Below are positions 1-64,000 of a DNA stretch of 64,000 nucleotides, piece after piece. The translations under genes were made by a program, and so were the position numbers. The notes beneath the pieces were generated by a model, which made no database searches, was not told the origin of the DNA, and saw only the letters and a program-made list of their open reading frames with translations. This DNA is from a phage, in sequence record PZ452584.1. One strand, written 5' to 3'. The first letter of the stretch is position 1. Every line of letters starts with the position of its first letter.

Positions 1-1434
1 AATTCGTGCCTTTTCACCTTCACTAAATGAAGCATAACTAAAATCTTCACGACCACGGGATTTAATTGTCTCATTAAATTCTTCATCTAATGTAAACACA
101 TAATCCGCTTCCATTATTTTAAGATAATGGTTAATCTGCTTATTAAATAATGGAATGTACTTTTTAATAATAGCACCTTTAATACCAGAATCTTTGAGCA
201 TATCAGTCAAAATTCCTCGGTGGTATTTTTCCATTACTAAATTAGTTTTTGTCTTAACAATTTTATCAAGTTCTTCTTGAAGCAGTGCTATTTCATCAGC
301 ATGGTCAATAAACTCAGAAGATGCTTTTTCTATAGCTGCTTTAACTTTTTTAGCTTTATCTACCGTCGTGATTAGAGATTGCTTTTTATTGCGAATATCA
401 TTTGCCAACGACTGCTGGGTTTTAATATTATCTCGGTATTCATCAACAAGAACTTTTAAATTATCACGATGTGTTGAAAGCTGTTCAAACGAATGCGTAC
501 ATTCAGAAACTTTATCTTTAATTTTAGAAACAACTTTATCACCGGAACTTAATTGTGACAGACAGGTTGGACATAATCCGCCTTCGTGATACATATTAAT
601 GACTTTATTATACGAGTCAATTTTTGATTTAATTAAAACTGCTTCTTGACCGATTTTATTAAATGCATCAGTCGGGTCTTCATCCAAAACAATATTAACT
701 AATCTTTCATTAGCTTCTTCTATTTCCGATTTTAGCGTTCTAGCTTCTTTTGCCAAATCATCATACATATTTTGCAGACGAGTAAGATTGTCACCCGTTA
801 ATTTTTTCTGGCGTTCAACGTTATCATTATATATTTTAATTTGTTGGATAATACTATCTTTTTTAACATCAAGCACTTGGTTTTGTGAATTTAATTCACG
901 TATTAGTGCTTTATTAAGCTTATCCATTTCAGCTAATGTTCCTACCTCAAGCAGGTCTTCCACAAGCTTTCTTCGTGCAGGGGTCGACAAACCCATGAAA
1001 GGGGTATACCCTGCTGTACCAAGGACAACAATCTGCTTGAAACTGGCATATGACATTCCGATAAGCTGTTCAAATTCTGCTTGGAAATCTTTACTGCTGG
1101 CAGATTCATTAAGACGTGTACCGTTAACGGTGATTTCGAAAACGTTTGGTTTTTGTCCTCTTTTGATATAGTACTTTTTCTCATCATATTCCATCCACAG
1201 TTCAACTAAAAGTTCTTTCTTATTTGTGCTGTTTATTAATTGACCTTTCTTTACATCACGAAATGGCTTGCCAAAAAGCCCAAATGTGATGGCTTCTAAC
1301 ATAGTAGACTTACCACCGCCATTTCGTCCAGTAATAAGAGTTTTTTGAACCTTATCTAATTGAATGTCAACTCCATTTTGACCAACTGACATTATATTTT
1401 TATATTTTACTCTATTAAGTTTAAATGATTTCAT
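1..1434 (-). CDS. 46: Recombination nuclease subunit gp46 (Rad50/SbcC-like ATPase); 3' end cut by window edge
   Basis: Minus-strand ATG at 1432-1434 gives MKSFKLNRVKYKNIMSVGQNGVDIQLDKVQKTLITGRNGGGKST (Walker A); no complete ORF in this frame appears in the track, consistent with it running off the window; lies downstream of gene 47 as in T4. Confidence 0.85.
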   Translation of the reverse strand, partial: MKSFKLNRVKYKNIMSVGQNGVDIQLDKVQKTLITGRNGGGKSTMLEAITFGLFGKPFRDVKKGQLINSTNKKELLVELWMEYDEKKYYIKRGQKPNVFEITVNGTRLNESASSKDFQAEFEQLIGMSYASFKQIVVLGTAGYTPFMGLSTPARRKLVEDLLEVGTLAEMDKLNKALIRELNSQNQVLDVKKDSIIQQIKIYNDNVERQKKLTGDNLTRLQNMYDDLAKEARTLKSEIEEANERLVNIVLDEDPTDAFNKIGQEAVLIKSKIDSYNKVINMYHEGGLCPTCLSQLSSGDKVVSKIKDKVSECTHSFEQLSTHRDNLKVLVDEYRDNIKTQQSLANDIRNKKQSLITTVDKAKKVKAAIEKASSEFIDHADEIALLQEELDKIVKTKTNLVMEKYHRGILTDMLKDSGIKGAIIKKYIPLFNKQINHYLKIMEADYVFTLDEEFNETIKSRGREDFSYASFSEGEKARI

Positions 1435-1449
1435 TTTGTATCCAATTGT

Positions 1450-2304
1450 TCACAATGAAGAAAATTCTTTAACTAAAGCCTGTAATGAAGCCTCTATTGG
1501 ATATCCATTCTTAACTAACATTTTCCTAAACATCACATGTTTAGGACGATTATATGATATCCACAATTCATACAATTTATCTTTATTATCCCAATGATAG
1601 CCTTTTCGTCGAGATGCTATATGAGCTTTTCTAATCTCCGGATTTTTCCAACTAGCAGCTACTGAATTTGATATAGCTATTTTATATTCAGGTTTTGATA
1701 AAGCAGCACGAACAGCCTTTTGGTGTTTAATTTTATTTTCTTCGTTATTAAACCATTCCCTTGAAGCCATTGAAATTTTTTGTTTTGTTTTAAAATTATT
1801 TAATCTTTCTTTGTTATCTTTCCTATTTTTTGCTACTGAAAAATATTTTAATGCCCTTTCTCTAGCAGCATTTCTATTTTGCGGATTTGAATAATATTGT
1901 TGAAGCCTTTTTGATATTGTGTCACTTACATCTTGTTTTATAAAACTATATTCAGCAGCTATTAAATCAACTTCGGCTAAAGATAAATTTTTATATGTTT
2001 TTCCTGACATCATTCTATTTAAAGCATTTAGCATTTTTCCATTTTTACCTTTTGCTAATAAGAAATGTGCTTTAAAATGATTAAAATGACTTAAATTAAC
2101 TAAATTCCATGTAGATTTTAAATATTCAGGAAATATTGATTTAGGAAGCACGTGATGTGCTTCCGTTTTACCTGGAGTTTTAACAGTTGAATTCATAGAA
2201 ATAAAATTAATGTAAGACTTGGCGTCTTCTTCACTCAACGCTAATTTTTCAACTAATTCCTTTATTAAAAATTCATCATTAATGTCAAGTTTAAAATTCT
2301 TCAC
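1450..2304 (-). mobile_element. Free-standing HNH homing endonuclease gene (Mob-like), copy 1
   Basis: 284-aa ORF with GKTEAHHVLPKSIFPEY...NLVNLSHFNHFKAH (His-His...Asn...His pattern) and basic C-terminal repeats; paralog of ORF 9987-10826; first codon in the track frame is GTG overlapping the upstream stop. Confidence 0.6.
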
Positions 2305-2564
2305 AAAAGATTCCTTTTAATGTATCTTTTAGACCATTCTATCATATCATCATAATCTAAAAAGTATTCATCAAATTCAGCCATGCAAACAACGCCTTGT
2401 GCTGCTTTTGATGTGATATAAATTATTCCAACATATCTAGAATCTTCTTCGGTATAATCAATGTTTGCTATGAATTCATCATTGATGTCAAATGTCGAAA
2501 ACTTCACAGTATGCATCCTTAATACAAGATACAGCCATATCTCGTAATGATTTAGGTGTGTCAT
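2301..2564 (-). CDS. Hypothetical protein (46.x position); contains FDINDEF...EED segment resembling the N-terminus of the adjacent HNH ORF
   Basis: Track ORF; true start probably internal (MHTVKF...); 77-nt overlap with the next ORF. Confidence 0.35.
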   Translation of the reverse strand: MTHLNHYEIWLYLVLRMHTVKFSTFDINDEFIANIDYTEEDSRYVGIIYITSKAAQGVVCMAEFDEYFLDYDDMIEWSKRYIKRNLL

Positions 2565-2751
2565 TATCTAAAATGTTGAAGTTAAAAGATACAGCCCAGT
2601 CAGTGCAGACCGTAACCTTTTTAATACAATTATCTTCAACCTCTAGCGGTTCAAACCAATATTCAATAATTTCTTTATGCCCAATATCATCTTTTACTTC
2701 GCATTCAAAATGCTGACTCATCATAACATTTTTAAATTCATCAAAAGTCAT
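2488..2751 (-). CDS. Hypothetical protein (46.x position)
   Basis: Track ORF between gene 47 and the HNH ORF; possibly one gene with 2301-2564 split at a T-run. Confidence 0.35.
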   Translation of the reverse strand: MTFDEFKNVMMSQHFECEVKDDIGHKEIIEYWFEPLEVEDNCIKKVTVCTDWAVSFNFNILDNDTPKSLRDMAVSCIKDAYCEVFDI

Positions 2752-3767
2752 TGTGTTGCCTCTACATATAACTGATTTGCATATTGAATAAGTGCTTCAC
2801 GGTCAGAATCAGTGATGTCTGGAATTGCATTAATGTATTCTTCCATCAACGTCTGAAGAGATTGAACTTCAACTTCTTCACTGTCATCTGACTCGACAGA
2901 GTTATCAATCTTTGACACAACTCGTAATGAATGCACAACTTTTTCTAGTTCAGATTCGAACTTCGTCAGATTTTTGTCTACTTCAGTTACTATAACACGT
3001 ACTGATAGATTTGTAAAATCTTTATAGTCAATTTTTCCTTTAAATGGATAATGAATTCTACGATGCCAGGTAGTATTGTTTGGAATAAATTCCATTCGTT
3101 CTGTTTCTGTATCAAACATCCAGAACCCGCGAGGGTCATTCTCGTCACCTGCAGTTAGTGTCCATGGTGTCCCAATATATCTGACGTTAGCAGCCTCAGA
3201 GATAGTATGGAAGTGACCAGACCACACCTCTTTATAAGTCTTAAGGAAATCAGGTTCAAGACCATGAGATTTCATTCCTTTATAAAAATAAAATCCATTC
3301 AGTTCCCAGTGACCAACACAAAAAGAAGCAGAAGAAGTTTTTATGTGCTCGAGAATTTCACCAGTATTTTCTTCACACATCCAAGGAATTAAATCAATTA
3401 AACATCCGTCAAAATCTACTGTAGTAGGCTTATCATATACTTTAACATTAGGATATTTAGCCAAAAGCTCAGTAGAGGCATTTGGATGCATTACATTTTT
3501 GTAGTGGAGATCGTGATTTCCTACAATAGTATGTAATGTGATTCCAGCGTCATCAAGCATTTGAACTATTTCACGGGCAAACTCCATAGTTTTATGTGTG
3601 ATTGCTTTTCGCACATCAAAAATATCACCATATTGAATCCATACAGTAATTCCATTTTTCTTAGAATATTCTATCGCTTGCTTAATTCCATCAATTTGAA
3701 TACCGCGAATCCACTCATCATCAGCTTTAACGCCTAAATGCCAATCACCCGAGTTTAGTATTTTCAT
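2748..3767 (-). CDS. 47: Recombination nuclease subunit gp47 (Mre11/SbcD-like metallophosphoesterase)
   Basis: 339 aa; N-terminus MKILNSGDWHLG and GNHD motif typical of calcineurin-like nucleases; position between agt and 46. Confidence 0.9.
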   Translation of the reverse strand: MKILNSGDWHLGVKADDEWIRGIQIDGIKQAIEYSKKNGITVWIQYGDIFDVRKAITHKTMEFAREIVQMLDDAGITLHTIVGNHDLHYKNVMHPNASTELLAKYPNVKVYDKPTTVDFDGCLIDLIPWMCEENTGEILEHIKTSSASFCVGHWELNGFYFYKGMKSHGLEPDFLKTYKEVWSGHFHTISEAANVRYIGTPWTLTAGDENDPRGFWMFDTETERMEFIPNNTTWHRRIHYPFKGKIDYKDFTNLSVRVIVTEVDKNLTKFESELEKVVHSLRVVSKIDNSVESDDSEEVEVQSLQTLMEEYINAIPDITDSDREALIQYANQLYVEATQ

Positions 3768-4377
3768 GGTGTCTTTTCCATCCTAATTTAGCTGCTTTTG
3801 AAACTAGTTCTTTAATTTTTCCTTTTGTCCATTCAGGACCAGGAGGTTCATGACATAACATTTGCTTAACTCCGTTATTATACCATTTTTTACCTTTATT
3901 ATGTGATGAAGCTTTAAATTTATTTGACCTTCCTTTTACATAACCTTCTGGAATATAAGGCAAAAAGGCAGATTTTCCTGTTAATGGATCATGTGAATGT
4001 ATATTTCCTTTACAATTATGAGAACCATATAATGGATGATTTTGTCCTTTATTATCTCTTCCAAATGAACCTTTTGGAGCAGCATATGACATATTAAAGA
4101 ATAATGGATTTTTAACTGCATCATGCAATCGTTGATAATATAACTCGCATTTAATAGCTTCTTCACGCGTATCAAATTCAGCTAAAATGCATGAATCAAA
4201 TAAGTGAGGATTATCTGAAAGCTCTTTATTATAAATTTTCTTATACTTTTTAGATAAAACTGAACCATGATATCCAGCTAAATGCCTATCTAAAGACGTA
4301 GATCCAATATAAAAAGGAGGAAGTTTATCTCCACTATATATATTGTTAAATAAGTTATATATTTTTTCATATATCAA
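3745..4377 (-). mobile_element. GIY-YIG-type (Seg-like) homing endonuclease gene; start region ambiguous
   Basis: N-terminus (L)IYEKIYNLFNNIYSGDKLPPFYIGSTS...R...E...N fits GIY-YIG order; track frame begins at TTG, the nearby ATG is in another frame across an A6 run. Confidence 0.45.
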
Positions 4378-4546
4378 GAACCGTCATTGAAATGCAAAAT
4401 AAAATTATTGAAATAAACCCATCTGGTGTGCTAAAGAACCCAATCCAACATGCTTTAGTGAATAGATAAAATGCAAGAAAAAGTATCACATATCCAAGAA
4501 ATATCATTATATCAAACTCCGTATAAAGCTAAAGGGCCGAAGCCCT

Positions 4547-5749
4547 TTATTTTGTAATAATGTCAAACTGTTCTTTAAAGCAGAAGCTTGAATCTTGATG
4601 CTGATACAAAAATTCATAAGCTTTTTCACGTTCACGGTCATAAAGAGCTCGGTCAGATGACAGTTCTTTAATACGTTCAAATGTTGATTCCATGTCATTT
4701 TCATCAAACCAAACGATACCGCTATCATGTGAAATTAACGGAGTATTATCAACACGGAATTTTAAATTTTCGCCAGTAGATTTCCAAAATACCGGAATTG
4801 TTCCACATGCACCAAGCTCGAGATGAGTATATTCTAAAGAACGTTGTAGATATTTTTTATCCAACTTACTCAACTGATAACCAAAACCGGATTTACTCAT
4901 ACGTTCAAGCATTTCGCTATTTACATAACGGTCAAGAATTTGCGTTGGTAAATTAGGAGCAATTTTAATTTGGTCTACTTGATGAAGACGATAATACTCG
5001 TATGGAATTCCTTTTTCTTTAATAGGAATGAACGCTGGAGAACGTTCCAGACCTTCCATAATAGTACTTAGTCCTGCAGGTTTAAGATGTTTTTCGTGAA
5101 AATCAAACATCTGATAAAAACCTTTCCATGTAGTCGTACGACCAATCCAACGGTTGATATTCATGTTAATTTCAGAAACATCTTTCCAGTAGGTTGATCG
5201 AACCTTCGCAATATCCATAGGAGGCTGAAAGTTGTATACGGTCGGTGCTTCTTCAATGTCATCAAACAGAGAAACTGTTTCAGGATACCATTCTTTCATC
5301 AGAACTTTATTAAAATCGCCATTATCAGAATGACTAAAAATAACATCAGCTCGACGAACAGTTTCTTCTAATCCCAAATTTCGACGCAAAGAAAGAGAAG
5401 AATGGTCATGCTGATAAACTACAACACGAACCGAAGGTTTAATGTTATCAATAATTTTTTTATAGTTATTAATAGTGTCTTCTTCAACTGAAGTAGCAGG
5501 AACTGAATTGATAATTAGAATATCACAATCATTTACCAGCTTAAGTGTTTTATCGTATTCTTTTGCCAATAAAACCGGAATTGAAAATGATTTATAATCA
5601 TGTGCACAGTTACGAGTAAATGATTTATCTTTAGCATAAACCAAAGTTACTTCATGACCATTTTTAATAAACCAATCACGTTGCTCAAGAGAAAATTTAG
5701 TTACACCACAACCTTCAAGACCTCGAGCCATAAAAATACATACTTTCAT
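4547..5749 (-). CDS. agt: DNA alpha-glucosyltransferase
   Basis: 400 aa, MKVCIFMARGLEGCGVTKFSLEQRDWFIKNGHEVTLVYAKDK... recognised as T4 Agt with scattered substitutions. Confidence 0.9.
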   Translation of the reverse strand: MKVCIFMARGLEGCGVTKFSLEQRDWFIKNGHEVTLVYAKDKSFTRNCAHDYKSFSIPVLLAKEYDKTLKLVNDCDILIINSVPATSVEEDTINNYKKIIDNIKPSVRVVVYQHDHSSLSLRRNLGLEETVRRADVIFSHSDNGDFNKVLMKEWYPETVSLFDDIEEAPTVYNFQPPMDIAKVRSTYWKDVSEINMNINRWIGRTTTWKGFYQMFDFHEKHLKPAGLSTIMEGLERSPAFIPIKEKGIPYEYYRLHQVDQIKIAPNLPTQILDRYVNSEMLERMSKSGFGYQLSKLDKKYLQRSLEYTHLELGACGTIPVFWKSTGENLKFRVDNTPLISHDSGIVWFDENDMESTFERIKELSSDRALYDREREKAYEFLYQHQDSSFCFKEQFDIITK

Positions 5750-5815
5750 TTAATATCCTCTTTGTTTTGGTTTATTTTACCAAAAATTTATAAAGCAATA
5801 TAGGAGCCGAAGCTC

Positions 5816-6007
5816 CTATCCGCATAATACACCATACAAAGGCTCATTAGAGCTTCTAAATTTTATGCGCTTATATGTTATAGTTCCTTCTGCTTTAGCT
5901 TTATCATGAGACTCTTTAAAGCGTCTCATCATTTCCTCTTTAGAGGAACGAATTTTATTATAATCTATTTCAGAAGTCTGGTGTTCATCTTTCACAGTTG
6001 CCACCAT
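5816..6007 (-). CDS. Hypothetical small protein
   Basis: Track ORF, same strand and compact spacing as flanking early genes. Confidence 0.3.
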   Translation of the reverse strand: MVATVKDEHQTSEIDYNKIRSSKEEMMRRFKESHDKAKAEGTITYKRIKFRSSNEPLYGVLCG

Positions 6008-6198
6008 TTTTTGACTTGATAAGAATCAACCCACACTTTCATATTAGGGTCTGCTCTTACAATAGGAGGATTAACTTCTTTAATTGAACTATCATGGTAT
6101 TCTTTTTCAGAAATTTTCACACAAAGATGACCATTCAAAGATTCAGTAAATCCTGCATTAATTTTAAGACGCTTGAATTTTACGTGTGTAAGCATCAA
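5992..6198 (-). CDS. Hypothetical small protein
   Basis: Track ORF in agt-55 interval. Confidence 0.3.
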   Translation of the reverse strand: MMLTHVKFKRLKINAGFTESLNGHLCVKISEKEYHDSSIKEVNPPIVRADPNMKVWVDSYQVKKWWQL

Positions 6199-6481
6199 TC
6201 ATATCCTCAATTTGCGATCTAGTAGTCTTCCAAAGAATACTAATGAGTTCATCGTTATATGGCTGTTTTAGAATATCCCGACTTTTCTTGATAGCATATT
6301 CGTATTGAGCAAAATTATTATTTTCAGCTGCGATCTGAGCGTGCTTATAAAGACGATTCAGTTCGCGTTTGTTTTTAGACAATAACTTGTTTGCTTTTCT
6401 TTCTGCTTCAAGACGGTTCTTTTCTTCAATAGAAGAAATAAGCTTTTCCACTTCATCATTAATTTCGGGTTTATCAGTCAT
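6164..6481 (-). CDS. Hypothetical protein
   Basis: 105-aa ORF, charged helical composition. Confidence 0.4.
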   Translation of the reverse strand: MTDKPEINDEVEKLISSIEEKNRLEAERKANKLLSKNKRELNRLYKHAQIAAENNNFAQYEYAIKKSRDILKQPYNDELISILWKTTRSQIEDMIDAYTRKIQAS

Positions 6482-6482
6482 A

Positions 6483-6701
6483 TTATTTCTCTAATATAAA
6501 ATAAAAATCATCATCTGTTAAATGATACCGATAGTTTAATTCTACACCATTAGATTTAAAAGCGGTATCATACGGATTTTCTGGATCAATATCAATGTCA
6601 AGAGCTAAAACTTCCCTGAGATACATTTTAAGTAAATAGGGAATAGCTTCAACTTCAGGTATTTCTTCCAAGAATCCGGAGAGGTTAATCGTTAGCCTCA
6701 T
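6483..6701 (-). CDS. Hypothetical small protein
   Basis: Track ORF directly downstream of gene 55. Confidence 0.35.
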
Positions 6702-7242
6702 ATAAAAAATCCAAACTAGGAGAATCGTCTACAACACTTTTCTTTTCAGCCCCCGGTGTTCTATAGGTTGATTCTTCGTAATGCGTCATTTTATCGTAGA
6801 TGTCTTGAATAAAAGTTTCATCTACTAACGCAACCATATCGTCGTCACGGCTGTCATAGACATTGTGAACGAAGTAACTATATTTCTTTGCAACTTCCTT
6901 ACGTTCTTTTTTAATACGTTGGACGAATGCATTAAAACAAGCTTGAGTTATATACGCATGTGGGTTTTTATATTTCGTTTCATCAAAATTATGAAGCCCC
7001 TTAATAGAAGCTTCTATACCATCTGCAATCATTTCTTGTTTCCAAGACTGGGTGTATCCTGAAAAGTTGAAACGTTTAGATAAGCCTTCTGCAATAAGCA
7101 TAATGGCTAATCCAATAGTATCATTCTGACGAACTACTTTATTTGGGTCTTTATTATTTGCTAATTCTGTTTTCCAATCAATAATAGCTTGTAAAAGCTC
7201 TTTATTGTTTACGTAATTATATTTAGGCTTAGTTTCTGACAT
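6685..7242 (-). CDS. 55: Late-transcription sigma factor gp55
   Basis: [24 protein letters not shown]... recognised as T4 gp55; start set at the Met giving 185 aa (track ORF extends 2 codons upstream to 7248). Confidence 0.9.
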
Positions 7243-7324
7243 TTTCACCTCTTAGCTCAATTCATAGATCTATTATATCATAATATTTGAAGATCTATCT
7301 TAAAGCACAGAGGATGAATCAATT

Positions 7325-7540
7325 TCAAGCATTCATCAGCTTAGCTGCTCCAAGAGCTGCATCTAGTGAATCAAATTGGTCAACATATTCAATCAATTCG
7401 CCGTAATTAGCATATAACCACCATTGGCTAAATTCATACTCAAGGATGAATCCGTTTCCTTCAATTTGAGTTAAACCAATGCCATTTGTATTTACTTCAT
7501 ATCCAGCAAGACGCAAATCGTTAATAAGAGCTTCGTTCAT
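7325..7540 (-). CDS. Hypothetical small protein (55.x region)
   Basis: Track ORF. Confidence 0.35.
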   Translation of the reverse strand: MNEALINDLRLAGYEVNTNGIGLTQIEGNGFILEYEFSQWWLYANYGELIEYVDQFDSLDAALGAAKLMNA

Positions 7541-7542
7541 AA

Positions 7543-7869
7543 TTATACCTTAGTAATTTTCAGGTCTGCAAATTTTTTCTTGCGTTGATTTTTCATGCGA
7601 CGAATAGTTTTATCGGAAATTTCATGCTTTTGATAAGCTTTAGATTCTACACCAAAAGCTTTAACATCAAATTCTGACAAGATATATTGAACCAACAATT
7701 CACGGACAGTATTGCGTCCAATCTTCTGATCATTCTGTTTCATCGTCTGATGAAGCTCTTTTTCCCATTTATCCAAAATTTGAGGAGTTACAATATCGCC
7801 TTTTTCTAGCAAAGAAACTACTTTATCATATGCGTAAGAATTAATGACGTTTTTAATTTGAATAGTCAT
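7543..7869 (-). CDS. Hypothetical protein (55.x region)
   Basis: 108-aa ORF abutting neighbours. Confidence 0.4.
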   Translation of the reverse strand: MTIQIKNVINSYAYDKVVSLLEKGDIVTPQILDKWEKELHQTMKQNDQKIGRNTVRELLVQYILSEFDVKAFGVESKAYQKHEISDKTIRRMKNQRKKKFADLKITKV

Positions 7870-7920
7870 ACATTATCCTCAATTACGTTAAAATTTTATT
7901 ATCCAAAAGGGCCGAAGCCC

Positions 7921-8121
7921 TTAGCTAAACTTTTTGGCACCCTTCCAGCCTTCGTACATCATTGCGACTGACAATGACAAAGCTCCTTCGCATGCTGCAT
8001 ACTTATTATTCCAGAACCAATTTAGAAAAACTTCATCCTCAATACCATTGTGTTTCATGTTCTGGAAAAATTTGGCGCGTTCTTCAGCAATTCGCTGCGA
8101 TAATTTAGATTCAGGATTCAT
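7921..8121 (-). CDS. Hypothetical small protein
   Basis: Track ORF. Confidence 0.3.
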   Translation of the reverse strand: MNPESKLSQRIAEERAKFFQNMKHNGIEDEVFLNWFWNNKYAACEGALSLSVAMMYEGWKGAKKFS

Positions 8122-8337
8122 TTAAATTTTCCAGTTACCGTTTTCATCAATAAATTTAATCCAGTCATTTACTGACCACTTAGTTGTATCGCCTTTTGGG
8201 GCAGAATTTAAAGTGTAGAACCCTTGCTTAAAAAGCCAGCGTTTGATATTCATATTTTCCTCAGCTGTAACGATAACACTCGTTTGATTTACGTTTAGCA
8301 ACTCGTTGAGAAGTATTATAATCAAAATCATCATCAA
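8122..8337 (-). CDS. Hypothetical small protein
   Basis: Track ORF. Confidence 0.3.
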   Translation of the reverse strand: MMMILIIILLNELLNVNQTSVIVTAEENMNIKRWLFKQGFYTLNSAPKGDTTKWSVNDWIKFIDENGNWKI

Positions 8338-8599
8338 TGTAAACTGATTTTTTCAACTTTCTTACTTCACCGCGTAATTGACGATTTAACTCATCTTTAA
8401 CTTCTGAATCAATACCTTTCATTCTACGCCATTTATCTGAGCGAAAAATGTTTTTAACCATATCTTTATGACTTACACCATCAGGAGCTTTACGCTTTCC
8501 GAAATAGTCATAATCACGCACTTTTAAGTCTTTACGACGATACGTTTTACCCATGGAGTTTAATTTCCTTAGCAACTGAACTAAATACAGCACGGTCAC
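8261..8599 (-). CDS. Hypothetical basic protein (start probably internal)
   Basis: Track ORF; lysine/arginine-rich. Confidence 0.3.
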   Translation of the reverse strand: MTVLYLVQLLRKLNSMGKTYRRKDLKVRDYDYFGKRKAPDGVSHKDMVKNIFRSDKWRRMKGIDSEVKDELNRQLRGEVRKLKKSVYIDDDFDYNTSQRVAKRKSNECYRYS

Positions 8600-8729
8600 A
8601 AATCATCTGTTTATGTAACTTAAGTATAAGATAATAAACTTCAAAACCGTTTACATAAGTAACACGAACAACATTACCATTAATAAAATAATATTGTCCC
8701 TTTTTAATTTCTTTATCAACCACAACCAT
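8547..8729 (-). CDS. Hypothetical small protein
   Basis: Track ORF just downstream of an early promoter. Confidence 0.3.
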   Translation of the reverse strand: MVVVDKEIKKGQYYFINGNVVRVTYVNGFEVYYLILKLHKQMICDRAVFSSVAKEIKLHG

Positions 8730-8754
8730 ATCAAATCCTCAAAGGCAATTCATG

Positions 8755-8887
8755 TGTTAATAATACCACAGTTTGAACTTCTTGTAAACAACTTTGTGAA
8801 AATTATTTTAGGGAATGATAAGAAGGGAACGATAGCTTAGAATGGTAATATACAGAATGCGAGAAAGAAAGGCCCAGAGGGCCCGTC
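8755..8887 (-). promoter_or_regulatory. PeSL-like unit: terminator hairpin after nrdH followed by early promoter (-35 GTTTAC)
   Basis: Plus-strand gaaaggcccagagggcccgtc hairpin 8867-8887; gtaaacaactttgtgaaaattatttta at 8784-8810 (minus-strand GTTTAC); AT-rich -10 near 8757-8768. Confidence 0.5.
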
Positions 8888-9196
8888 TTAATCTTCTATG
8901 ATATCTCTATCATATCCAAGTGAAATGAGAGTTTCTTTGAAGTGTTTAATGTTCTTTTGTCTAGAATCATTAATGAAAATGACCGGATAACGAATGTTAA
9001 GAGATGTGAATCCAGCGCGTTTAGCAAGAGATACAATCAGCGGACGATCATACTCAATCTTACCGTTATTTGTAAGAACTTTATAGAAAGTAAAAGGAGC
9101 ATTGAGCTCCTTTAGAAGTTTTGTAACTGATTGACATCCAGGACAACGACCTACTTCATCTGGAATTCCATAGACTTCAATCTTATTTTGTTTCAC
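8888..9196 (-). CDS. nrdH: Glutaredoxin-like protein NrdH
   Basis: 102 aa with CPGC redox motif, located next to nrdG/nrdD. Confidence 0.7.
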   Translation of the reverse strand: MKQNKIEVYGIPDEVGRCPGCQSVTKLLKELNAPFTFYKVLTNNGKIEYDRPLIVSLAKRAGFTSLNIRYPVIFINDSRQKNIKHFKETLISLGYDRDIIED

Positions 9197-9198
9197 AA

Positions 9199-9411
9199 CT
9201 ATTCCTTACTAAGAGCAGCATTCAGCTTGTTAGTAATTTTATCCAGACGCTCATTGAACTCACTAGAAGATAAGCCCTTTTCTGGAGAAATCAAACTAAT
9301 TACGAAAAATATAACAATAAAAGGAATAAGGAAAATAGCTCCAACTGCCATGAACAAAAAGAATGTTACAGTTGTAAGAAAATCAGCTAAACCTTTACGA
9401 AATTTATACAT
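9199..9411 (-). CDS. Hypothetical small membrane protein
   Basis: 70 aa with one strongly hydrophobic segment. Confidence 0.4.
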   Translation of the reverse strand: MYKFRKGLADFLTTVTFFLFMAVGAIFLIPFIVIFFVISLISPEKGLSSSEFNERLDKITNKLNAALSKE

Positions 9412-9526
9412 ATTTTACCCTTAATTGATTAACCAAGCATTGATAAGCACTAAACTATATTGCGAATAAAATTCTGGACCAAAATGAAAAATCATATCAT
9501 TTATAGTATCCATAATGTAATTCAAT

Positions 9527-9997
9527 TTAATCATGTTTCCACACCCCATCGGTATTTGACCAAAGTCGCTGATTATCTGATCCTCGCCACAGCTTTTTGG
9601 TCGGAAGATTTTTCTCATACTTCCCATCAATAATAACATCAACATATTTAAGCATTTCTAGTTGTTTAATATCTTCAAACTTATATCCTGTCCACAACCA
9701 AATGCTTTTATTGGGATAAAGATTTTTTACTGTTTGAACAATGCAATGAATAACATCTCGATTGTCAGGATAAAGAGGGTCACCTCCGGTTATAGTTAAT
9801 CCTTCTATATAATCATTATTCAAACATTCAATTAATTGTTCTAGTGTTTCACCAGTGAATGGAATACCATTTCTAGCATTCCATGTTGATTTATTATAAC
9901 ACCCTTCGCATTTATGCAAACAACCTGTAACGAAAAGAACTGTCCTGCATCCAGGACCATTAACAAAGCAGCACGGGTATATTCTGTCATAATTCAT
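9527..9997 (-). CDS. nrdG: Anaerobic ribonucleotide reductase activating protein (radical SAM)
   Basis: MNYDRIYPCCFVNGPGCRTVLFVTGCLHKCEGCYN: CxxxCxxC cluster, 156 aa. Confidence 0.9.
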   Translation of the reverse strand: MNYDRIYPCCFVNGPGCRTVLFVTGCLHKCEGCYNKSTWNARNGIPFTGETLEQLIECLNNDYIEGLTITGGDPLYPDNRDVIHCIVQTVKNLYPNKSIWLWTGYKFEDIKQLEMLKYVDVIIDGKYEKNLPTKKLWRGSDNQRLWSNTDGVWKHD

Positions 9998-10826
9998 TTA
10001 TATATTTCCAATTATAGCCTTCAACACTTTTACGTTCGCCATTTAAACATTTTAAAATATTTCCTTTGCTAGAAATATTAAAATATTTTGCTGCGTCTGG
10101 TATATAATTAAATGTTTTTAAAAGAACACCATCTTTATATGCGCCAAATAAATTAAGAGTATATTTTTCTCGAAGACGCTGATGTTTCCTTTTCATAACC
10201 TCAGGATTTGCATACGCCAACTTCAATGAATTTCTGTGTTTTTCTTTTACTTCAGGTTTTTGCATTGCTAACTTAGTTAGCCTGGAAATTTTATTTCTAA
10301 CTTCGTCAGTTTTCATTGCATTTGACAAATTTAATAAAGTTTTATTTCTAACTTCAGGTTTTTGCATTGCTAACTTAGTTAGTTCTCTATGTCTTTTTCT
10401 AAAATCGTCATCCTTCCATATATTTTTCGATAATTTTGACATAGAGCGGTGAAATAATTCCTTTTCACTGGAATACAATTTAAAAATTTCATCCAATTCA
10501 TCCGCATTAAATCTATCGGTATTCGAGTTTATCATTCTATGAAAGGCATAACACATTTTACTATTGCTTGTTTTAGCTAAATAGTAATGAGCTAACGCAT
10601 GGTCATAATATGACAAATTAACAATATTCCATTTATCTGTTTTATATTCAGGAAATATAGATTTGGGAAGCACGTGATGTGCTTCCGTTTTTCCTTTTAT
10701 TTTAGGATTATTATAATTTTTTGTTATCAAATCAACATATGACAATAGTAAATCATTATTTTCTTCAAATATTAAAGCTAATTTATCATTCACAAAATCG
10801 CAAGGATAAAATCTATCATAATTCAT
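9987..10826 (-). mobile_element. Free-standing HNH homing endonuclease gene (Mob-like), copy 2, inserted between nrdD and nrdG
   Basis: 279 aa; GKTEAHHVLPKSIFPEY motif shared with ORF 1450-2304; first 13 codons (MNYDRFYPCDFVN) duplicate the nrdG N-terminus; perfect 32-bp tandem repeat inside. Confidence 0.65.
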
Positions 10827-12640
10827 TGGTGTTTAACCCTATGCATGATTTCTTTATTTTTACCGAGATTAAATCCGCGTTCGTTCGGGTTTCCAAGATA
10901 TCCGCATGTTCTTCTTATTGTATTCATCTTTTTAGGATCAGTTTCTCCACAAATAGAACAAACAAATCCGTTTTCAGTAGGAGTCATTTCATGGGTACTT
11001 CCACATGTAAAACATTTATCTACTGGCATATTAACACCAAAATAATCTAAATGTTGTGCAGCATAATCCCATACGGCCTCAAGGCCTTTTAGGTTATTTT
11101 TCATATCAGGAAGTTCAACATAAGAAATGTGACCACCTGTCGCAATGAAATGATATGGTGCTTCACGAGAAATTTTTTCAAACGGAGTAATATTTTCTTC
11201 TACTGAAACGTGGAAACTGTTAGTGTACCATCCTTTATCAGTAACATCCTTTACACTTCCATATTTTTCGGTATCGAGTTTACAGAAGCGATAACAAAGG
11301 TTTTCAGCAGGAGTAGAATACAAACTAAAAGCAAATCCGGTTCTTTCAGTCCACTGTTTAAGATGGGCATTCATTTTAGTTAAAATTTCTTGTCCAATAT
11401 CACGACCGGCAAGAATATTCAATTCGTGAATACCAATGTATCCTAGAGACACTGAACTTCTACCGTTTTTAAATAACTCAATTATGTCGTCATCAGGTTT
11501 AAGACGAACCCCGAATGCACCTTCTTGGTAAAGAATAGGAGCAACAGTAGCTTTAACTCCTTTTAAGGAACTAATTCTACACATCAAGGCTTCAAAACAT
11601 AAATCCATTCGTTCATTGAACAATTCGATAAATTTCTGTTCATTGAACTGTGTTCCAATATAAGAATCTAACGCAATACGAGGAAGATTCAGTGTTACAA
11701 CACCGAGATTATTACGTCCATCAAGAATTTCATTGCCAGTCGAATCTTTCCATACGCTCAAGAAACTACGACAACCCATTGGAGAAACAGGAATAGATGA
11801 GCCGGTGATAGCTTTATTGTTCTTAGCTGAAATAATATCAGGATACATTCTTTTGCTTGCGCACTCTAGAGCAAGCTGTTTAATATCATAGTTCGGATCG
11901 TCTTTATAAAGATTAACACCTTCTTCAACGAACATAACAAGCTTAGGGAAAATAGGAGTTATCCCATCACGACCGAGACCTTTAATACGATTTTTCAGAA
12001 TTGCTTTCTGAATCATTCGTTCAGTCCAGTCAGTTCCTGTACCAAATGTAATTGTTACAAAAGGTGTTTGTCCGTTTGAACTAAAGAGAGTATTTACTTC
12101 ATATTCATAAGCTTGGAATGCATCGTATACGTCTTTTTCTGTTTTAGATTGGGCATAATTCAGTGCATCGGCGATTTGCCATTTTTCTGCGTCCTCGATA
12201 TGTTTTGCATAGGTGCGTTTAACATAAGGAGAAAGTACTTTATCTACATTCGCAAAAGTCGTTCCGCCGTATTGGTGAGAAGCAACCTGTGCGGTAATTT
12301 GTGCCATAATTGCAGTAGCAACGCCAATTGATTTAGGAGTTTCAATCTGCGCATTACCAAGCTTAAATCCGTTCTCAAGCATTCCTTTTAAATCTACTAA
12401 ACAGCAATTAGTAAATGGAAGAGCAGGGGAATAATCAATATCATGAAAATGAATAATTCCGCTTTCATGCGCTTTCATAATAAAAGACGGGACCATATTT
12501 TTGGCAATGTGTTTAGACACAATACCAGCCATAAGGTCCCGTTGAGTTGGAAAAACACGAGAATCTTTGTTAGCATTCTCGTTTAAAAGGTCTTTATTAG
12601 TTTTATGAATCAATCCTTCAATTTCTTTTTCAATTGTCAT
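10823..12640 (-). CDS. nrdD: Anaerobic ribonucleoside-triphosphate reductase (glycyl-radical enzyme), uninterrupted
   Basis: 605-aa continuous ORF with C-terminal zinc ribbon and glycyl-radical region (...RRTCGYLGNP...). Confidence 0.95.
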   Translation of the reverse strand: MTIEKEIEGLIHKTNKDLLNENANKDSRVFPTQRDLMAGIVSKHIAKNMVPSFIMKAHESGIIHFHDIDYSPALPFTNCCLVDLKGMLENGFKLGNAQIETPKSIGVATAIMAQITAQVASHQYGGTTFANVDKVLSPYVKRTYAKHIEDAEKWQIADALNYAQSKTEKDVYDAFQAYEYEVNTLFSSNGQTPFVTITFGTGTDWTERMIQKAILKNRIKGLGRDGITPIFPKLVMFVEEGVNLYKDDPNYDIKQLALECASKRMYPDIISAKNNKAITGSSIPVSPMGCRSFLSVWKDSTGNEILDGRNNLGVVTLNLPRIALDSYIGTQFNEQKFIELFNERMDLCFEALMCRISSLKGVKATVAPILYQEGAFGVRLKPDDDIIELFKNGRSSVSLGYIGIHELNILAGRDIGQEILTKMNAHLKQWTERTGFAFSLYSTPAENLCYRFCKLDTEKYGSVKDVTDKGWYTNSFHVSVEENITPFEKISREAPYHFIATGGHISYVELPDMKNNLKGLEAVWDYAAQHLDYFGVNMPVDKCFTCGSTHEMTPTENGFVCSICGETDPKKMNTIRRTCGYLGNPNERGFNLGKNKEIMHRVKHQ

Positions 12641-13110
12641 TTTAAACTCTTTCTAAGCTGCTTCTTAAATGAAGCTATTAATTGTGTTTTGGTGTCAGAT
12701 TCATTATATTCAAATCCTCTTTGAAGCATCTCGGCCATCATTTCCTCTTTTCCTAAACGAGAAAATTCCTTTGATTTATCTCCAACAAAGTTAGGGTGAA
12801 TATTATTTTGGGTGTAATCGGATTTTAAATAAGTAAGTAAATTTTCTAACCATTCAAGATAATCAACACCTTGTCCCTTTAAGCCAGAACGATTAAATTT
12901 ATGCTTCATTTGACCTTCTGCGGCATTGCAGAGATTACAAAGCAATCCACGCACCTTTCCTGCTTTTGGTCCATTTAATTCATGGTCATGGTCGAGGTGA
13001 TTAGCTTGAACGTCAGGATTTAGTTCTCGTTGGCAAATTAAGCATTTACCGTTTTGTGCATCATAAAATTTCTGTTTTTCTTCTTTATATAATTTGCCAG
13101 TCAATAACAT
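12637..13110 (-). CDS. 49: Endonuclease VII (Holliday-junction resolvase)
   Basis: 157 aa, CLICQRELNP...HLDHDH...CNLCN motifs, recognised as T4 gp49. Confidence 0.9.
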   Translation of the reverse strand: MLLTGKLYKEEKQKFYDAQNGKCLICQRELNPDVQANHLDHDHELNGPKAGKVRGLLCNLCNAAEGQMKHKFNRSGLKGQGVDYLEWLENLLTYLKSDYTQNNIHPNFVGDKSKEFSRLGKEEMMAEMLQRGFEYNESDTKTQLIASFKKQLRKSLK

Positions 13111-13151
13111 AATAAACCCTTACCTTAAATAGATAAGGGTATTTATTATTT

Positions 13152-13655
13152 TCAAGTATTGTAAAACATTTGATTCAATCGCTTATATTGCCGAATCTTT
13201 TGGTCAGAAAAAGAAATTTGAGTTTCAAGCCATTCAATATATTCTGCCGCAGCTTGCATCAAATTTCCTTCATAACCATCGTTATTTTCTTGTGCAGCTA
13301 ATTTAGCTAATGCATATGAAATACGTTCACCTTGAAAATCGGCTTTAGGCTTCTGAACAACTTGATTAGTTCGCTCTACAACTTCTTCAATTTCGCCATT
13401 TTCGACTGATTCAGTATTCCACAAGCACCAATACGTAATTGGCTTATCGTAGATGTTAATAATCTTTCCATCAGAAAGTTCAATTTCAATAATTCCAGTA
13501 TCAGGCTCTATATCATCTTCACATTCTTTTGCAAGTTCACGAACTTTAAAGACAGTACCTGCACTAAGTTCCGGCCAGTAATTACATAGCCCTGTATCAG
13601 CACGATTAATTCTAAACCACTTATCTACTGTAATCATGTCCCATCTCCATATCAA
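13152..13655 (-). CDS. Hypothetical protein at the pin position
   Basis: 167-aa ORF (161 aa from internal Met) immediately downstream of gene 49; identity to T4 Pin not verifiable from sequence alone. Confidence 0.4.
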   Translation of the reverse strand: MIWRWDMITVDKWFRINRADTGLCNYWPELSAGTVFKVRELAKECEDDIEPDTGIIEIELSDGKIINIYDKPITYWCLWNTESVENGEIEEVVERTNQVVQKPKADFQGERISYALAKLAAQENNDGYEGNLMQAAAEYIEWLETQISFSDQKIRQYKRLNQMFYNT

Positions 13656-13759
13656 TTAAGTCATTTATCGTTGGTTCATTATATACTGTTTCTTCATCAG
13701 TGTAAACCGGTTCTTCCGGCTCTGGCTCTACAGTTTCCCATCTAACCGCCCACCAGGGT

Positions 13760-13954
13760 TTAACCCCGAAGCTTATTAAGTTCTTCATAATCAATCCAGG
13801 ATTCTAATCCTGATGGCAAATCAGATTCAATTTCCCAAAGAAGTTCTTCAATTTTCTGAAGACGATCTAATTCTTCAGCTGGAATAGTAACCATTGATGG
13901 AGTTCTTGATACACTAATATCGTAAATCATATTTACCCCAGCTTGACCATGCAA
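13760..13954 (-). CDS. Hypothetical small protein
   Basis: Track ORF. Confidence 0.3.
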   Translation of the reverse strand: MHGQAGVNMIYDISVSRTPSMVTIPAEELDRLQKIEELLWEIESDLPSGLESWIDYEELNKLRG

Positions 13955-14148
13955 TCACCGTATTTCCACTTAGAAATAGACTTTTCGCCATTAGAATAAT
14001 AAACTTCAAGTTTAGCACGGTTATTTTTAATTTGAATAACCTTGGCTGTCATCAAAGTTCCATACCCATAGTAAACTGCAACTTCATCACCTACATATAC
14101 CGCGCTTCCGCGGTAATCGTGAATATAGTCAGTTCCTTCGAGCATCAT
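13933..14148 (-). CDS. Hypothetical small protein
   Basis: Track ORF. Confidence 0.3.
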   Translation of the reverse strand: MMLEGTDYIHDYRGSAVYVGDEVAVYYGYGTLMTAKVIQIKNNRAKLEVYYSNGEKSISKWKYGDCMVKLG

Positions 14149-14408
14149 TTAAAATATTCCCGCAATTGGTCAAAGCCGCCAATATGACTTCCATCAGGAG
14201 CAAATACCTGAGGCATTGTCAAGCCGATTTGAGTATCACGACCTAGTTTAGTCAGAAGCTCAGCGATTTTCTCATCATCAAAAACACCTTTTTCCGGCAT
14301 AATGTTGATAAATTCAAACGGCTGTTTCTTCACGGTCAAAAGACGTTTTGCATTATCGCAATACACACATTTATGGATGTTGCTATCATAACCATATACT
14401 TTAAACAT
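14145..14408 (-). CDS. nrdC: Thioredoxin/glutaredoxin NrdC
   Basis: 87 aa, CVYC active site, recognised as T4 NrdC. Confidence 0.9.
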   Translation of the reverse strand: MFKVYGYDSNIHKCVYCDNAKRLLTVKKQPFEFINIMPEKGVFDDEKIAELLTKLGRDTQIGLTMPQVFAPDGSHIGGFDQLREYFK

Positions 14409-14409
14409 A

Positions 14410-14667
14410 TTATTCCTTAATTCCTAGTACTTGTTTAAAAGTCTCGTCGTAATCAAGACTTTGGCCCGTTTGTTCTTTATGTTTGTATATAATATCACTT
14501 ACTTCTGATAGCATATTTTTATATGAACGAGTTAAAGCAGATTTAAGCACGCTGTATCTATCAGGAAATTTACCGTGTTCATTATAATAAGCTATTGCTA
14601 ATTCACGGACTGCCTTTTCGGCAGTCTCCATATATTCTTTACGCTTTGTCATTTTCTTCTCGGTCAA
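14410..14667 (-). CDS. Hypothetical protein
   Basis: Track ORF. Confidence 0.4.
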
Positions 14668-14956
14668 ATCGGTGTTTACAATGGCGACATTTATAACGAA
14701 GATTATTAGTCTGCCAATGGACTAATTGCACCTGTTCAGTTCCACATTCAGGGCAATTAGGAACGTTTTTAGAAGCTCTTTCACGTCGCTCAACCATAAC
14801 CATAATAGCGTCCCAGGCTGGCGGTTTAAAATCTAAATCGTCACAACCATGAATCTTTCCACGCATTTCCAAATCGTCTTCTTCACCAGCCATAATAATT
14901 TTAATTAGACTAGAATTACTTGAAGCTGCAATATCTTCTAATAAACGCTTTTTCAT
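14639..14956 (-). CDS. Hypothetical zinc-ribbon protein
   Basis: C-terminal CPECG...(16 aa)...CRHCKH pair of Cys motifs. Confidence 0.4.
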
Positions 14957-15879
14957 TTCAATACCTCAATAGCATTACGTAAACCATTTGCTTTGGCGGT
15001 TAAAGTCTTAAGAACTTTAGTATGCTCTTCAATCTGTTTTTCAACTTCAATCAAACGGGCACTGAGATATTCGCGTTCTTCTTTCATATTATCATTCCCA
15101 TGATTGGGCTTTGGCGTAGGTTTAAATTTATTAGGGTCCTTTAACTTAATAACAACTTTAGTTTCAAACAGTGAAAGACCATAATTCGTATTATCATCAA
15201 AGGATTCAACTACGTCCATTTTAGACAATAACGTATGAAGATTATAAGTCAAAGAACGAATCGTTTTATTATGTTTATTAGCTTCACATGGTTTCATATA
15301 TGGAAGATTTTTATATATTTCATGCGGAGCACAAACAATAATTGACAATTCAAATGGTCCATTCTGTGATGATGGAATGAATTTAGCCGTAACCCAATCT
15401 TTTACATTTACATTAATAGTACGATCATCGCCATGACAAAACAGTCTACGAGAATGCTTAAAAAGCATATTCACATTATTATTAAATTCGTGTGAAAACT
15501 CACTGGCAAATTTTTCTTTACTATTTTTAGAAAACCATTCTTCTAAATAAGTTCTTTTCACGTCATTAATAATATTAAATGTAACAACATTATCATTTGA
15601 TACATTAGTCTCAATGTAGCTTGGATACATAAATTTTTTAACATTATTAACAGCTATCACAGAAGATAGTAATCGGGAACGTTTGAACCACTCGAGCAAA
15701 GAACCAAGAGAATGTGAATACGCATTTTGTGTATCTTTACAAATATGGTTTTCCCATCCAATATAGTCTAAAAAATCACGAAGAATATTATTGATTACTG
15801 CTCTGTGTCCTATCTGATAATTACGATGTTTAGTAATAAGACTGTCAAAATAATCAATATAATGTTTACGAGTTTTCAT
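14953..15879 (-). CDS. Hypothetical protein with C-terminal coiled coil
   Basis: 308 aa; last ~40 aa strongly helical/heptad-like (EEREYLSARLIEVEKQIEEHTKVLKTL...). Confidence 0.5.
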   Translation of the reverse strand: MKTRKHYIDYFDSLITKHRNYQIGHRAVINNILRDFLDYIGWENHICKDTQNAYSHSLGSLLEWFKRSRLLSSVIAVNNVKKFMYPSYIETNVSNDNVVTFNIINDVKRTYLEEWFSKNSKEKFASEFSHEFNNNVNMLFKHSRRLFCHGDDRTINVNVKDWVTAKFIPSSQNGPFELSIIVCAPHEIYKNLPYMKPCEANKHNKTIRSLTYNLHTLLSKMDVVESFDDNTNYGLSLFETKVVIKLKDPNKFKPTPKPNHGNDNMKEEREYLSARLIEVEKQIEEHTKVLKTLTAKANGLRNAIEVLK

Positions 15880-15931
15880 GTTCTTCTCACTTGGTTAATG
15901 ATTTATACTCCGAGCCATCCTTGGCTTTAAA

Positions 15932-16984
15932 TTACTTAATTAACTGTAAAGCTTGTTCCAAACTATCAAGACGATTAACAGATTCTTCCCAAATCCTTTT
16001 AGCCTGCTCATATTCTTTCTGCGCTTTATTAGAAATTTCTAGAGCTTCTTTATAAGCTTTTTCTAATGCAATAACTTCTGGACGAATTTCTACCGGTTCA
16101 GGTGAATCATCAAGATTATCCATTAGTTCCTCAAGGGTAGTTTCTTCTTTAGGAGTATTCACAATTTCATCACATTTTTGTTGGTAAATTTCTTTATCAG
16201 TAGGTGAGTACGCGCACTTTACTTCACGAAGACTAATTACAATTTTATATCCTTCCCAGCCGCATATATTCTTAAAAGGATATGTATGAATATTTTCTAC
16301 TGTTTCCATACAAAGTAATGCGGTCTCTAATTGACGAGTTATAGTGCTAGCAATTGAGAAAAATTTATTAATGTTCTTTTGGTTAGTTTCTGGTGTAAAA
16401 AATCCATAATTCACAAAAATAGATACTTTATTTTTATCAAGTTCATATTCTTTTATGATAATCATATCAGAAGCCAAAGGATGAATTTGACGATAATCGC
16501 CATAACATAATTTAGAAGCTGATTTTAGAATCTGTCCTTTGAAAAGTCTGAAATTACTAATCCAACGACGAGTAAAAATATTCTCAGGGTCTTCTTTATT
16601 ATTAAGATGATAAGAATTAACATCACCGAACCAATTATATCCTACTACATCTTTGGTTCGTTTAATTTCTTTCCCAAAATTACCAAGAATATCCCGATTA
16701 ACCAAATATGAAAGAAGACGAGACTCTTTAAAGGTTTTCTTGATAACATCTTTATCTACACGGCTAGAAATTTTACGAATTTCATGAATAAATTTAGTAG
16801 AAGAAACAATACTTGCATCAACACTATTGAGCCATTGATTGATAATAGAAAGAACGATATTTTGACCAAACATCGGTATAGCTTTATCATCAATAACGCT
16901 ATTGAATGATTTGATATATTCGTTACGAGTCATATTAATCTCCTCAGTAGAAAGTAAGAACATTATACCACATCCTTGTGGCAA
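15932..16984 (-). CDS. Hypothetical protein with C-terminal coiled coil (start probably at internal Met near 16933)
   Basis: Promoter-like sequence overlaps the first 17 codons of the track ORF; C-terminus LEKAYKEALEISNKAQKEYEQAKRIWEE... Confidence 0.5.
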   Translation of the reverse strand: MPQGCGIMFLLSTEEINMTRNEYIKSFNSVIDDKAIPMFGQNIVLSIINQWLNSVDASIVSSTKFIHEIRKISSRVDKDVIKKTFKESRLLSYLVNRDILGNFGKEIKRTKDVVGYNWFGDVNSYHLNNKEDPENIFTRRWISNFRLFKGQILKSASKLCYGDYRQIHPLASDMIIIKEYELDKNKVSIFVNYGFFTPETNQKNINKFFSIASTITRQLETALLCMETVENIHTYPFKNICGWEGYKIVISLREVKCAYSPTDKEIYQQKCDEIVNTPKEETTLEELMDNLDDSPEPVEIRPEVIALEKAYKEALEISNKAQKEYEQAKRIWEESVNRLDSLEQALQLIK

Positions 16985-16990
16985 AGTAAA

Positions 16991-18010
16991 CTAGTTCAGT
17001 GCATTTAGTGCATTGTTCAGTTTAGAACGTTGCTTTGTCAGATTTTGAACCCTTGACTGAGCTTGTTCTAACACCTTTTCAGCTTCTAGCACTTCATTGG
17101 TCGCTTTAACGAGTTCATCATCTACTGCCTTAAGAGACTTCTCAATCGCGTCAGCGTGCCATTTTTCTACAGGTTTAAAATTTGAATTTTCAGTAGGAAG
17201 AAAACTCACTTTATTAAGTTTACATGCATCTATATTGCTTGAGCTATACATCCAAAATTTAGGATCGTTTGATAAGTAATTGGATAAATTTAAGTTATCT
17301 TGCACTTCCTGCTTTTTCTCTTGCGGGACTTCGTCCTTTCTCAAAAAATCGTATTTAAATGAAACGATCATATCAAGTTCATATGATGTTGTATCTAACT
17401 TAAATCGTTCAAAACGAGGTAAAATCTTAGATTGAACAGCAGCAACAACATCCATATACTTAAATGCTTCTGTCAATTGTGATTTAAGGCATTCACAAAT
17501 TGAAAGAGAATTTTTTGTATTAGGTTTAAAGCTAATTCGTGCAGTTCTATTATTTTCTTTTAACGGTCTTACTTCCATCTGAAGAGTATAACCATCAAAT
17601 TTCAGGTTCTTTAAGTTAATATCAGAGCCTTTTAATCGACTAGCAGTAGACAAAATTTGCTTTAATTGTCTACGGAACAGAGCAATAAATCTCCATTCAA
17701 TACGATAATGATTTGGATTGAAAAATCCAGATGATAAATCGACCTTACTTTGACCAACGCCTTGAACAAATAGAGGATTTTTATAATCAATAGTTTTACA
17801 GAAATCGGTGAGCTGCTCACGAGCAGTTATTTGTGTAATATACCCCGCTTTACTAAAATGACGTAACCATTCACTGTTGTTCATATATTTAAAGTGAATA
17901 TCACGATTAACTTTATCAGGGTCTAAATTATTTTGGCACAAAAATGTCATAACATCACGAGTATAGCTGGCATTACGAACCATATCTTCAATTTGAGAAC
18001 GAGTTTTCAT
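16991..18010 (-). CDS. Hypothetical protein with C-terminal coiled coil
   Basis: 339 aa; C-terminus ...EVLEAEKVLEQAQSRVQNLTKQRSKLNNALNALN. Confidence 0.5.
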   Translation of the reverse strand: MKTRSQIEDMVRNASYTRDVMTFLCQNNLDPDKVNRDIHFKYMNNSEWLRHFSKAGYITQITAREQLTDFCKTIDYKNPLFVQGVGQSKVDLSSGFFNPNHYRIEWRFIALFRRQLKQILSTASRLKGSDINLKNLKFDGYTLQMEVRPLKENNRTARISFKPNTKNSLSICECLKSQLTEAFKYMDVVAAVQSKILPRFERFKLDTTSYELDMIVSFKYDFLRKDEVPQEKKQEVQDNLNLSNYLSNDPKFWMYSSSNIDACKLNKVSFLPTENSNFKPVEKWHADAIEKSLKAVDDELVKATNEVLEAEKVLEQAQSRVQNLTKQRSKLNNALNALN

Positions 18011-18018
18011 GGTGTTCC

Positions 18019-18933
18019 TTAAGATTTAAGTAAATCAACAATTTTAATTAACTTTTCACGCTCAGATTTAGCTTTACTACTCAATCCAGATAGTCTGAAA
18101 ATTTCATCATCATATTGTTGAATAGAAATATTCAGCTCTTCAATTTGCTTATTAAAATAATCAATTTGTTCAGAATGTTTTTCGTTACTACGAACTGGTA
18201 CAGGTTTTGTAGGCAATTTAGTTGAACTGAATTCATCCGGGTGATAAATTAAAATACAACTTGAACCAATAGGGCATTTTGCACCAGATGAATATTCTAA
18301 TGTTCCGGCTTCTTTTAAAACTTCAAAAGCTAAACAGAGATGATGCCCCATATTAACATAATCTGTAGAGTGAGCTCTGACGTAATAATCATCTCCACGA
18401 GTGCTAAATTTAAAGCATTTAAGGTCTTCTGTATTATTAGTTTTAAAAATCATTTGTTTATCTAGACCTTTAGCCAATCGAGCACCTAATGCTAATAATC
18501 GTCGTTGATTTTCCCACAAATCCGCAATCATTTGATCGAATGATAATTTTGGCATTAGTCGACCATAAAGGTCATATCCTTTATTATAATTACGAAGGAT
18601 TTCACTCGCGTTAATACGAGACAATGCTCCAATTTTATTAAGGGCTTTCATAATGCGATTAGATAAACTCATTCCAGATCCGTTTGTTCGCTGTAAATGT
18701 TTTTCTAATCCAAATCCAATATCAACTTTAAACTTATCTAAAATTTCGGCGTGAACATCTCTGTCAATAACATTCAAATCCAAAGTTGTGTTAAATCTAT
18801 GAAAAAATTTATCTGGCTCTCCACGACGAAATACAGTCCATTCATTCATCATTTTTTTATTAACTAAAGATTTAATTACTGCATTGACATTATTAATTAC
18901 TACTGACATATTTTCCTCACTCAATTTTACCAA
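18019..18933 (-). CDS. Hypothetical protein with C-terminal coiled coil
   Basis: 304 aa; C-terminus ...QIEELNISIQQYDDEIFRLSGLSSKAKSEREKLIKIVDLLKS. Confidence 0.5.
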   Translation of the reverse strand: MVKLSEENMSVVINNVNAVIKSLVNKKMMNEWTVFRRGEPDKFFHRFNTTLDLNVIDRDVHAEILDKFKVDIGFGLEKHLQRTNGSGMSLSNRIMKALNKIGALSRINASEILRNYNKGYDLYGRLMPKLSFDQMIADLWENQRRLLALGARLAKGLDKQMIFKTNNTEDLKCFKFSTRGDDYYVRAHSTDYVNMGHHLCLAFEVLKEAGTLEYSSGAKCPIGSSCILIYHPDEFSSTKLPTKPVPVRSNEKHSEQIDYFNKQIEELNISIQQYDDEIFRLSGLSSKAKSEREKLIKIVDLLKS

Positions 18934-19318
18934 TTACGCGGAATAAGATTGAACAGACTATATAAGTACCACATATAGATTGAACTAATGCCATTCCAAA
19001 GAACCAAACAATATTATCAAACCATGTCTGTTTTACGTCGAAAGGACGTAAACTTACAGTAATATTATCACCTTTTTCTATTGAAGAATACATCTCTGGG
19101 GAAATATATTCACTAAATCTATAACCGTCTTTGAGTTCATATACAGCAATAAACGATAAACTAGACCCCTTTCCTTGAGTTCCTGTAAGGGTATTAACTA
19201 CAGTAACATCATAATCTTTATAATGCATATAATCATTAATTGCGTAATAACCATATGCAATTACTATACATAAACAACATATCAATAAATTCAATCTTTT
19301 AATTATCAACTGTTTCAT
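18917..19318 (-). CDS. Hypothetical membrane protein
   Basis: 133 aa with N- and C-terminal hydrophobic segments. Confidence 0.4.
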   Translation of the reverse strand: MKQLIIKRLNLLICCLCIVIAYGYYAINDYMHYKDYDVTVVNTLTGTQGKGSSLSFIAVYELKDGYRFSEYISPEMYSSIEKGDNITVSLRPFDVKQTWFDNIVWFFGMALVQSICGTYIVCSILFRVIGKIE

Positions 19319-19373
19319 AATAATCTCAATTAAAAGGGCTTAGAACCATTATACCATCCTTGGTATAAAGCGG

Positions 19374-19901
19374 TTATGCGAGTACCGTCTTTAACCGTTC
19401 TTCAAACTTCCGAAGAGTGTTCTGGCGTTCAGCTCTTTGCTTTTTGTAAGTTTCAATACGCTCTGAAATGAGAGTGTATCGTTCATTTACTGATTCTTTC
19501 ATAAAATCAGGAATTTCACGAGAAGCTTTAATCTCGTCAAATTTATCAATAACAGCTTGCTCTTCAGCAATTAAGTTATCATACATCAAAATATCTTTCT
19601 TGATGAACTCAATATCTTCTTGAGTTACACGAGATAATTTAGATGCTTTATCCTTTTTGTACTGTTCGTTAGTATCACGAGACCAGTGTAATGTACGATT
19701 TTTATTCGTATTTTTGTAAATTTCTACAATACCAATCTCATCGATAATAACGATCCAATTCCAACGGGATTTATAAATTTGTCCTCCATCAACCGTGATT
19801 TCACCTCCGATTGAGATGTCATTAAAGAACTTGCTTTGTGCTTCAGATTTAAATTTACCATCGTTGTAATTTACCAGGTTGAAAATATCTTTAGCATTCA
19901 T
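19374..19901 (-). CDS. Hypothetical protein
   Basis: Track ORF 19374-19961 trimmed to the Met (MNAKDIF...) downstream of the promoter at 19925-19960. Confidence 0.45.
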   Translation of the reverse strand: MNAKDIFNLVNYNDGKFKSEAQSKFFNDISIGGEITVDGGQIYKSRWNWIVIIDEIGIVEIYKNTNKNRTLHWSRDTNEQYKKDKASKLSRVTQEDIEFIKKDILMYDNLIAEEQAVIDKFDEIKASREIPDFMKESVNERYTLISERIETYKKQRAERQNTLRKFEERLKTVLA

Positions 19902-19924
19902 TTTCTGTTCCTCCGTAGTTGATA

Positions 19925-19960
19925 GTTGTATAGTACCACAGAGGAACGGTCTTGTAAACA
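19925..19960 (-). promoter_or_regulatory. Early promoter-like element (-35 GTTTAC, -10 region within tatagtaccacag)
   Basis: Plus-strand gttgatagttgtatagtaccacag...cttgtaaaca; same motif recurs at 21365, 26000, 37440. Confidence 0.5.
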
Positions 19961-19961
19961 A

Positions 19962-20276
19962 CTAAAAGAAACTTCTTTCACAATTTTTTCCACTGAACCA
20001 AGCGCTCACTGCTTTCTTAGTCTCAGGAGCAGTATTATCCATAAACCATTCAAAGGCAGCCTTTTTATGATTCTGGAGGGCTTCTCGGGCTTTAATCTGC
20101 TCACGGTCTATTAACACTAACATATGAGCCTTTCTTGTCACCAGGGGCTTCTTATGATTTTTTGAATATTCCCAATCATTTGTCCATCGCATCGTTGTTG
20201 CGAATTGAAGTACAGCTTCTTTAATCTTAGTTTCGTAAATTTCACGAGCCTTTGAGTATAACATCATTACCTCCAT
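19962..20276 (-). CDS. Hypothetical protein
   Basis: Track ORF. Confidence 0.4.
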   Translation of the reverse strand: MEVMMLYSKAREIYETKIKEAVLQFATTMRWTNDWEYSKNHKKPLVTRKAHMLVLIDREQIKAREALQNHKKAAFEWFMDNTAPETKKAVSAWFSGKNCERSFF

Positions 20277-20366
20277 TTACCAGTTTAATTCTAGTCATCT
20301 TTTTAATGGCAGTCCATATAATCTATTTCTGAACTGCCTTTTTGTCTTAGAAGTCCTCTTATGAAT

Positions 20367-21347
20367 TTATTTCAGAAGAGTAACCTCAGCGATTTCTTCC
20401 CAGCCGTTTTTGTCGGTCATAATAAAGTCAGCAAGATAAAGAGCAGTACGCAGTGAAACATTGCGTAAACGATTAACATTGACTTTCATCCATGATAATG
20501 CTTTATAAGTTTCTTCATCAGAAAGACCACGCTTTTGCATCATGTCGGTTGAAAGAATAACATCTTCAACCCTGACCATAATTTCTTCATTAGTGTGAAC
20601 ACCCAAATCCAAATAAACTGAGCGGGACACTAATGCTTGTAAATGTGGAGCAAGTTTAGTACCACGGTCTAATTCGCGGTCAATGTCAACGTTTGTGATA
20701 AAAACAATCGTTCCTTTAAATTCAAACTCACGCTCAATGCCTTTTTCTTCTAAGTAAGAAGATGCAGTGCTCCAGCAGACTTTACGGGTCTCTCCAGTGT
20801 CCAGAGCGGCTTTTAGAAGATTAAGAATATCCATATCAGAGAAAACATCCACATCATCAATCAAAAGGACAGAATTCTCTTCACGATTATTCCAAAGCTG
20901 CTCATAAAGACCGATACCGGAGATTTTACCGTTAATGCTTTTATATTCAATGTATCCATTATCATTTGCTTTATTTAAAGCTTTATCTAAAGAATACGTT
21001 TTACCAATACCCGCCGCACCAGAGATAATTAATGAACGAATGTTTCCGTTAATAATACCATTCGTCATCATTCCCATAACATTAAATCTTTTATTAATGC
21101 GGGTTTTCATATCTTCATATGATTCTTTAACTTCTTCAACTTTTACACCATCATATGAAATGTCTGATTTGTAAACCCAAACACCGCGACGTTTACCGTC
21201 AATTTCAACAAAAACTTTACCATCTCCTTGTGCATCTACCGGAGCATTATCTGGGAACCATTCACCTAAGAGCTCAAAAGTTCCAGAGATTTCTTTACCA
21301 AAGTAGATACCCTTATTGATAGTTACAGTTTTCATTTTATTCTCCAA
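20367..21347 (-). CDS. P-loop ATPase (AAA-like)
   Basis: Walker A IISGAAGIGKTYS and Walker B VLLIDDVDVF. Confidence 0.6.
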   Translation of the reverse strand: MENKMKTVTINKGIYFGKEISGTFELLGEWFPDNAPVDAQGDGKVFVEIDGKRRGVWVYKSDISYDGVKVEEVKESYEDMKTRINKRFNVMGMMTNGIINGNIRSLIISGAAGIGKTYSLDKALNKANDNGYIEYKSINGKISGIGLYEQLWNNREENSVLLIDDVDVFSDMDILNLLKAALDTGETRKVCWSTASSYLEEKGIEREFEFKGTIVFITNVDIDRELDRGTKLAPHLQALVSRSVYLDLGVHTNEEIMVRVEDVILSTDMMQKRGLSDEETYKALSWMKVNVNRLRNVSLRTALYLADFIMTDKNGWEEIAEVTLLK

Positions 21348-21364
21348 ATCCGTATCAGTTGATA

Positions 21365-21452
21365 GTTGTATAGTACCATAAAGCTTTATGCTTGTAAACA
21401 GTTTTGTGAAAAAATTTTTGAAATAAAAAGGGGGACCTCTAGGGCCCCCTTT
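21365..21452 (-). promoter_or_regulatory. PeSL-like unit: terminator hairpin plus early promoter
   Basis: aaaagggggacctctagggccccc hairpin 21427-21452 preceded on plus strand by gtaaacagttttgtgaaaaaatttttgaaat and tatagtaccat. Confidence 0.55.
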
Positions 21453-21458
21453 ATGCTT

Positions 21459-21944
21459 TTATTCCATTTCTATTATATGCATGTTCTTTTTGCTATCAAA
21501 ATATATGTTTTTAACTGTTAACTCCGAATTAATTGGCAATAAAAACTCTCTTTCATAATCTACCATACAAAGGTTATCATAAAGCTTGTTAAGCTTATCA
21601 TCGTCAGTTTGGCCAGATTCTTCAATTGCGATTAAATTTTCTAAAATGTCAATCATAGCAGTCGAATAGTCAAAAACGTTTGCATTTTTTAACACTACTA
21701 AAACATTAGTCATATAGCGTTCTGCAGCAAACGTTTCAGCTATATGAGACTCACTGCTAAAGGAAGTTATTCTTTTAAATTTGATTCTCCTATTAACTTC
21801 AAACTTATAAGATAGTACTTCCTCTATTGTAAGTCCTCTAAAAAGCACGTCTTTAATCTCAAGTTTGTCTTTAATGTAATCATTAACACGCTTATGATTA
21901 AAATCATTAATTTTGTTGCCAAGGCATTTCATTAAAATATGCAT
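21459..21944 (-). CDS. Hypothetical protein in PeSL-flanked cassette; candidate ADP-ribosyltransferase-like fold (motif-level only)
   Basis: Track ORF 21459-21974 (TTG start) trimmed to first ATG; FRG ... ITSFSSES ... YEREFLLP motifs in R-S-ExE order. Confidence 0.45.
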   Translation of the reverse strand: MHILMKCLGNKINDFNHKRVNDYIKDKLEIKDVLFRGLTIEEVLSYKFEVNRRIKFKRITSFSSESHIAETFAAERYMTNVLVVLKNANVFDYSTAMIDILENLIAIEESGQTDDDKLNKLYDNLCMVDYEREFLLPINSELTVKNIYFDSKKNMHIIEME

Positions 21945-21989
21945 TGTGTTTCTCTTCAATTTTTTAAAGAACAATTAATTAACTACAAA

Positions 21990-22071
21990 TATATTATAAT
22001 ATGCTTTATGATAGAAGTAAACAACTTTGTGAAAAATTTTTGAAATAAAAAGGGAGCCCGAAGGCTCCCTA
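21990..22071 (-). promoter_or_regulatory. PeSL-like unit: terminator hairpin plus early promoter (-35 GTTTAC, -10 TATAAT)
   Basis: gtaaacaactttgtgaaaaatttttgaaataaaaagggagcccgaaggctccc; minus strand reads GTTTAC-18nt-TATAAT. Confidence 0.55.
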
Positions 22072-23085
22072 TCATTTATAATAACTTCGGTGGTTTTCAA
22101 GATACACCTTCTCAAGGAAGTCATCCCAGAAACCCATGTCTACTTTTTGCTGCATACCGTTCTTAGAAGCTTCAGTAGATGCTGCTTCTACTTGATCGAC
22201 CACATCTTCCAAAAACTCTTGAACTGTTTTAAATGGATGCTTACCCAACTTCACGTCGAGAATAAATGGAGCATCTTGGAGTGGATAAACCAAGTCACCA
22301 GTTTTGTAAATTTCCAATAGTTGGAGTCCACCACGACAAGCATGACTCAGAGCTTTCCAGTCAATACCTTCATTGGCTTCGGCCTTACGAGCACGTTCAC
22401 CGTATTCAGCATCAAGTTTATTCAAAGACTGCTTAAGCTCAATAAGAGAAAGCGTTGTCTGATATTTACGACCCAACACAGTGTAGAACGTTTGTGGGCC
22501 TGTTTTCTCATGATTATGGAACACCCATTCACAGAATTCGTTTTCTGGAAGACGATGCTTAATATCTTCAACTTTAGTACGACGCTGCTTAATGGAACCG
22601 TCTTCTTGGTAATCAACCCATTGCTCAGGGATTTGATTAACTACTTTCAATACATCGCGTAATGCAGCCAAACGAGAACCCTTGACACCGTATTTAGAAG
22701 CTTGCTTGCGAACATATCCTAAATAAGATTTCATGTTAGTCGTATAAAAACGAGAACGGTTGTCTTGAATAAACTTCCACACATCAGGCAAATCAGATTT
22801 AACCACTAATTCAGGTGGAGTGTGAAGCATATCCAATGCTACAGTTTCACCATCTGCTGCTAATTTAAAGAAATACTTAAGACTATACAATTCGTGGTCA
22901 ATATCATCTTTAGTGTTTTTAGATGATGTGTTGTTGGTGTTTTTACTCATGTGCTCTTTGACATTTCCGATAAGAATATCGCGAGCAGGAGGAACAAAAA
23001 TTTCTTTAAAATCTACATCAGATTCTGGGGTAGAAGTTCCATAAAGATGACTACCAAAATAGCTTTTCATTACTGTTTTCATCAT
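22072..23085 (-). CDS. Pol-beta-superfamily nucleotidyltransferase-like protein
   Basis: N-terminal YFGSHLYGTSTPESDVDFKEIF matches GS-x(9-13)-DxD nucleotidyltransferase signature; 337 aa. Confidence 0.5.
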   Translation of the reverse strand: MMKTVMKSYFGSHLYGTSTPESDVDFKEIFVPPARDILIGNVKEHMSKNTNNTSSKNTKDDIDHELYSLKYFFKLAADGETVALDMLHTPPELVVKSDLPDVWKFIQDNRSRFYTTNMKSYLGYVRKQASKYGVKGSRLAALRDVLKVVNQIPEQWVDYQEDGSIKQRRTKVEDIKHRLPENEFCEWVFHNHEKTGPQTFYTVLGRKYQTTLSLIELKQSLNKLDAEYGERARKAEANEGIDWKALSHACRGGLQLLEIYKTGDLVYPLQDAPFILDVKLGKHPFKTVQEFLEDVVDQVEAASTEASKNGMQQKVDMGFWDDFLEKVYLENHRSYYK

Positions 23086-23203
23086 TCAGCCTTATATTCA
23101 ATAACAGGACATACTTTAGCTTTACGGGCTTTTAAAAATTCGACGATAATAGATTTCTTGGGTTGAATAGGAGGTAAACCTTTATACGCCCTATCAATAT
23201 TTT

Positions 23204-23542
23204 CTACATGTAAAGCATAATCCTTTTCCATTTATAATCTTTATATTTTTCATGCAGTTGTGCAGGAATAACAAATGAACCGATAATAAGTAAAACAAGC
23301 AAAATGGCAAGTATAAATGCTGATGGAATAAGAGTCCATAAACTACCAAAAATAAGCCATTTCTGTATGATTTCTGCACAGATGATAGTTAGCCCTACGA
23401 GTATAGCACATCCGAAAAAAGAAACGAAAAATGTAGGAATAACAATAGACCAAAAATATGCACATAGTGTCTTAGGTCGTTGCCATTCATCGTTAAACAA
23501 TTTGAATAATTTATAGTGCCAAGAGTTTTCATTAATAATCAT
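23204..23542 (-). CDS. Hypothetical membrane protein
   Basis: 112 aa, several hydrophobic helices. Confidence 0.4.
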   Translation of the reverse strand: MIINENSWHYKLFKLFNDEWQRPKTLCAYFWSIVIPTFFVSFFGCAILVGLTIICAEIIQKWLIFGSLWTLIPSAFILAILLVLLIIGSFVIPAQLHEKYKDYKWKRIMLYM

Positions 23543-23544
23543 AA

Positions 23545-24066
23545 TTATCCTTTCATTGAAGGCGTAACGGTTGTTAAATATTTAATCATAGCTTCAGCTT
23601 CTGATTTTGATAATGAAATTTCTCCATTGTTTTGACGAATAGAAATAAAATCCGGATGACGGTCACCACCAGCTTTTAAAACACACATATAAGTATCAAC
23701 TTCGCCTTCAATATTTGAAATGATTGAAGCAGTTCCACATGAATGCGGTTTTTGATAAATCAACACAGCTTTTCTTCCGCCATTTGACTGCTCATAGGCT
23801 TTTAATACATCAAGCAAATCAGTTCTTTTATCAATAGCTAAAATGTTATTTTCATCTTCAATGTTAAATCCTTCGGATACTTCATAAAGCGTTACCCATA
23901 AATCACCAATGTCAATAACAGCATTTACTTTTCCACGGCTTTCAAGAGTATGACAAATTTTCTTGATTTCGTCATAACTCATTTTAATAATATCATCTCC
24001 TTGACTAAGAAAGATGTCATTTTTAAATTCAACACGAATTAAACCGCTTCCACTTGAAATAAACAT
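23545..24066 (-). CDS. Hypothetical protein (paralog-like with 24073-24627)
   Basis: C-terminus ...SEAEAMIKYLTTVTPSMKG resembles neighbour's ...DEAIALKTYLDSVIPTMISK. Confidence 0.45.
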   Translation of the reverse strand: MFISSGSGLIRVEFKNDIFLSQGDDIIKMSYDEIKKICHTLESRGKVNAVIDIGDLWVTLYEVSEGFNIEDENNILAIDKRTDLLDVLKAYEQSNGGRKAVLIYQKPHSCGTASIISNIEGEVDTYMCVLKAGGDRHPDFISIRQNNGEISLSKSEAEAMIKYLTTVTPSMKG

Positions 24067-24072
24067 ATTTCC

Positions 24073-24627
24073 TCACTTTGAAATCATAGTTGGAATAACA
24101 GAATCAAGATAAGTCTTTAGTGCAATAGCTTCGTCTTTGGTAAATGTGACAATATGTGCTCGAAAATCATCAATTTGACGAATAGTTAAGACATCTCCAT
24201 CTTCATAACATTTTGATACGTTTAAAACAGTTTCATCATTCTGATTGCAAGCGTTAGTAATAATAGCATTGCAATTTTTAAACCATTTTAAACTATGTTT
24301 TCTTTCATTAGAATAATAAAAATATTTAATCTTATCTATAAAACTGTCCCAATGGATAACTGATAAGCATATTGACTCGCTTTCAATATTAAATCCTGGG
24401 CATGAAGAATAAAAATGAATTTTATGCTCATCATTAATGCTTACAATTTTATCAGTATAAGGATATTCAATTTGGGTTAAATGAATAATTTCACTAGGTG
24501 TAAAATACAGCATATCGTCTTCTTGCGTCAAACGATACATATTATTTACTTTTTCTATAGCCAATTCGCCAAAAAGCGGACTAACTTCTAATACTAATCG
24601 TTTCATATTAATCCTTTTTAATGGCAT
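24073..24627 (-). CDS. Hypothetical protein (paralog-like with 23545-24066)
   Basis: See above. Confidence 0.45.
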   Translation of the reverse strand: MPLKRINMKRLVLEVSPLFGELAIEKVNNMYRLTQEDDMLYFTPSEIIHLTQIEYPYTDKIVSINDEHKIHFYSSCPGFNIESESICLSVIHWDSFIDKIKYFYYSNERKHSLKWFKNCNAIITNACNQNDETVLNVSKCYEDGDVLTIRQIDDFRAHIVTFTKDEAIALKTYLDSVIPTMISK

Positions 24628-24886
24628 GAATTTGTTCTAAAATTTTAGAGTATTCCTTTATATCAGATTTACGTACAATCGATACACTATAAGGCATACT
24701 ATCGGTGTCTTTTATAAAGCGTTCCAAATGACACTCTAACAAAATTTCTGGATTATAAATCGTGTACATCAAATTACCTGTTGCTCCACGATATTGACAG
24801 ATTTCTACTGATTGAGCATCATTCCACAATTTTGTTAAGACTAAATCACCTACTTCTAATTTAGGAAAGCCCATGTTATTCACCAA
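24608..24886 (-). CDS. Hypothetical protein
   Basis: Track ORF. Confidence 0.35.
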   Translation of the reverse strand: MVNNMGFPKLEVGDLVLTKLWNDAQSVEICQYRGATGNLMYTIYNPEILLECHLERFIKDTDSMPYSVSIVRKSDIKEYSKILEQIHAIKKD

Positions 24887-25061
24887 TTAAAGTTTCAATA
24901 TAAGAATCAAGATTTACTTTAGCTTCTTCCATAAGAGTTTTGTATTTAATCTTGTTAGCATGTCCGGAGAAAGCTGATTCATCAATAACTGTTGCTGTAT
25001 GAACAGCTTTGCTATATGTTTCAATTAATTCTCTTAATTTAAAAGCCTGCTCACTTGTCAT
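24876..25061 (-). CDS. Hypothetical small protein
   Basis: Track ORF. Confidence 0.3.
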   Translation of the reverse strand: MTSEQAFKLRELIETYSKAVHTATVIDESAFSGHANKIKYKTLMEEAKVNLDSYIETLIGE

Positions 25062-25388
25062 TACATACTCCTCTGAATCATATCAATAATATTGTTCACC
25101 AGATTATAAGTAAACATTGGGTAATTATATTGAATCATCACATACACAACAAACAAAACTTTCATTCTCTTCTCCTTGGCAGTTGACAAGATTACTATAC
25201 CATAACCTTGCCAACTTGTAAACCATTAAATGACGTTTTCAATAAAATTCTGGAGTTTTGTGTGAGCATCAACCATGATTTTCATTTCTTCCTTTGCGAA
25301 AGCTATGCCTCTTTCCCGAGAAGAACACTCATAGTCAGAAACTGCATTAGCATATTCTTCAATTAGCTTCATTAAAAACATCTGCTTT

Positions 25389-25583
25389 TCAGTTTTCATT
25401 ATTCCACCTAATCATTTCAAGATATTGAACTAACTTAGCTTTGGATTTATCCAAATCCTTTTTAGCTGCTTCTATACCGTCGTATGAATATCCTTCACAA
25501 TGCTCAACTGCTAATTGATATGAATCTATTTCAATATCACGTGCTAATTTAATGATTTTTTCAAACTGTTCGCGTGTTAGCAT
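25389..25583 (-). CDS. Hypothetical small protein
   Basis: Track ORF. Confidence 0.3.
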   Translation of the reverse strand: MLTREQFEKIIKLARDIEIDSYQLAVEHCEGYSYDGIEAAKKDLDKSKAKLVQYLEMIRWNNEN

Positions 25584-25585
25584 AC

Positions 25586-25825
25586 TTAAACTCTCGTATT
25601 ATGATCGATAATTTCATCAAGAAACATATCTAACGCTTCTAAAGCATTATCAACTTTAGCTTCAAATTCATCAATGCCTTTATTTGCAATGCCTGACGAA
25701 AACCAAGCAAAGTCACTAAGTTCCTCGTCTGCTTTACGAATTAAAGCTACTAATTCCTTAATTTTATCCGCTTGTTCGATACTAATCATTATTCCACCAC
25801 ATATGAAAGAGAGAATATTGCACAC
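25586..25825 (-). CDS. Hypothetical small protein
   Basis: Track ORF. Confidence 0.3.
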
Positions 25826-26022
25826 GCCATGTGAGTTGCAGCTTCATCACACATATTATAACGTTTCTTAAGAAGTTCTACAAGTTCTTCACTAGTAACT
25901 TCATCCATGTCGACGAAAAAATCACCATTAATGATGACGTAGATATTTCCTTCTTGATTGAGTGCTTCAATTTTCATGATGTTCTCCTCTTTATCCGATA
26001 GTTGTATAGTACCACAGCTCAA
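25789..26022 (-). CDS. Hypothetical small protein (start probably internal)
   Basis: Track ORF; first codons overlap the promoter at 26000-26035. Confidence 0.3.
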
Positions 26023-26068
26023 ACGGAAAGTAAACCGGTAAAATGAAAAAAGTCTCCCGAAGGAGACT
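26000..26068 (-). promoter_or_regulatory. PeSL-like unit: terminator hairpin plus early promoter
   Basis: gttgtatagtaccacag...gtaaaccggtaaaatgaaaaaagtctcccgaaggagact. Confidence 0.5.
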
Positions 26069-26072
26069 AATG

Positions 26073-26459
26073 TTATTCGAGGGAAAGAAGATACTTACTC
26101 TGGTAAAACATTCCAGTAATATCATCTATCGTGCTTTGAATGGCTGGAGGCATTTCTTTATAAATGCTGTTAGATTGGTCTAGTATGCGATCAATCATTT
26201 TAATTGTGTCGGTAGGAAGTTTACTGGCATCTGGAATTGAAGGTGTGTATTTTCTACCAGAATACCCCAAATATTGCTCACCAAATTTATCAATCAAATC
26301 TGGCAACTCGGAGAAAATAAAATCGTATGCTTTGTGTCTAGCATAACTTTTAGTTTCAAAATGCGCAGAATGAAAATAAGCTTGTGCAGCCATTAATAAA
26401 CCTAAGTATTCATCTGCCTTTGAAGGTTTTCCACTTTGTGAAAAGTCGCTGAATTTCAT
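26073..26459 (-). CDS. Hypothetical protein upstream of rI (rI.-1 position)
   Basis: 128-aa ORF abutting rI. Confidence 0.4.
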
Positions 26460-26749
26460 TCAGTCTCCAATTTAATGTTCATAATTCTAGCGTATGATTG
26501 TGCCATCTCCGCGCCTCGTTCTATACATTCAAAATCAGAAGAGCACGGGTCATTTTTATAGGTCGTTCTCATAAAACTATAGAATTGTTCAGACGATTCT
26601 ACGCTTTTATTTTCAAAAAGTGTATAAACGTGCCTAATACCAGATTCCATAAATTTATCAAAATGAGGATCGACATTCGCTTCAATCGATGGAGATAAAA
26701 CAAATGACAATCCTAGCATGGCAAAAAGTGCCGTTGCTTTTAAGGCCAT
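26456..26749 (-). CDS. rI: Lysis-inhibition regulator RI (periplasmic antiholin)
   Basis: 97 aa with N-terminal signal-anchor MALKATALFAMLGLSFVLSPSIEA, recognised as T4 RI. Confidence 0.85.
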   Translation of the reverse strand: MALKATALFAMLGLSFVLSPSIEANVDPHFDKFMESGIRHVYTLFENKSVESSEQFYSFMRTTYKNDPCSSDFECIERGAEMAQSYARIMNIKLETE

Positions 26750-26761
26750 AAAGGCCTCCTA

Positions 26762-26974
26762 TCATTTTTGTCCTGTATTTACTTTATGCCGGTGCACGGC
26801 CTTAACTTTATCAAGGTATTTTTCAAAATTTCGCAATCTAGTATAGTCTGCCGGAGATTGGTTGAGCGATACTTCTCGACGCAAAGCTGAAATGATATTT
26901 CCAACTTCCCTACGAATTTCATCTAATTGAAGCACAGTAAGATTGCGAAGTTGCTTTTCAGTTAATTGTAGCAT
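26762..26974 (-). CDS. Hypothetical small protein (rI.1 position)
   Basis: Track ORF. Confidence 0.4.
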
Positions 26975-27016
26975 ATATACCCCTTTAGTTAGATAAACCT
27001 ATTTATAACTTTTGCA

Positions 27017-27598
27017 CTAACCGAGTTTTTTAGTTAATTCATTCCAATGTTTTCTACACAAAGAAACATAAATTTCATCACCAATACAGATTTGATTACC
27101 TTCTTTAACTGGTGTTCCATCTTCCATTAATCGAGCTGTCATAATCGCTTTTTTACCGCAATGACAAACTGCCTTTAGTTCAATAAGTTTATCTGCAATC
27201 GCCAAAAGTTCTTTAGAACCTTCAAACAATTTTCCAGCGAAATCAGTCCTTAATCCATAAGCCATAACAGGAACATTATATGTATCAACAATTCGGCTCA
27301 ATTGATGCACTTGTTCAGTTTTTAAAAACTGAGCTTCATCTACAAATACGCAATGAATATCTTTTTGTGCTTCAGCCCATTTATAGAACTCGAAAATATC
27401 CATATCATCTGTAATAATATTCGCTTCCTGTTTAATTCCAATGCGAGAAACAACTTCACAGACAGAATCGCGAGTATCAATAGCAGGCTTAAGAACTAAT
27501 ACACTCATTCCACGTTCTTTATAATTATGTGCAGCAGTCAAAAGAGAAGCAGATTTTCCAGCATTCATTGCTGCATAAGTAAAAATTAAACTCGCCAT
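27017..27598 (-). CDS. tk: Thymidine kinase
   Basis: 193 aa; P-loop AMNAGKSASLL and C-terminal zinc-ribbon cysteines. Confidence 0.9.
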   Translation of the reverse strand: MASLIFTYAAMNAGKSASLLTAAHNYKERGMSVLVLKPAIDTRDSVCEVVSRIGIKQEANIITDDMDIFEFYKWAEAQKDIHCVFVDEAQFLKTEQVHQLSRIVDTYNVPVMAYGLRTDFAGKLFEGSKELLAIADKLIELKAVCHCGKKAIMTARLMEDGTPVKEGNQICIGDEIYVSLCRKHWNELTKKLG

Positions 27599-27607
27599 AT
27601 CACCTTC

Positions 27608-27814
27608 TTAAAGCGTATTCACATAAGCTATTAATTCATTTTCTTTCTTATCAAACCGATCAGCAAATTCTTCCTGCTGTTCGGGAGATAGCGGGCCGTA
27701 TTCATCATAAAAGGTGTTTGCTTCTGTATGCTCATCTAGAAGTTCATGGATAAGCTCAAACAATTTATCTTTTTGTTCTTTACTCAGACTCATAACCATG
27801 TCACCTTTAAGCAA
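27608..27814 (-). CDS. Hypothetical small protein
   Basis: Track ORF. Confidence 0.35.
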   Translation of the reverse strand: MLKGDMVMSLSKEQKDKLFELIHELLDEHTEANTFYDEYGPLSPEQQEEFADRFDKKENELIAYVNTL

Positions 27815-28002
27815 TATTCTTCTACATGTTGTTTACGACCTTTCTTATCAATAAAGGTATATTCAACGAATGTTCCAATGTAGTCTTTATCTACATCATG
27901 TGGACTATTAATTGGACATTTAGTACGGCAAATGCGTTCCCATTGACGAATAATTACTGCTTTGTTTTTAGGATCAAACGGATGTGGGTAATGTACTTTC
28001 AT
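27790..28002 (-). CDS. Hypothetical small protein
   Basis: Track ORF. Confidence 0.35.
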   Translation of the reverse strand: MKVHYPHPFDPKNKAVIIRQWERICRTKCPINSPHDVDKDYIGTFVEYTFIDKKGRKQHVEEYCLKVTWL

Positions 28003-28453
28003 AATCCACCACTATTAAATCAATATCAGGAGTAAACATGTCGATTAATTTAGAAACCTTATCCCAATCACCGCCAGCAATACCACAACCTATGCGTGGA
28101 ATGTAAATTACCGGTTTAAACAAAAGGGTTTCTGCCTGTAGATTTAATTCTATCATGCAGTTTACTAAAGCACCATAATCAAGATTAGGACCTGGTTCGT
28201 ATTGCGTATACAGGTTATAGCATATACCAAATCCCGTAGGACTATGTTTAAAAACAATAGACATATCACCTAATTTATCACGAGAACCGTACTCGGTAGT
28301 GGTTTTATCTATTTCTAAAATTTTGGGATAGGCTCTTGCTAATTGACCCGCTACACCTGAACCCATAGTATGAAAACAATTGCACCCATGCGCAATAATA
28401 TTACCTTGAAGAAATAGGGCGACAATATCGCCCTTGATATATTTTACAATCAT
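27974..28453 (-). CDS. Macro-domain-like protein (ADP-ribose binding/processing fold)
   Basis: KGDIV...IIAHGCNCFHTMGSGVAGQLARAYP and later PVIYIPRIGCGIAGGDW parallel the two conserved macro-domain glycine-rich motifs. Confidence 0.5.
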   Translation of the reverse strand: MIVKYIKGDIVALFLQGNIIAHGCNCFHTMGSGVAGQLARAYPKILEIDKTTTEYGSRDKLGDMSIVFKHSPTGFGICYNLYTQYEPGPNLDYGALVNCMIELNLQAETLLFKPVIYIPRIGCGIAGGDWDKVSKLIDMFTPDIDLIVVDYESTLPTSV

Positions 28454-28797
28454 CTAGTACTCAATCCTCGATTATAAGAATCTACCAAACGGTCAACCAT
28501 TGAATGACAAGCGGCTTTATCTTTCTCCTCCGCAACTGAACATTCTAAGGTATTCCACTTTTTAGCATATCGTTTTAACAATGTATCGTTTTTGTATCTG
28601 CTTGATTTATCTCTTTCTCCGTCTTTATATGCATATATTAATTTCTGTGCAAATTCAGCTTGGCATGCTTTATTTTTCCCGCAATAATCTGCCGCAGTGC
28701 GGTTTACATATTCTCTAATTTCAGTATATGATGTATCTGCTGACGCAGAAGCAGAAAATGAAATTAATCCTATACATAAAACCAAAATTTTAGTCAT
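28450..28797 (-). CDS. Hypothetical secreted protein
   Basis: N-terminal signal-peptide-like MTKILVLCIGLISFSASASA; 115 aa. Confidence 0.4.
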   Translation of the reverse strand: MTKILVLCIGLISFSASASADTSYTEIREYVNRTAADYCGKNKACQAEFAQKLIYAYKDGERDKSSRYKNDTLLKRYAKKWNTLECSVAEEKDKAACHSMVDRLVDSYNRGLSTR

Positions 28798-29335
28798 TTA
28801 CTATTTCCAAAAGTTTATTATTTTTAAGGTAATTAGCCTTTTCTAGGACTTCAGAAGCATATTTAGAACCAGCTTTAACATTCCATCCCGAATTATAAGA
28901 GGATATTGCTTTTCTTATATCGCCCTTATGTATATTTAACCAATAAGAAAGTTCAATGTACGCCCAGGAAGCTGAATTGGACCGTTTATTCAACATTCTT
29001 TTTATTTCAGCATCGGTCATATTATAACCAAGTTCCTTAACTCTTGCTCGCATAGTAGGCAAATAATTTTGGAACATTCCATAAGCGTGATGCTTTGGTT
29101 TAGATTTTAAATTAACTCCGCCAGAGCTTTCTTGCCATAAAATAGCAGCCATTATATGACCTAATCCGCTCTTGTGGATATTTTTGTGTGTTTTATATTT
29201 TCCATCCTTAGAAAACTGTTCCCCGAATTGATACGCGTAACGCATGTTATCGAGTTGGACATTACTGAAAGTATGCTCGGAGCTATGTGCCATCATTGAA
29301 ATGGCCAATAGACCAGCGAGTAGTGCTTTTCTCAT
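28790..29335 (-). CDS. Secreted lytic-transglycosylase-like protein (SLT-domain motifs)
   Basis: Signal peptide MRKALLAGLLAISMMAHS; AILWQESSGG ... YGMFQ ... SSYNSGW resemble the family-1 lytic transglycosylase motifs. Confidence 0.5.
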   Translation of the reverse strand: MRKALLAGLLAISMMAHSSEHTFSNVQLDNMRYAYQFGEQFSKDGKYKTHKNIHKSGLGHIMAAILWQESSGGVNLKSKPKHHAYGMFQNYLPTMRARVKELGYNMTDAEIKRMLNKRSNSASWAYIELSYWLNIHKGDIRKAISSYNSGWNVKAGSKYASEVLEKANYLKNNKLLEIVND

Positions 29336-29342
29336 GCTTACC

Positions 29343-29804
29343 TCATTGAGTTTTAATTACTGCTTTAGAAGCCTTTCCTGGTAAACGACGACTATTGATA
29401 ATTGCCATCCTGCACTGAAGTGACGGGTTTTTGAACTTCGCATTAGGTTTACAAACTGTAAATCCAAGCCAAAGATTTCCATCTGTGATTTCTAAACGTC
29501 CAGGACGATATTCAACCCCATCAATAAAATCCTCGTCAATGTCAGGACGCGGAGGCATACTCAGGAATTCATTAACTTCTAAAACATGGTCTTTTATTTT
29601 ATGGAATAATTCAAAAACATATGTCTCGTCAATCTCCCGTTGAATTGCACGATCAAGAAGATGCTGAGAATATTTTAGATGAAACGATGAGACCCCTGCT
29701 GCTTTTGATGCCTCACGAATCTCATTGTTAATTTGACGAAACTCCGACTCAAAGTGACGACGGAGCTTATTTCGACGGATAAAAACTTCTGTGTTGATAG
29801 TCAT
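29343..29804 (-). CDS. regB: Sequence-specific endoribonuclease RegB
   Basis: 153 aa beginning MTINTEVFIRRNKLRRHFESEFRQINNEIREASK, recognised as T4 RegB. Confidence 0.85.
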   Translation of the reverse strand: MTINTEVFIRRNKLRRHFESEFRQINNEIREASKAAGVSSFHLKYSQHLLDRAIQREIDETYVFELFHKIKDHVLEVNEFLSMPPRPDIDEDFIDGVEYRPGRLEITDGNLWLGFTVCKPNAKFKNPSLQCRMAIINSRRLPGKASKAVIKTQ

Positions 29805-29809
29805 GTTAT

Positions 29810-29860
29810 TCTCCTCTTAACTGATAGAAAAATTATACCACAGTCAAGAGGAAAAGTAAA
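29810..29860 (-). promoter_or_regulatory. Early promoter-like element upstream of regB
   Basis: ttataccacag...gaaaagtaaacag: minus-strand GTTTAC -35 with AT-rich -10. Confidence 0.4.
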
Positions 29861-29863
29861 CAG

Positions 29864-30184
29864 TTATTCTTTAAATCTGATCAATTTATTCATAGACTTT
29901 GAAACTTCTGCACGAACCTCATGTAGATTTTTGAGCTGTTCAAGACGCTGCGCATAGTAAGCAATTTCATCTTCTTCGAGACAGTCCTGCGAATCTTCTT
30001 TAAGATAGCGTGCATAATCCTGGAAAGCATTACGAATTACTTCTTGGAAGTCATCAAGACTTTGAATTTTCTTAGGAGCGGCAGATACACGACGAGGTGC
30101 AGTATAATACTCATAACCAAACCCTGCGCTTAATTGAGCCATTAGTATTTTTCCTCTGGTTGGAACACAGCACGGCAAGCCCAC
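29864..30184 (-). CDS. Hypothetical protein (vs.3 position)
   Basis: Track ORF. Confidence 0.35.
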
Positions 30185-30444
30185 ATACTTGCTTCTTTGA
30201 GTTTCGTTTTAGCAATAGTTAACTGATCGAGGCTTTCGGCGTAATTCTTCGCGAGTTCATCATCTTCACAGCTATCAAATGCTTCCCAAAATTCATTGTA
30301 TAAAGCATCAAAGATAAGTCCTAAACGAACTTCAGCGTCTTTAATAGCATTTACTTTACCGATTTTTTCGTCGGTATGTGGCTTATAACCTTTAATATCT
30401 TCAATCATATTTGACTTCCTCACCAGTACATAAATCGTATTCAA
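30142..30444 (-). CDS. Hypothetical small helical protein (vs.4 position)
   Basis: Track ORF; occupies the position of T4 vs.4 by gene order only. Confidence 0.35.
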
Positions 30445-30622
30445 CTAAACGAATAGGTTCATGAATGCCATATCCCTGAACAGAAATTTCTGTAGTAGGA
30501 TAAATTCCATTAATATCACCCATGTTCCATGCTTCGTTAAATTGCTGTTCGCCTGAATTACTAAACCATTCGGCAAAAGCATTTAGCACATCTTCAGAAC
30601 CTTCAATAATTATCTTTGCCAT
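30401..30622 (-). CDS. Hypothetical small protein
   Basis: Track ORF. Confidence 0.3.
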   Translation of the reverse strand: MAKIIIEGSEDVLNAFAEWFSNSGEQQFNEAWNMGDINGIYPTTEISVQGYGIHEPIRLVEYDLCTGEEVKYD

Positions 30623-30983
30623 TACAAACTTTCAGTAAAGGTACGAGCGATAACGTCGCGCTGCTGTTCCGGAGTCAGAGAGTTAAAGCGAACTGCATAA
30701 CCGGATACACGGATGGTCAGCTGCGGATATTTTTCCGGATGCTTAACTGCATCTTCCAGAGTTTCACGACGCAGAACGTTAACGTTCAGGTGTTGACCAC
30801 CTTCAATTTTAACTGTAGGCTGTGGCTCAATTTCAATTTCACGGGCATGCAAACCATAGAAAATTTCCGGGTCTACAAAAGAGTCCTCTTTAAAGGTTTA
30901 GAAACGATAATTCGTGCTTGAATACCATCTTCAAAATAAATAGTACCTTTATGTGTGCCTTCAAGAATTTGATATGCTTTCAT
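30622..30983 (-). pseudogene. GrcA/YfiD-like autonomous glycyl-radical cofactor gene, reading frame broken once
   Basis: C-terminal frame encodes ...[63 protein letters not shown]; a different frame from ATG at 30981-30983 encodes [30 protein letters not shown] then stops; one extra base at gtttctaaaccttta would join them. Confidence 0.5.
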
Positions 30984-30990
30984 ATAAACC

Positions 30991-31371
30991 TCAATTAGAA
31001 AATAAATTTATCCAAGATTGTTCTTTAATTAAAAATGGCTCAGAATCATATGCCATTAAACTTTGCGTAATTAATCCTTTAAAAGGTCCATCAATAAATT
31101 CCATGGTAAAATATGGAATTTTATTCATTAGCCGTGCATTAGGAGCAGTGCACAAAACTCTGCATCCTTTGAATACGCCTTTTTGTAATTTGTATTGCTT
31201 GGGATAAAATTCGCTTAAAATGTTGTTATTTGCCAAAATTTCAAAATGATTCACCAATTTATTTTTAATAGTTTTTGGCGAAAAATAAAGATATTCGAAA
31301 AGCTGAGTGTCTGTCATCATTGCATTCCGATTACGAAAAACTGTGGACGAGTAATACCACCAATGCAACAT
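30991..31371 (-). CDS. Hypothetical protein
   Basis: Track ORF. Confidence 0.35.
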
Positions 31372-31793
31372 TTAATATTACAGCAGCAGTGTACTGTGTC
31401 AATATGGACACTATAAATCTTATCCATATCAGGAGATTTGACAGGCTCATCAATTATATATAAAATTCGCGAAAGCGATAAACCTCTGAACTTGCTTCCT
31501 TTATTACCGATAAAACTGCGCACAGAATCAGTAAATAAACGAAAACGTATATCATCATTAGAATAACGCGAAAATTCCTTTTTGATGCTATTTGCAGAAA
31601 TTTTAGCGTAAGCTGAAGTATTAGAAAGAACAATAACTGTTCCACCATCTATACGAAGTGTGCAATACTGCTTAAGTAAGTCTTCAAATGGTGGGATATA
31701 ATCGTTTTTACAAATTTCTTCTACTCTAGCATCAGAATGGTGTGTAAAAGCATTCATCAGGGATAGATAAGGACCAGTTAAAAATGTTCTCAT
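31317..31793 (-). CDS. Hypothetical protein
   Basis: Track ORF. Confidence 0.35.
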   Translation of the reverse strand: MRTFLTGPYLSLMNAFTHHSDARVEEICKNDYIPPFEDLLKQYCTLRIDGGTVIVLSNTSAYAKISANSIKKEFSRYSNDDIRFRLFTDSVRSFIGNKGSKFRGLSLSRILYIIDEPVKSPDMDKIYSVHIDTVHCCCNIKCCIGGITRPQFFVIGMQ

Positions 31794-31937
31794 TTCTTCT
31801 CTCTAAATTTGGGCCATTCCGTGGCGCATGAATTGTCCATTTCTGTATTTACCCATTACCGCGCTTGGGCTCGACCTTATTACAGGTTGGCGGGAATCCC
31901 TCATATAATCATGAGGTCCAGGTTGTTCCCATGTTAT

Positions 31938-32354
31938 TTAAATGTAAATATTTTTGCCGTAATACTTATACCAGTGCGGCTTCATTAAAATTTTTTCATC
32001 GAGTCGTTGTTGACTCAACCTAATAGCTGATTTGCATGGATTATAATCATTTTTCCATTCTACTGGAATATCACTGATGTCAGGAACTTCAGTATCTTTT
32101 ATACTAAACCTGCGTTTTAAGCATTCCGTTATAATGTCTGATTGACGCTTTCGCAAAAATTCTAACTTATCGTAAAAGAACGTAACATGACCAGAACCTA
32201 AAATAAACTCGGAAGATATTTTAAAATCTTTAACCCGTTTACCATTTTCCACGTGTTTACGAATTATACCAAAAACACGTGGCAATTCACGGTATTCCGC
32301 GATTAAATGTTGATCAGCAAGTTCAGATACTAAAGTCAAATTAATACGAGTCAT
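31938..32354 (-). CDS. denV: Endonuclease V (pyrimidine-dimer DNA glycosylase)
   Basis: 138 aa, [28 protein letters not shown]..., recognised as T4 DenV. Confidence 0.9.
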
Positions 32355-32359
32355 TTTAC

Positions 32360-32410
32360 CCCTCCAAGTAATTATGAATATACTATCACAATTCTAGGAG
32401 AAAGTAAACT
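32360..32410 (-). promoter_or_regulatory. Early promoter-like element upstream of denV
   Basis: atgaatatactatcacaattctaggagaaagtaaactg; near-identical copy at 33390-33445. Confidence 0.4.
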
Positions 32411-32411
32411 G

Positions 32412-32714
32412 TTATTTACCTTTAATTACTTTAGCTGCTTCGATAGCCGCTTGCTGAAGGTCATCCATAGACATACCGAATTTAGAAGCAAAGTTATCAA
32501 TTTTCTTTTCGACAGCATTCAAAGGCTTGGCCTGTTTACCTTCATTAGCGCCAGGAAGAGCGAGAATACGCTCTTTGTCAATATAAAGGCTTACAAGTTT
32601 CTTACGGTCTTTATCGGACAAATCATGAAATGAATGGGCCTTTTTATTTATAGCGGCTTCTAATTTACCTGCACTCACTCGCGCTTCAGTAATAAATTCT
32701 TGATATGTTTTCAT
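32412..32714 (-). CDS. ipII: Internal head protein IPII
   Basis: 100 aa with capsid-targeting leader MKTYQEFITEA. Confidence 0.85.
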   Translation of the reverse strand: MKTYQEFITEARVSAGKLEAAINKKAHSFHDLSDKDRKKLVSLYIDKERILALPGANEGKQAKPLNAVEKKIDNFASKFGMSMDDLQQAAIEAAKVIKGK

Positions 32715-32755
32715 ATGTTTCCTTTAAATGTAAATAGGTCTGAGTATTAGCTTTA

Positions 32756-33352
32756 TTAGGAATTACGGGCTGCATTAGCAACGGCGTAAGCGTACTGAAC
32801 ATTAGCGTCTTTAAACTTACCTTTAGAGGTATCTATTTCTGCCTTAAAGCCACCTTTAGTCATAACATCGGCAAATTCTTTACGGAAAGCCATTGCATCA
32901 AGACCTTTCCATGATGATTTATGCTTGGCAAATTCAAGACCTGCGAAGTTGACAGCTTTAGCCAATTTATTATCAATGACCCATTTACCGGCTTTAGGCA
33001 CAAACTTCGGGCCTTTCTGTTTAGAGAACAGTTTTAAATTCCAGCGGCGAAGGTCACTGTCGGCTTTAACAAAAGCTGCGTCTAAGTTACTAGCAACAAC
33101 ATCTTCAATATGAGCAAATTTAAGTCCGTCAACTTCAATATTTAAATCGGTACGCCAGCGAAGTCCTTCCCAAGCGAAGGCTTTAAAGTCGGAAGCCTTT
33201 GTAGCTAAGTACCGTTCAATAGGAGCTGTTTTAGGGTCAAAGCCGTTTCCTGGGCGGTCAACACCATTTCCTCGGTAGGTCCACTCATCTTTGTTAATGC
33301 CTTTGGCCTTTACTACAGAAGCTTCGGCAATAAATTCTTGATATGTTTTCAT
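32756..33352 (-). CDS. ipIII: Internal head protein IPIII
   Basis: 198 aa with leader MKTYQEFIAEA. Confidence 0.85.
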   Translation of the reverse strand: MKTYQEFIAEASVVKAKGINKDEWTYRGNGVDRPGNGFDPKTAPIERYLATKASDFKAFAWEGLRWRTDLNIEVDGLKFAHIEDVVASNLDAAFVKADSDLRRWNLKLFSKQKGPKFVPKAGKWVIDNKLAKAVNFAGLEFAKHKSSWKGLDAMAFRKEFADVMTKGGFKAEIDTSKGKFKDANVQYAYAVANAARNS

Positions 33353-33389
33353 ATGTTTCCTTTAAATGTAAATATTTTAATTAGTAATT

Positions 33390-33445
33390 GTCTATTCAAG
33401 TAATTGTGAATATACTATCACAGTTCCAAGAGAAAGTAAACAACT
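33390..33445 (-). promoter_or_regulatory. Early promoter-like element upstream of e
   Basis: gtgaatatactatcacagttccaagagaaagtaaacaactttatag. Confidence 0.4.
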
Positions 33446-34414
<969 letters not shown>

Positions 34415-34433
<19 letters not shown>

Positions 34434-34903
34434 TCAGTGATAAAGTTATTTAAATTTTGAGCATATTTCTTTTCATCAAAAATCTTTTGCTGTCTGCGTA
34501 AACGCCATGGCATTTCAATGAACATACGCCATATTCCTGATAATACTGCTGCTGTAAAAATATTAACAAGTATAGTTAAAAGAATCCAATCGCCTATTCT
34601 GTCCATTGGATTTTTTATAAAAAAGTAAAATACGAATGATGATATAGGAAGACTAATGATATACCACAGAAGAACCTTCTTATCTGTGAACCAATCAGCA
34701 TTTGTTAACTTAGCGCGACCATTTTGAATACACACGAATTTATCATCTGTTACAGTAAATGGCTTAGCTGCTTGATATCCCATTCTAAACTCCCTAATTA
34801 ATCGTTTCTTTGTATCTTCGGAACAACCATTCCAGTCAACTCTATCAACTGAAATGCCATCATCCCCATCATCTAAATCATACCAGCGAGTTTTTAAAAT
34901 CAT
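34415..34903 (-). CDS. Hypothetical membrane protein (family of three tandem ORFs)
   Basis: Hydrophobic helices; ends ...FITECRKLK with stop overlapping the next start. Confidence 0.4.
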
Positions 34904-35262
34904 TTAATTTTCCTACAATCACTCACAAACTCTTTCATTGCTTCATTTTCAATATAAGACATGTAGCTATTATATTCTTTTAATTGTATTTTGTAATCTT
35001 TTTTTCTTTGCCAATTTATTTTAAAATTATCATAATGAAAATATAAAATGATACCAAAGAATGAAAATAATGAAATAATTTTAGTATAGTGAAGTTCACT
35101 CCAAACTTCTATTATATCTACTGTACCACTGATTTTTAAAATAAAACAGTCAATTAATAGTCCAATAAGACTACCCGTAAGAGCTGCAGCCAACGCCACA
35201 GCAAAAATCAAAAATGACTCAGGAAGCGAATATTTGACTTTATTTAGTTTTGGCTTTTGCAT
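34900..35262 (-). CDS. Hypothetical membrane protein (family of three tandem ORFs)
   Basis: Two hydrophobic helices; ends ...FVSDCRKIK. Confidence 0.4.
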   Translation of the reverse strand: MQKPKLNKVKYSLPESFLIFAVALAAALTGSLIGLLIDCFILKISGTVDIIEVWSELHYTKIISLFSFFGIILYFHYDNFKINWQRKKDYKIQLKEYNSYMSYIENEAMKEFVSDCRKIK

Positions 35263-35636
35263 CGTGATTCCTTAACAAATTTCATAATTTCATCAAATTC
35301 ATATGCAGCAAGTTTAAGCTGGTGTTCCTTTTTAATCTTTTTACACTGTGCTTTCCAATCACGTACGCGTTTACGATAATGCCTTCCTTGATACCAGTAT
35401 CCTACCCAATTTACAGGTACTAATAAAAATGGAACTATTAATGGAAGAATTAGCATTAATACAAGTATTTCGCCAGAATCAATATCAGTCATAACATCTA
35501 AAACACCTCCAATAATCAATAGAATTACAAATGATATGAGTATAACAGGACCTATTAATACATCAGTAGAAATTATCTGACGCTTTAATTCATACTTTAA
35601 GGGTTTACTTGGAAGATACATTGATGGCTTTGACAT
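35244..35636 (-). CDS. Hypothetical membrane protein (family of three tandem ORFs)
   Basis: Two hydrophobic helices; ends ...FVKESRCKSQN. Confidence 0.4.
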   Translation of the reverse strand: MSKPSMYLPSKPLKYELKRQIISTDVLIGPVILISFVILLIIGGVLDVMTDIDSGEILVLMLILPLIVPFLLVPVNWVGYWYQGRHYRKRVRDWKAQCKKIKKEHQLKLAAYEFDEIMKFVKESRCKSQN

Positions 35637-36213
35637 ATTCTCTGCATTCCTTCACAAATTTTTCTAGTAATAAATCGCTTTCAAAATTGGGATTTTCCAC
35701 GAATTTATCAAAAAGATCATCAACAATAGTTAAGATATTCTTTTTACTAAGAATACGTTTATTTTCATGCTTCGTTTCAGAATCAACTATAAGAGTAAAG
35801 AAATATTTCTTTCCCTGAAATTTTACCGTAGTATCAATATAAAATAAATTTGACTTTTGTAAATTACGTTTAAACCATGCGTCACTTAAACTATAAACGC
35901 CAAGATAATCATAATCGTCGTTTAAATAACAAACTGTCCATTCAGGAGAAATGAAATCAGTAAATTCAACATCAAAATCACATGTCAATGAATAAATTGA
36001 TTCAATACTGTTAATAAGTATTCCAGGACGTATTAAAGACTTTTTACCTCTGGAAAATCTTCCAGAAAGGCTTTCATCAGTTTCATATGAAGAACCCCAA
36101 TAATAATTACGTCCTTCTGCCATACGTTTAAGAGCATTTAGTAATTGGTCTGGAACATCAACCTGTCTTTGGAACTCTTCAAACATTGAATTGAAATCAC
36201 TTTGCATTTTCAC
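35605..36213 (-). CDS. Hypothetical protein
   Basis: 202-aa track ORF. Confidence 0.4.
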   Translation of the reverse strand: MKMQSDFNSMFEEFQRQVDVPDQLLNALKRMAEGRNYYWGSSYETDESLSGRFSRGKKSLIRPGILINSIESIYSLTCDFDVEFTDFISPEWTVCYLNDDYDYLGVYSLSDAWFKRNLQKSNLFYIDTTVKFQGKKYFFTLIVDSETKHENKRILSKKNILTIVDDLFDKFVENPNFESDLLLEKFVKECREYVKAINVSSK

Positions 36214-36254
36214 TCCTATTTACTCCAAGTAATAGGGGCCGAAGCCCCTTATCA

Positions 36255-36848
36255 TTATTTCAGAGAATTAATATATTCCTGAACATCGGCAGAGGTAGTT
36301 TCAACCCCAGAAATATTACCATTAAAGGTTTCAACTCGAGCAAGGGTATCTTCAATATCAACCTTAGTCAGTGCTGCAATTTCAACTACATCATCAGCAG
36401 TACTAATTCCAAGGGCATTTGCTGCACGAGTTTCACGGATATATTCCAATTTAACTGCAAGTTCTTGGCGAGCATCATCTAACTCAACTACTTTCTTGGC
36501 GATTTCAATTCGCATTTCAGCATAACCATCAGCTTTAGTAGTCAGCTGTTCAGCTGTTCGACGATATAGCAAACCGAGTTTAGCATGCATTGTTACATCT
36601 TGACCTTCGGAAAGAAGTTTACGAATTTCACGCTCTTTTGATTCGGCCTGTCGATTCTTTTCGGCAATAAGTTCACGAATACGTTTTTCTTCATTAATAG
36701 ATTTAACAGAAGCAGTTTTTAGGTCTTTAATTTTATCAAGTAGTTTTGCTGCTGCGGCAGTATACTGTTCTTCAACAGATAGATTTTTGGCCATAGCAGA
36801 ACCAAGTTTAGTGCGAATAAACTCAACAATTTTCTTCAGTGTGTTCAT
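36255..36848 (-). CDS. Coiled-coil protein, PspA/IM30-like composition
   Basis: 197 aa, almost entirely helical with E/K/R/A-rich heptads; resemblance to PspA is compositional only. Confidence 0.4.
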
Positions 36849-37137
36849 AGTATTTCCTTAGGTTAATTAAGATTTAAAATCCATGAGAGTATTATACTCC
36901 GGATAGTTTGTAAACTATTTCAACATCGTCTTTTGCTGCTTTATAACCTTCAGCCCAAGATACAACCGAGTTTTTATCTGAAGATTCAAATTCTGGCATT
37001 GGGCTTTCGCCAATGTTCACGCAGTGTGTTTCTTCATTTTCGTCAAACCAAATAATTAAAGTAGTCATTTATTTCTCCGTTTTCTGTATTTGTTTTGATA
37101 AGTCTATAATAACACCGTCCTTGGTGTTTGTACACAA

Positions 37138-37413
37138 TTATTTCATATTATTGAAATATTCTTCTGCGATTTCATCGTTATCATGGTAAACTTTAGAAGA
37201 CAGTTTAACATAACCTTCAGCAGTGAACATGTTAATCACAACCTTTACAGTATACCACTGACCGTCTTCATTACCCATTACTGCGTAAGTTTCAAACATC
37301 GGATGATCAGGACCGATAACTTTAATATCATTCACTGTACGACCAAAATCTTCTGAAACACATTTCATAAAGAAGTTGAACAGTTCGCCGTAATTATCCA
37401 TTTCATTCTCCAA
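37138..37413 (-). CDS. Hypothetical protein (e.8 position)
   Basis: Likely start MDNYGELF preceded by GGAG; downstream of the promoter at 37440-37475. Confidence 0.4.
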   Translation of the reverse strand: MENEMDNYGELFNFFMKCVSEDFGRTVNDIKVIGPDHPMFETYAVMGNEDGQWYTVKVVINMFTAEGYVKLSSKVYHDNDEIAEEYFNNMK

Positions 37414-37439
37414 GTTGTTTTCTGTATCAGTAGTTGATA

Positions 37440-37475
37440 GTTGTATAGTACCATGGAAGAACAGGGATGTAAACA
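37440..37475 (-). promoter_or_regulatory. Early promoter-like element (-35 GTTTAC)
   Basis: gttgatagttgtatagtaccatgg...gatgtaaacagttttgtgaaaaaaaaaaatttt. Confidence 0.5.
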
Positions 37476-37610
37476 GTTTTGTGAAAAAAAAAAATTTTTA
37501 AAGGTTTTGGGGAATTCTAGGGCAGGGAGGGGAAATCAAAGGATAGGATAATATATTATAAAGGATAGAAACTAAATGATGCCTAGAGAGGCCTGGAAAG
37601 GCCTAGATAC

Positions 37611-37640
37611 CAAAAAATCCCTATCATTTAGATAGGGATT
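37611..37640 (-). terminator. Rho-independent terminator after the IP-like gene
   Basis: Minus strand reads aaatccctatctaaatgatagggattttttgg: 8-bp stem followed by T6. Confidence 0.55.
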
Positions 37641-37645
37641 TAAAA

Positions 37646-38209
37646 TTATTTACCCAGTTTAGTTATTATAGCTTCGGCAGCAGCTTTTAGCTTAGATGCA
37701 GTGTTAATACGATTTTTAATTTCAGTATACGCATCGCCAAGAACATCAAGGCTGTCAGAATAAACACTTACACTATTGCGTTCGCTATTTGAAATAGAAC
37801 CTTTAGTTTTACGATCAAAATCGGTGTACACGTCTTGAAGATCGCGGGCTGCCTTCTTTGCATCATCCAATGCATCAAGAGCTTTATTCAAAGCATTGAC
37901 ATATTTTTTAGTGTCAAACATATTCTTAGAAATTTTAACAGGTGCACGTTCAGGAGTAGCTAAGGCAGATTTAGGAACCTGAGCGCCTGATGCTAATTTC
38001 TTAGAAATTTTGAAAAATGCTTTATTGAATTTATTTTCTTGACTCATCGTAAAAGAACTATTATCAATGTTATACATTTCAATAGCTTTAGCTTTCCACT
38101 TAAGAAAATCGCCCCGGTCTTTTGGGTCCAAGTGGAAGAATACTTTAGTAAGATCTGTTTCAGATGGTAATTTTGCTGCTTCGGTTAAAAATTCGGCATA
38201 GGTTTTCAT
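37646..38209 (-). CDS. Internal-protein-like capsid-targeted protein (novel IP family member)
   Basis: 187 aa beginning MKTYAEFLTEA, same leader pattern as IPII/IPIII with L-x-E cleavage context; rest unlike IPII/IPIII. Confidence 0.55.
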   Translation of the reverse strand: MKTYAEFLTEAAKLPSETDLTKVFFHLDPKDRGDFLKWKAKAIEMYNIDNSSFTMSQENKFNKAFFKISKKLASGAQVPKSALATPERAPVKISKNMFDTKKYVNALNKALDALDDAKKAARDLQDVYTDFDRKTKGSISNSERNSVSVYSDSLDVLGDAYTEIKNRINTASKLKAAAEAIITKLGK

Positions 38210-38295
38210 TTAAAATCCTTGAAATAATCTATCGGTTGGTTATTAATTATTTATTACTTTGTTATTATCCGTAACAGCATTCTCTGAGTGATTCA

Positions 38296-38322
38296 AACTA
38301 AAAAGCCCCAACCTTTCGGTCG
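38296..38322 (-). terminator. Rho-independent terminator ending the tRNA/stable-RNA transcription unit
   Basis: Minus strand reads agccccgaccgaaaggttggggctttttag. Confidence 0.55.
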
Positions 38323-38643
38323 GGGCTAAGCCTTGCGGCAACCTTGTCGGGGTTCCACCTGCTAAGGCAAGTGTTTGTACGAAACGCCGGGATTTGAACC
38401 CGGTTATTAAGTAGTTGACGCTACTCAATATTTTTAAAAGGCCATATCTCAACCATATCCGAACGTTCCGTCAAAAACGCTACTCGGCTTACGGCAAAGA
38501 TATTTCCTCGAATCGATAATTCGGTGCGCCGTTTCTGCTGTGATATAAGGGGGCATTAATAAAACATAAAGATTTATTAATGCCAGTCCTTAAACAGGGA
38601 GCATCAGTCCGACGACTTACCGGTAGCGACCCGGTTTCTTGTT
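38323..38643 (-). ncRNA. Stable small RNA region (position of T4 RNA C / RNA D); boundaries approximate
   Basis: About 320 nt non-coding between tRNA-Arg and terminator; contains a tRNA-like T-arm (ccgggttcaaatcccgg on minus strand). Confidence 0.35.
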
Positions 38644-38720
<77 letters not shown>

Positions 38721-38723
38721 TAA

Positions 38724-39389
38724 TTAAAATTTCATTTTTCGACCTTTAAACCATCCTTCTGGAATTGGGTCAGTTTTCTTAATACGTTTAGAAACTTTTT
38801 CATCTAATGAATGAATCCACATCATACCAAATTGGGAATTCTTTTCACCTTGTTGGTGTTTATTTCTGGCGTGAGATTCTTTCATTTTATTAATAGTTTC
38901 AGGAGTATGGGTCTTACCCAAGAAAGATTTAGTATTTAAAAATTTCTCTCTATACTTAGGATTATCCCAAAGCTGTTTAAACCTTTCTGAACCCATTTTA
39001 CGATATTTTTCTTTAAGGTCTAGGTCGTTCTCAAATCTGGTTTTAAAAGCAGCAGCCCCTTTTAAGGAAGCTTCTTTCTTTTTATCCAAATATTCTTTAG
39101 TGTTTAAATGGTCCCAACCACCTTCACCACCTAATTTCAAATTATAAACATCAGGGCGCTTTAAAAACTCTTCAGTCACAATATTCTTTTCTGACTCAAA
39201 CATAGAGGTTTTATCGTCAAAGAACTCTAATATTTCTTTAGAGAAATTTTCTATACCATACTTGTCTTGGGCTCTTTTTAATAATTTACCAGAACCCATA
39301 TATCCATCATCTAAATTTTCGGTAGAATGAGCGCCTATATAGATTTTATTATTAATTTTATTTGTTATTTTATAAGTGTAATGGAACAT
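38724..39389 (-). mobile_element. segB: GIY-YIG homing endonuclease SegB within the tRNA cluster
   Basis: MFHYTYKITNKINNKIYIGAHST... GIY-YIG motifs; placed between tRNA-Arg and the seven-tRNA block as in T4. Confidence 0.8.
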
Positions 39390-39430
39390 AAATATCTCCT
39401 ATTTCTAAGAGTATTTATGTTCCCAAAATA

Positions 39431-39502
39431 TGGCCCTGGGTGGAATTGAACCACCATCTGGCGATTATGAGTCGCTTGCTTGAACCTTCCAGCTACAGGG
39501 CC
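39431..39502 (-). tRNA. tRNA-Ile (anticodon CAU; Met cannot be excluded)
   Basis: Acceptor GGCCCUG/CAGGGCC, T-arm GGUGGUUCAAUUCCACC, anticodon loop CUCAUAA. Confidence 0.7.
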
Positions 39503-39508
39503 TTGATA

Positions 39509-39581
39509 TGCTGATTGACGGAATCGAACCGCCGACATCCTCATTACAAGTGAGGTGCTCTACCTACTGAGCTAAATCAGC
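39509..39581 (-). tRNA. tRNA-Thr (anticodon UGU)
   Basis: Acceptor GCUGAUU/AAUCAGC, T-arm GGCGGUUCGAUUCCGUC, anticodon loop CUUGUAA. Confidence 0.75.
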
Positions 39582-39588
39582 GAAATTA

Positions 39589-39675
39589 CGGAGGCGATAG
39601 GATTTGAACCTATGAGTCGCCGGAGCGACTGCCGGTTTTCAAGACCGGTGCATTAAACCACTCTGCCACGCCTCC
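39589..39675 (-). tRNA. tRNA-Ser (anticodon UGA), long variable arm
   Basis: Acceptor GGAGGCG/CGCCUCC, anticodon stem-loop CCGGUCUUGAAAACCGG, T-arm AUAGGUUCAAAUCCUAU. Confidence 0.75.
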
Positions 39676-39677
39676 AG

Positions 39678-39751
39678 TCTCCGCGGCAGGATTTGAACCT
39701 GCGACATTCTGCTCCCAAAGCAGACGCTCTACCAAACTGAGCTACACGGAG
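39678..39751 (-). tRNA. tRNA-Pro (anticodon UGG)
   Basis: Acceptor CUCCGUG/CGCGGAG, anticodon stem-loop UCUGCUUUGGGAGCAGA, T-arm GCAGGUUCAAAUCCUGC. Confidence 0.75.
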
Positions 39752-39763
39752 TAAATTAAATTT

Positions 39764-39835
<72 letters not shown>

Positions 39836-39841
39836 AAACTT

Positions 39842-39928
39842 TGGTACGAGAAGTGGGACTCGAACCCACAAGGAAATCATTCCGCAGCATTTTAAGTGCT
39901 GTGCCTTTACCAATTTGACCATTCTCGC
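39842..39928 (-). tRNA. tRNA-Leu (anticodon UAA), long variable arm, CCA encoded
   Basis: Acceptor GCGAGAA/UUCUCGU, anticodon stem-loop CAGCACUUAAAAUGCUG, T-arm GUGGGUUCGAGUCCCAC. Confidence 0.7.
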
Positions 39929-39929
39929 G

Positions 39930-40002
39930 CTGGGAATAAAGGACTCGAACCTTTGCATCTAGCAGTCAAAGTGCTATGCCTTACCAACTTGGCTAATTCC
40001 CA
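39930..40002 (-). tRNA. tRNA-Gln (anticodon UUG)
   Basis: Acceptor UGGGAAU/AUUCCCA (U1-A72), anticodon loop CUUUGAC, T-arm AAAGGUUCGAGUCCUUU. Confidence 0.75.
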
Positions 40003-40088
40003 ATTATTAACAAAGGCTCTCTAACAAGAACCCTTGATGATAGAGGGTATTAATCAGTGCGGTATGAGTTAATAATAACAAATAATTC

Positions 40089-40604
40089 TTAAAGCAAATT
40101 AAACATTTTAACTGCAGGTATTACAATTTCTTTTTCTATATAAGAGCATTTAACACTCTCAACTACACGCAAAAAATCATAATCATAATACTCAGAAGCA
40201 TTACCTAAAATATTAATAAGTCCTTCAAGCACTTTATTACCATTCACAAAGAATAAGTCAAATACACGTTCTTCGTCTTCTTCGGATTCATTACCAAAGT
40301 CAACTTCTATATCAAAGACCTTTTTAATGAATTCTGGATAAAGCTGGTCTGAGAACAGTCCTTCAACCAAGTATTCATAAATAAAAAGCGATTGCTCACT
40401 GAACAAGCCATTACCACAATAACGTTCAACTTTAGTATTAGAATGTCGGCTTTTAAACTTCTTTAAAAGATATTGGAACTGTAAGATTTCATGTTCTTTA
40501 ATTCCAAATATTGATTTAGTTTTATAATTATCACCATCATTTTCCCATGTAGTGACATCAATTACATAACCCTTAGGAATTGTACAGCCTAAACGAATAT
40601 TCAT
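40089..40604 (-). CDS. Hypothetical protein (variable region between tRNAs and ipI locus)
   Basis: 171-aa track ORF. Confidence 0.4.
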   Translation of the reverse strand: MNIRLGCTIPKGYVIDVTTWENDGDNYKTKSIFGIKEHEILQFQYLLKKFKSRHSNTKVERYCGNGLFSEQSLFIYEYLVEGLFSDQLYPEFIKKVFDIEVDFGNESEEDEERVFDLFFVNGNKVLEGLINILGNASEYYDYDFLRVVESVKCSYIEKEIVIPAVKMFNLL

Positions 40605-40894
40605 TTGCTCACCATATTAATGTAAGTATATTTAATACATTCAAGACCCAAAGGATTCTTGAAAATATCATATTCAAGAGGACCTTTTTCTGTTTCAATA
40701 AAGAAATCAAAATTTACTGTATTAAATTTACGGTCTTCCTTCAATAATTTAACCTGAGAAGATGAACGGTCAACATAAACCTTTTCAACTTCAAAACATG
40801 TTAAAACGCCATAATCATCAATCAAGGCTTTAGCCGCGTCTTGATCATATTTATATCCATTTTCAATGGACGATACTTTAGCATAAAGAATCAT
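40601..40894 (-). CDS. Hypothetical protein
   Basis: 97-aa track ORF, stop/start coupled to neighbours. Confidence 0.4.
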   Translation of the reverse strand: MILYAKVSSIENGYKYDQDAAKALIDDYGVLTCFEVEKVYVDRSSSQVKLLKEDRKFNTVNFDFFIETEKGPLEYDIFKNPLGLECIKYTYINMVSK

Positions 40895-40897
40895 TAT

Positions 40898-41317
40898 TTA
40901 CCCTTCATCAACAATAGTATGAGTGTGGGCATTTACAATTTGCCACCAATCAAAGCGATTAGAACCATACATTGGTTTGTTCTCATTTTCTTTGATAATG
41001 TTACGGAGTTCATCTTCGGTAGCGGCTTTCGCGATTAAATCAGCATATCCACCGCGAGGATAATAATTATCACCTGCAAAAAGTAAAAAGTTCGGTTTAA
41101 TATTATTGAACTCTTCAAGAGTAATAACTTTTCCTGTCGGTTGAACAATCTCTACATATTTATATCCTAATTTTTGAGCAGCATCTACTGCTTCAAGCAA
41201 AGTATCATGAGCCCATCCAATTTGACAACCTGGCTTTTCAGATGGATTAGCCTGATAATCCGCGTACACTTTATACATTCTATTCACCTTTAGAAATTTT
41301 ATCCATAACGATAGCAA
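40898..41317 (-). CDS. Hypothetical protein (start probably internal, MYKVYADYQ)
   Basis: Track ORF. Confidence 0.4.
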   Translation of the reverse strand: MLSLWIKFLKVNRMYKVYADYQANPSEKPGCQIGWAHDTLLEAVDAAQKLGYKYVEIVQPTGKVITLEEFNNIKPNFLLFAGDNYYPRGGYADLIAKAATEDELRNIIKENENKPMYGSNRFDWWQIVNAHTHTIVDEG

Positions 41318-41465
41318 TTAAACCAATTAAAAATGCTACTACAAGTGAAAACACATTTTCTGCTGTAGTCAATAATCCGCATATAAATCCAACAAACATT
41401 GAAAAACTAAAAGCAGAAGCAGAAATTGCAATAGCAACATTTCGAATTAATTCACAACGTTTCAT
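41280..41465 (-). CDS. Hypothetical small membrane protein
   Basis: 61 aa, two hydrophobic segments. Confidence 0.35.
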   Translation of the reverse strand: MKRCELIRNVAIAISASAFSFSMFVGFICGLLTTAENVFSLVVAFLIGLIAIVMDKISKGE

Positions 41466-41525
41466 TTTATTCTCCTCAGTAGTTGATAGGGTAATAGTAT
41501 CACTACTAAAACCCTATGTAAACAA
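41466..41525 (-). promoter_or_regulatory. PeSL-like early promoter with inverted repeat around the -10 region
   Basis: gatagggtaatagtatcactactaaaaccctatgtaaacaactttgtgaaattatttt: 7-bp stem atagggt/accctat flanking taatagtatcact; minus-strand GTTTAC -35. Confidence 0.55.
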
Positions 41526-41535
41526 CTTTGTGAAA

Positions 41536-41793
41536 TTATTTTAAATCTTCTAATCGTTTCTTCATCTTAGAACCATTTTTAGCGATTTCTCCTGCATCGG
41601 AGCATAATGCTAAAAGAGCTTTAACTTTAGTTTGGTCTCCTTTAAAAGATGAAGGATCGACTGCAGCAGCAAGTTCTTTAATACGAGAAAAAAGACGCTC
41701 AGCTTCAGCTAAAGCCATTCCAAGTTTTACTTCCATACCGTGGGAAGATTCAGTGATAGTAGTTTTTGTAGCAAACTCTTTGAAAGTTTTCAT
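41536..41793 (-). CDS. Internal-protein-like small protein at the ipI locus (sequence differs from T4 IPI as I recall it)
   Basis: 85 aa, leader-like MKTFKEFATKTTITE then helical body; bracketed by two near-identical promoter units. Confidence 0.5.
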   Translation of the reverse strand: MKTFKEFATKTTITESSHGMEVKLGMALAEAERLFSRIKELAAAVDPSSFKGDQTKVKALLALCSDAGEIAKNGSKMKKRLEDLK

Positions 41794-41799
41794 TTTATT

Positions 41800-41860
41800 T
41801 TCCTAATTAATTTTGATGAGGTAATAGTATCACTACCTCATCAGCATGTAAACAACTTTG
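41800..41860 (-). promoter_or_regulatory. PeSL-like early promoter with inverted repeat around the -10 region
   Basis: tgatgaggtaatagtatcactacctcatcagcatgtaaacaactttgtgaaattatttt: 9-bp stem tgatgaggt/acctcatca with same loop as the 41466 copy. Confidence 0.55.
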
Positions 41861-41865
41861 TGAAA

Positions 41866-42562
<697 letters not shown>

Positions 42563-42563
<1 letters not shown>

Positions 42564-43288
42564 TATAGTACCTTTAGTGTATTTTTAATTTTAGAAAAAA
42601 GTTCTTCAAGAGAACCATCGTTTGTAATTACTAAATCGCCATCACGAATTGGCAATCCAGCTTCTGTAATATGTATATCATTGGATTTTTGACCAGGACG
42701 AACTACATGAATTACTGTAGCACCCATCGCCCTAGCCGCATCCATTTCATGATCTTGACGGGTATCAGGAACGATATAATAATCATAACCTGAGTTAAAT
42801 TTATCAAGATAATCTAAAGCAAATAATTTTACCCAGTACATGCGGTCGAAGTTATTAACAATCAAATCCGTACCTAGGGCTTGCATCAGACGACGGACTG
42901 ACCATTGATCTTCAATATTATTTATAACGTCAGTAATCTTATTAAATGCTACGAAATTAACTGATTCTTTTCCTTCGTCATCAAAAACAAACACACCTTT
43001 GATTGGGCTTTTACCATTAAGATAGCAAAATGCTTGTTCCATAATCGTGATTACTTCTAATTTAGTCAGATTTAAATTAGTCTCACGATCATAGTCAATT
43101 CCTTCAAACTCTTTACGAGTTAAGCAAGGATAGTCAGTGTTTGCTGCAAATACTCCCCATGCATAAGCTAATGCATCCTTAATAGGACCAGCAAGTTGGT
43201 ATTTAACTGCAGAATAATTGCTCATGATAAAATCAGCAGTAGTATCTTTTCCACTACGCTTTACACCGCTTAAAAAGATTAGTTTCAT
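42563..43288 (-). CDS. 1: Deoxynucleoside monophosphate kinase
   Basis: MKLIFLSGVKRSGKDTTADFIM... P-loop; start set at the Met giving 241 aa (track ORF extends 13 codons upstream). Confidence 0.9.
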
Positions 43289-43337
43289 GTGTTTCTCCTC
43301 AAATTTAATTAAGATTATAACACACAAAACTGAAGCA

Positions 43338-43868
43338 TTAAACTTCTGCTATAATTTTTCCATCTTTTTCTACTTGAAAATAGGTGTAAGGAATCGTTGC
43401 TGTACATACTAAAGCCGGGTCTGAATCTTCCGTGTAGCTAAATTCTACTTCAGATAGGTCAGAAACCCAAGGCTTATAAAAATTTATTGACATCACGATT
43501 TCAGTTTTGCTATTATCTAAAATGTAAAGCGTAATGTACTCAGGACCTGTTTTTTGGGCAGTATTTTCACCTGTAAGATAGTTGCTAGTTCCTAGCATCC
43601 ATTCATACATTCCTATCCATGACTTAAGTTCTTCATCAACTATAAATCTCACAATGAGTGGGTCATACTCGAATGTAACACCAGGTCGTTGTGCTCGGCC
43701 CAGTCCAAACGGCCCAGTCACGGTATCAGTAACAGGTATTCTAATTCCTGGAATAGGAACTGACTGAGCATTTAAAGTAAAAGCAGATGTAGTATTACTA
43801 TGTGGTATTGATACTACAAAGTTAGTTGTATTTGCTTGGTTAAAAATTTGTTGCAGAGCTTGCGACAT
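43338..43868 (-). CDS. 3: Tail completion / sheath stabiliser protein gp3
   Basis: Start set at MSQALQQIFNQ giving 176 aa; track ORF extends to 43949. Confidence 0.75.
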   Translation of the reverse strand: MSQALQQIFNQANTTNFVVSIPHSNTTSAFTLNAQSVPIPGIRIPVTDTVTGPFGLGRAQRPGVTFEYDPLIVRFIVDEELKSWIGMYEWMLGTSNYLTGENTAQKTGPEYITLYILDNSKTEIVMSINFYKPWVSDLSEVEFSYTEDSDPALVCTATIPYTYFQVEKDGKIIAEV

Positions 43869-43974
43869 ATATTCCTCATAATGCTTTATAACTGTTGGTG
43901 GTATAATGGGTCTAAGTCCCTTCCATTCAATTCCATTTAGAACAAACAACAGAAAAGAATGGAAGATAATAGAA

Positions 43975-44799
43975 TTAGATATTTGACCAGACTTTGTTTG
44001 CAGAGAAACGTTTTCCTTTTGAAACGAACTGCTGAAGTGGCATCAACACAACGTTCGCCCAGTCTTTCGGGGCGATTTCAACAAGGCTACCCATAATATT
44101 ACCAGGTATATATGCCTTAATCATTTGGTCTGCACCCCTAAATCCTTTCACTTGACTCCAATCAATTTTTAATTTCGTTTTATTAGTAATAGTAGGTGTA
44201 TTTGCATATTGCTTTAAAAGCTCTTCTAGGAATTGCTGACGAGCTTTAGGTGGAATATAGTGCAAGTTTAATCCGTACATTAAATTATGCTTACCTAAAC
44301 CAAGGTAAATTATCAAAGGAAATTTATCCCAGTAAGGAAGAGTTTCCTTGTGTTTAGCATCATAAGCAAAAGCATATATTCGTCCCGGCTGCGGGCGAAC
44401 AACTTTATGTCCTTTTACTTGCTTAATAGTTTCAGCAAACCACTTTCTGGTTTTATTATTAATTGCTGCGCCTTCATTGCGAATTTTATCACGCAATGTT
44501 TGTCTGAATGAATTTATCATAAGCAGTTGTCTTTCTTGCTTATTGAGTTTATTCATTGGTTTTGATTCAAGCTTTTGAATCTTTTCGGCTGTTTTAATTC
44601 CTGAAGCATATTTTGACATTGCCGAAGTAAACGTAGAGTATTTGATTCCTCTTTCTTCAGCAAATTGCTTTCCTGTCATTCCTTTTGCTTTGGCCTTTTT
44701 GTATTCAAGACCTATTTGAATCCATTTCTTTTCGTTTAATGATTGCTTAACCTTTGGAACTTGGGGAGTGCTTTCATTAATTATTTGAAAAATAGCCAT
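43975..44799 (-). CDS. 2: DNA end-protector protein gp2
   Basis: 274 aa, basic, position between genes 3 and 4. Confidence 0.8.
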
Positions 44800-45251
44800 T
44801 ATGCCCCCTTAAAGCCAAGAGCTCGTAATCCATCTTCTGTTAAAATTCTAAATTTTATTCCACGCTTTTCAGCTAAAGATTGTGCTGCTTTCCATTTGTC
44901 AGTGTTCACAGACCAGGTATAAATTTCATTCATAAATCTTTTCTTCGCTGCGGTCGTTAGATGTGCTGGTTTAACTGGTGGTTGTGTTTCTTTTTTAGGT
45001 TTTATTTCAATAAAAAATTCTTGTCCAGAAGAATCTTTCATCCAAATATCCATGAAGTATCTACGTTTTTTCCCTTCTGCATTACAAAAATAAGGAATTA
45101 CTGCTGTTTCACTACCCCATGCAATAATTTCTGGATTTTTATCTAACCATTCAAAAAAGAATTTTTCCCAATTTGATCTATACGTAATTTTTTTAGGGTC
45201 ACCTCTATACTTTGATATATTTTTAGGAACCCATTTTCCAGAATATGCCAT
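44799..45251 (-). CDS. 4: Head completion protein gp4
   Basis: 150 aa [11 protein letters not shown]...; late promoter TATAAATA (minus) 27 nt upstream. Confidence 0.8.
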
Positions 45252-45262
45252 TGGATTCTCCT

Positions 45263-45270
45263 TATAAATA
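45263..45270 (+). promoter_or_regulatory. Late promoter TATAAATA for gene 53
   Basis: Exact tataaata about 29 nt upstream of the gene 53 ATG. Confidence 0.6.
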
Positions 45271-45277
45271 GATAATA

Positions 45278-45285
45278 TATTTATA
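45278..45285 (-). promoter_or_regulatory. Late promoter TATAAATA (minus strand) for gene 4
   Basis: Plus-strand tatttata is TATAAATA on the minus strand, 27 nt upstream of the gene 4 ATG; back-to-back with the gene 53 promoter. Confidence 0.6.
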
Positions 45286-45298
45286 AACAGGAGGGCCC

Positions 45299-45889
45299 AT
45301 GCTCTTTACATTTTTTGATCCGATTGAATATGCGGCCAAAACGGTGAATAAAAACGCGCCGACTATTCCTATGACAGATATTTTTAGAAACTATAAAGAC
45401 TATTTTAAACGCGCTCTTGCGGGATACCGCTTACGTACTTATTATATTAAAGGTTCACCACGCCCGGAAGAATTAGCAAATGCTATATATGGAAATCCAC
45501 AGTTGTATTGGGTTTTATTGATGTGTAATGATAATTACGATCCGTATTATGGATGGATTACTTCGCAGGAAGCTGCTTATCAAGCATCTATACAAAAATA
45601 CAAAAACGTAGGTGGAGACCAAATAGTATATCATGTGAATGAGAATGGTGAAAAATTTTATAATTTAATATCATACGATGATAATCCATATGTTTGGTAT
45701 GATAAAGGTGATAAAGCTAGAAAATATCCTCAATATGAAGGAGCACTTGCTGCGGTCGATACGTATGAAGCTGCTGTTCTTGAAAATGAAAAACTTCGTC
45801 AAATAAAAATAATAGCAAAATCAGACATCAATTCATTTATGAACGACCTTATACGTATAATGGAGAAATCTTATGGAAATGATAAGTAA
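45299..45889 (+). CDS. 53: Baseplate wedge protein gp53
   Basis: 196 aa; AGGAGG ribosome-binding site; first gene of plus-strand late module. Confidence 0.85.
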   Translation: MLFTFFDPIEYAAKTVNKNAPTIPMTDIFRNYKDYFKRALAGYRLRTYYIKGSPRPEELANAIYGNPQLYWVLLMCNDNYDPYYGWITSQEAAYQASIQKYKNVGGDQIVYHVNENGEKFYNLISYDDNPYVWYDKGDKARKYPQYEGALAAVDTYEAAVLENEKLRQIKIIAKSDINSFMNDLIRIMEKSYGNDK

Positions 45890-47600
45890 TAGCCTTAATT
45901 GGTTTGTTGGTGTTGTTGAAGATAGAATGGACCCATTAAAATTAGGTCGTGTTCGTGTTCGTGTGGTTGGTCTGCATCCACCCCAAAGAGCACAAGGCGA
46001 TGTAATGGGTATTCCAACTGATAAATTGCCATGGATGTCAGTTATTCAACCGATAACTTCTGCAGCAATGTCTGGAATTGGAGGTTCTGTTACAGGGCCA
46101 GTAGAAGGAACTAGAGTATATGGTCATTTTTTAGACAAATGGAAAACTAACGGAATTGTCCTTGGCACTTATGGCGGAATAGTTCGCGAAAAACCTAATA
46201 GACTTGAAGGATTTTCTGACCCAACTGGACAGTATCCTAGACGTCTAGGAAATGATACTAACGTATTAAACCAAGGCGGAGAAGTAGGATATGATTCGTC
46301 TTCTAATATTATCCAAGATAGCAATCTAGACACTGCGATAAATCCCGATGATAGACCGCTATCAGAGATTCCAACTGATGATAATCCAAATATGTCAATG
46401 GCTGAAATGCTTCGCCGTGATGAAGGATTAAGACTAAAAGTTTATTGGGATACCGAAGGATATCCGACAATTGGTATTGGTCATCTTATCATGAAGCAGC
46501 CAGTTCGTGATATGACCCAAATTAATAAAGTTTTATCAAAACAAGTTGGTCGTGAAATTACTGGAAACCCAGGTTCTATTACAATGGAAGAGGCGACAGC
46601 TTTATTTGAGCGTGATTTGGCTGATATGCAACGGGACATTAAATCACATTCTAAAGTAGGACCAGTCTGGCAAGCTGTCAACCGTTCTCGTCAAATGGCA
46701 TTAGAAAATATGGCATTTCAGATGGGTGTTGGTGGTGTTGCTAAATTTAACACAATGTTAACTGCTATGTTAGCCGGAGATTGGGAAAAAGCATATAAAG
46801 CCGGTCGTGATTCATTGTGGTATCAACAAACAAAAGGCCGTGCATCCCGTGTTACCATGATTATTCTTACGGGAAATTTAGAATCATATGGTGTTGAAGT
46901 GAAAACCCCAGCTAGGTCTCTATCAGCAATGGCTGCTACTGTAGCTAAATCTTCTGACCCTGCTGACCCTCCTATTCCAAATGACTCGAGAATTTTATTC
47001 AAAGAACCAGTTTCTTCATATAAAGGTGAATATCCTTATGTGCATACAATGGAAACTGAAAGCGGACATATTCAGGAATTTGATGATACCCCTGGGCAAG
47101 AACGATACAGATTAGTTCATCCAACTGGAACTTATGAAGAAGTATCACCGTCAGGAAGAAGAACAAGAAAAACTGTTGATAATTTGTATGATATAACCAA
47201 CGCTGATGGTAATTTTTTGGTAGCCGGTGATAAAAAGACTAACGTCGGTGGATCAGAAATTTATTACAACATGGATAATCGTCTTCACCAGATAGATGGA
47301 AGCAATACAATATTTGTACGTGGCGACGAAACGAAAACTGTTGAAGGTAATGGAACTATCCTAGTCAAAGGTAATGTTACTATTGTAGTTGAAGGTAATG
47401 CTGATATTACAGTTAAAGGAGATGCTACCACTTTAGTTGAAGGAAATCAAACTAATACAGTAAATGGAAATCTTTCTTGGAAAGTTGCTGGGACAGTTGA
47501 TTGGGACGTTGGTGGTGATTGGACAGAAAAAATGGCATCTATGAGTTCTATTTCATCTGGTCAATACACAATTGATGGATCGAGGATTGACATTGGCTAA
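45873..47600 (+). CDS. 5: Baseplate central spike / cell-puncturing protein gp5 with lysozyme domain
   Basis: 575 aa; OB-fold N-terminus, internal lysozyme block MSMAEMLRRDEGLRLKVYWDTEGYPTIGIGHL, C-terminal beta-helix repeats (VEGN.T..V.GN). Confidence 0.95.
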   Translation: MEMISNSLNWFVGVVEDRMDPLKLGRVRVRVVGLHPPQRAQGDVMGIPTDKLPWMSVIQPITSAAMSGIGGSVTGPVEGTRVYGHFLDKWKTNGIVLGTYGGIVREKPNRLEGFSDPTGQYPRRLGNDTNVLNQGGEVGYDSSSNIIQDSNLDTAINPDDRPLSEIPTDDNPNMSMAEMLRRDEGLRLKVYWDTEGYPTIGIGHLIMKQPVRDMTQINKVLSKQVGREITGNPGSITMEEATALFERDLADMQRDIKSHSKVGPVWQAVNRSRQMALENMAFQMGVGGVAKFNTMLTAMLAGDWEKAYKAGRDSLWYQQTKGRASRVTMIILTGNLESYGVEVKTPARSLSAMAATVAKSSDPADPPIPNDSRILFKEPVSSYKGEYPYVHTMETESGHIQEFDDTPGQERYRLVHPTGTYEEVSPSGRRTRKTVDNLYDITNADGNFLVAGDKKTNVGGSEIYYNMDNRLHQIDGSNTIFVRGDETKTVEGNGTILVKGNVTIVVEGNADITVKGDATTLVEGNQTNTVNGNLSWKVAGTVDWDVGGDWTEKMASMSSISSGQYTIDGSRIDIG

Positions 47601-48129
47601 TATACTTCCAATGAGCGCTGATTTAGGAGAATCCATGGAAGGTTCTTCTATCGACGTCACCTTTACCGCTCAATTAGAAACGGGTGAAACGTTAGTATCT
47701 ATAAATATAACTAGTTACGAAGAAACTCCTGGGGTTTTAGTAGAAGAAAATCGCTTATATGGAACATATGAATCTGTGTTTGGATTTGGAGATGACGCGT
47801 TGAAATATCGTTTAGGCAATGAATTTAAAACTGCTGCTTCATGGGAAGAACTTCCAACTGATTCTAATACTCAGTTGTATTTGTGGAAAGCTCCTCAAAA
47901 CCTCCAGAAGACATTCACTTACGAAGTAACATTAATATATGACTACCAAGAACAAAGTGAATCTGGAGGTTCTGGCAGTAATTCTAGGTCATCTTCTGAT
48001 ACTACTGAACCGACAGTTCCCCCTGCTCCAGTAAGAAAAACTCTCGTTAAAAATTATACTAAAACTATAGTTGGAAATTGGAGTCGTTGGGCTAATAAAC
48101 TGAGAAGCTATGTATATGAGAGGCCATAA
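47572..48129 (+). CDS. 5.1: Protein gp5.1 (start probably internal)
   Basis: ORF between 5 and 5.4; overlaps the end of gene 5. Confidence 0.6.
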
Positions 48130-48423
48130 ATGTCAGGATTAAGTTATGATAAGTGTGTTACTGCTGGCCATGAAGCGTGGCCTCCAACAGTTGTGAATGC
48201 TACACAAAGCAAAGTATTCACTGGAGGAATTGCTGTTCTCGTAGCAGGCGATCCAATTACAGAACATACAGAAATTAAAAAGCCGTATGAAACACATGGC
48301 GGAGTGACACAACCTAGAACTTCTAAGGTATATGTCACTGGAAAGAAAGCTGTTCAAATGGCTGATCCAATATCATGCGGTGATACCGTGGCTCAGGCAT
48401 CATCTAAAGTATTCATTAAATAG
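48130..48423 (+). CDS. 5.4: Spike tip PAAR-repeat protein gp5.4
   Basis: 97 aa, small cysteine/histidine-containing protein at the 5.4 position. Confidence 0.8.
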
Positions 48424-48431
48424 GATTTAAA

Positions 48432-50414
48432 ATGGCAAATACCCCTGTAAATTATCAATTAACAAGAACAGCAAATGCTATTCCCGAGATATTCGTCGGG
48501 GGTACGTTTGCTGAAATAAAACAAAACCTCATTGAATGGCTTAATGGCCAAAATGAATTTTTGGATTATGATTTTGAAGGCTCAAGATTAAACGTTCTGT
48601 GTGACCTTTTGGCTTATAATACGCTGTACATTCAGCAGTTTGGTAATGCTGCCGTGTATGAAAGCTTTATGCGTACTGCTAACTTACGAAGTTCAGTAGT
48701 TCAAGCGGCACAAGATAATGGATATTTACCTACTTCAAAATCAGCTGCTCAAACTGAAATTATGCTAACTTGTACAGACGCATTGAATAGAAATTACATT
48801 ACTATTCCTCGTGGTACTCGCTTTTTAGCATATGCAAAGGATACTTCTGTTAATCCTTATAACTTTGTCTCTACCGAAGATGTTATTGCTATTCGTGATA
48901 AAAATAACCAGTATTTTCCACGTTTAAAATTGGCCCAAGGACGTATAGTAAGAACTGAAATCATTTATGATAAATTAACACCTATTATCATTTATGACAA
49001 AAATATAGATAGAAACCAAGTTAAACTGTACGTTGATGGAGCAGAATGGATTAACTGGACAAGAAAGTCAATGGTTCATGCTGGTTCTACATCAACAATT
49101 TACTACATGCGTGAAACTATTGATGGAAATACTGAATTTTATTTTGGTGAAGGTGAGATTTCTGTTAACGCGGCAGAAGGAGCATTGACCGCTAATTATA
49201 TTGGAGGTCTTAAACCTACCCAGAACTCTACGATTGTTATTGAGTACATCAGTACTAATGGTGCAGATGCGAATGGTGCAGTCGGATTTTCATACGCTGA
49301 TACATTAACAAATATAACTGTCATCAATATTAATGAAAACCCAAACGATGACCCAGATTTTGTTGGTGCTGATGGTGGTGGTGATCCAGAAGATATTGAA
49401 CGTATTCGTGAATTGGGTACTATTAAACGTGAAACCCAACAACGCTGCGTAACTGCGACAGATTATGATACATTTGTCTCAGAAAGATTTGGTTCTATTA
49501 TTCAAGCCGTTCAGACTTTCACTGATTCTACTAAACCTGGTTATGCATTTATTGCTGCTAAACCTAAATCAGGATTGTATTTAACTACTGTGCAGCGTGA
49601 AGATATTAAAAATTATCTCAAAGATTATAATTTAGCACCTATTACACCATCAATTATTTCTCCTAATTATCTTTTCATTAAGACTAATTTAAAAGTCACA
49701 TATGCTTTAAATAAGCTGCAAGAATCTGAACAGTGGCTTGAAGGTCAAATAATTGATAAAATTGACCGCTATTATACTGAAGATGTAGAAATTTTTAACT
49801 CATCTTTCGCTAAGTCTAAGATGTTAACTTATGTAGATGATGCAGATCATTCTATCATTGGTTCATCAGCGACTATTCAAATGGTTCGTGAAGTACAAAA
49901 CTTCTATAAAACGCCTGAAGCTGGTATTAAATACAATAATCAAATAAAAGACCGTTCTATGGAATCTAATACGTTTTCATTTAATTCTGGACGAAAAGTT
50001 GTAAATCCTGATACTGGTTTAGAAGAAGATGTATTATATGACGTTCGTATAGTATCAACAGACCGAGATTCTAAAGGAATTGGTAAAGTTATTATCGGTC
50101 CATTTGCTTCTGGCGATGTTACAGAAAATGAAAATATTCAGCCATACACAGGAAATGATTTTAACAAATTAGCAAATTCTGATGGACGCGACAAATACTA
50201 TGTTATCGGTGAAATAAATTATCCAGCTGATGTGATTTATTGGAATATCGCTAAAATTAATTTAACATCTGAAAAATTTGAAGTTCAAACTATTGAATTA
50301 TATTCTGACCCAACCGATGATGTTATCTTTACTCGCGATGGTTCACTGATTGTATTTGAAAATGACTTACGTCCACAATACTTAACTATCGATTTGGAGC
50401 CTATATCACAATGA
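48432..50414 (+). CDS. 6: Baseplate wedge protein gp6
   Basis: 660 aa, order and size as T4. Confidence 0.9.
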   Translation: MANTPVNYQLTRTANAIPEIFVGGTFAEIKQNLIEWLNGQNEFLDYDFEGSRLNVLCDLLAYNTLYIQQFGNAAVYESFMRTANLRSSVVQAAQDNGYLPTSKSAAQTEIMLTCTDALNRNYITIPRGTRFLAYAKDTSVNPYNFVSTEDVIAIRDKNNQYFPRLKLAQGRIVRTEIIYDKLTPIIIYDKNIDRNQVKLYVDGAEWINWTRKSMVHAGSTSTIYYMRETIDGNTEFYFGEGEISVNAAEGALTANYIGGLKPTQNSTIVIEYISTNGADANGAVGFSYADTLTNITVININENPNDDPDFVGADGGGDPEDIERIRELGTIKRETQQRCVTATDYDTFVSERFGSIIQAVQTFTDSTKPGYAFIAAKPKSGLYLTTVQREDIKNYLKDYNLAPITPSIISPNYLFIKTNLKVTYALNKLQESEQWLEGQIIDKIDRYYTEDVEIFNSSFAKSKMLTYVDDADHSIIGSSATIQMVREVQNFYKTPEAGIKYNNQIKDRSMESNTFSFNSGRKVVNPDTGLEEDVLYDVRIVSTDRDSKGIGKVIIGPFASGDVTENENIQPYTGNDFNKLANSDGRDKYYVIGEINYPADVIYWNIAKINLTSEKFEVQTIELYSDPTDDVIFTRDGSLIVFENDLRPQYLTIDLEPISQ

Positions 50415-53400
50415 CAGTAAAAGCACCTTCAGTCACTAGTCTCAGAATTTCCAAGTTATCCGCAAATCAGGTGCAAGTACGCTGGGATGACGTTGGTGCT
50501 AATTTCTACTATTTTGTAGAAATCGCTGAGACAAAAACAGACTCGGGGGAAAATCTCCCGAGTGATCAATATCGTTGGATTAATTTAGGGTATACAGCAA
50601 ATAATAGTTTCTTTTTTGATGATGCTGATCCACTGACATCATATGTTATTAGAGTAGCTACGGCGGCTCAAGATTTTGAGCAGTCTGACTGGATTTATAC
50701 CGAAGAGTTTGAAACTTTTGCTACGAATGCTTACACATTTCAAAATATGATTGAAATGCAATTAGCTAATAAATTCATTCAGGAAAAGTTCACTCTTAAT
50801 AATTCTGATTATGTTAATTTTAATAATGACACCATAATGGCTGCATTGATGAATGAATCATTTCAATTCAGCCCATCGTATGTTGATGTTTCATCAATAA
50901 GTAATTTTATTATTGGTGAAAATGAGTATCATGAAATACAAGGTTCTATTCAACAAGTATGTAAGGATATTAACCGAGTTTATTTGATGGAATCAGAAGG
51001 GATTCTATATCTTTTTGAGCGTTATCAACCTGTAGTTAAAGTATCCAATGATAAAGGACAAACTTGGAAAGCTGTAAAGCTCTTCAATGACCGCGTAGGA
51101 TATCCTTTATCTAAGACTGTATATTACCAATCTGCAAACACAACATACGTTCTAGGATACGACAAGATTTTCTATGGCCGTAAATCGACTGACGTTAGAT
51201 GGTCAGCTGATGATGTCAGATTTAGTTCACAGGATATAACATTCGCTAAACTTGGTGACCAATTGCATCTAGGATTTGATGTAGAAATTTTTGCCACTTA
51301 TGCGACTTTACCAGCGAATGTATACCGCATTGCAGAAGCTATTACTTGCACCGATGATTACATTTACGTTGTCGCCAGAGACAAAGTTAGATACATAAAA
51401 ACTAGTAATGCACCTATAGATTCTGATCCATTATCTCCAACATATTCGGAAAGACTTTTTGAACCTGATACAATGACTATAACTGGAAATCCTAAAGCAG
51501 TATGCTATAAAATGGATTCTATCGGTGATAAAGTTTTTGCTCTTATTATTGGTGAAGTTGAAACATTAAATGCTAATCCTAGAACATCAAAAATAATTGA
51601 TTCCGCTGATAAAGGAATATATGTTTTAAATCATGACGAAAAAACATGGAAAAGAGTTTTTGGTAATACCGAAGAAGAAAGAAGACGTATTCAACCCGGA
51701 TATGCGAATATGTCAACTGATGGTAAATTAGTTTCTCTGTCTTCGAGTAATTTTAAATTTTTAAGTGATAACGTTGTTAATGACCCTGAAACTGCTGTAA
51801 AATACCAGTTAATCGGTGCTGTTAAATATGAATTTCCTCGTGAATGGTTAGCTGATAAACATTATCATATGATGGCGTTTATAGCGGATGAAAAATCTGA
51901 TTGGGAAACTTTTACACCTCAGCCAATGAAATACTACGCAGAACCGTTCTTTAACTGGTCTAAAAAATCTAACACACGTTGTTGGATAAACAACTCTGAC
52001 AGAGCTGTAGTAGTTTATGCTGATTTAAAATACACTAAAGTTATAGAAAATATTCCGGAAACATCACCAGATAGATTAGTTCATGAATACTGGGATGATG
52101 GTGATTGCACTATAGTAATGCCAAATGTCAAATTCACTGGATTTAAAAAATACGCATCAGGAATGCTTTTTTATAAGTCTTCTGGTGAAATAATTTCTTA
52201 CTATGATTTTAACTATCGAGTGAGAGACACGGTTGAAATAATTTGGAAGCCAACTGGAATATTTTTAAAAGCATTTTTACAAAACCAAGAGCGTGAAACT
52301 CCTTGGTCCCCGGAAGAAGAGCATGGATTAGCTGATCCTGATTTAAGACCATTGATTGGCACAATGATGCCTGATTCTTATTTGCTACAGGATTCTAATT
52401 TTGAGGCATTCTGCGAAGCATATATTCAGTATCTTTCCGATGGATATGGAACTCAGTATAACAATTTACGAAATTTAATTCGTAACCAATATCCGCGAGA
52501 AGAGCACGCGTGGGAATATTTGTGGTCAGAGATATATAAAAGAAACATTTATTTAAATGCTGATAAACGTGATGCTGTTGCAAGATTTTTTGAATCACGT
52601 AGCTATGATTTTTATTCTACTAAAGGAATTGAAGCATCATACAAATTTCTTTTTAAAGTTCTTTATAATGAAGAAGTTGAAATTGAAATTGAATCTGGGG
52701 CTGGTACTGAATATGATATAATCGTTCAATCTGATTCTTTGACCGAAGACTTAGTAGGACAAACGATTTATACAGCTACAGGAAGATGTAATGTTACTTA
52801 TATAGAAAGAAGCTATTCTAATGGTAAATTGCAATGGACCGTAACTATTCATAATCTTTTGGGAAGATTAATTGCTGGTCAAGAAGTTAAAGCAGAAAGA
52901 CTCCCTAGTTTCGAAGGCGAAATTATTCGCGGGGTTAAAGGAAAGGATTTGCTTCAAAATAATATAGACTATATTAATAGAAGTAGATCATATTATGTAA
53001 TGAAAATTAAATCCAATTTACCTTCTTCCCGCTGGAAATCTGACGTTATTCGTTTTGTTCATCCAGTAGGATTTGGATTTATAGCAATTACCCTTTTAAC
53101 AATGTTTATTAATGTTGGTTTAACTCTTAAACATACAGAGACTATAATTAATAAATACAAAAACTATAAATGGGATTCTGGATTACCTACTGAATATGCT
53201 GATAGAGTAGCTAAATTAACTCCAACCGGTGAAATTGAGCATGATTTAGTAACAGGCGAAGCAATTTATGAACCTGGCCCAATGGCTGGTGTAAAATATC
53301 CTCTTCCTGATGACTATAATGCTGAAAATAATAATTCAATATTTCAAGGTCAATTGCCATCTGAACGACGTAAATTAATGAGTCCTCTATTTGATGCATC

Positions 53401-53509
53401 TGGAACAACATTTGCACAATTTAGGGATTTAGTTAATAAACGTCTAAAAGATAATATAGGAAATCCAAGAGACCCTGAAAATCCAACACAGGTTAAAATA
53501 GATGAATGA
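50411..53509 (+). CDS. 7: Baseplate wedge protein gp7
   Basis: 1032 aa, order and size as T4. Confidence 0.9.
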   Translation: MTVKAPSVTSLRISKLSANQVQVRWDDVGANFYYFVEIAETKTDSGENLPSDQYRWINLGYTANNSFFFDDADPLTSYVIRVATAAQDFEQSDWIYTEEFETFATNAYTFQNMIEMQLANKFIQEKFTLNNSDYVNFNNDTIMAALMNESFQFSPSYVDVSSISNFIIGENEYHEIQGSIQQVCKDINRVYLMESEGILYLFERYQPVVKVSNDKGQTWKAVKLFNDRVGYPLSKTVYYQSANTTYVLGYDKIFYGRKSTDVRWSADDVRFSSQDITFAKLGDQLHLGFDVEIFATYATLPANVYRIAEAITCTDDYIYVVARDKVRYIKTSNAPIDSDPLSPTYSERLFEPDTMTITGNPKAVCYKMDSIGDKVFALIIGEVETLNANPRTSKIIDSADKGIYVLNHDEKTWKRVFGNTEEERRRIQPGYANMSTDGKLVSLSSSNFKFLSDNVVNDPETAVKYQLIGAVKYEFPREWLADKHYHMMAFIADEKSDWETFTPQPMKYYAEPFFNWSKKSNTRCWINNSDRAVVVYADLKYTKVIENIPETSPDRLVHEYWDDGDCTIVMPNVKFTGFKKYASGMLFYKSSGEIISYYDFNYRVRDTVEIIWKPTGIFLKAFLQNQERETPWSPEEEHGLADPDLRPLIGTMMPDSYLLQDSNFEAFCEAYIQYLSDGYGTQYNNLRNLIRNQYPREEHAWEYLWSEIYKRNIYLNADKRDAVARFFESRSYDFYSTKGIEASYKFLFKVLYNEEVEIEIESGAGTEYDIIVQSDSLTEDLVGQTIYTATGRCNVTYIERSYSNGKLQWTVTIHNLLGRLIAGQEVKAERLPSFEGEIIRGVKGKDLLQNNIDYINRSRSYYVMKIKSNLPSSRWKSDVIRFVHPVGFGFIAITLLTMFINVGLTLKHTETIINKYKNYKWDSGLPTEYADRVAKLTPTGEIEHDLVTGEAIYEPGPMAGVKYPLPDDYNAENNNSIFQGQLPSERRKLMSPLFDASGTTFAQFRDLVNKRLKDNIGNPRDPENPTQVKIDE

Positions 53510-54506
53510 TTCAAGTGTTATCTATCGTGCGATAGTTACTTCAAAATTTAGAACAGAAAAAATGTTGAATTTTTATAATTCAATTGGAAGTGGTCCGGAT
53601 AAAAACACTATCTTTATCACATTTGGAAGATCAGAACCGTGGTCATCAAATGAAAATGAGGTGGGCTTTGCCCCACCTTATCCAACCGATTCCGTATTAG
53701 GCGTAACTGACATGTGGACGCATATGATGGGAACAGTAAAAGTTCTTCCATCAATGCTTGATGCTGTTATTCCTCGCAGAGATTGGGGAGATACTAGATA
53801 TCCGGATCCATACACATTTAGAATTAATGATATTGTAGTGTGTAACTCAGCTCCTTACAACGCTACTGAATCAGGCGCAGGCTGGTTAGTATATCGTTGT
53901 TTAGATGTTCCTGATACCGGAATGTGCTCAATAGCATCTTTAACTGATAAGGATGAATGTCTTAAATTAGGCGGAAAATGGACACCTTCTGTTAGGTCAA
54001 TGACTCCTCCTGAAGGTCGAGGAGATGCTGAAGGAACAATTGAACCTGGGGATGGGTATGTATGGGAATATCTTTTTGAGATTCCGCCTGATGTATCTAT
54101 AAATAGATGCACGAATGAATATATCGTGGTTCCTTGGCCTGAGGAATTAAAAGAAGACCCGACTAGATGGGGATATGAAGATAATCTCACTTGGCAACAA
54201 GATGATTTTGGATTAATTTACCGTGTTAAGGCAAATACTATCCGTTTTAAAGCATATTTAGATTCAGTTTATTTTCCTGAAGCTGCATTGCCAGGAAATA
54301 AAGGATTTAGACAAATATCAATAATCACGAATCCTCTTGAAGCTAAAGTTCATCCAAATGACCCAAACGTTAAAGCTGAAAAGGATTATTATGACCCAGA
54401 AGATTTAATGAGGCATTCGGGCGAAATGATTTATATGGAAAATAGGCCACCTATTATTATGGCAATGGATCAAACAGAAGAAATCAATATTCTGTTTACA
54501 TTTTAA
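53502..54506 (+). CDS. 8: Baseplate wedge protein gp8
   Basis: 334 aa, order and size as T4. Confidence 0.9.
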   Translation: MNDSSVIYRAIVTSKFRTEKMLNFYNSIGSGPDKNTIFITFGRSEPWSSNENEVGFAPPYPTDSVLGVTDMWTHMMGTVKVLPSMLDAVIPRRDWGDTRYPDPYTFRINDIVVCNSAPYNATESGAGWLVYRCLDVPDTGMCSIASLTDKDECLKLGGKWTPSVRSMTPPEGRGDAEGTIEPGDGYVWEYLFEIPPDVSINRCTNEYIVVPWPEELKEDPTRWGYEDNLTWQQDDFGLIYRVKANTIRFKAYLDSVYFPEAALPGNKGFRQISIITNPLEAKVHPNDPNVKAEKDYYDPEDLMRHSGEMIYMENRPPIIMAMDQTEEINILFTF

Positions 54507-54510
54507 ATTA

Positions 54511-54537
54511 AGGGAGCCCATGGGCTCCCTTTTTTCT
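54511..54537 (+). terminator. Stem-loop terminator after gene 8
   Basis: agggagcccatgggctccct followed by tttttc. Confidence 0.6.
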
Positions 54538-54538
54538 T

Positions 54539-54546
54539 TATAAATA
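54539..54546 (+). promoter_or_regulatory. Late promoter TATAAATA for gene 9
   Basis: Exact tataaata 25 nt upstream of the gene 9 ATG. Confidence 0.6.
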
Positions 54547-54570
54547 TTATAAACTCATAAGGAAACCGCT

Positions 54571-55437
54571 ATGTTCATTCAAGAACCAAAGAAATTGATT
54601 GATACCGGCGAAATTGGTAACGCTTCTACTGGTGATATCTTATTCGACGGTGGTAATAAAATTAATAGTGATTTTAACGCAATTTATAATGCGTTTGGCG
54701 ATCAGCGTAAAATGGCAGTAGCAAATGGCACCGGAGCTGATGGTCAAATTATCCATGCTACTGGATATTATCAAAAACACTCTATTGCTGAGTATGCAAC
54801 TCCAGTAAAAGTTGGCACTAGACATGATATTGATACCTCTACTGTAGGTGTTAAAGTTATCATTGAAAGAGGAGAACTTGGCGATTGTGTTGAATTCATT
54901 AACTCTAATGGATCAATATCAGTTACTAATCCTTTAACGATTCAGGCTATTGATTCAATTAAAGGTGTTTCGGGTAATTTGGTAGTAACTAGCCCATATA
55001 GTAAAGTAACTTTGCGCTGTATTTCATCTGATAATTCTACGTCAGTTTGGAATTATTCTATTGAAAGTATGTTTGGCCAAAAGGAATCACCGGCCGAAGG
55101 TACATGGAATATTTCTACATCTGGATCAGTTGATATTCCACTATTTCATCGTACTGAATACAATATGGCTAAATTGCTAGTTACTTGTCAATCGGTAGAT
55201 GGAAGAAAAATTAAAACAGCAGAAATAAATATTCTTGTAGATACTGTTAATTCAACGGTCATTTCTTCTGAATATGCTGTCATGCGGGTTGGGAATGAAA
55301 CTGAAGAAGACGAAATCGCTAATATTGCATTTAGTATTAAAGAAAATTATGTAACGGCGACTATAAGTTCTTCAACTGTCGGTATGAGAGCAGCAGTTAA
55401 AGTTATCGCTACGCAGAAAATCGGGGTGGCTCAATAA
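54571..55437 (+). CDS. 9: Baseplate protein gp9 (long-tail-fibre socket)
   Basis: 288 aa, order and size as T4. Confidence 0.9.
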   Translation: MFIQEPKKLIDTGEIGNASTGDILFDGGNKINSDFNAIYNAFGDQRKMAVANGTGADGQIIHATGYYQKHSIAEYATPVKVGTRHDIDTSTVGVKVIIERGELGDCVEFINSNGSISVTNPLTIQAIDSIKGVSGNLVVTSPYSKVTLRCISSDNSTSVWNYSIESMFGQKESPAEGTWNISTSGSVDIPLFHRTEYNMAKLLVTCQSVDGRKIKTAEINILVDTVNSTVISSEYAVMRVGNETEEDEIANIAFSIKENYVTATISSSTVGMRAAVKVIATQKIGVAQ

Positions 55438-57242
55438 TGAAACAAAATATTAATATCGGTAATGTTGTTGATGATGGTACCGGTGACTACCTGCGTAAAG
55501 GTGGTATAAAAATAAATGAAAACTTTGATGAGCTTTATTACGAGCTTGGTGACGGTGATGTTCCATATTCAGCTGGTGCCTGGAAAACTTATAATGCTTC
55601 ATCAGGACAAACATTAACAGCAGAATGGGGAAAATCATATGCCATTAACACTTCATCTGGAAGAGTAACTCTACAACTTCCTAAAGGAACCGTTAATGAT
55701 TATAATAAAGTAATTAAAGCTAGGGATGTATTTGCAACATGGAATGTTAATCCAGTTACTCTAGTAGCCGCTTCTGGTGATACTATTAAAGGATCATCGT
55801 CATCAGTTGAAATTAATGTTCAATTTAGCGATTTAGAATTAGTTTATTGTGCTCCAGGACGTTGGGAATATGTCAAAAACAAACAAATTGACAAAATTAT
55901 TAGTTCAGATATTAGTAATGTAGCACGTAAAGAATTTTTAGTCGAAGTTCAAGGACAAACAGACTTTTTAGATGTTTTCCGTGGAACTAGCTATAATGTT
56001 AATAACATCCGAGTAAAACACCGCGGTAATGAATTATATTATGGCGATGTATTTAGTGAAAACAGTGACTTTGGCTCTCCTGGGGAAAATGAAGGAGAAT
56101 TGATTCCTCTTGATGGATTTAATATTAGGTTAAGACAGCCTTGTAATATTGGTGACACTGTTCAAATTGAAACATTTATGGATGGTGTATCACAATGGAG
56201 AAGTTCATATACAAGACGCCAAATAAAGGTATTAGATTCAAAATTAACGTCAAAAACTTCTTTAGAAGGAAGTATTTACGTTACTGATTTATCAACAATG
56301 AAATCAATTCCATTCTCTGCATTTGGATTAATTCCTGGAGAACCTATTAATCCTAATTCTCTTGAAGTTCGTTTTAATGGAATTTTACAACAACAAGCTG
56401 GAACAGCCGGATATCCTCTGTTTTTGTGTGAAGGTGCTAATTCAGATACGCAAGCAGGATGTATATCTCTTGGTGGTGAATGGAAAGAATCGAATACAGA
56501 TTATTCTATAGAATATGAAGATGGAAAACCTGTCAGTCTTTTATTTGATAGAAAATTTGAATCCGGCGATATAATCGTTATAACATGGTTCAATAATGAT
56601 TTAGGAACTCTTTTAGAAAAAGATGACATTATTGAATTAACTGATGACCGTTATGTTAGTAAAGGATCATCTACTGAAGTTACTGGTGATGTAGCCTTAA
56701 CAGATTTTGATAAAATCGGTTGGCCAAATGTTGAAAAAGTTGATTCTTATACTAGAACGTATAATTCAATATCATCTATTTTCGACAGCATTTATCCTGT
56801 TGGTTCAATTTATGAAAATGCTATAAACCCAAATAATCCGGTGACTTATATGGGATTTGGTTCATGGAAATTATTTGGTAAAGGACAAGTTTTAGTAGGA
56901 TGGAATGATGATGTTACAGATCCAAACTTTGCATTAAACAATAATGATTTAGATTCTAGCGGAAATCCTTCACATACCGCCGGTGGAACAGTTGGTACAA
57001 CATCAGTAACGCTTGAAAACGCAAATCTTCCTGCGACTAAAACTGATGAAAGAGTTTTAATTGAAGATGAAAATGGATCGGTTATTATTGGAGGTTGCCA
57101 ATATGACCCAGATGAAACTGGTCCTATATATACAAAATATCGTGAAGACTACGCAACAACAAACTCTTCACATACTCCTCCTGCTAATATTAGTAATATT
57201 CAACCGTCTATTACTGTATACCGTTGGATAAGGATTGCATAA
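55437..57242 (+). CDS. 10: Baseplate wedge / short-tail-fibre attachment protein gp10
   Basis: 601 aa, order and size as T4. Confidence 0.9.
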
Positions 57243-57901
57243 TGAGTTTACTTAATAATAAAGCGGGAGTTATTTCCCGCTTAGCAGATTTTCTTGGTTT
57301 TAGAACTAAGAAAAATGATATTTCGGTTATGAATAATCAGCCAGTAGGTGCTGTAACAATTTCACAAATAGCAAAAGGTTTTTATGACCCAAATGTAGAA
57401 TCTGCTATTAATGATGTTAGAAATATGGCAGAGCAACAGGTTGGAGCTGTATTAGTTAATATAAGCGGCGTATCTCCTACTGGAGTGCAACAAACAGACT
57501 ACTGGTCATTTGAAGGAACTGTCAATGATACTTCAGCCAAACCAGGTGACACAGTTATTGTTAACATGTTTGGTATTCCAGTTAAAGCTACTAATGGAAT
57601 GACTTCAATCGAATTTACCAGTGCCGTTAGAACAGCTCTGCAGGAAATGGTTGCAAAATTTATTGCAATTGATTCATTTGAAGACCATCCTACCATAGGA
57701 AATAAAATACAAGTTAAGTATTTAGATAACCAAGAACATATCTTAGAACAATACTCTGATAAAGGAATTACTTTCAAACAAGAAATAATTTCTCCTTCTA
57801 AACCCGGATACGGAACTTGGCAATTATTAGGTGCGCAAACTGTTACGCTAGATAGTCACACACAACCTACGGTATTTTATTATTTTGAGAGAATAGCATG
57901 A
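57242..57901 (+). CDS. 11: Baseplate wedge protein gp11
   Basis: [20 protein letters not shown]...; start set at the Met giving 219 aa. Confidence 0.9.
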
Positions 57902-59454
57902 GTAACAATACATATCAGCACGTATCAAATGAATCAAAATATGTTAAATTCGATCCTACTGGATCGAATTTTCCTGACACTGTCACGACAGTGCAGTCTG
58001 CATTATCAAAAATAAGTAATATCGGCGTAAATGGTATTCCTGATGCAACTATGGAAGTTAAAGGAATAGCAATGATTGCGTCAGAGCAAGAGGTTTTAGA
58101 TGGAACTAATAATTCTAAAATCGTTACACCAGCTACATTAGCAACAAGATTATTGTATCCAAATGCTACTGAAACTAAGTATGGTTTAACGCGCTATTCA
58201 ACAAATGAAGAAACATTAGAAGGCTCAGATAATAATTCATCAATAACGCCGCAAAAACTGAAATACCATACTGATGATGTGTTCCAAAATAGATATTCGT
58301 CTGAGTCATCAAACGGGGTTATTAAAATATCATCTACGCCTGCAGCTTTGGCTGGTGTCGATGATACTACGGCGATGACTCCGCTGAAAACCCAAAAACT
58401 TGCAATAAAATTAATTTCACAAATAGCTCCTTCAGAAGACACTGCAACAGAATCTGTGAGAGGAGTAGTTCAATTATCTACTGTTGCACAAACTCGTCAA
58501 GGAACTCTCCGTGAAGGATATGCAATTTCCCCGTATACCTTTATGAATTCTGTTGCAACACAAGAATATAAGGGTGTTATACGTCTAGGAACACAAGCAG
58601 AAATTAATAATAATTTGGGGGATGTTGCAGTAACAGGTGAAACACTAAATGGTCGAGGAGCTACCGGTTCTATGCGTGGGGTAGTAAAATTAACGACGCA
58701 AGCCGGTATTGCCCCTGAAGGTGATAGCTCTGGAGCATTAGCATGGAACGCAGATGTAATTAATACTCGCGGTGGACAAACTATTAATGGTTCTTTAAAT
58801 TTAGATCATTTAACAGCAAATGGAATTTGGTCACGCGGCGGAATGTGGAAAAATGGCGATCAACCTGTTGCCACTGAAAGATATGCGTCCGAAAGGGTTC
58901 CAGTTGGAACTATTATGATGTTTGCTGGAGATTCAGCTCCTCCTGGTTGGATTATGTGCCATGGTGGAACTGTGTCAGGAGATCAATATCCTGATTATAG
59001 AAACACAGTTGGAACGAGATTTGGTGGCGATTGGAATAATCCTGGCATTCCTGATATGCGAGGTCTTTTCGTCAGAGGAGCGGGCACCGGCGGTCATATT
59101 TTAAATCAACGAGGGCAAGATGGTTACGGGAAGGATAGACTTGGTGTAGGATGTGACGGAATGCATGTTGGCGGTGTTCAAGCACAACAAATATCATACC
59201 ATAAACATGCTGGTGCCTGGGGGGAAAATGGAAATAACAGAGGTTATGCACCGTTTGGCGCATCTAATGGCAATGGATATTTGGGCAATGGTAAAAGCGC
59301 CGACTGGGACAACCATTTGTTCTTTACTAACGACGGATTTGAAATGGGTGGTGCTCGTGACTCGTTCGGCACGTTAAATCGCGAAGGATTAATTGGTTAT
59401 GAAACTAGACCATGGAATATATCATTAAACTATATTATTAAAATTCATTACTAA
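57898..59454 (+). CDS. 12: Short tail fibre protein gp12
   Basis: 518 aa [21 protein letters not shown]...; C-terminal ...[15 protein letters not shown]. Confidence 0.9.
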
Positions 59455-59463
59455 GGATTACAA

Positions 59464-60921
59464 ATGATTGAATTAAAAGATTTACCTTTTGTTGATAGCG
59501 TTCCTGGCGAAGGTCAGGAACGTATTTCATGGATTAAAAATGGTGAAGAAATACTAGGAGCTAGTACTAAGTATGGAAACGATGGATCAATGAATAGACC
59601 AACTGTTTCCGTGTTTAAAAACGTCGAAGTTCTTGATGAAAATGTGGGAATTCTTAAAACTGCTGTTGAAACATCACAGGAAGATATTAAAACAATTCAA
59701 GGCATTTTAGATGTATCAGGAGATATAGAAGCACTATCGCAGATCAGCGTTAATAAAAATGATATATCAAATTTAAAGACACTCACAAATGAACATACTG
59801 ATATATTAAATGGTACAAATACCACAGTTGATAATATTCTTTCTGATATTGGTCCATTTAATTCGCAAGCAAATTCAGTTTATAGAACGATTAGAAATGA
59901 TTTGTTATGGATTAAAAGGGAATTAGGACAATATGCTGGGCAAGATATTAATGGTCTTCCTGTTGTAGGAAATAGCAGCACGGGGATGAAGCACCGTATC
60001 ATTAATAATACAGATGCTATAACTTCCCAAGGAATACGTCTAAGTGATTTGGAAGAAAAATTTATTGAATCTGATGTAGGTTCGCTTACAATCGAAGTAG
60101 GAAATCTTAGACAGGAATTAGGGCAAAGACCACCTTCATTTAGTGAAAGCATATATTCACGTGTGCATAATTTAGATCAATCTCAAATTAATCTTAGTTC
60201 CGAAATTAAATCTATCAAAACTTCTATTGGATATCCAGGAAATACTTCAATAATCACAGATGTTAACACTAATACCCAAGAAATTTCAGCTTTAAATGAT
60301 GAACTAAATAAAAGCGGAGGTATTAAACAGCGATTGACTGTCATTGAAACATCAATTGGCTCAGATGATATTCCTTCTAGTATTAAAGGTCGAATTAAAG
60401 ATAATACAACATCTATTGAGTTTTTAAATGGAATTGTTGGTGAAAACACTTCATCTGGACTACGAGCAAATGTTTCATGGCTAAACCAAATCGTTGGAAC
60501 TGATTCTAGCGGAGGTCAACCTTCTCCTCCGGGGTCTCTTTTAAATAGAGTTTCAACTGTTGAAACCTCTGTTAATAGACTTAACAATGATGTTCAAAAC
60601 TTACAAGTTGAAATTGGTAATAACAATTCTGGAATTAAAGGACAAGTTGTAGCATTAAATAAATTAGTAAATGGAACAAATCCAAATGGTTCAACTGTCG
60701 AAGAACGCGGATTGACTAATTCAATAAAAGCTAATGAGACTAACATTGCTTCAATTAATCAAGAGATTCGTAGCATTAAAAGCGATGTATCTTCATTACA
60801 AAGGGATGTCCAGACTTTACAGGAAGCCGGTTATATTCCTGAAGCACCAAGAGATGGGCAAGCTTACGTTCGTAAAGACGGCGAATGGGTATTGCTTTCT
60901 ACCTTTTTATCACCAGCATAA
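59464..60921 (+). CDS. wac: Fibritin (whisker antigen control protein)
   Basis: 485 aa, long coiled-coil body, C-terminal foldon [27 protein letters not shown]. Confidence 0.9.
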
Positions 60922-60924
60922 CAT

Positions 60925-60940
60925 GGGGCCGCAAGGCCCC
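60925..60940 (+). terminator. Stem-loop between wac and gene 13 (weak T-run; terminator or RNA-stabilising hairpin)
   Basis: ggggccgcaaggcccc. Confidence 0.4.
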
Positions 60941-60952
60941 AAAGGATTTTAA

Positions 60953-62654
<1,702 letters not shown>

Positions 62655-62695
62655 TAAATATTATAAACTAATTAAAGCCCAGATTAGGAGAAATC

Positions 62696-64000
<1,305 letters not shown>

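Follow-up and report, generated by a model that had tools for sequence, protein, structure and literature searches.

Which gene occupies the ipI locus of this phage, and what are the two promoter copies around it, whose cores agree and whose inverted-repeat stems differ? The stretch of DNA analysed here (64,000 nucleotides, below called the window) belongs to a Tequatrovirus (T4-like) genome. Its polymorphic ipI locus, positioned upstream of the tRNA cluster, holds a single cassette, ip5, and 41280-42324 aligns to pSs-1, ime09 and RB32 at 98-99% identity. The ORF at 41536-41793 (minus strand, 85 aa), the translation of which the first-pass annotation had quoted correctly, is enclosed by two conserved genes.

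41866-42324, minus strand: 57B, encoding Acb1 (anti-CBASS nuclease); conserved upstream anchor of the ip array.
41749-41793, minus strand: leader of ip5, MKTFKEFATKTTITE; capsid-targeting, with a cut by the prohead protease (gp21) predicted after I-T-E15.
41536-41748, minus strand: coding part of mature Ip5, 70 aa (SSHGMEV…RLEDLK) plus stop; the block replaced relative to T4 ipI.
41280-41465, minus strand: trna.4 homologue, encoding a 61-aa predicted membrane protein; conserved downstream anchor of the ip array.

The 57B product matches Pfam PF23474 (Acb1, E 2.7e-60) and phrog_755 and is annotated as 57B in RB32 and T4, and the trna.4 homologue belongs to phrog_1692 and appears as tRNA.4 in the annotation of the same two phages. 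In near-identical genomes the ORF between them is annotated as Ip5 or internal head protein. Its product shows 100% identity to the Ip5 annotated in RB32, RB14, T6 and IME537 and 99% identity to that of T2, and its match to phrog_3499, a family of internal head proteins, has E 1e-49. UniRef gives the name 'Ip5' to the T2 and RB70 proteins, and the RB32 annotation of the gene reads "replaces ipI". Matches at ≥90% identity were found in 269 phage records; no fewer than 269 sequenced Tequatrovirus records carry Ip5, and 226 more have a relative at 54% identity, the fetched examples of which are Mosigvirus. The Mosigvirus homologue MKTYSEFLSESILNE keeps the leader and the (I/L)xE site, as LNE, and is encoded in the e-denV locus, where it comes right behind the late gene e. 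An exhaustive HMMER search over 1.84 billion representatives returned nothing beyond the Tequatrovirus cluster and one 94-aa relative (P0006, 48% identical), which has the length of the Mosigvirus homologue, and searches of Pfam, PADLOC and PDB sequences gave no significant match for Ip5. The name Ip5 is said to come from Repoila et al. 1994, and the annotation reportedly from the Comeau/Krisch and Karam groups. The locus is ordinary for T2/T6-type phages, and both the gene and its flanking repeats have been catalogued before. In the Ip5-type phages T2, T6, RB15, RB70, RB32, RB14 and RB51 the gene sits in the same place, directly after 57B, between the same flanking units. It is the sole cassette in the window phage, RB51, ime09 and pSs-1, whereas T2, T6, RB14 and RB32 add one or two ip genes after it.

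Comparison of Ip5 with T4 IPI reveals that the two share their locus, promoter, ribosome-binding region and MKTFKEF…ITE leader and are of similar size (85 and 95 aa, respectively), whereas their mature parts have no detectable similarity and BLASTP aligns only residues 1-22, the leader. At the DNA level the flanks are nearly identical to T4, with scattered mismatches, and the divergence extends from within the leader to the stop codon. The two proteins also fall into different PHROGs (3499 for Ip5, 4363 for T4 IPI). The proposal that a different internal protein gene had taken the ipI position is thus borne out by T4-like flanks around a replaced body, and its identity to annotated proteins shows it to be the known Ip5, with no close homology to canonical IPI. 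The leader likewise resembles the capsid-targeting leader of T4 IPI, as had been suspected. The ip5 ORF starts with MKTFKEFATK, residues 1-7 being the same as in T4 IPI, and its leader aligns to the T4 IPI leader MKTFKEFTSTTTPVSTITE with I13-T14-E15 set against the ITE19 site of IPI. The ITE motif is invariant across the Ip5 alignment, and every IP gene in the 11 fetched loci begins with MKT[FY][KQ]EF. The prohead protease of T4 cleaves by an (L/I)xE rule, under which Ip5 would be cut after E15. Of the polymorphic IP loci, two in number (57B-trna.4 and the e-denV region), the gene occupies the first.

Internal proteins are injected anti-restriction proteins that share only their leader (PMC3012670; PMC12373910), and T4 IPI is a proven virion protein (PMC3012670), which is injected and inhibits the GmrS/GmrD type IV restriction enzyme. 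By analogy with IPI, the Ip5 leader would carry the protein into the prohead core, where the prohead protease would cut it after ITE15. The mature protein of 70 residues, probably built of two helices, would then be packaged alongside the DNA and pass with it into the next host by injection; the leader and the likeness to IPI both point to this fate. Ip5 could instead be an early cytoplasmic protein that merely keeps an IP-like N terminus after recombination into the locus. Directly upstream of the gene there is only an early promoter: the late promoter TATAAATA is absent from the intergenic region, its nearest same-strand copy being at 42919-42926, inside gene 1, and late synthesis must therefore be assumed, as for T4 ipI with the same upstream sequence. 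A literature search also found no virion proteomics on Ip5. Against this stands an upstream region that differs from that of ipI, whose product is packaged, at two positions only, and a leader and (I/L)xE site that are kept even in the 54%-identical homologue placed behind a late gene in Mosigvirus. We thus regard a non-packaged Ip5 as very improbable and continue with the injected protein.

What mature Ip5 does in the next host may be approached through its predicted fold. The AlphaFold2 model (pLDDT 69, moderate confidence) has two long helices (residues 17-44 and 54-84) and no strands. IPI*, in contrast, adopts a compact fold of two β-sheets with terminal helices (PMC3012670), and the all-α two-helix hairpin predicted, at this moderate confidence, for Ip5 does not match such a compact α/β fold. 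Foldseek searches with the model against PDB and BFVD returned only generic helical hairpins (E > 0.1). Ip1, Ip2 and Ip3 each disable one GmrSD-type restriction enzyme, and ip4-10 gave no reproducible inhibition against a panel of GmrSD variants (PMC12373910). Injected Ip5 would most likely neutralise some host defence protein, and it is reasonable to suppose that it is aimed at a different defence than IPI, in line with the view of the field (PMC12373910; PMC3012670). For T-even phages, internal proteins delivered by injection serve as front-line weapons against host defences, and the ip5 locus adjoins the anti-CBASS gene 57B/Acb1. Ip5, carried by so many phages, is a sensible candidate for defence-inhibitor screens.

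We now turn to the sequences that flank the gene. A core TAATAGTATCACT-N13-GTAAACAACTTTGTGAAATTATTTTA is found exactly twice in the 64 kb, at 41492-41543 and 41822-41873, with no mismatch outside the 13-nt block, and no match appeared in any of 100 shuffled controls. The full direct repeat measures 69 nt at 86% identity (41483-41551 and 41813-41881) and forms part of two larger units.

41794-41881, minus strand: upstream cassette unit (57B to ip5); stop-codon region, AT-rich stretch, early promoter, hairpin, Shine-Dalgarno sequence (AGGAAAA) and ATG; repeat copy at 41813-41881.
41824-41852, minus strand: early promoter B; -35 TTTACA (41847-41852), 17-nt spacer, -10 TACTAT (41824-41829), TG before the -10 box (consensus scan).
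41466-41551, minus strand: downstream cassette unit (ip5 to trna.4); ip5 end E-D-L-K-stop, early promoter, hairpin, Shine-Dalgarno sequence (GAGGAG) and trna.4 ATG; repeat copy at 41483-41551.
41494-41522, minus strand: early promoter A; -35 TTTACA (41517-41522), 17-nt spacer, -10 TACTAT (41494-41499).

The upstream copy continues about 16 nt past 41865, where the first-pass annotation had taken the locus to end; the last 57B codons (…D-D-L-K-stop) already lie inside the repeat unit. Between the upstream unit and the 57B-to-ipI intergenic region of T4 there are two differences, and from the TTTCACAAAG motif onward the downstream unit matches almost exactly the one that T4 has between ipI and trna.4. 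As had been claimed, the two promoter copies have identical cores, both reading TTTACA-17-TACTAT. TG precedes the -10 box in both units, the sequence TTTAAAATAATTTCACAAAGTTG lies upstream of the promoters, and both fit the PST/T4 PeSL consensus TTTACW-N17-TAYWAT (PMC4122927). From the spacing, transcription from promoter B is predicted to start at about the A at 41817, inside the 3' arm of the hairpin. As the sequence shows, the unit provides every cassette with a strong early promoter of its own. The spacer contains ATGCTGA at MotA-box distance from the -10 box, and T4 and T2 have ATACTGA there. A MotA-box middle promoter was considered and dropped, given the ATACTGA at that site in T4 and T2.

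Around each -10 box the gene-strand RNA can fold into a hairpin.

41814-41843, minus strand (gene-strand RNA): hairpin B, UGAUGAGGUAGUG / AUAC / UAUUACCUCAUCA; 13 bp, consisting of 10 Watson-Crick pairs followed by G.U, U-A and G.U; -10 box in the loop and 3' arm.
41486-41517, minus strand (gene-strand RNA): hairpin A, AUAGGGU-UU-UAGUA / GUGA / UACUA-UU-ACCCUAU; 7-bp outer stem, 2x2 internal loop, 5-bp inner stem.

In DNA, the tgatgaggt/acctcatca arms of hairpin B lengthen to a perfect 10-bp repeat (41814-41823 / 41834-41843), and the atagggt/accctat arms of hairpin A are located at 41486-41492 / 41511-41517. Hairpin B has a folding energy of -16.4 kcal/mol compared with a shuffle mean of -4.3 (z -5.45), hairpin A one of -14.5 compared with -5.4 (z -3.86), and in neither case did any of 200 shuffles reach the native value. 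The window contains 20 early-promoter-like sites, and a stem of at least 7 bp around the -10 box is found at these two only (≤6 bp at the others). Hairpin B is also present in T4, RB32, RB14, CM8, IME537 and ECO07P3, and in T2 and T6 with a C-to-U change that gives a G.U pair. Hairpin A is kept in T4, RB32, T6 and CM8 and is weaker in IME537, CM8 and ECO07P3 variants.

Three familiar assignments were considered for these hairpins and rejected. No terminator-like site was called at either unit, and no U-tract follows the 3' arms (CAAAAUUAAUUAGG, CAACUACUGAGG), which speaks against an intrinsic (Rho-independent) terminator for both. The covariance models of Rfam 15 returned two chance-level matches to the units (E 0.5-0.7), far under the gathering thresholds, and a known RNA family was accordingly discarded. 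A hairpin that occludes the ribosome-binding site, of the gene e / soc type, was dismissed for both units because their stems leave ∼10 nt free ahead of the Shine-Dalgarno sequence. Elsewhere in the window, other early promoters do match such an occluding design.

The first-pass annotation had read the two stems, different and yet complementary, as compensatory changes that argue for selection on the hairpin. The stems do differ and do remain complementary, but the two copies pair in different registers: the 5' arm occupies spacer positions 10-22 in one copy, and in the second it occupies 6-19. Each copy is self-complementary in its own way, and the differences between them are not compensatory substitutions position by position. 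True position-wise covariation was seen only once other phages were added, in a comparative set drawn mainly from GenBank phages, to which IMG/VR supplied 13 stretches with a unit. In Tequatrovirus, Mosigvirus, Jiaodavirus and Dhakavirus we found the hairpin in seven sequence versions, always at the same distance from the -10 box. Five of them, folded as isolated hairpins, have energies of -12.2 to -16.4 kcal/mol, and 37-nt segments reach up to -18.5 kcal/mol; the Jiaodavirus and Dhakavirus versions were folded within longer segments only. Six versions, all but that of Bp7, were folded as hairpins or 37-nt segments and give -12 to -17 kcal/mol. When aligned in register 49, 93.3% of the cells are paired, compared with 31-41% when the arms are slid by 1-2 columns, and six base pairs show changes on both sides in the shared register, a result reached by none of 500 shuffles. 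The suspected constraint on the hairpin is thus supported across phages.

We have to ask whether the complementarity needs a function at all, since it could have arisen by quasi-palindrome-templated mutation and repeated unit recombination and have persisted because it is harmless. Such templated mutation is reportedly well documented in T4 (Ripley and co-workers), and it would account for units whose stems are broken or weak in apparently viable phages (-4 to -8 kcal/mol in the chimeras and in IME537, ECO07P3 and T2 variants), as well as for types 3 and 4, which resemble rearranged blocks (ATAGGGT+TTTAG and TTTAG+ATAGGGT). Covariation within the downstream unit type alone is also not beyond chance, shuffles reaching the observed values in 153-390 of 500 cases, depending on the measure. 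Templated correction, however, predicts perfect Watson-Crick arms, whereas most stems have fixed G.U pairs. Moreover, stems form at the same site from seven arm sequences that are unrelated to one another and spread over four genera, and other early promoters of the same genome with the same -35 and -10 boxes have no such stems. We therefore consider a functionless origin unlikely and favour a selected hairpin.

If the hairpin is selected, it may act in RNA or in DNA. The sense RNA folds better than the antisense RNA in 29 of the 31 unit variants, largely because of the fixed G.U pairs. In RNA entering from upstream, a hairpin with an energy of about -12 to -17 kcal/mol would form between the cistrons, whereas transcripts from the embedded promoter would begin in the 3' arm and have no 5' arm, so that the hairpin would mark read-through RNA only. 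Its role is probably that of a 3' stability barrier, an attenuator or a processing signal. The bearing of the inverted repeat on DNA is best discussed together with the behaviour of the cassettes.

The number of ip genes between 57B and trna.4 ranges from none in KP179 through one in T4 and the window and two in RB14, T2 and T6 to three in RB32. Across phages, arrays of 0 to at least 5 cassettes are found. CM8 has a duplicated 57B'-ip5-ipI block, and in ValerieMcCarty01 a unit is duplicated in tandem. In RB14, T2, RB32 and L019, chimeric units join the 5' half of one type to the 3' half of another, and these comparisons point to recombination inside the units. The same composite bounds every IP cassette: it comprises the final codons of the gene before it with their stop codon, AT-rich DNA, an early promoter of T4 and a stem-loop that brackets the -10 box. 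As the aligned loci show, the unit and the shared leader codons together flank each ip gene on either side with ∼70-110 bp that are nearly identical from copy to copy, and T4-type homologous recombination at these flanks could replace, add, delete and duplicate cassettes. The promoter/hairpin units offer a compact natural example of cassette shuffling via short regulatory repeats.

The inverted repeat could itself take part in this exchange, acting in DNA as a cruciform, as a hairpin in a single-stranded intermediate or as a site for a dimeric protein, and serving either as an exchange hot spot (e.g. via endonuclease VII or some other factor) or in promoter modulation. The crossovers of the chimeric units are located between the two arms, the upstream unit has its 10-bp repeat in perfect Watson-Crick form, and the stem substitutions show no clear preference for G.U over A.C (by our count, ∼5 events give G.U and 3-4 give A.C). 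In RB49, mini-circle junctions were mapped in the PeSL stem-loop, and Arbiol et al. speculate on a DNA-binding protein at this stem-loop (PMC2839356). The inner parts of most stems, on the other hand, depend on G.U pairs, which are G.T or A.C mismatches in DNA, and the weaker antisense fold noted above speaks in the same sense. The arms differ wholly between types and leave no common protein recognition sequence beyond the -10 core, no recombinase gene is found in or beside the array, and short homology suffices for T4 recombination, which the flanks already give. A role in DNA is thus conceivable, and we hold it to be doubtful; a signal in RNA remains our preferred reading.

Taken together, our analysis very probably describes a known ip5 cassette in the Tequatrovirus ipI locus, with a protein and flanking units that act as proposed. 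The sequence-level claims of the first-pass annotation hold, but gene and repeats had already been described. We would go further only tentatively: the -10 hairpin may be a dedicated sense-strand RNA signal in at least four Tevenvirinae genera, formed only on transcripts that enter from upstream, and could, by way of RNA processing or stability, allow late promoters at a distance to supply much IP mRNA while each cassette retains its early promoter. Independently of this, Ip5 may be an injected inhibitor of a defence outside the tested GmrSD variants.

The IP-locus elements have been described as PeSL-like, located on T4 early promoters and containing AT-rich stem-loops of variable size (PMC2839356; PMC4122927), and Arbiol et al. 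2010 credit them to Repoila et al. 1994 (PMC2839356). The PeSL elements of RB49/phi1, PST/T4 and nt-1/KVP40 (Arbiol 2010; Comeau 2014) resemble the ip units in combining a short intergenic early promoter with a stem-loop. Both are repeated around ORFs that vary and are non-essential, and recombination from one copy to another accounts for the insertion, deletion and exchange of these ORFs. In the ip units we find an intergenic σ70-type early promoter with an AT-rich upstream sequence, in repeated copies that flank variable ORFs and probably recombine. The PeSL stem-loop, however, lies upstream of the promoter, is often G/C-rich and has been shown to terminate transcription, whereas that of the ip unit, although stable, overlaps the promoter (spacer, -10 box and +1), is AT-rich with G.U pairs and has no U-tract. 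Arbiol et al. accordingly call the IP-locus elements analogues of PeSLs and not homologues (PMC2839356). The recurrence of the hairpin, its embedded -10 box and its read-through-only folding are a modest added detail to this known story, and no new kind of element. The hairpins of T4 gene e, soc, 49 and I-TevI tell read-through from promoter-proximal transcripts. Those hairpins conceal the ribosome-binding site and contain a late promoter, whereas the ip units have an early promoter and no occlusion is predicted; in both, the promoter lies inside the hairpin, transcripts that start there have no 5' arm, and only the read-through RNA folds.

The 85-amino-acid ORF between 57B and trna.4 is the already named gene ip5. 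We confirmed the ORF and its translation, as given in the first-pass annotation, in the window, which belongs to a T4-like genome and where the gene order on the minus strand is gene 1 (dNMP kinase), 57A, 57B, the ORF, trna.4, trna.3, trna.2, an extra ORF and the tRNA cluster.

Genes around the ipI locus
41866-42324, minus strand, 57B
41536-41793, minus strand, ip5 ORF (85 amino acids)
41280-41465, minus strand, trna.4

The RB32 annotation of ip5 reads "Ip5 … similar to RB15 T6 T2 RB70 Ip5 … replaces ipI"; the name is used likewise in ime09, RB14, RB51 and CM8, and in UniRef for the T2 and RB70 proteins. The window protein shares 100% identity with Ip5 of RB32, RB14, T6 and IME537 and matches phrog_3499 ("internal head protein", E 1e-49). 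Over the segment 41280-42324, identity is 98-99% with Shigella phage pSs-1, with Escherichia phages ime09 and EO1, and with RB32/RB33; at least part of the segment is matched by 781 phage records. 57B matches the Pfam family Acb1 (anti-CBASS nuclease, E 2.7e-60), and the ip array thus directly adjoins a proven anti-defence gene. Many phage records still label 57B 'RNA ligase' or 'hypothetical'. RB32 (as ORF135c) and T2 share the 171-amino-acid ORF between trna.2 and the tRNA cluster (40089-40604, minus strand, phrog_2290), but the T4, RB14 and T6 loci that were fetched lack it. This adds a presence/absence polymorphism to the hyperplastic region that holds the ip array.

Comparison with T4 bears out the proposal of a different internal protein (IP) gene at the ipI position, with a body unlike IPI. 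Only the leader of the proteins aligns (MKTFKEFATKT----TITE versus MKTFKEFTSTTTPVSTITE), and in the DNA alignment the replaced block begins within the leader and ends at the stop codon, between nearly identical flanks with merely scattered mismatches. The exchange of T4 ipI for ip5 is a clean cassette substitution. Ip5 belongs to a very small family: it is found at ≥90% identity in 269 phage records and as a 54%-identical homologue in 226 more, with no other relatives among 1.84 billion representatives searched. Ip5 has no match in Pfam, PADLOC or PDB sequences. Its AlphaFold2 model is a two-helix hairpin (pLDDT 69) with only generic structural neighbours, and differs from the alpha/beta fold of mature T4 IPI (PMC3012670). 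The fetched example of the 54% homologue, from Shigella phage phi25-307 (Mosigvirus, L025:1938-2219), lies in the other IP locus, between e and denV. It directly follows the lysozyme gene e, whose end its ATG overlaps (…TATATATGAAAAC), and has no promoter unit of its own, which would imply late, translationally coupled expression, a regulatory context that differs from that of the Tequatrovirus ip5 cassette.

The ip5 cassette is flanked by two repeat units whose cores, as had been noticed, are identical: the window contains exactly two copies of the core (41492-41543 and 41822-41873), with complete identity outside one 13-nt block (matched by 0/100 shuffles). The full direct repeat (family D4) is 69 nt long, with 86% identity between its copies (41483-41551 and 41813-41881), so the upstream copy extends slightly beyond the end first assigned to the locus. 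On the gene strand each unit contains the last codons of the preceding gene, TTTCACAAAGTTG, TTTACA (-35), 17 nt, TACTAT (-10), a 3' arm, the ribosome-binding site and ATG; 57B and ip5 both end in …D-L-K-stop within their units. The inverted repeat has one arm within the promoter spacer and the other immediately after the -10 box. The stems differ and yet remain complementary, as first described, and both units fold as hairpins.

Hairpins of the window units
Upstream (57B to ip5), UGAUGAGGUAGUG/AUAC/UAUUACCUCAUCA, -16.4 kcal/mol, z -5.5
Downstream (ip5 to trna.4), AUAGGGU-UU-UAGUA/GUGA/UACUA-UU-ACCCUAU, -14.5 kcal/mol, z -3.9

Neither energy was reached in 200 shuffles. Of the 20 early-promoter-like sites that the window contains, these two alone show a -10 box bracketed by a stem of ≥7 bp. 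Neither hairpin is followed by a U-tract, and an Rfam search of the units returned no match.

The same design, TTTACW-N17-TAYWAT with a hairpin around the -10 box, is found in every intergenic region of the 57B-trna.4 array in all 11 loci first fetched (RB32, T4, RB14, T6, T2, IME537, CM8, ECO07P3, LF82-35, ST0 and ATK47), and is alike in the later fetched KP179 and Bp7 loci. At least seven versions of the arm sequences occur.

Hairpin arm versions
The two window units, one version each
Before trna.4 in multi-cassette phages, GAUAGGGUAGUG/UAUUACCCUAUC
Mosigvirus, AGGAUGAUGGUG/UACUAUCAUCCU
Mosigvirus, AUAGGACUAU/GUAGUCCUAU
Jiaodavirus KP179, one version
Dhakavirus Bp7, one version

Folding energies are alike among the six versions other than that of Bp7 (about -12 to -17 kcal/mol). 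In an alignment of 16 sequences, covering three arm versions with a common pairing register, 93.3% of cells are paired, compared with 31-41% when partners are slid by 1-2 columns; both sides have changed in 6 of 13 pairs, and 0/500 shuffles reached the observed values. For the version downstream of ip5, analysed alone, covariation is not significant. Weak folding (-4 to -8 kcal/mol) is seen in several natural variants and chimeras; the hairpin is favoured, not indispensable.

For 29 of 31 unit variants the sense-strand RNA gives a better fold than the antisense, largely because of fixed G.U pairs, and this leans towards an RNA-level role of the hairpin. By our own count, about five substitution events in stems lead to G.U and three to four to A.C, with no clear preference for G.U. 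The predicted transcription start lies within the 3' arm, ~7 nt past the -10 box, so that only transcripts from upstream would form the hairpin.

Several features of the array point to cassette shuffling. It holds no ip cassette in KP179, one in T4 and the window, two in RB14, T2 and T6, and three in RB32. Units combining the 5' half of one type with the 3' half of another occur between ip5 and ipI in RB14, ip5 and ip7 in T2, and ip9 and ip7 in RB32, and in the fetched locus L019, which would place crossovers inside the unit. The KP179 locus (L027, 1524-1620) is an 'empty' site with one unit and no ip gene between 57B and trna.4. Shigella phage CM8 (L007, 586-2708) carries a tandem duplication of truncated 57B, ip5 and ipI joined at a promoter unit, and Klebsiella phage ValerieMcCarty01 (L029, 1416-1620) a tandem duplicate of the unit and the first ~40 nt of trna.4.

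Strong RNA hairpins also occur at three other early-promoter-like sites, on the minus strand of the window.

Hairpins of the three sites
Roughly 29795-29860, minus strand, -35 box at 29860, -21.4 kcal/mol, z -5.8
Roughly 19895-19958, minus strand, -35 box at 19958, -19.4 kcal/mol, z -4.7
Roughly 32355-32408, minus strand, -35 box at 32408, -16.8 kcal/mol, z -3.2

Here the promoter spacer contains the 5' arm, and the downstream Shine-Dalgarno sequence is covered by the 3' arm (for example GUUCCUCUGUGGU…ACUACGGAGGAAC), an arrangement that would hide the ribosome-binding site in read-through RNA but not in transcripts from the embedded promoters. Mosigvirus has a different version of the hairpin upstream of denV, with arms that are just as complementary (CUUCCUCCAAG…CUUGGAGGAA, L025:2220-2280). 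The window also contains a second IP locus (31938-33940, minus strand).

Genes of the second IP locus
33446-33940, minus strand, e
32756-33352, minus strand, ipIII-like gene (198 amino acids)
32412-32714, minus strand, ipII-like gene (100 amino acids)
31938-32354, minus strand, denV

A 54-nt repeat (96% identity), which includes leader codons, precedes both ip genes (32683-32736 and 33321-33374), and an early-promoter repeat follows ipII and e (32365-32409 and 33397-33441). A 24-nt periodic repeat at 47340-47483 (plus strand; five overlapping copies, GTTGAAGGTAATG…) encodes repeated V-x-G-x-x-x-x-x units, which resemble the beta-helix of the gp5 cell-puncturing needle; the feature is probably ordinary.

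Taken together, the first-pass observation is accurate, and its interpretation is sound at the level of sequence. Silas et al. 2025 (PMC12373910) found that Ip1, Ip2 and Ip3 inhibit one GmrSD variant each; ip4-10 were tested there on further GmrSD variants with no reproducible inhibition. Promoter/stem-loop repeats at IP loci are treated by Arbiol et al. 2010 (PMC2839356), who attribute them to Repoila et al. 1994; Comeau et al. 2014 (PMC4122927) repeat the point and give a T4/PST promoter consensus, which the window units fit. The polymorphic gene and its promoter/stem-loop repeats, including variable stems, are thus already on record. The locus is a textbook case of T-even IP-locus polymorphism, not a discovery. 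To this known system our analysis makes small additions: a hairpin geometry that brackets the -10 box and would be specific to read-through RNA, seven hairpin versions across four genera, with genuine covariation in a single register, and a catalogue of chimeric units.
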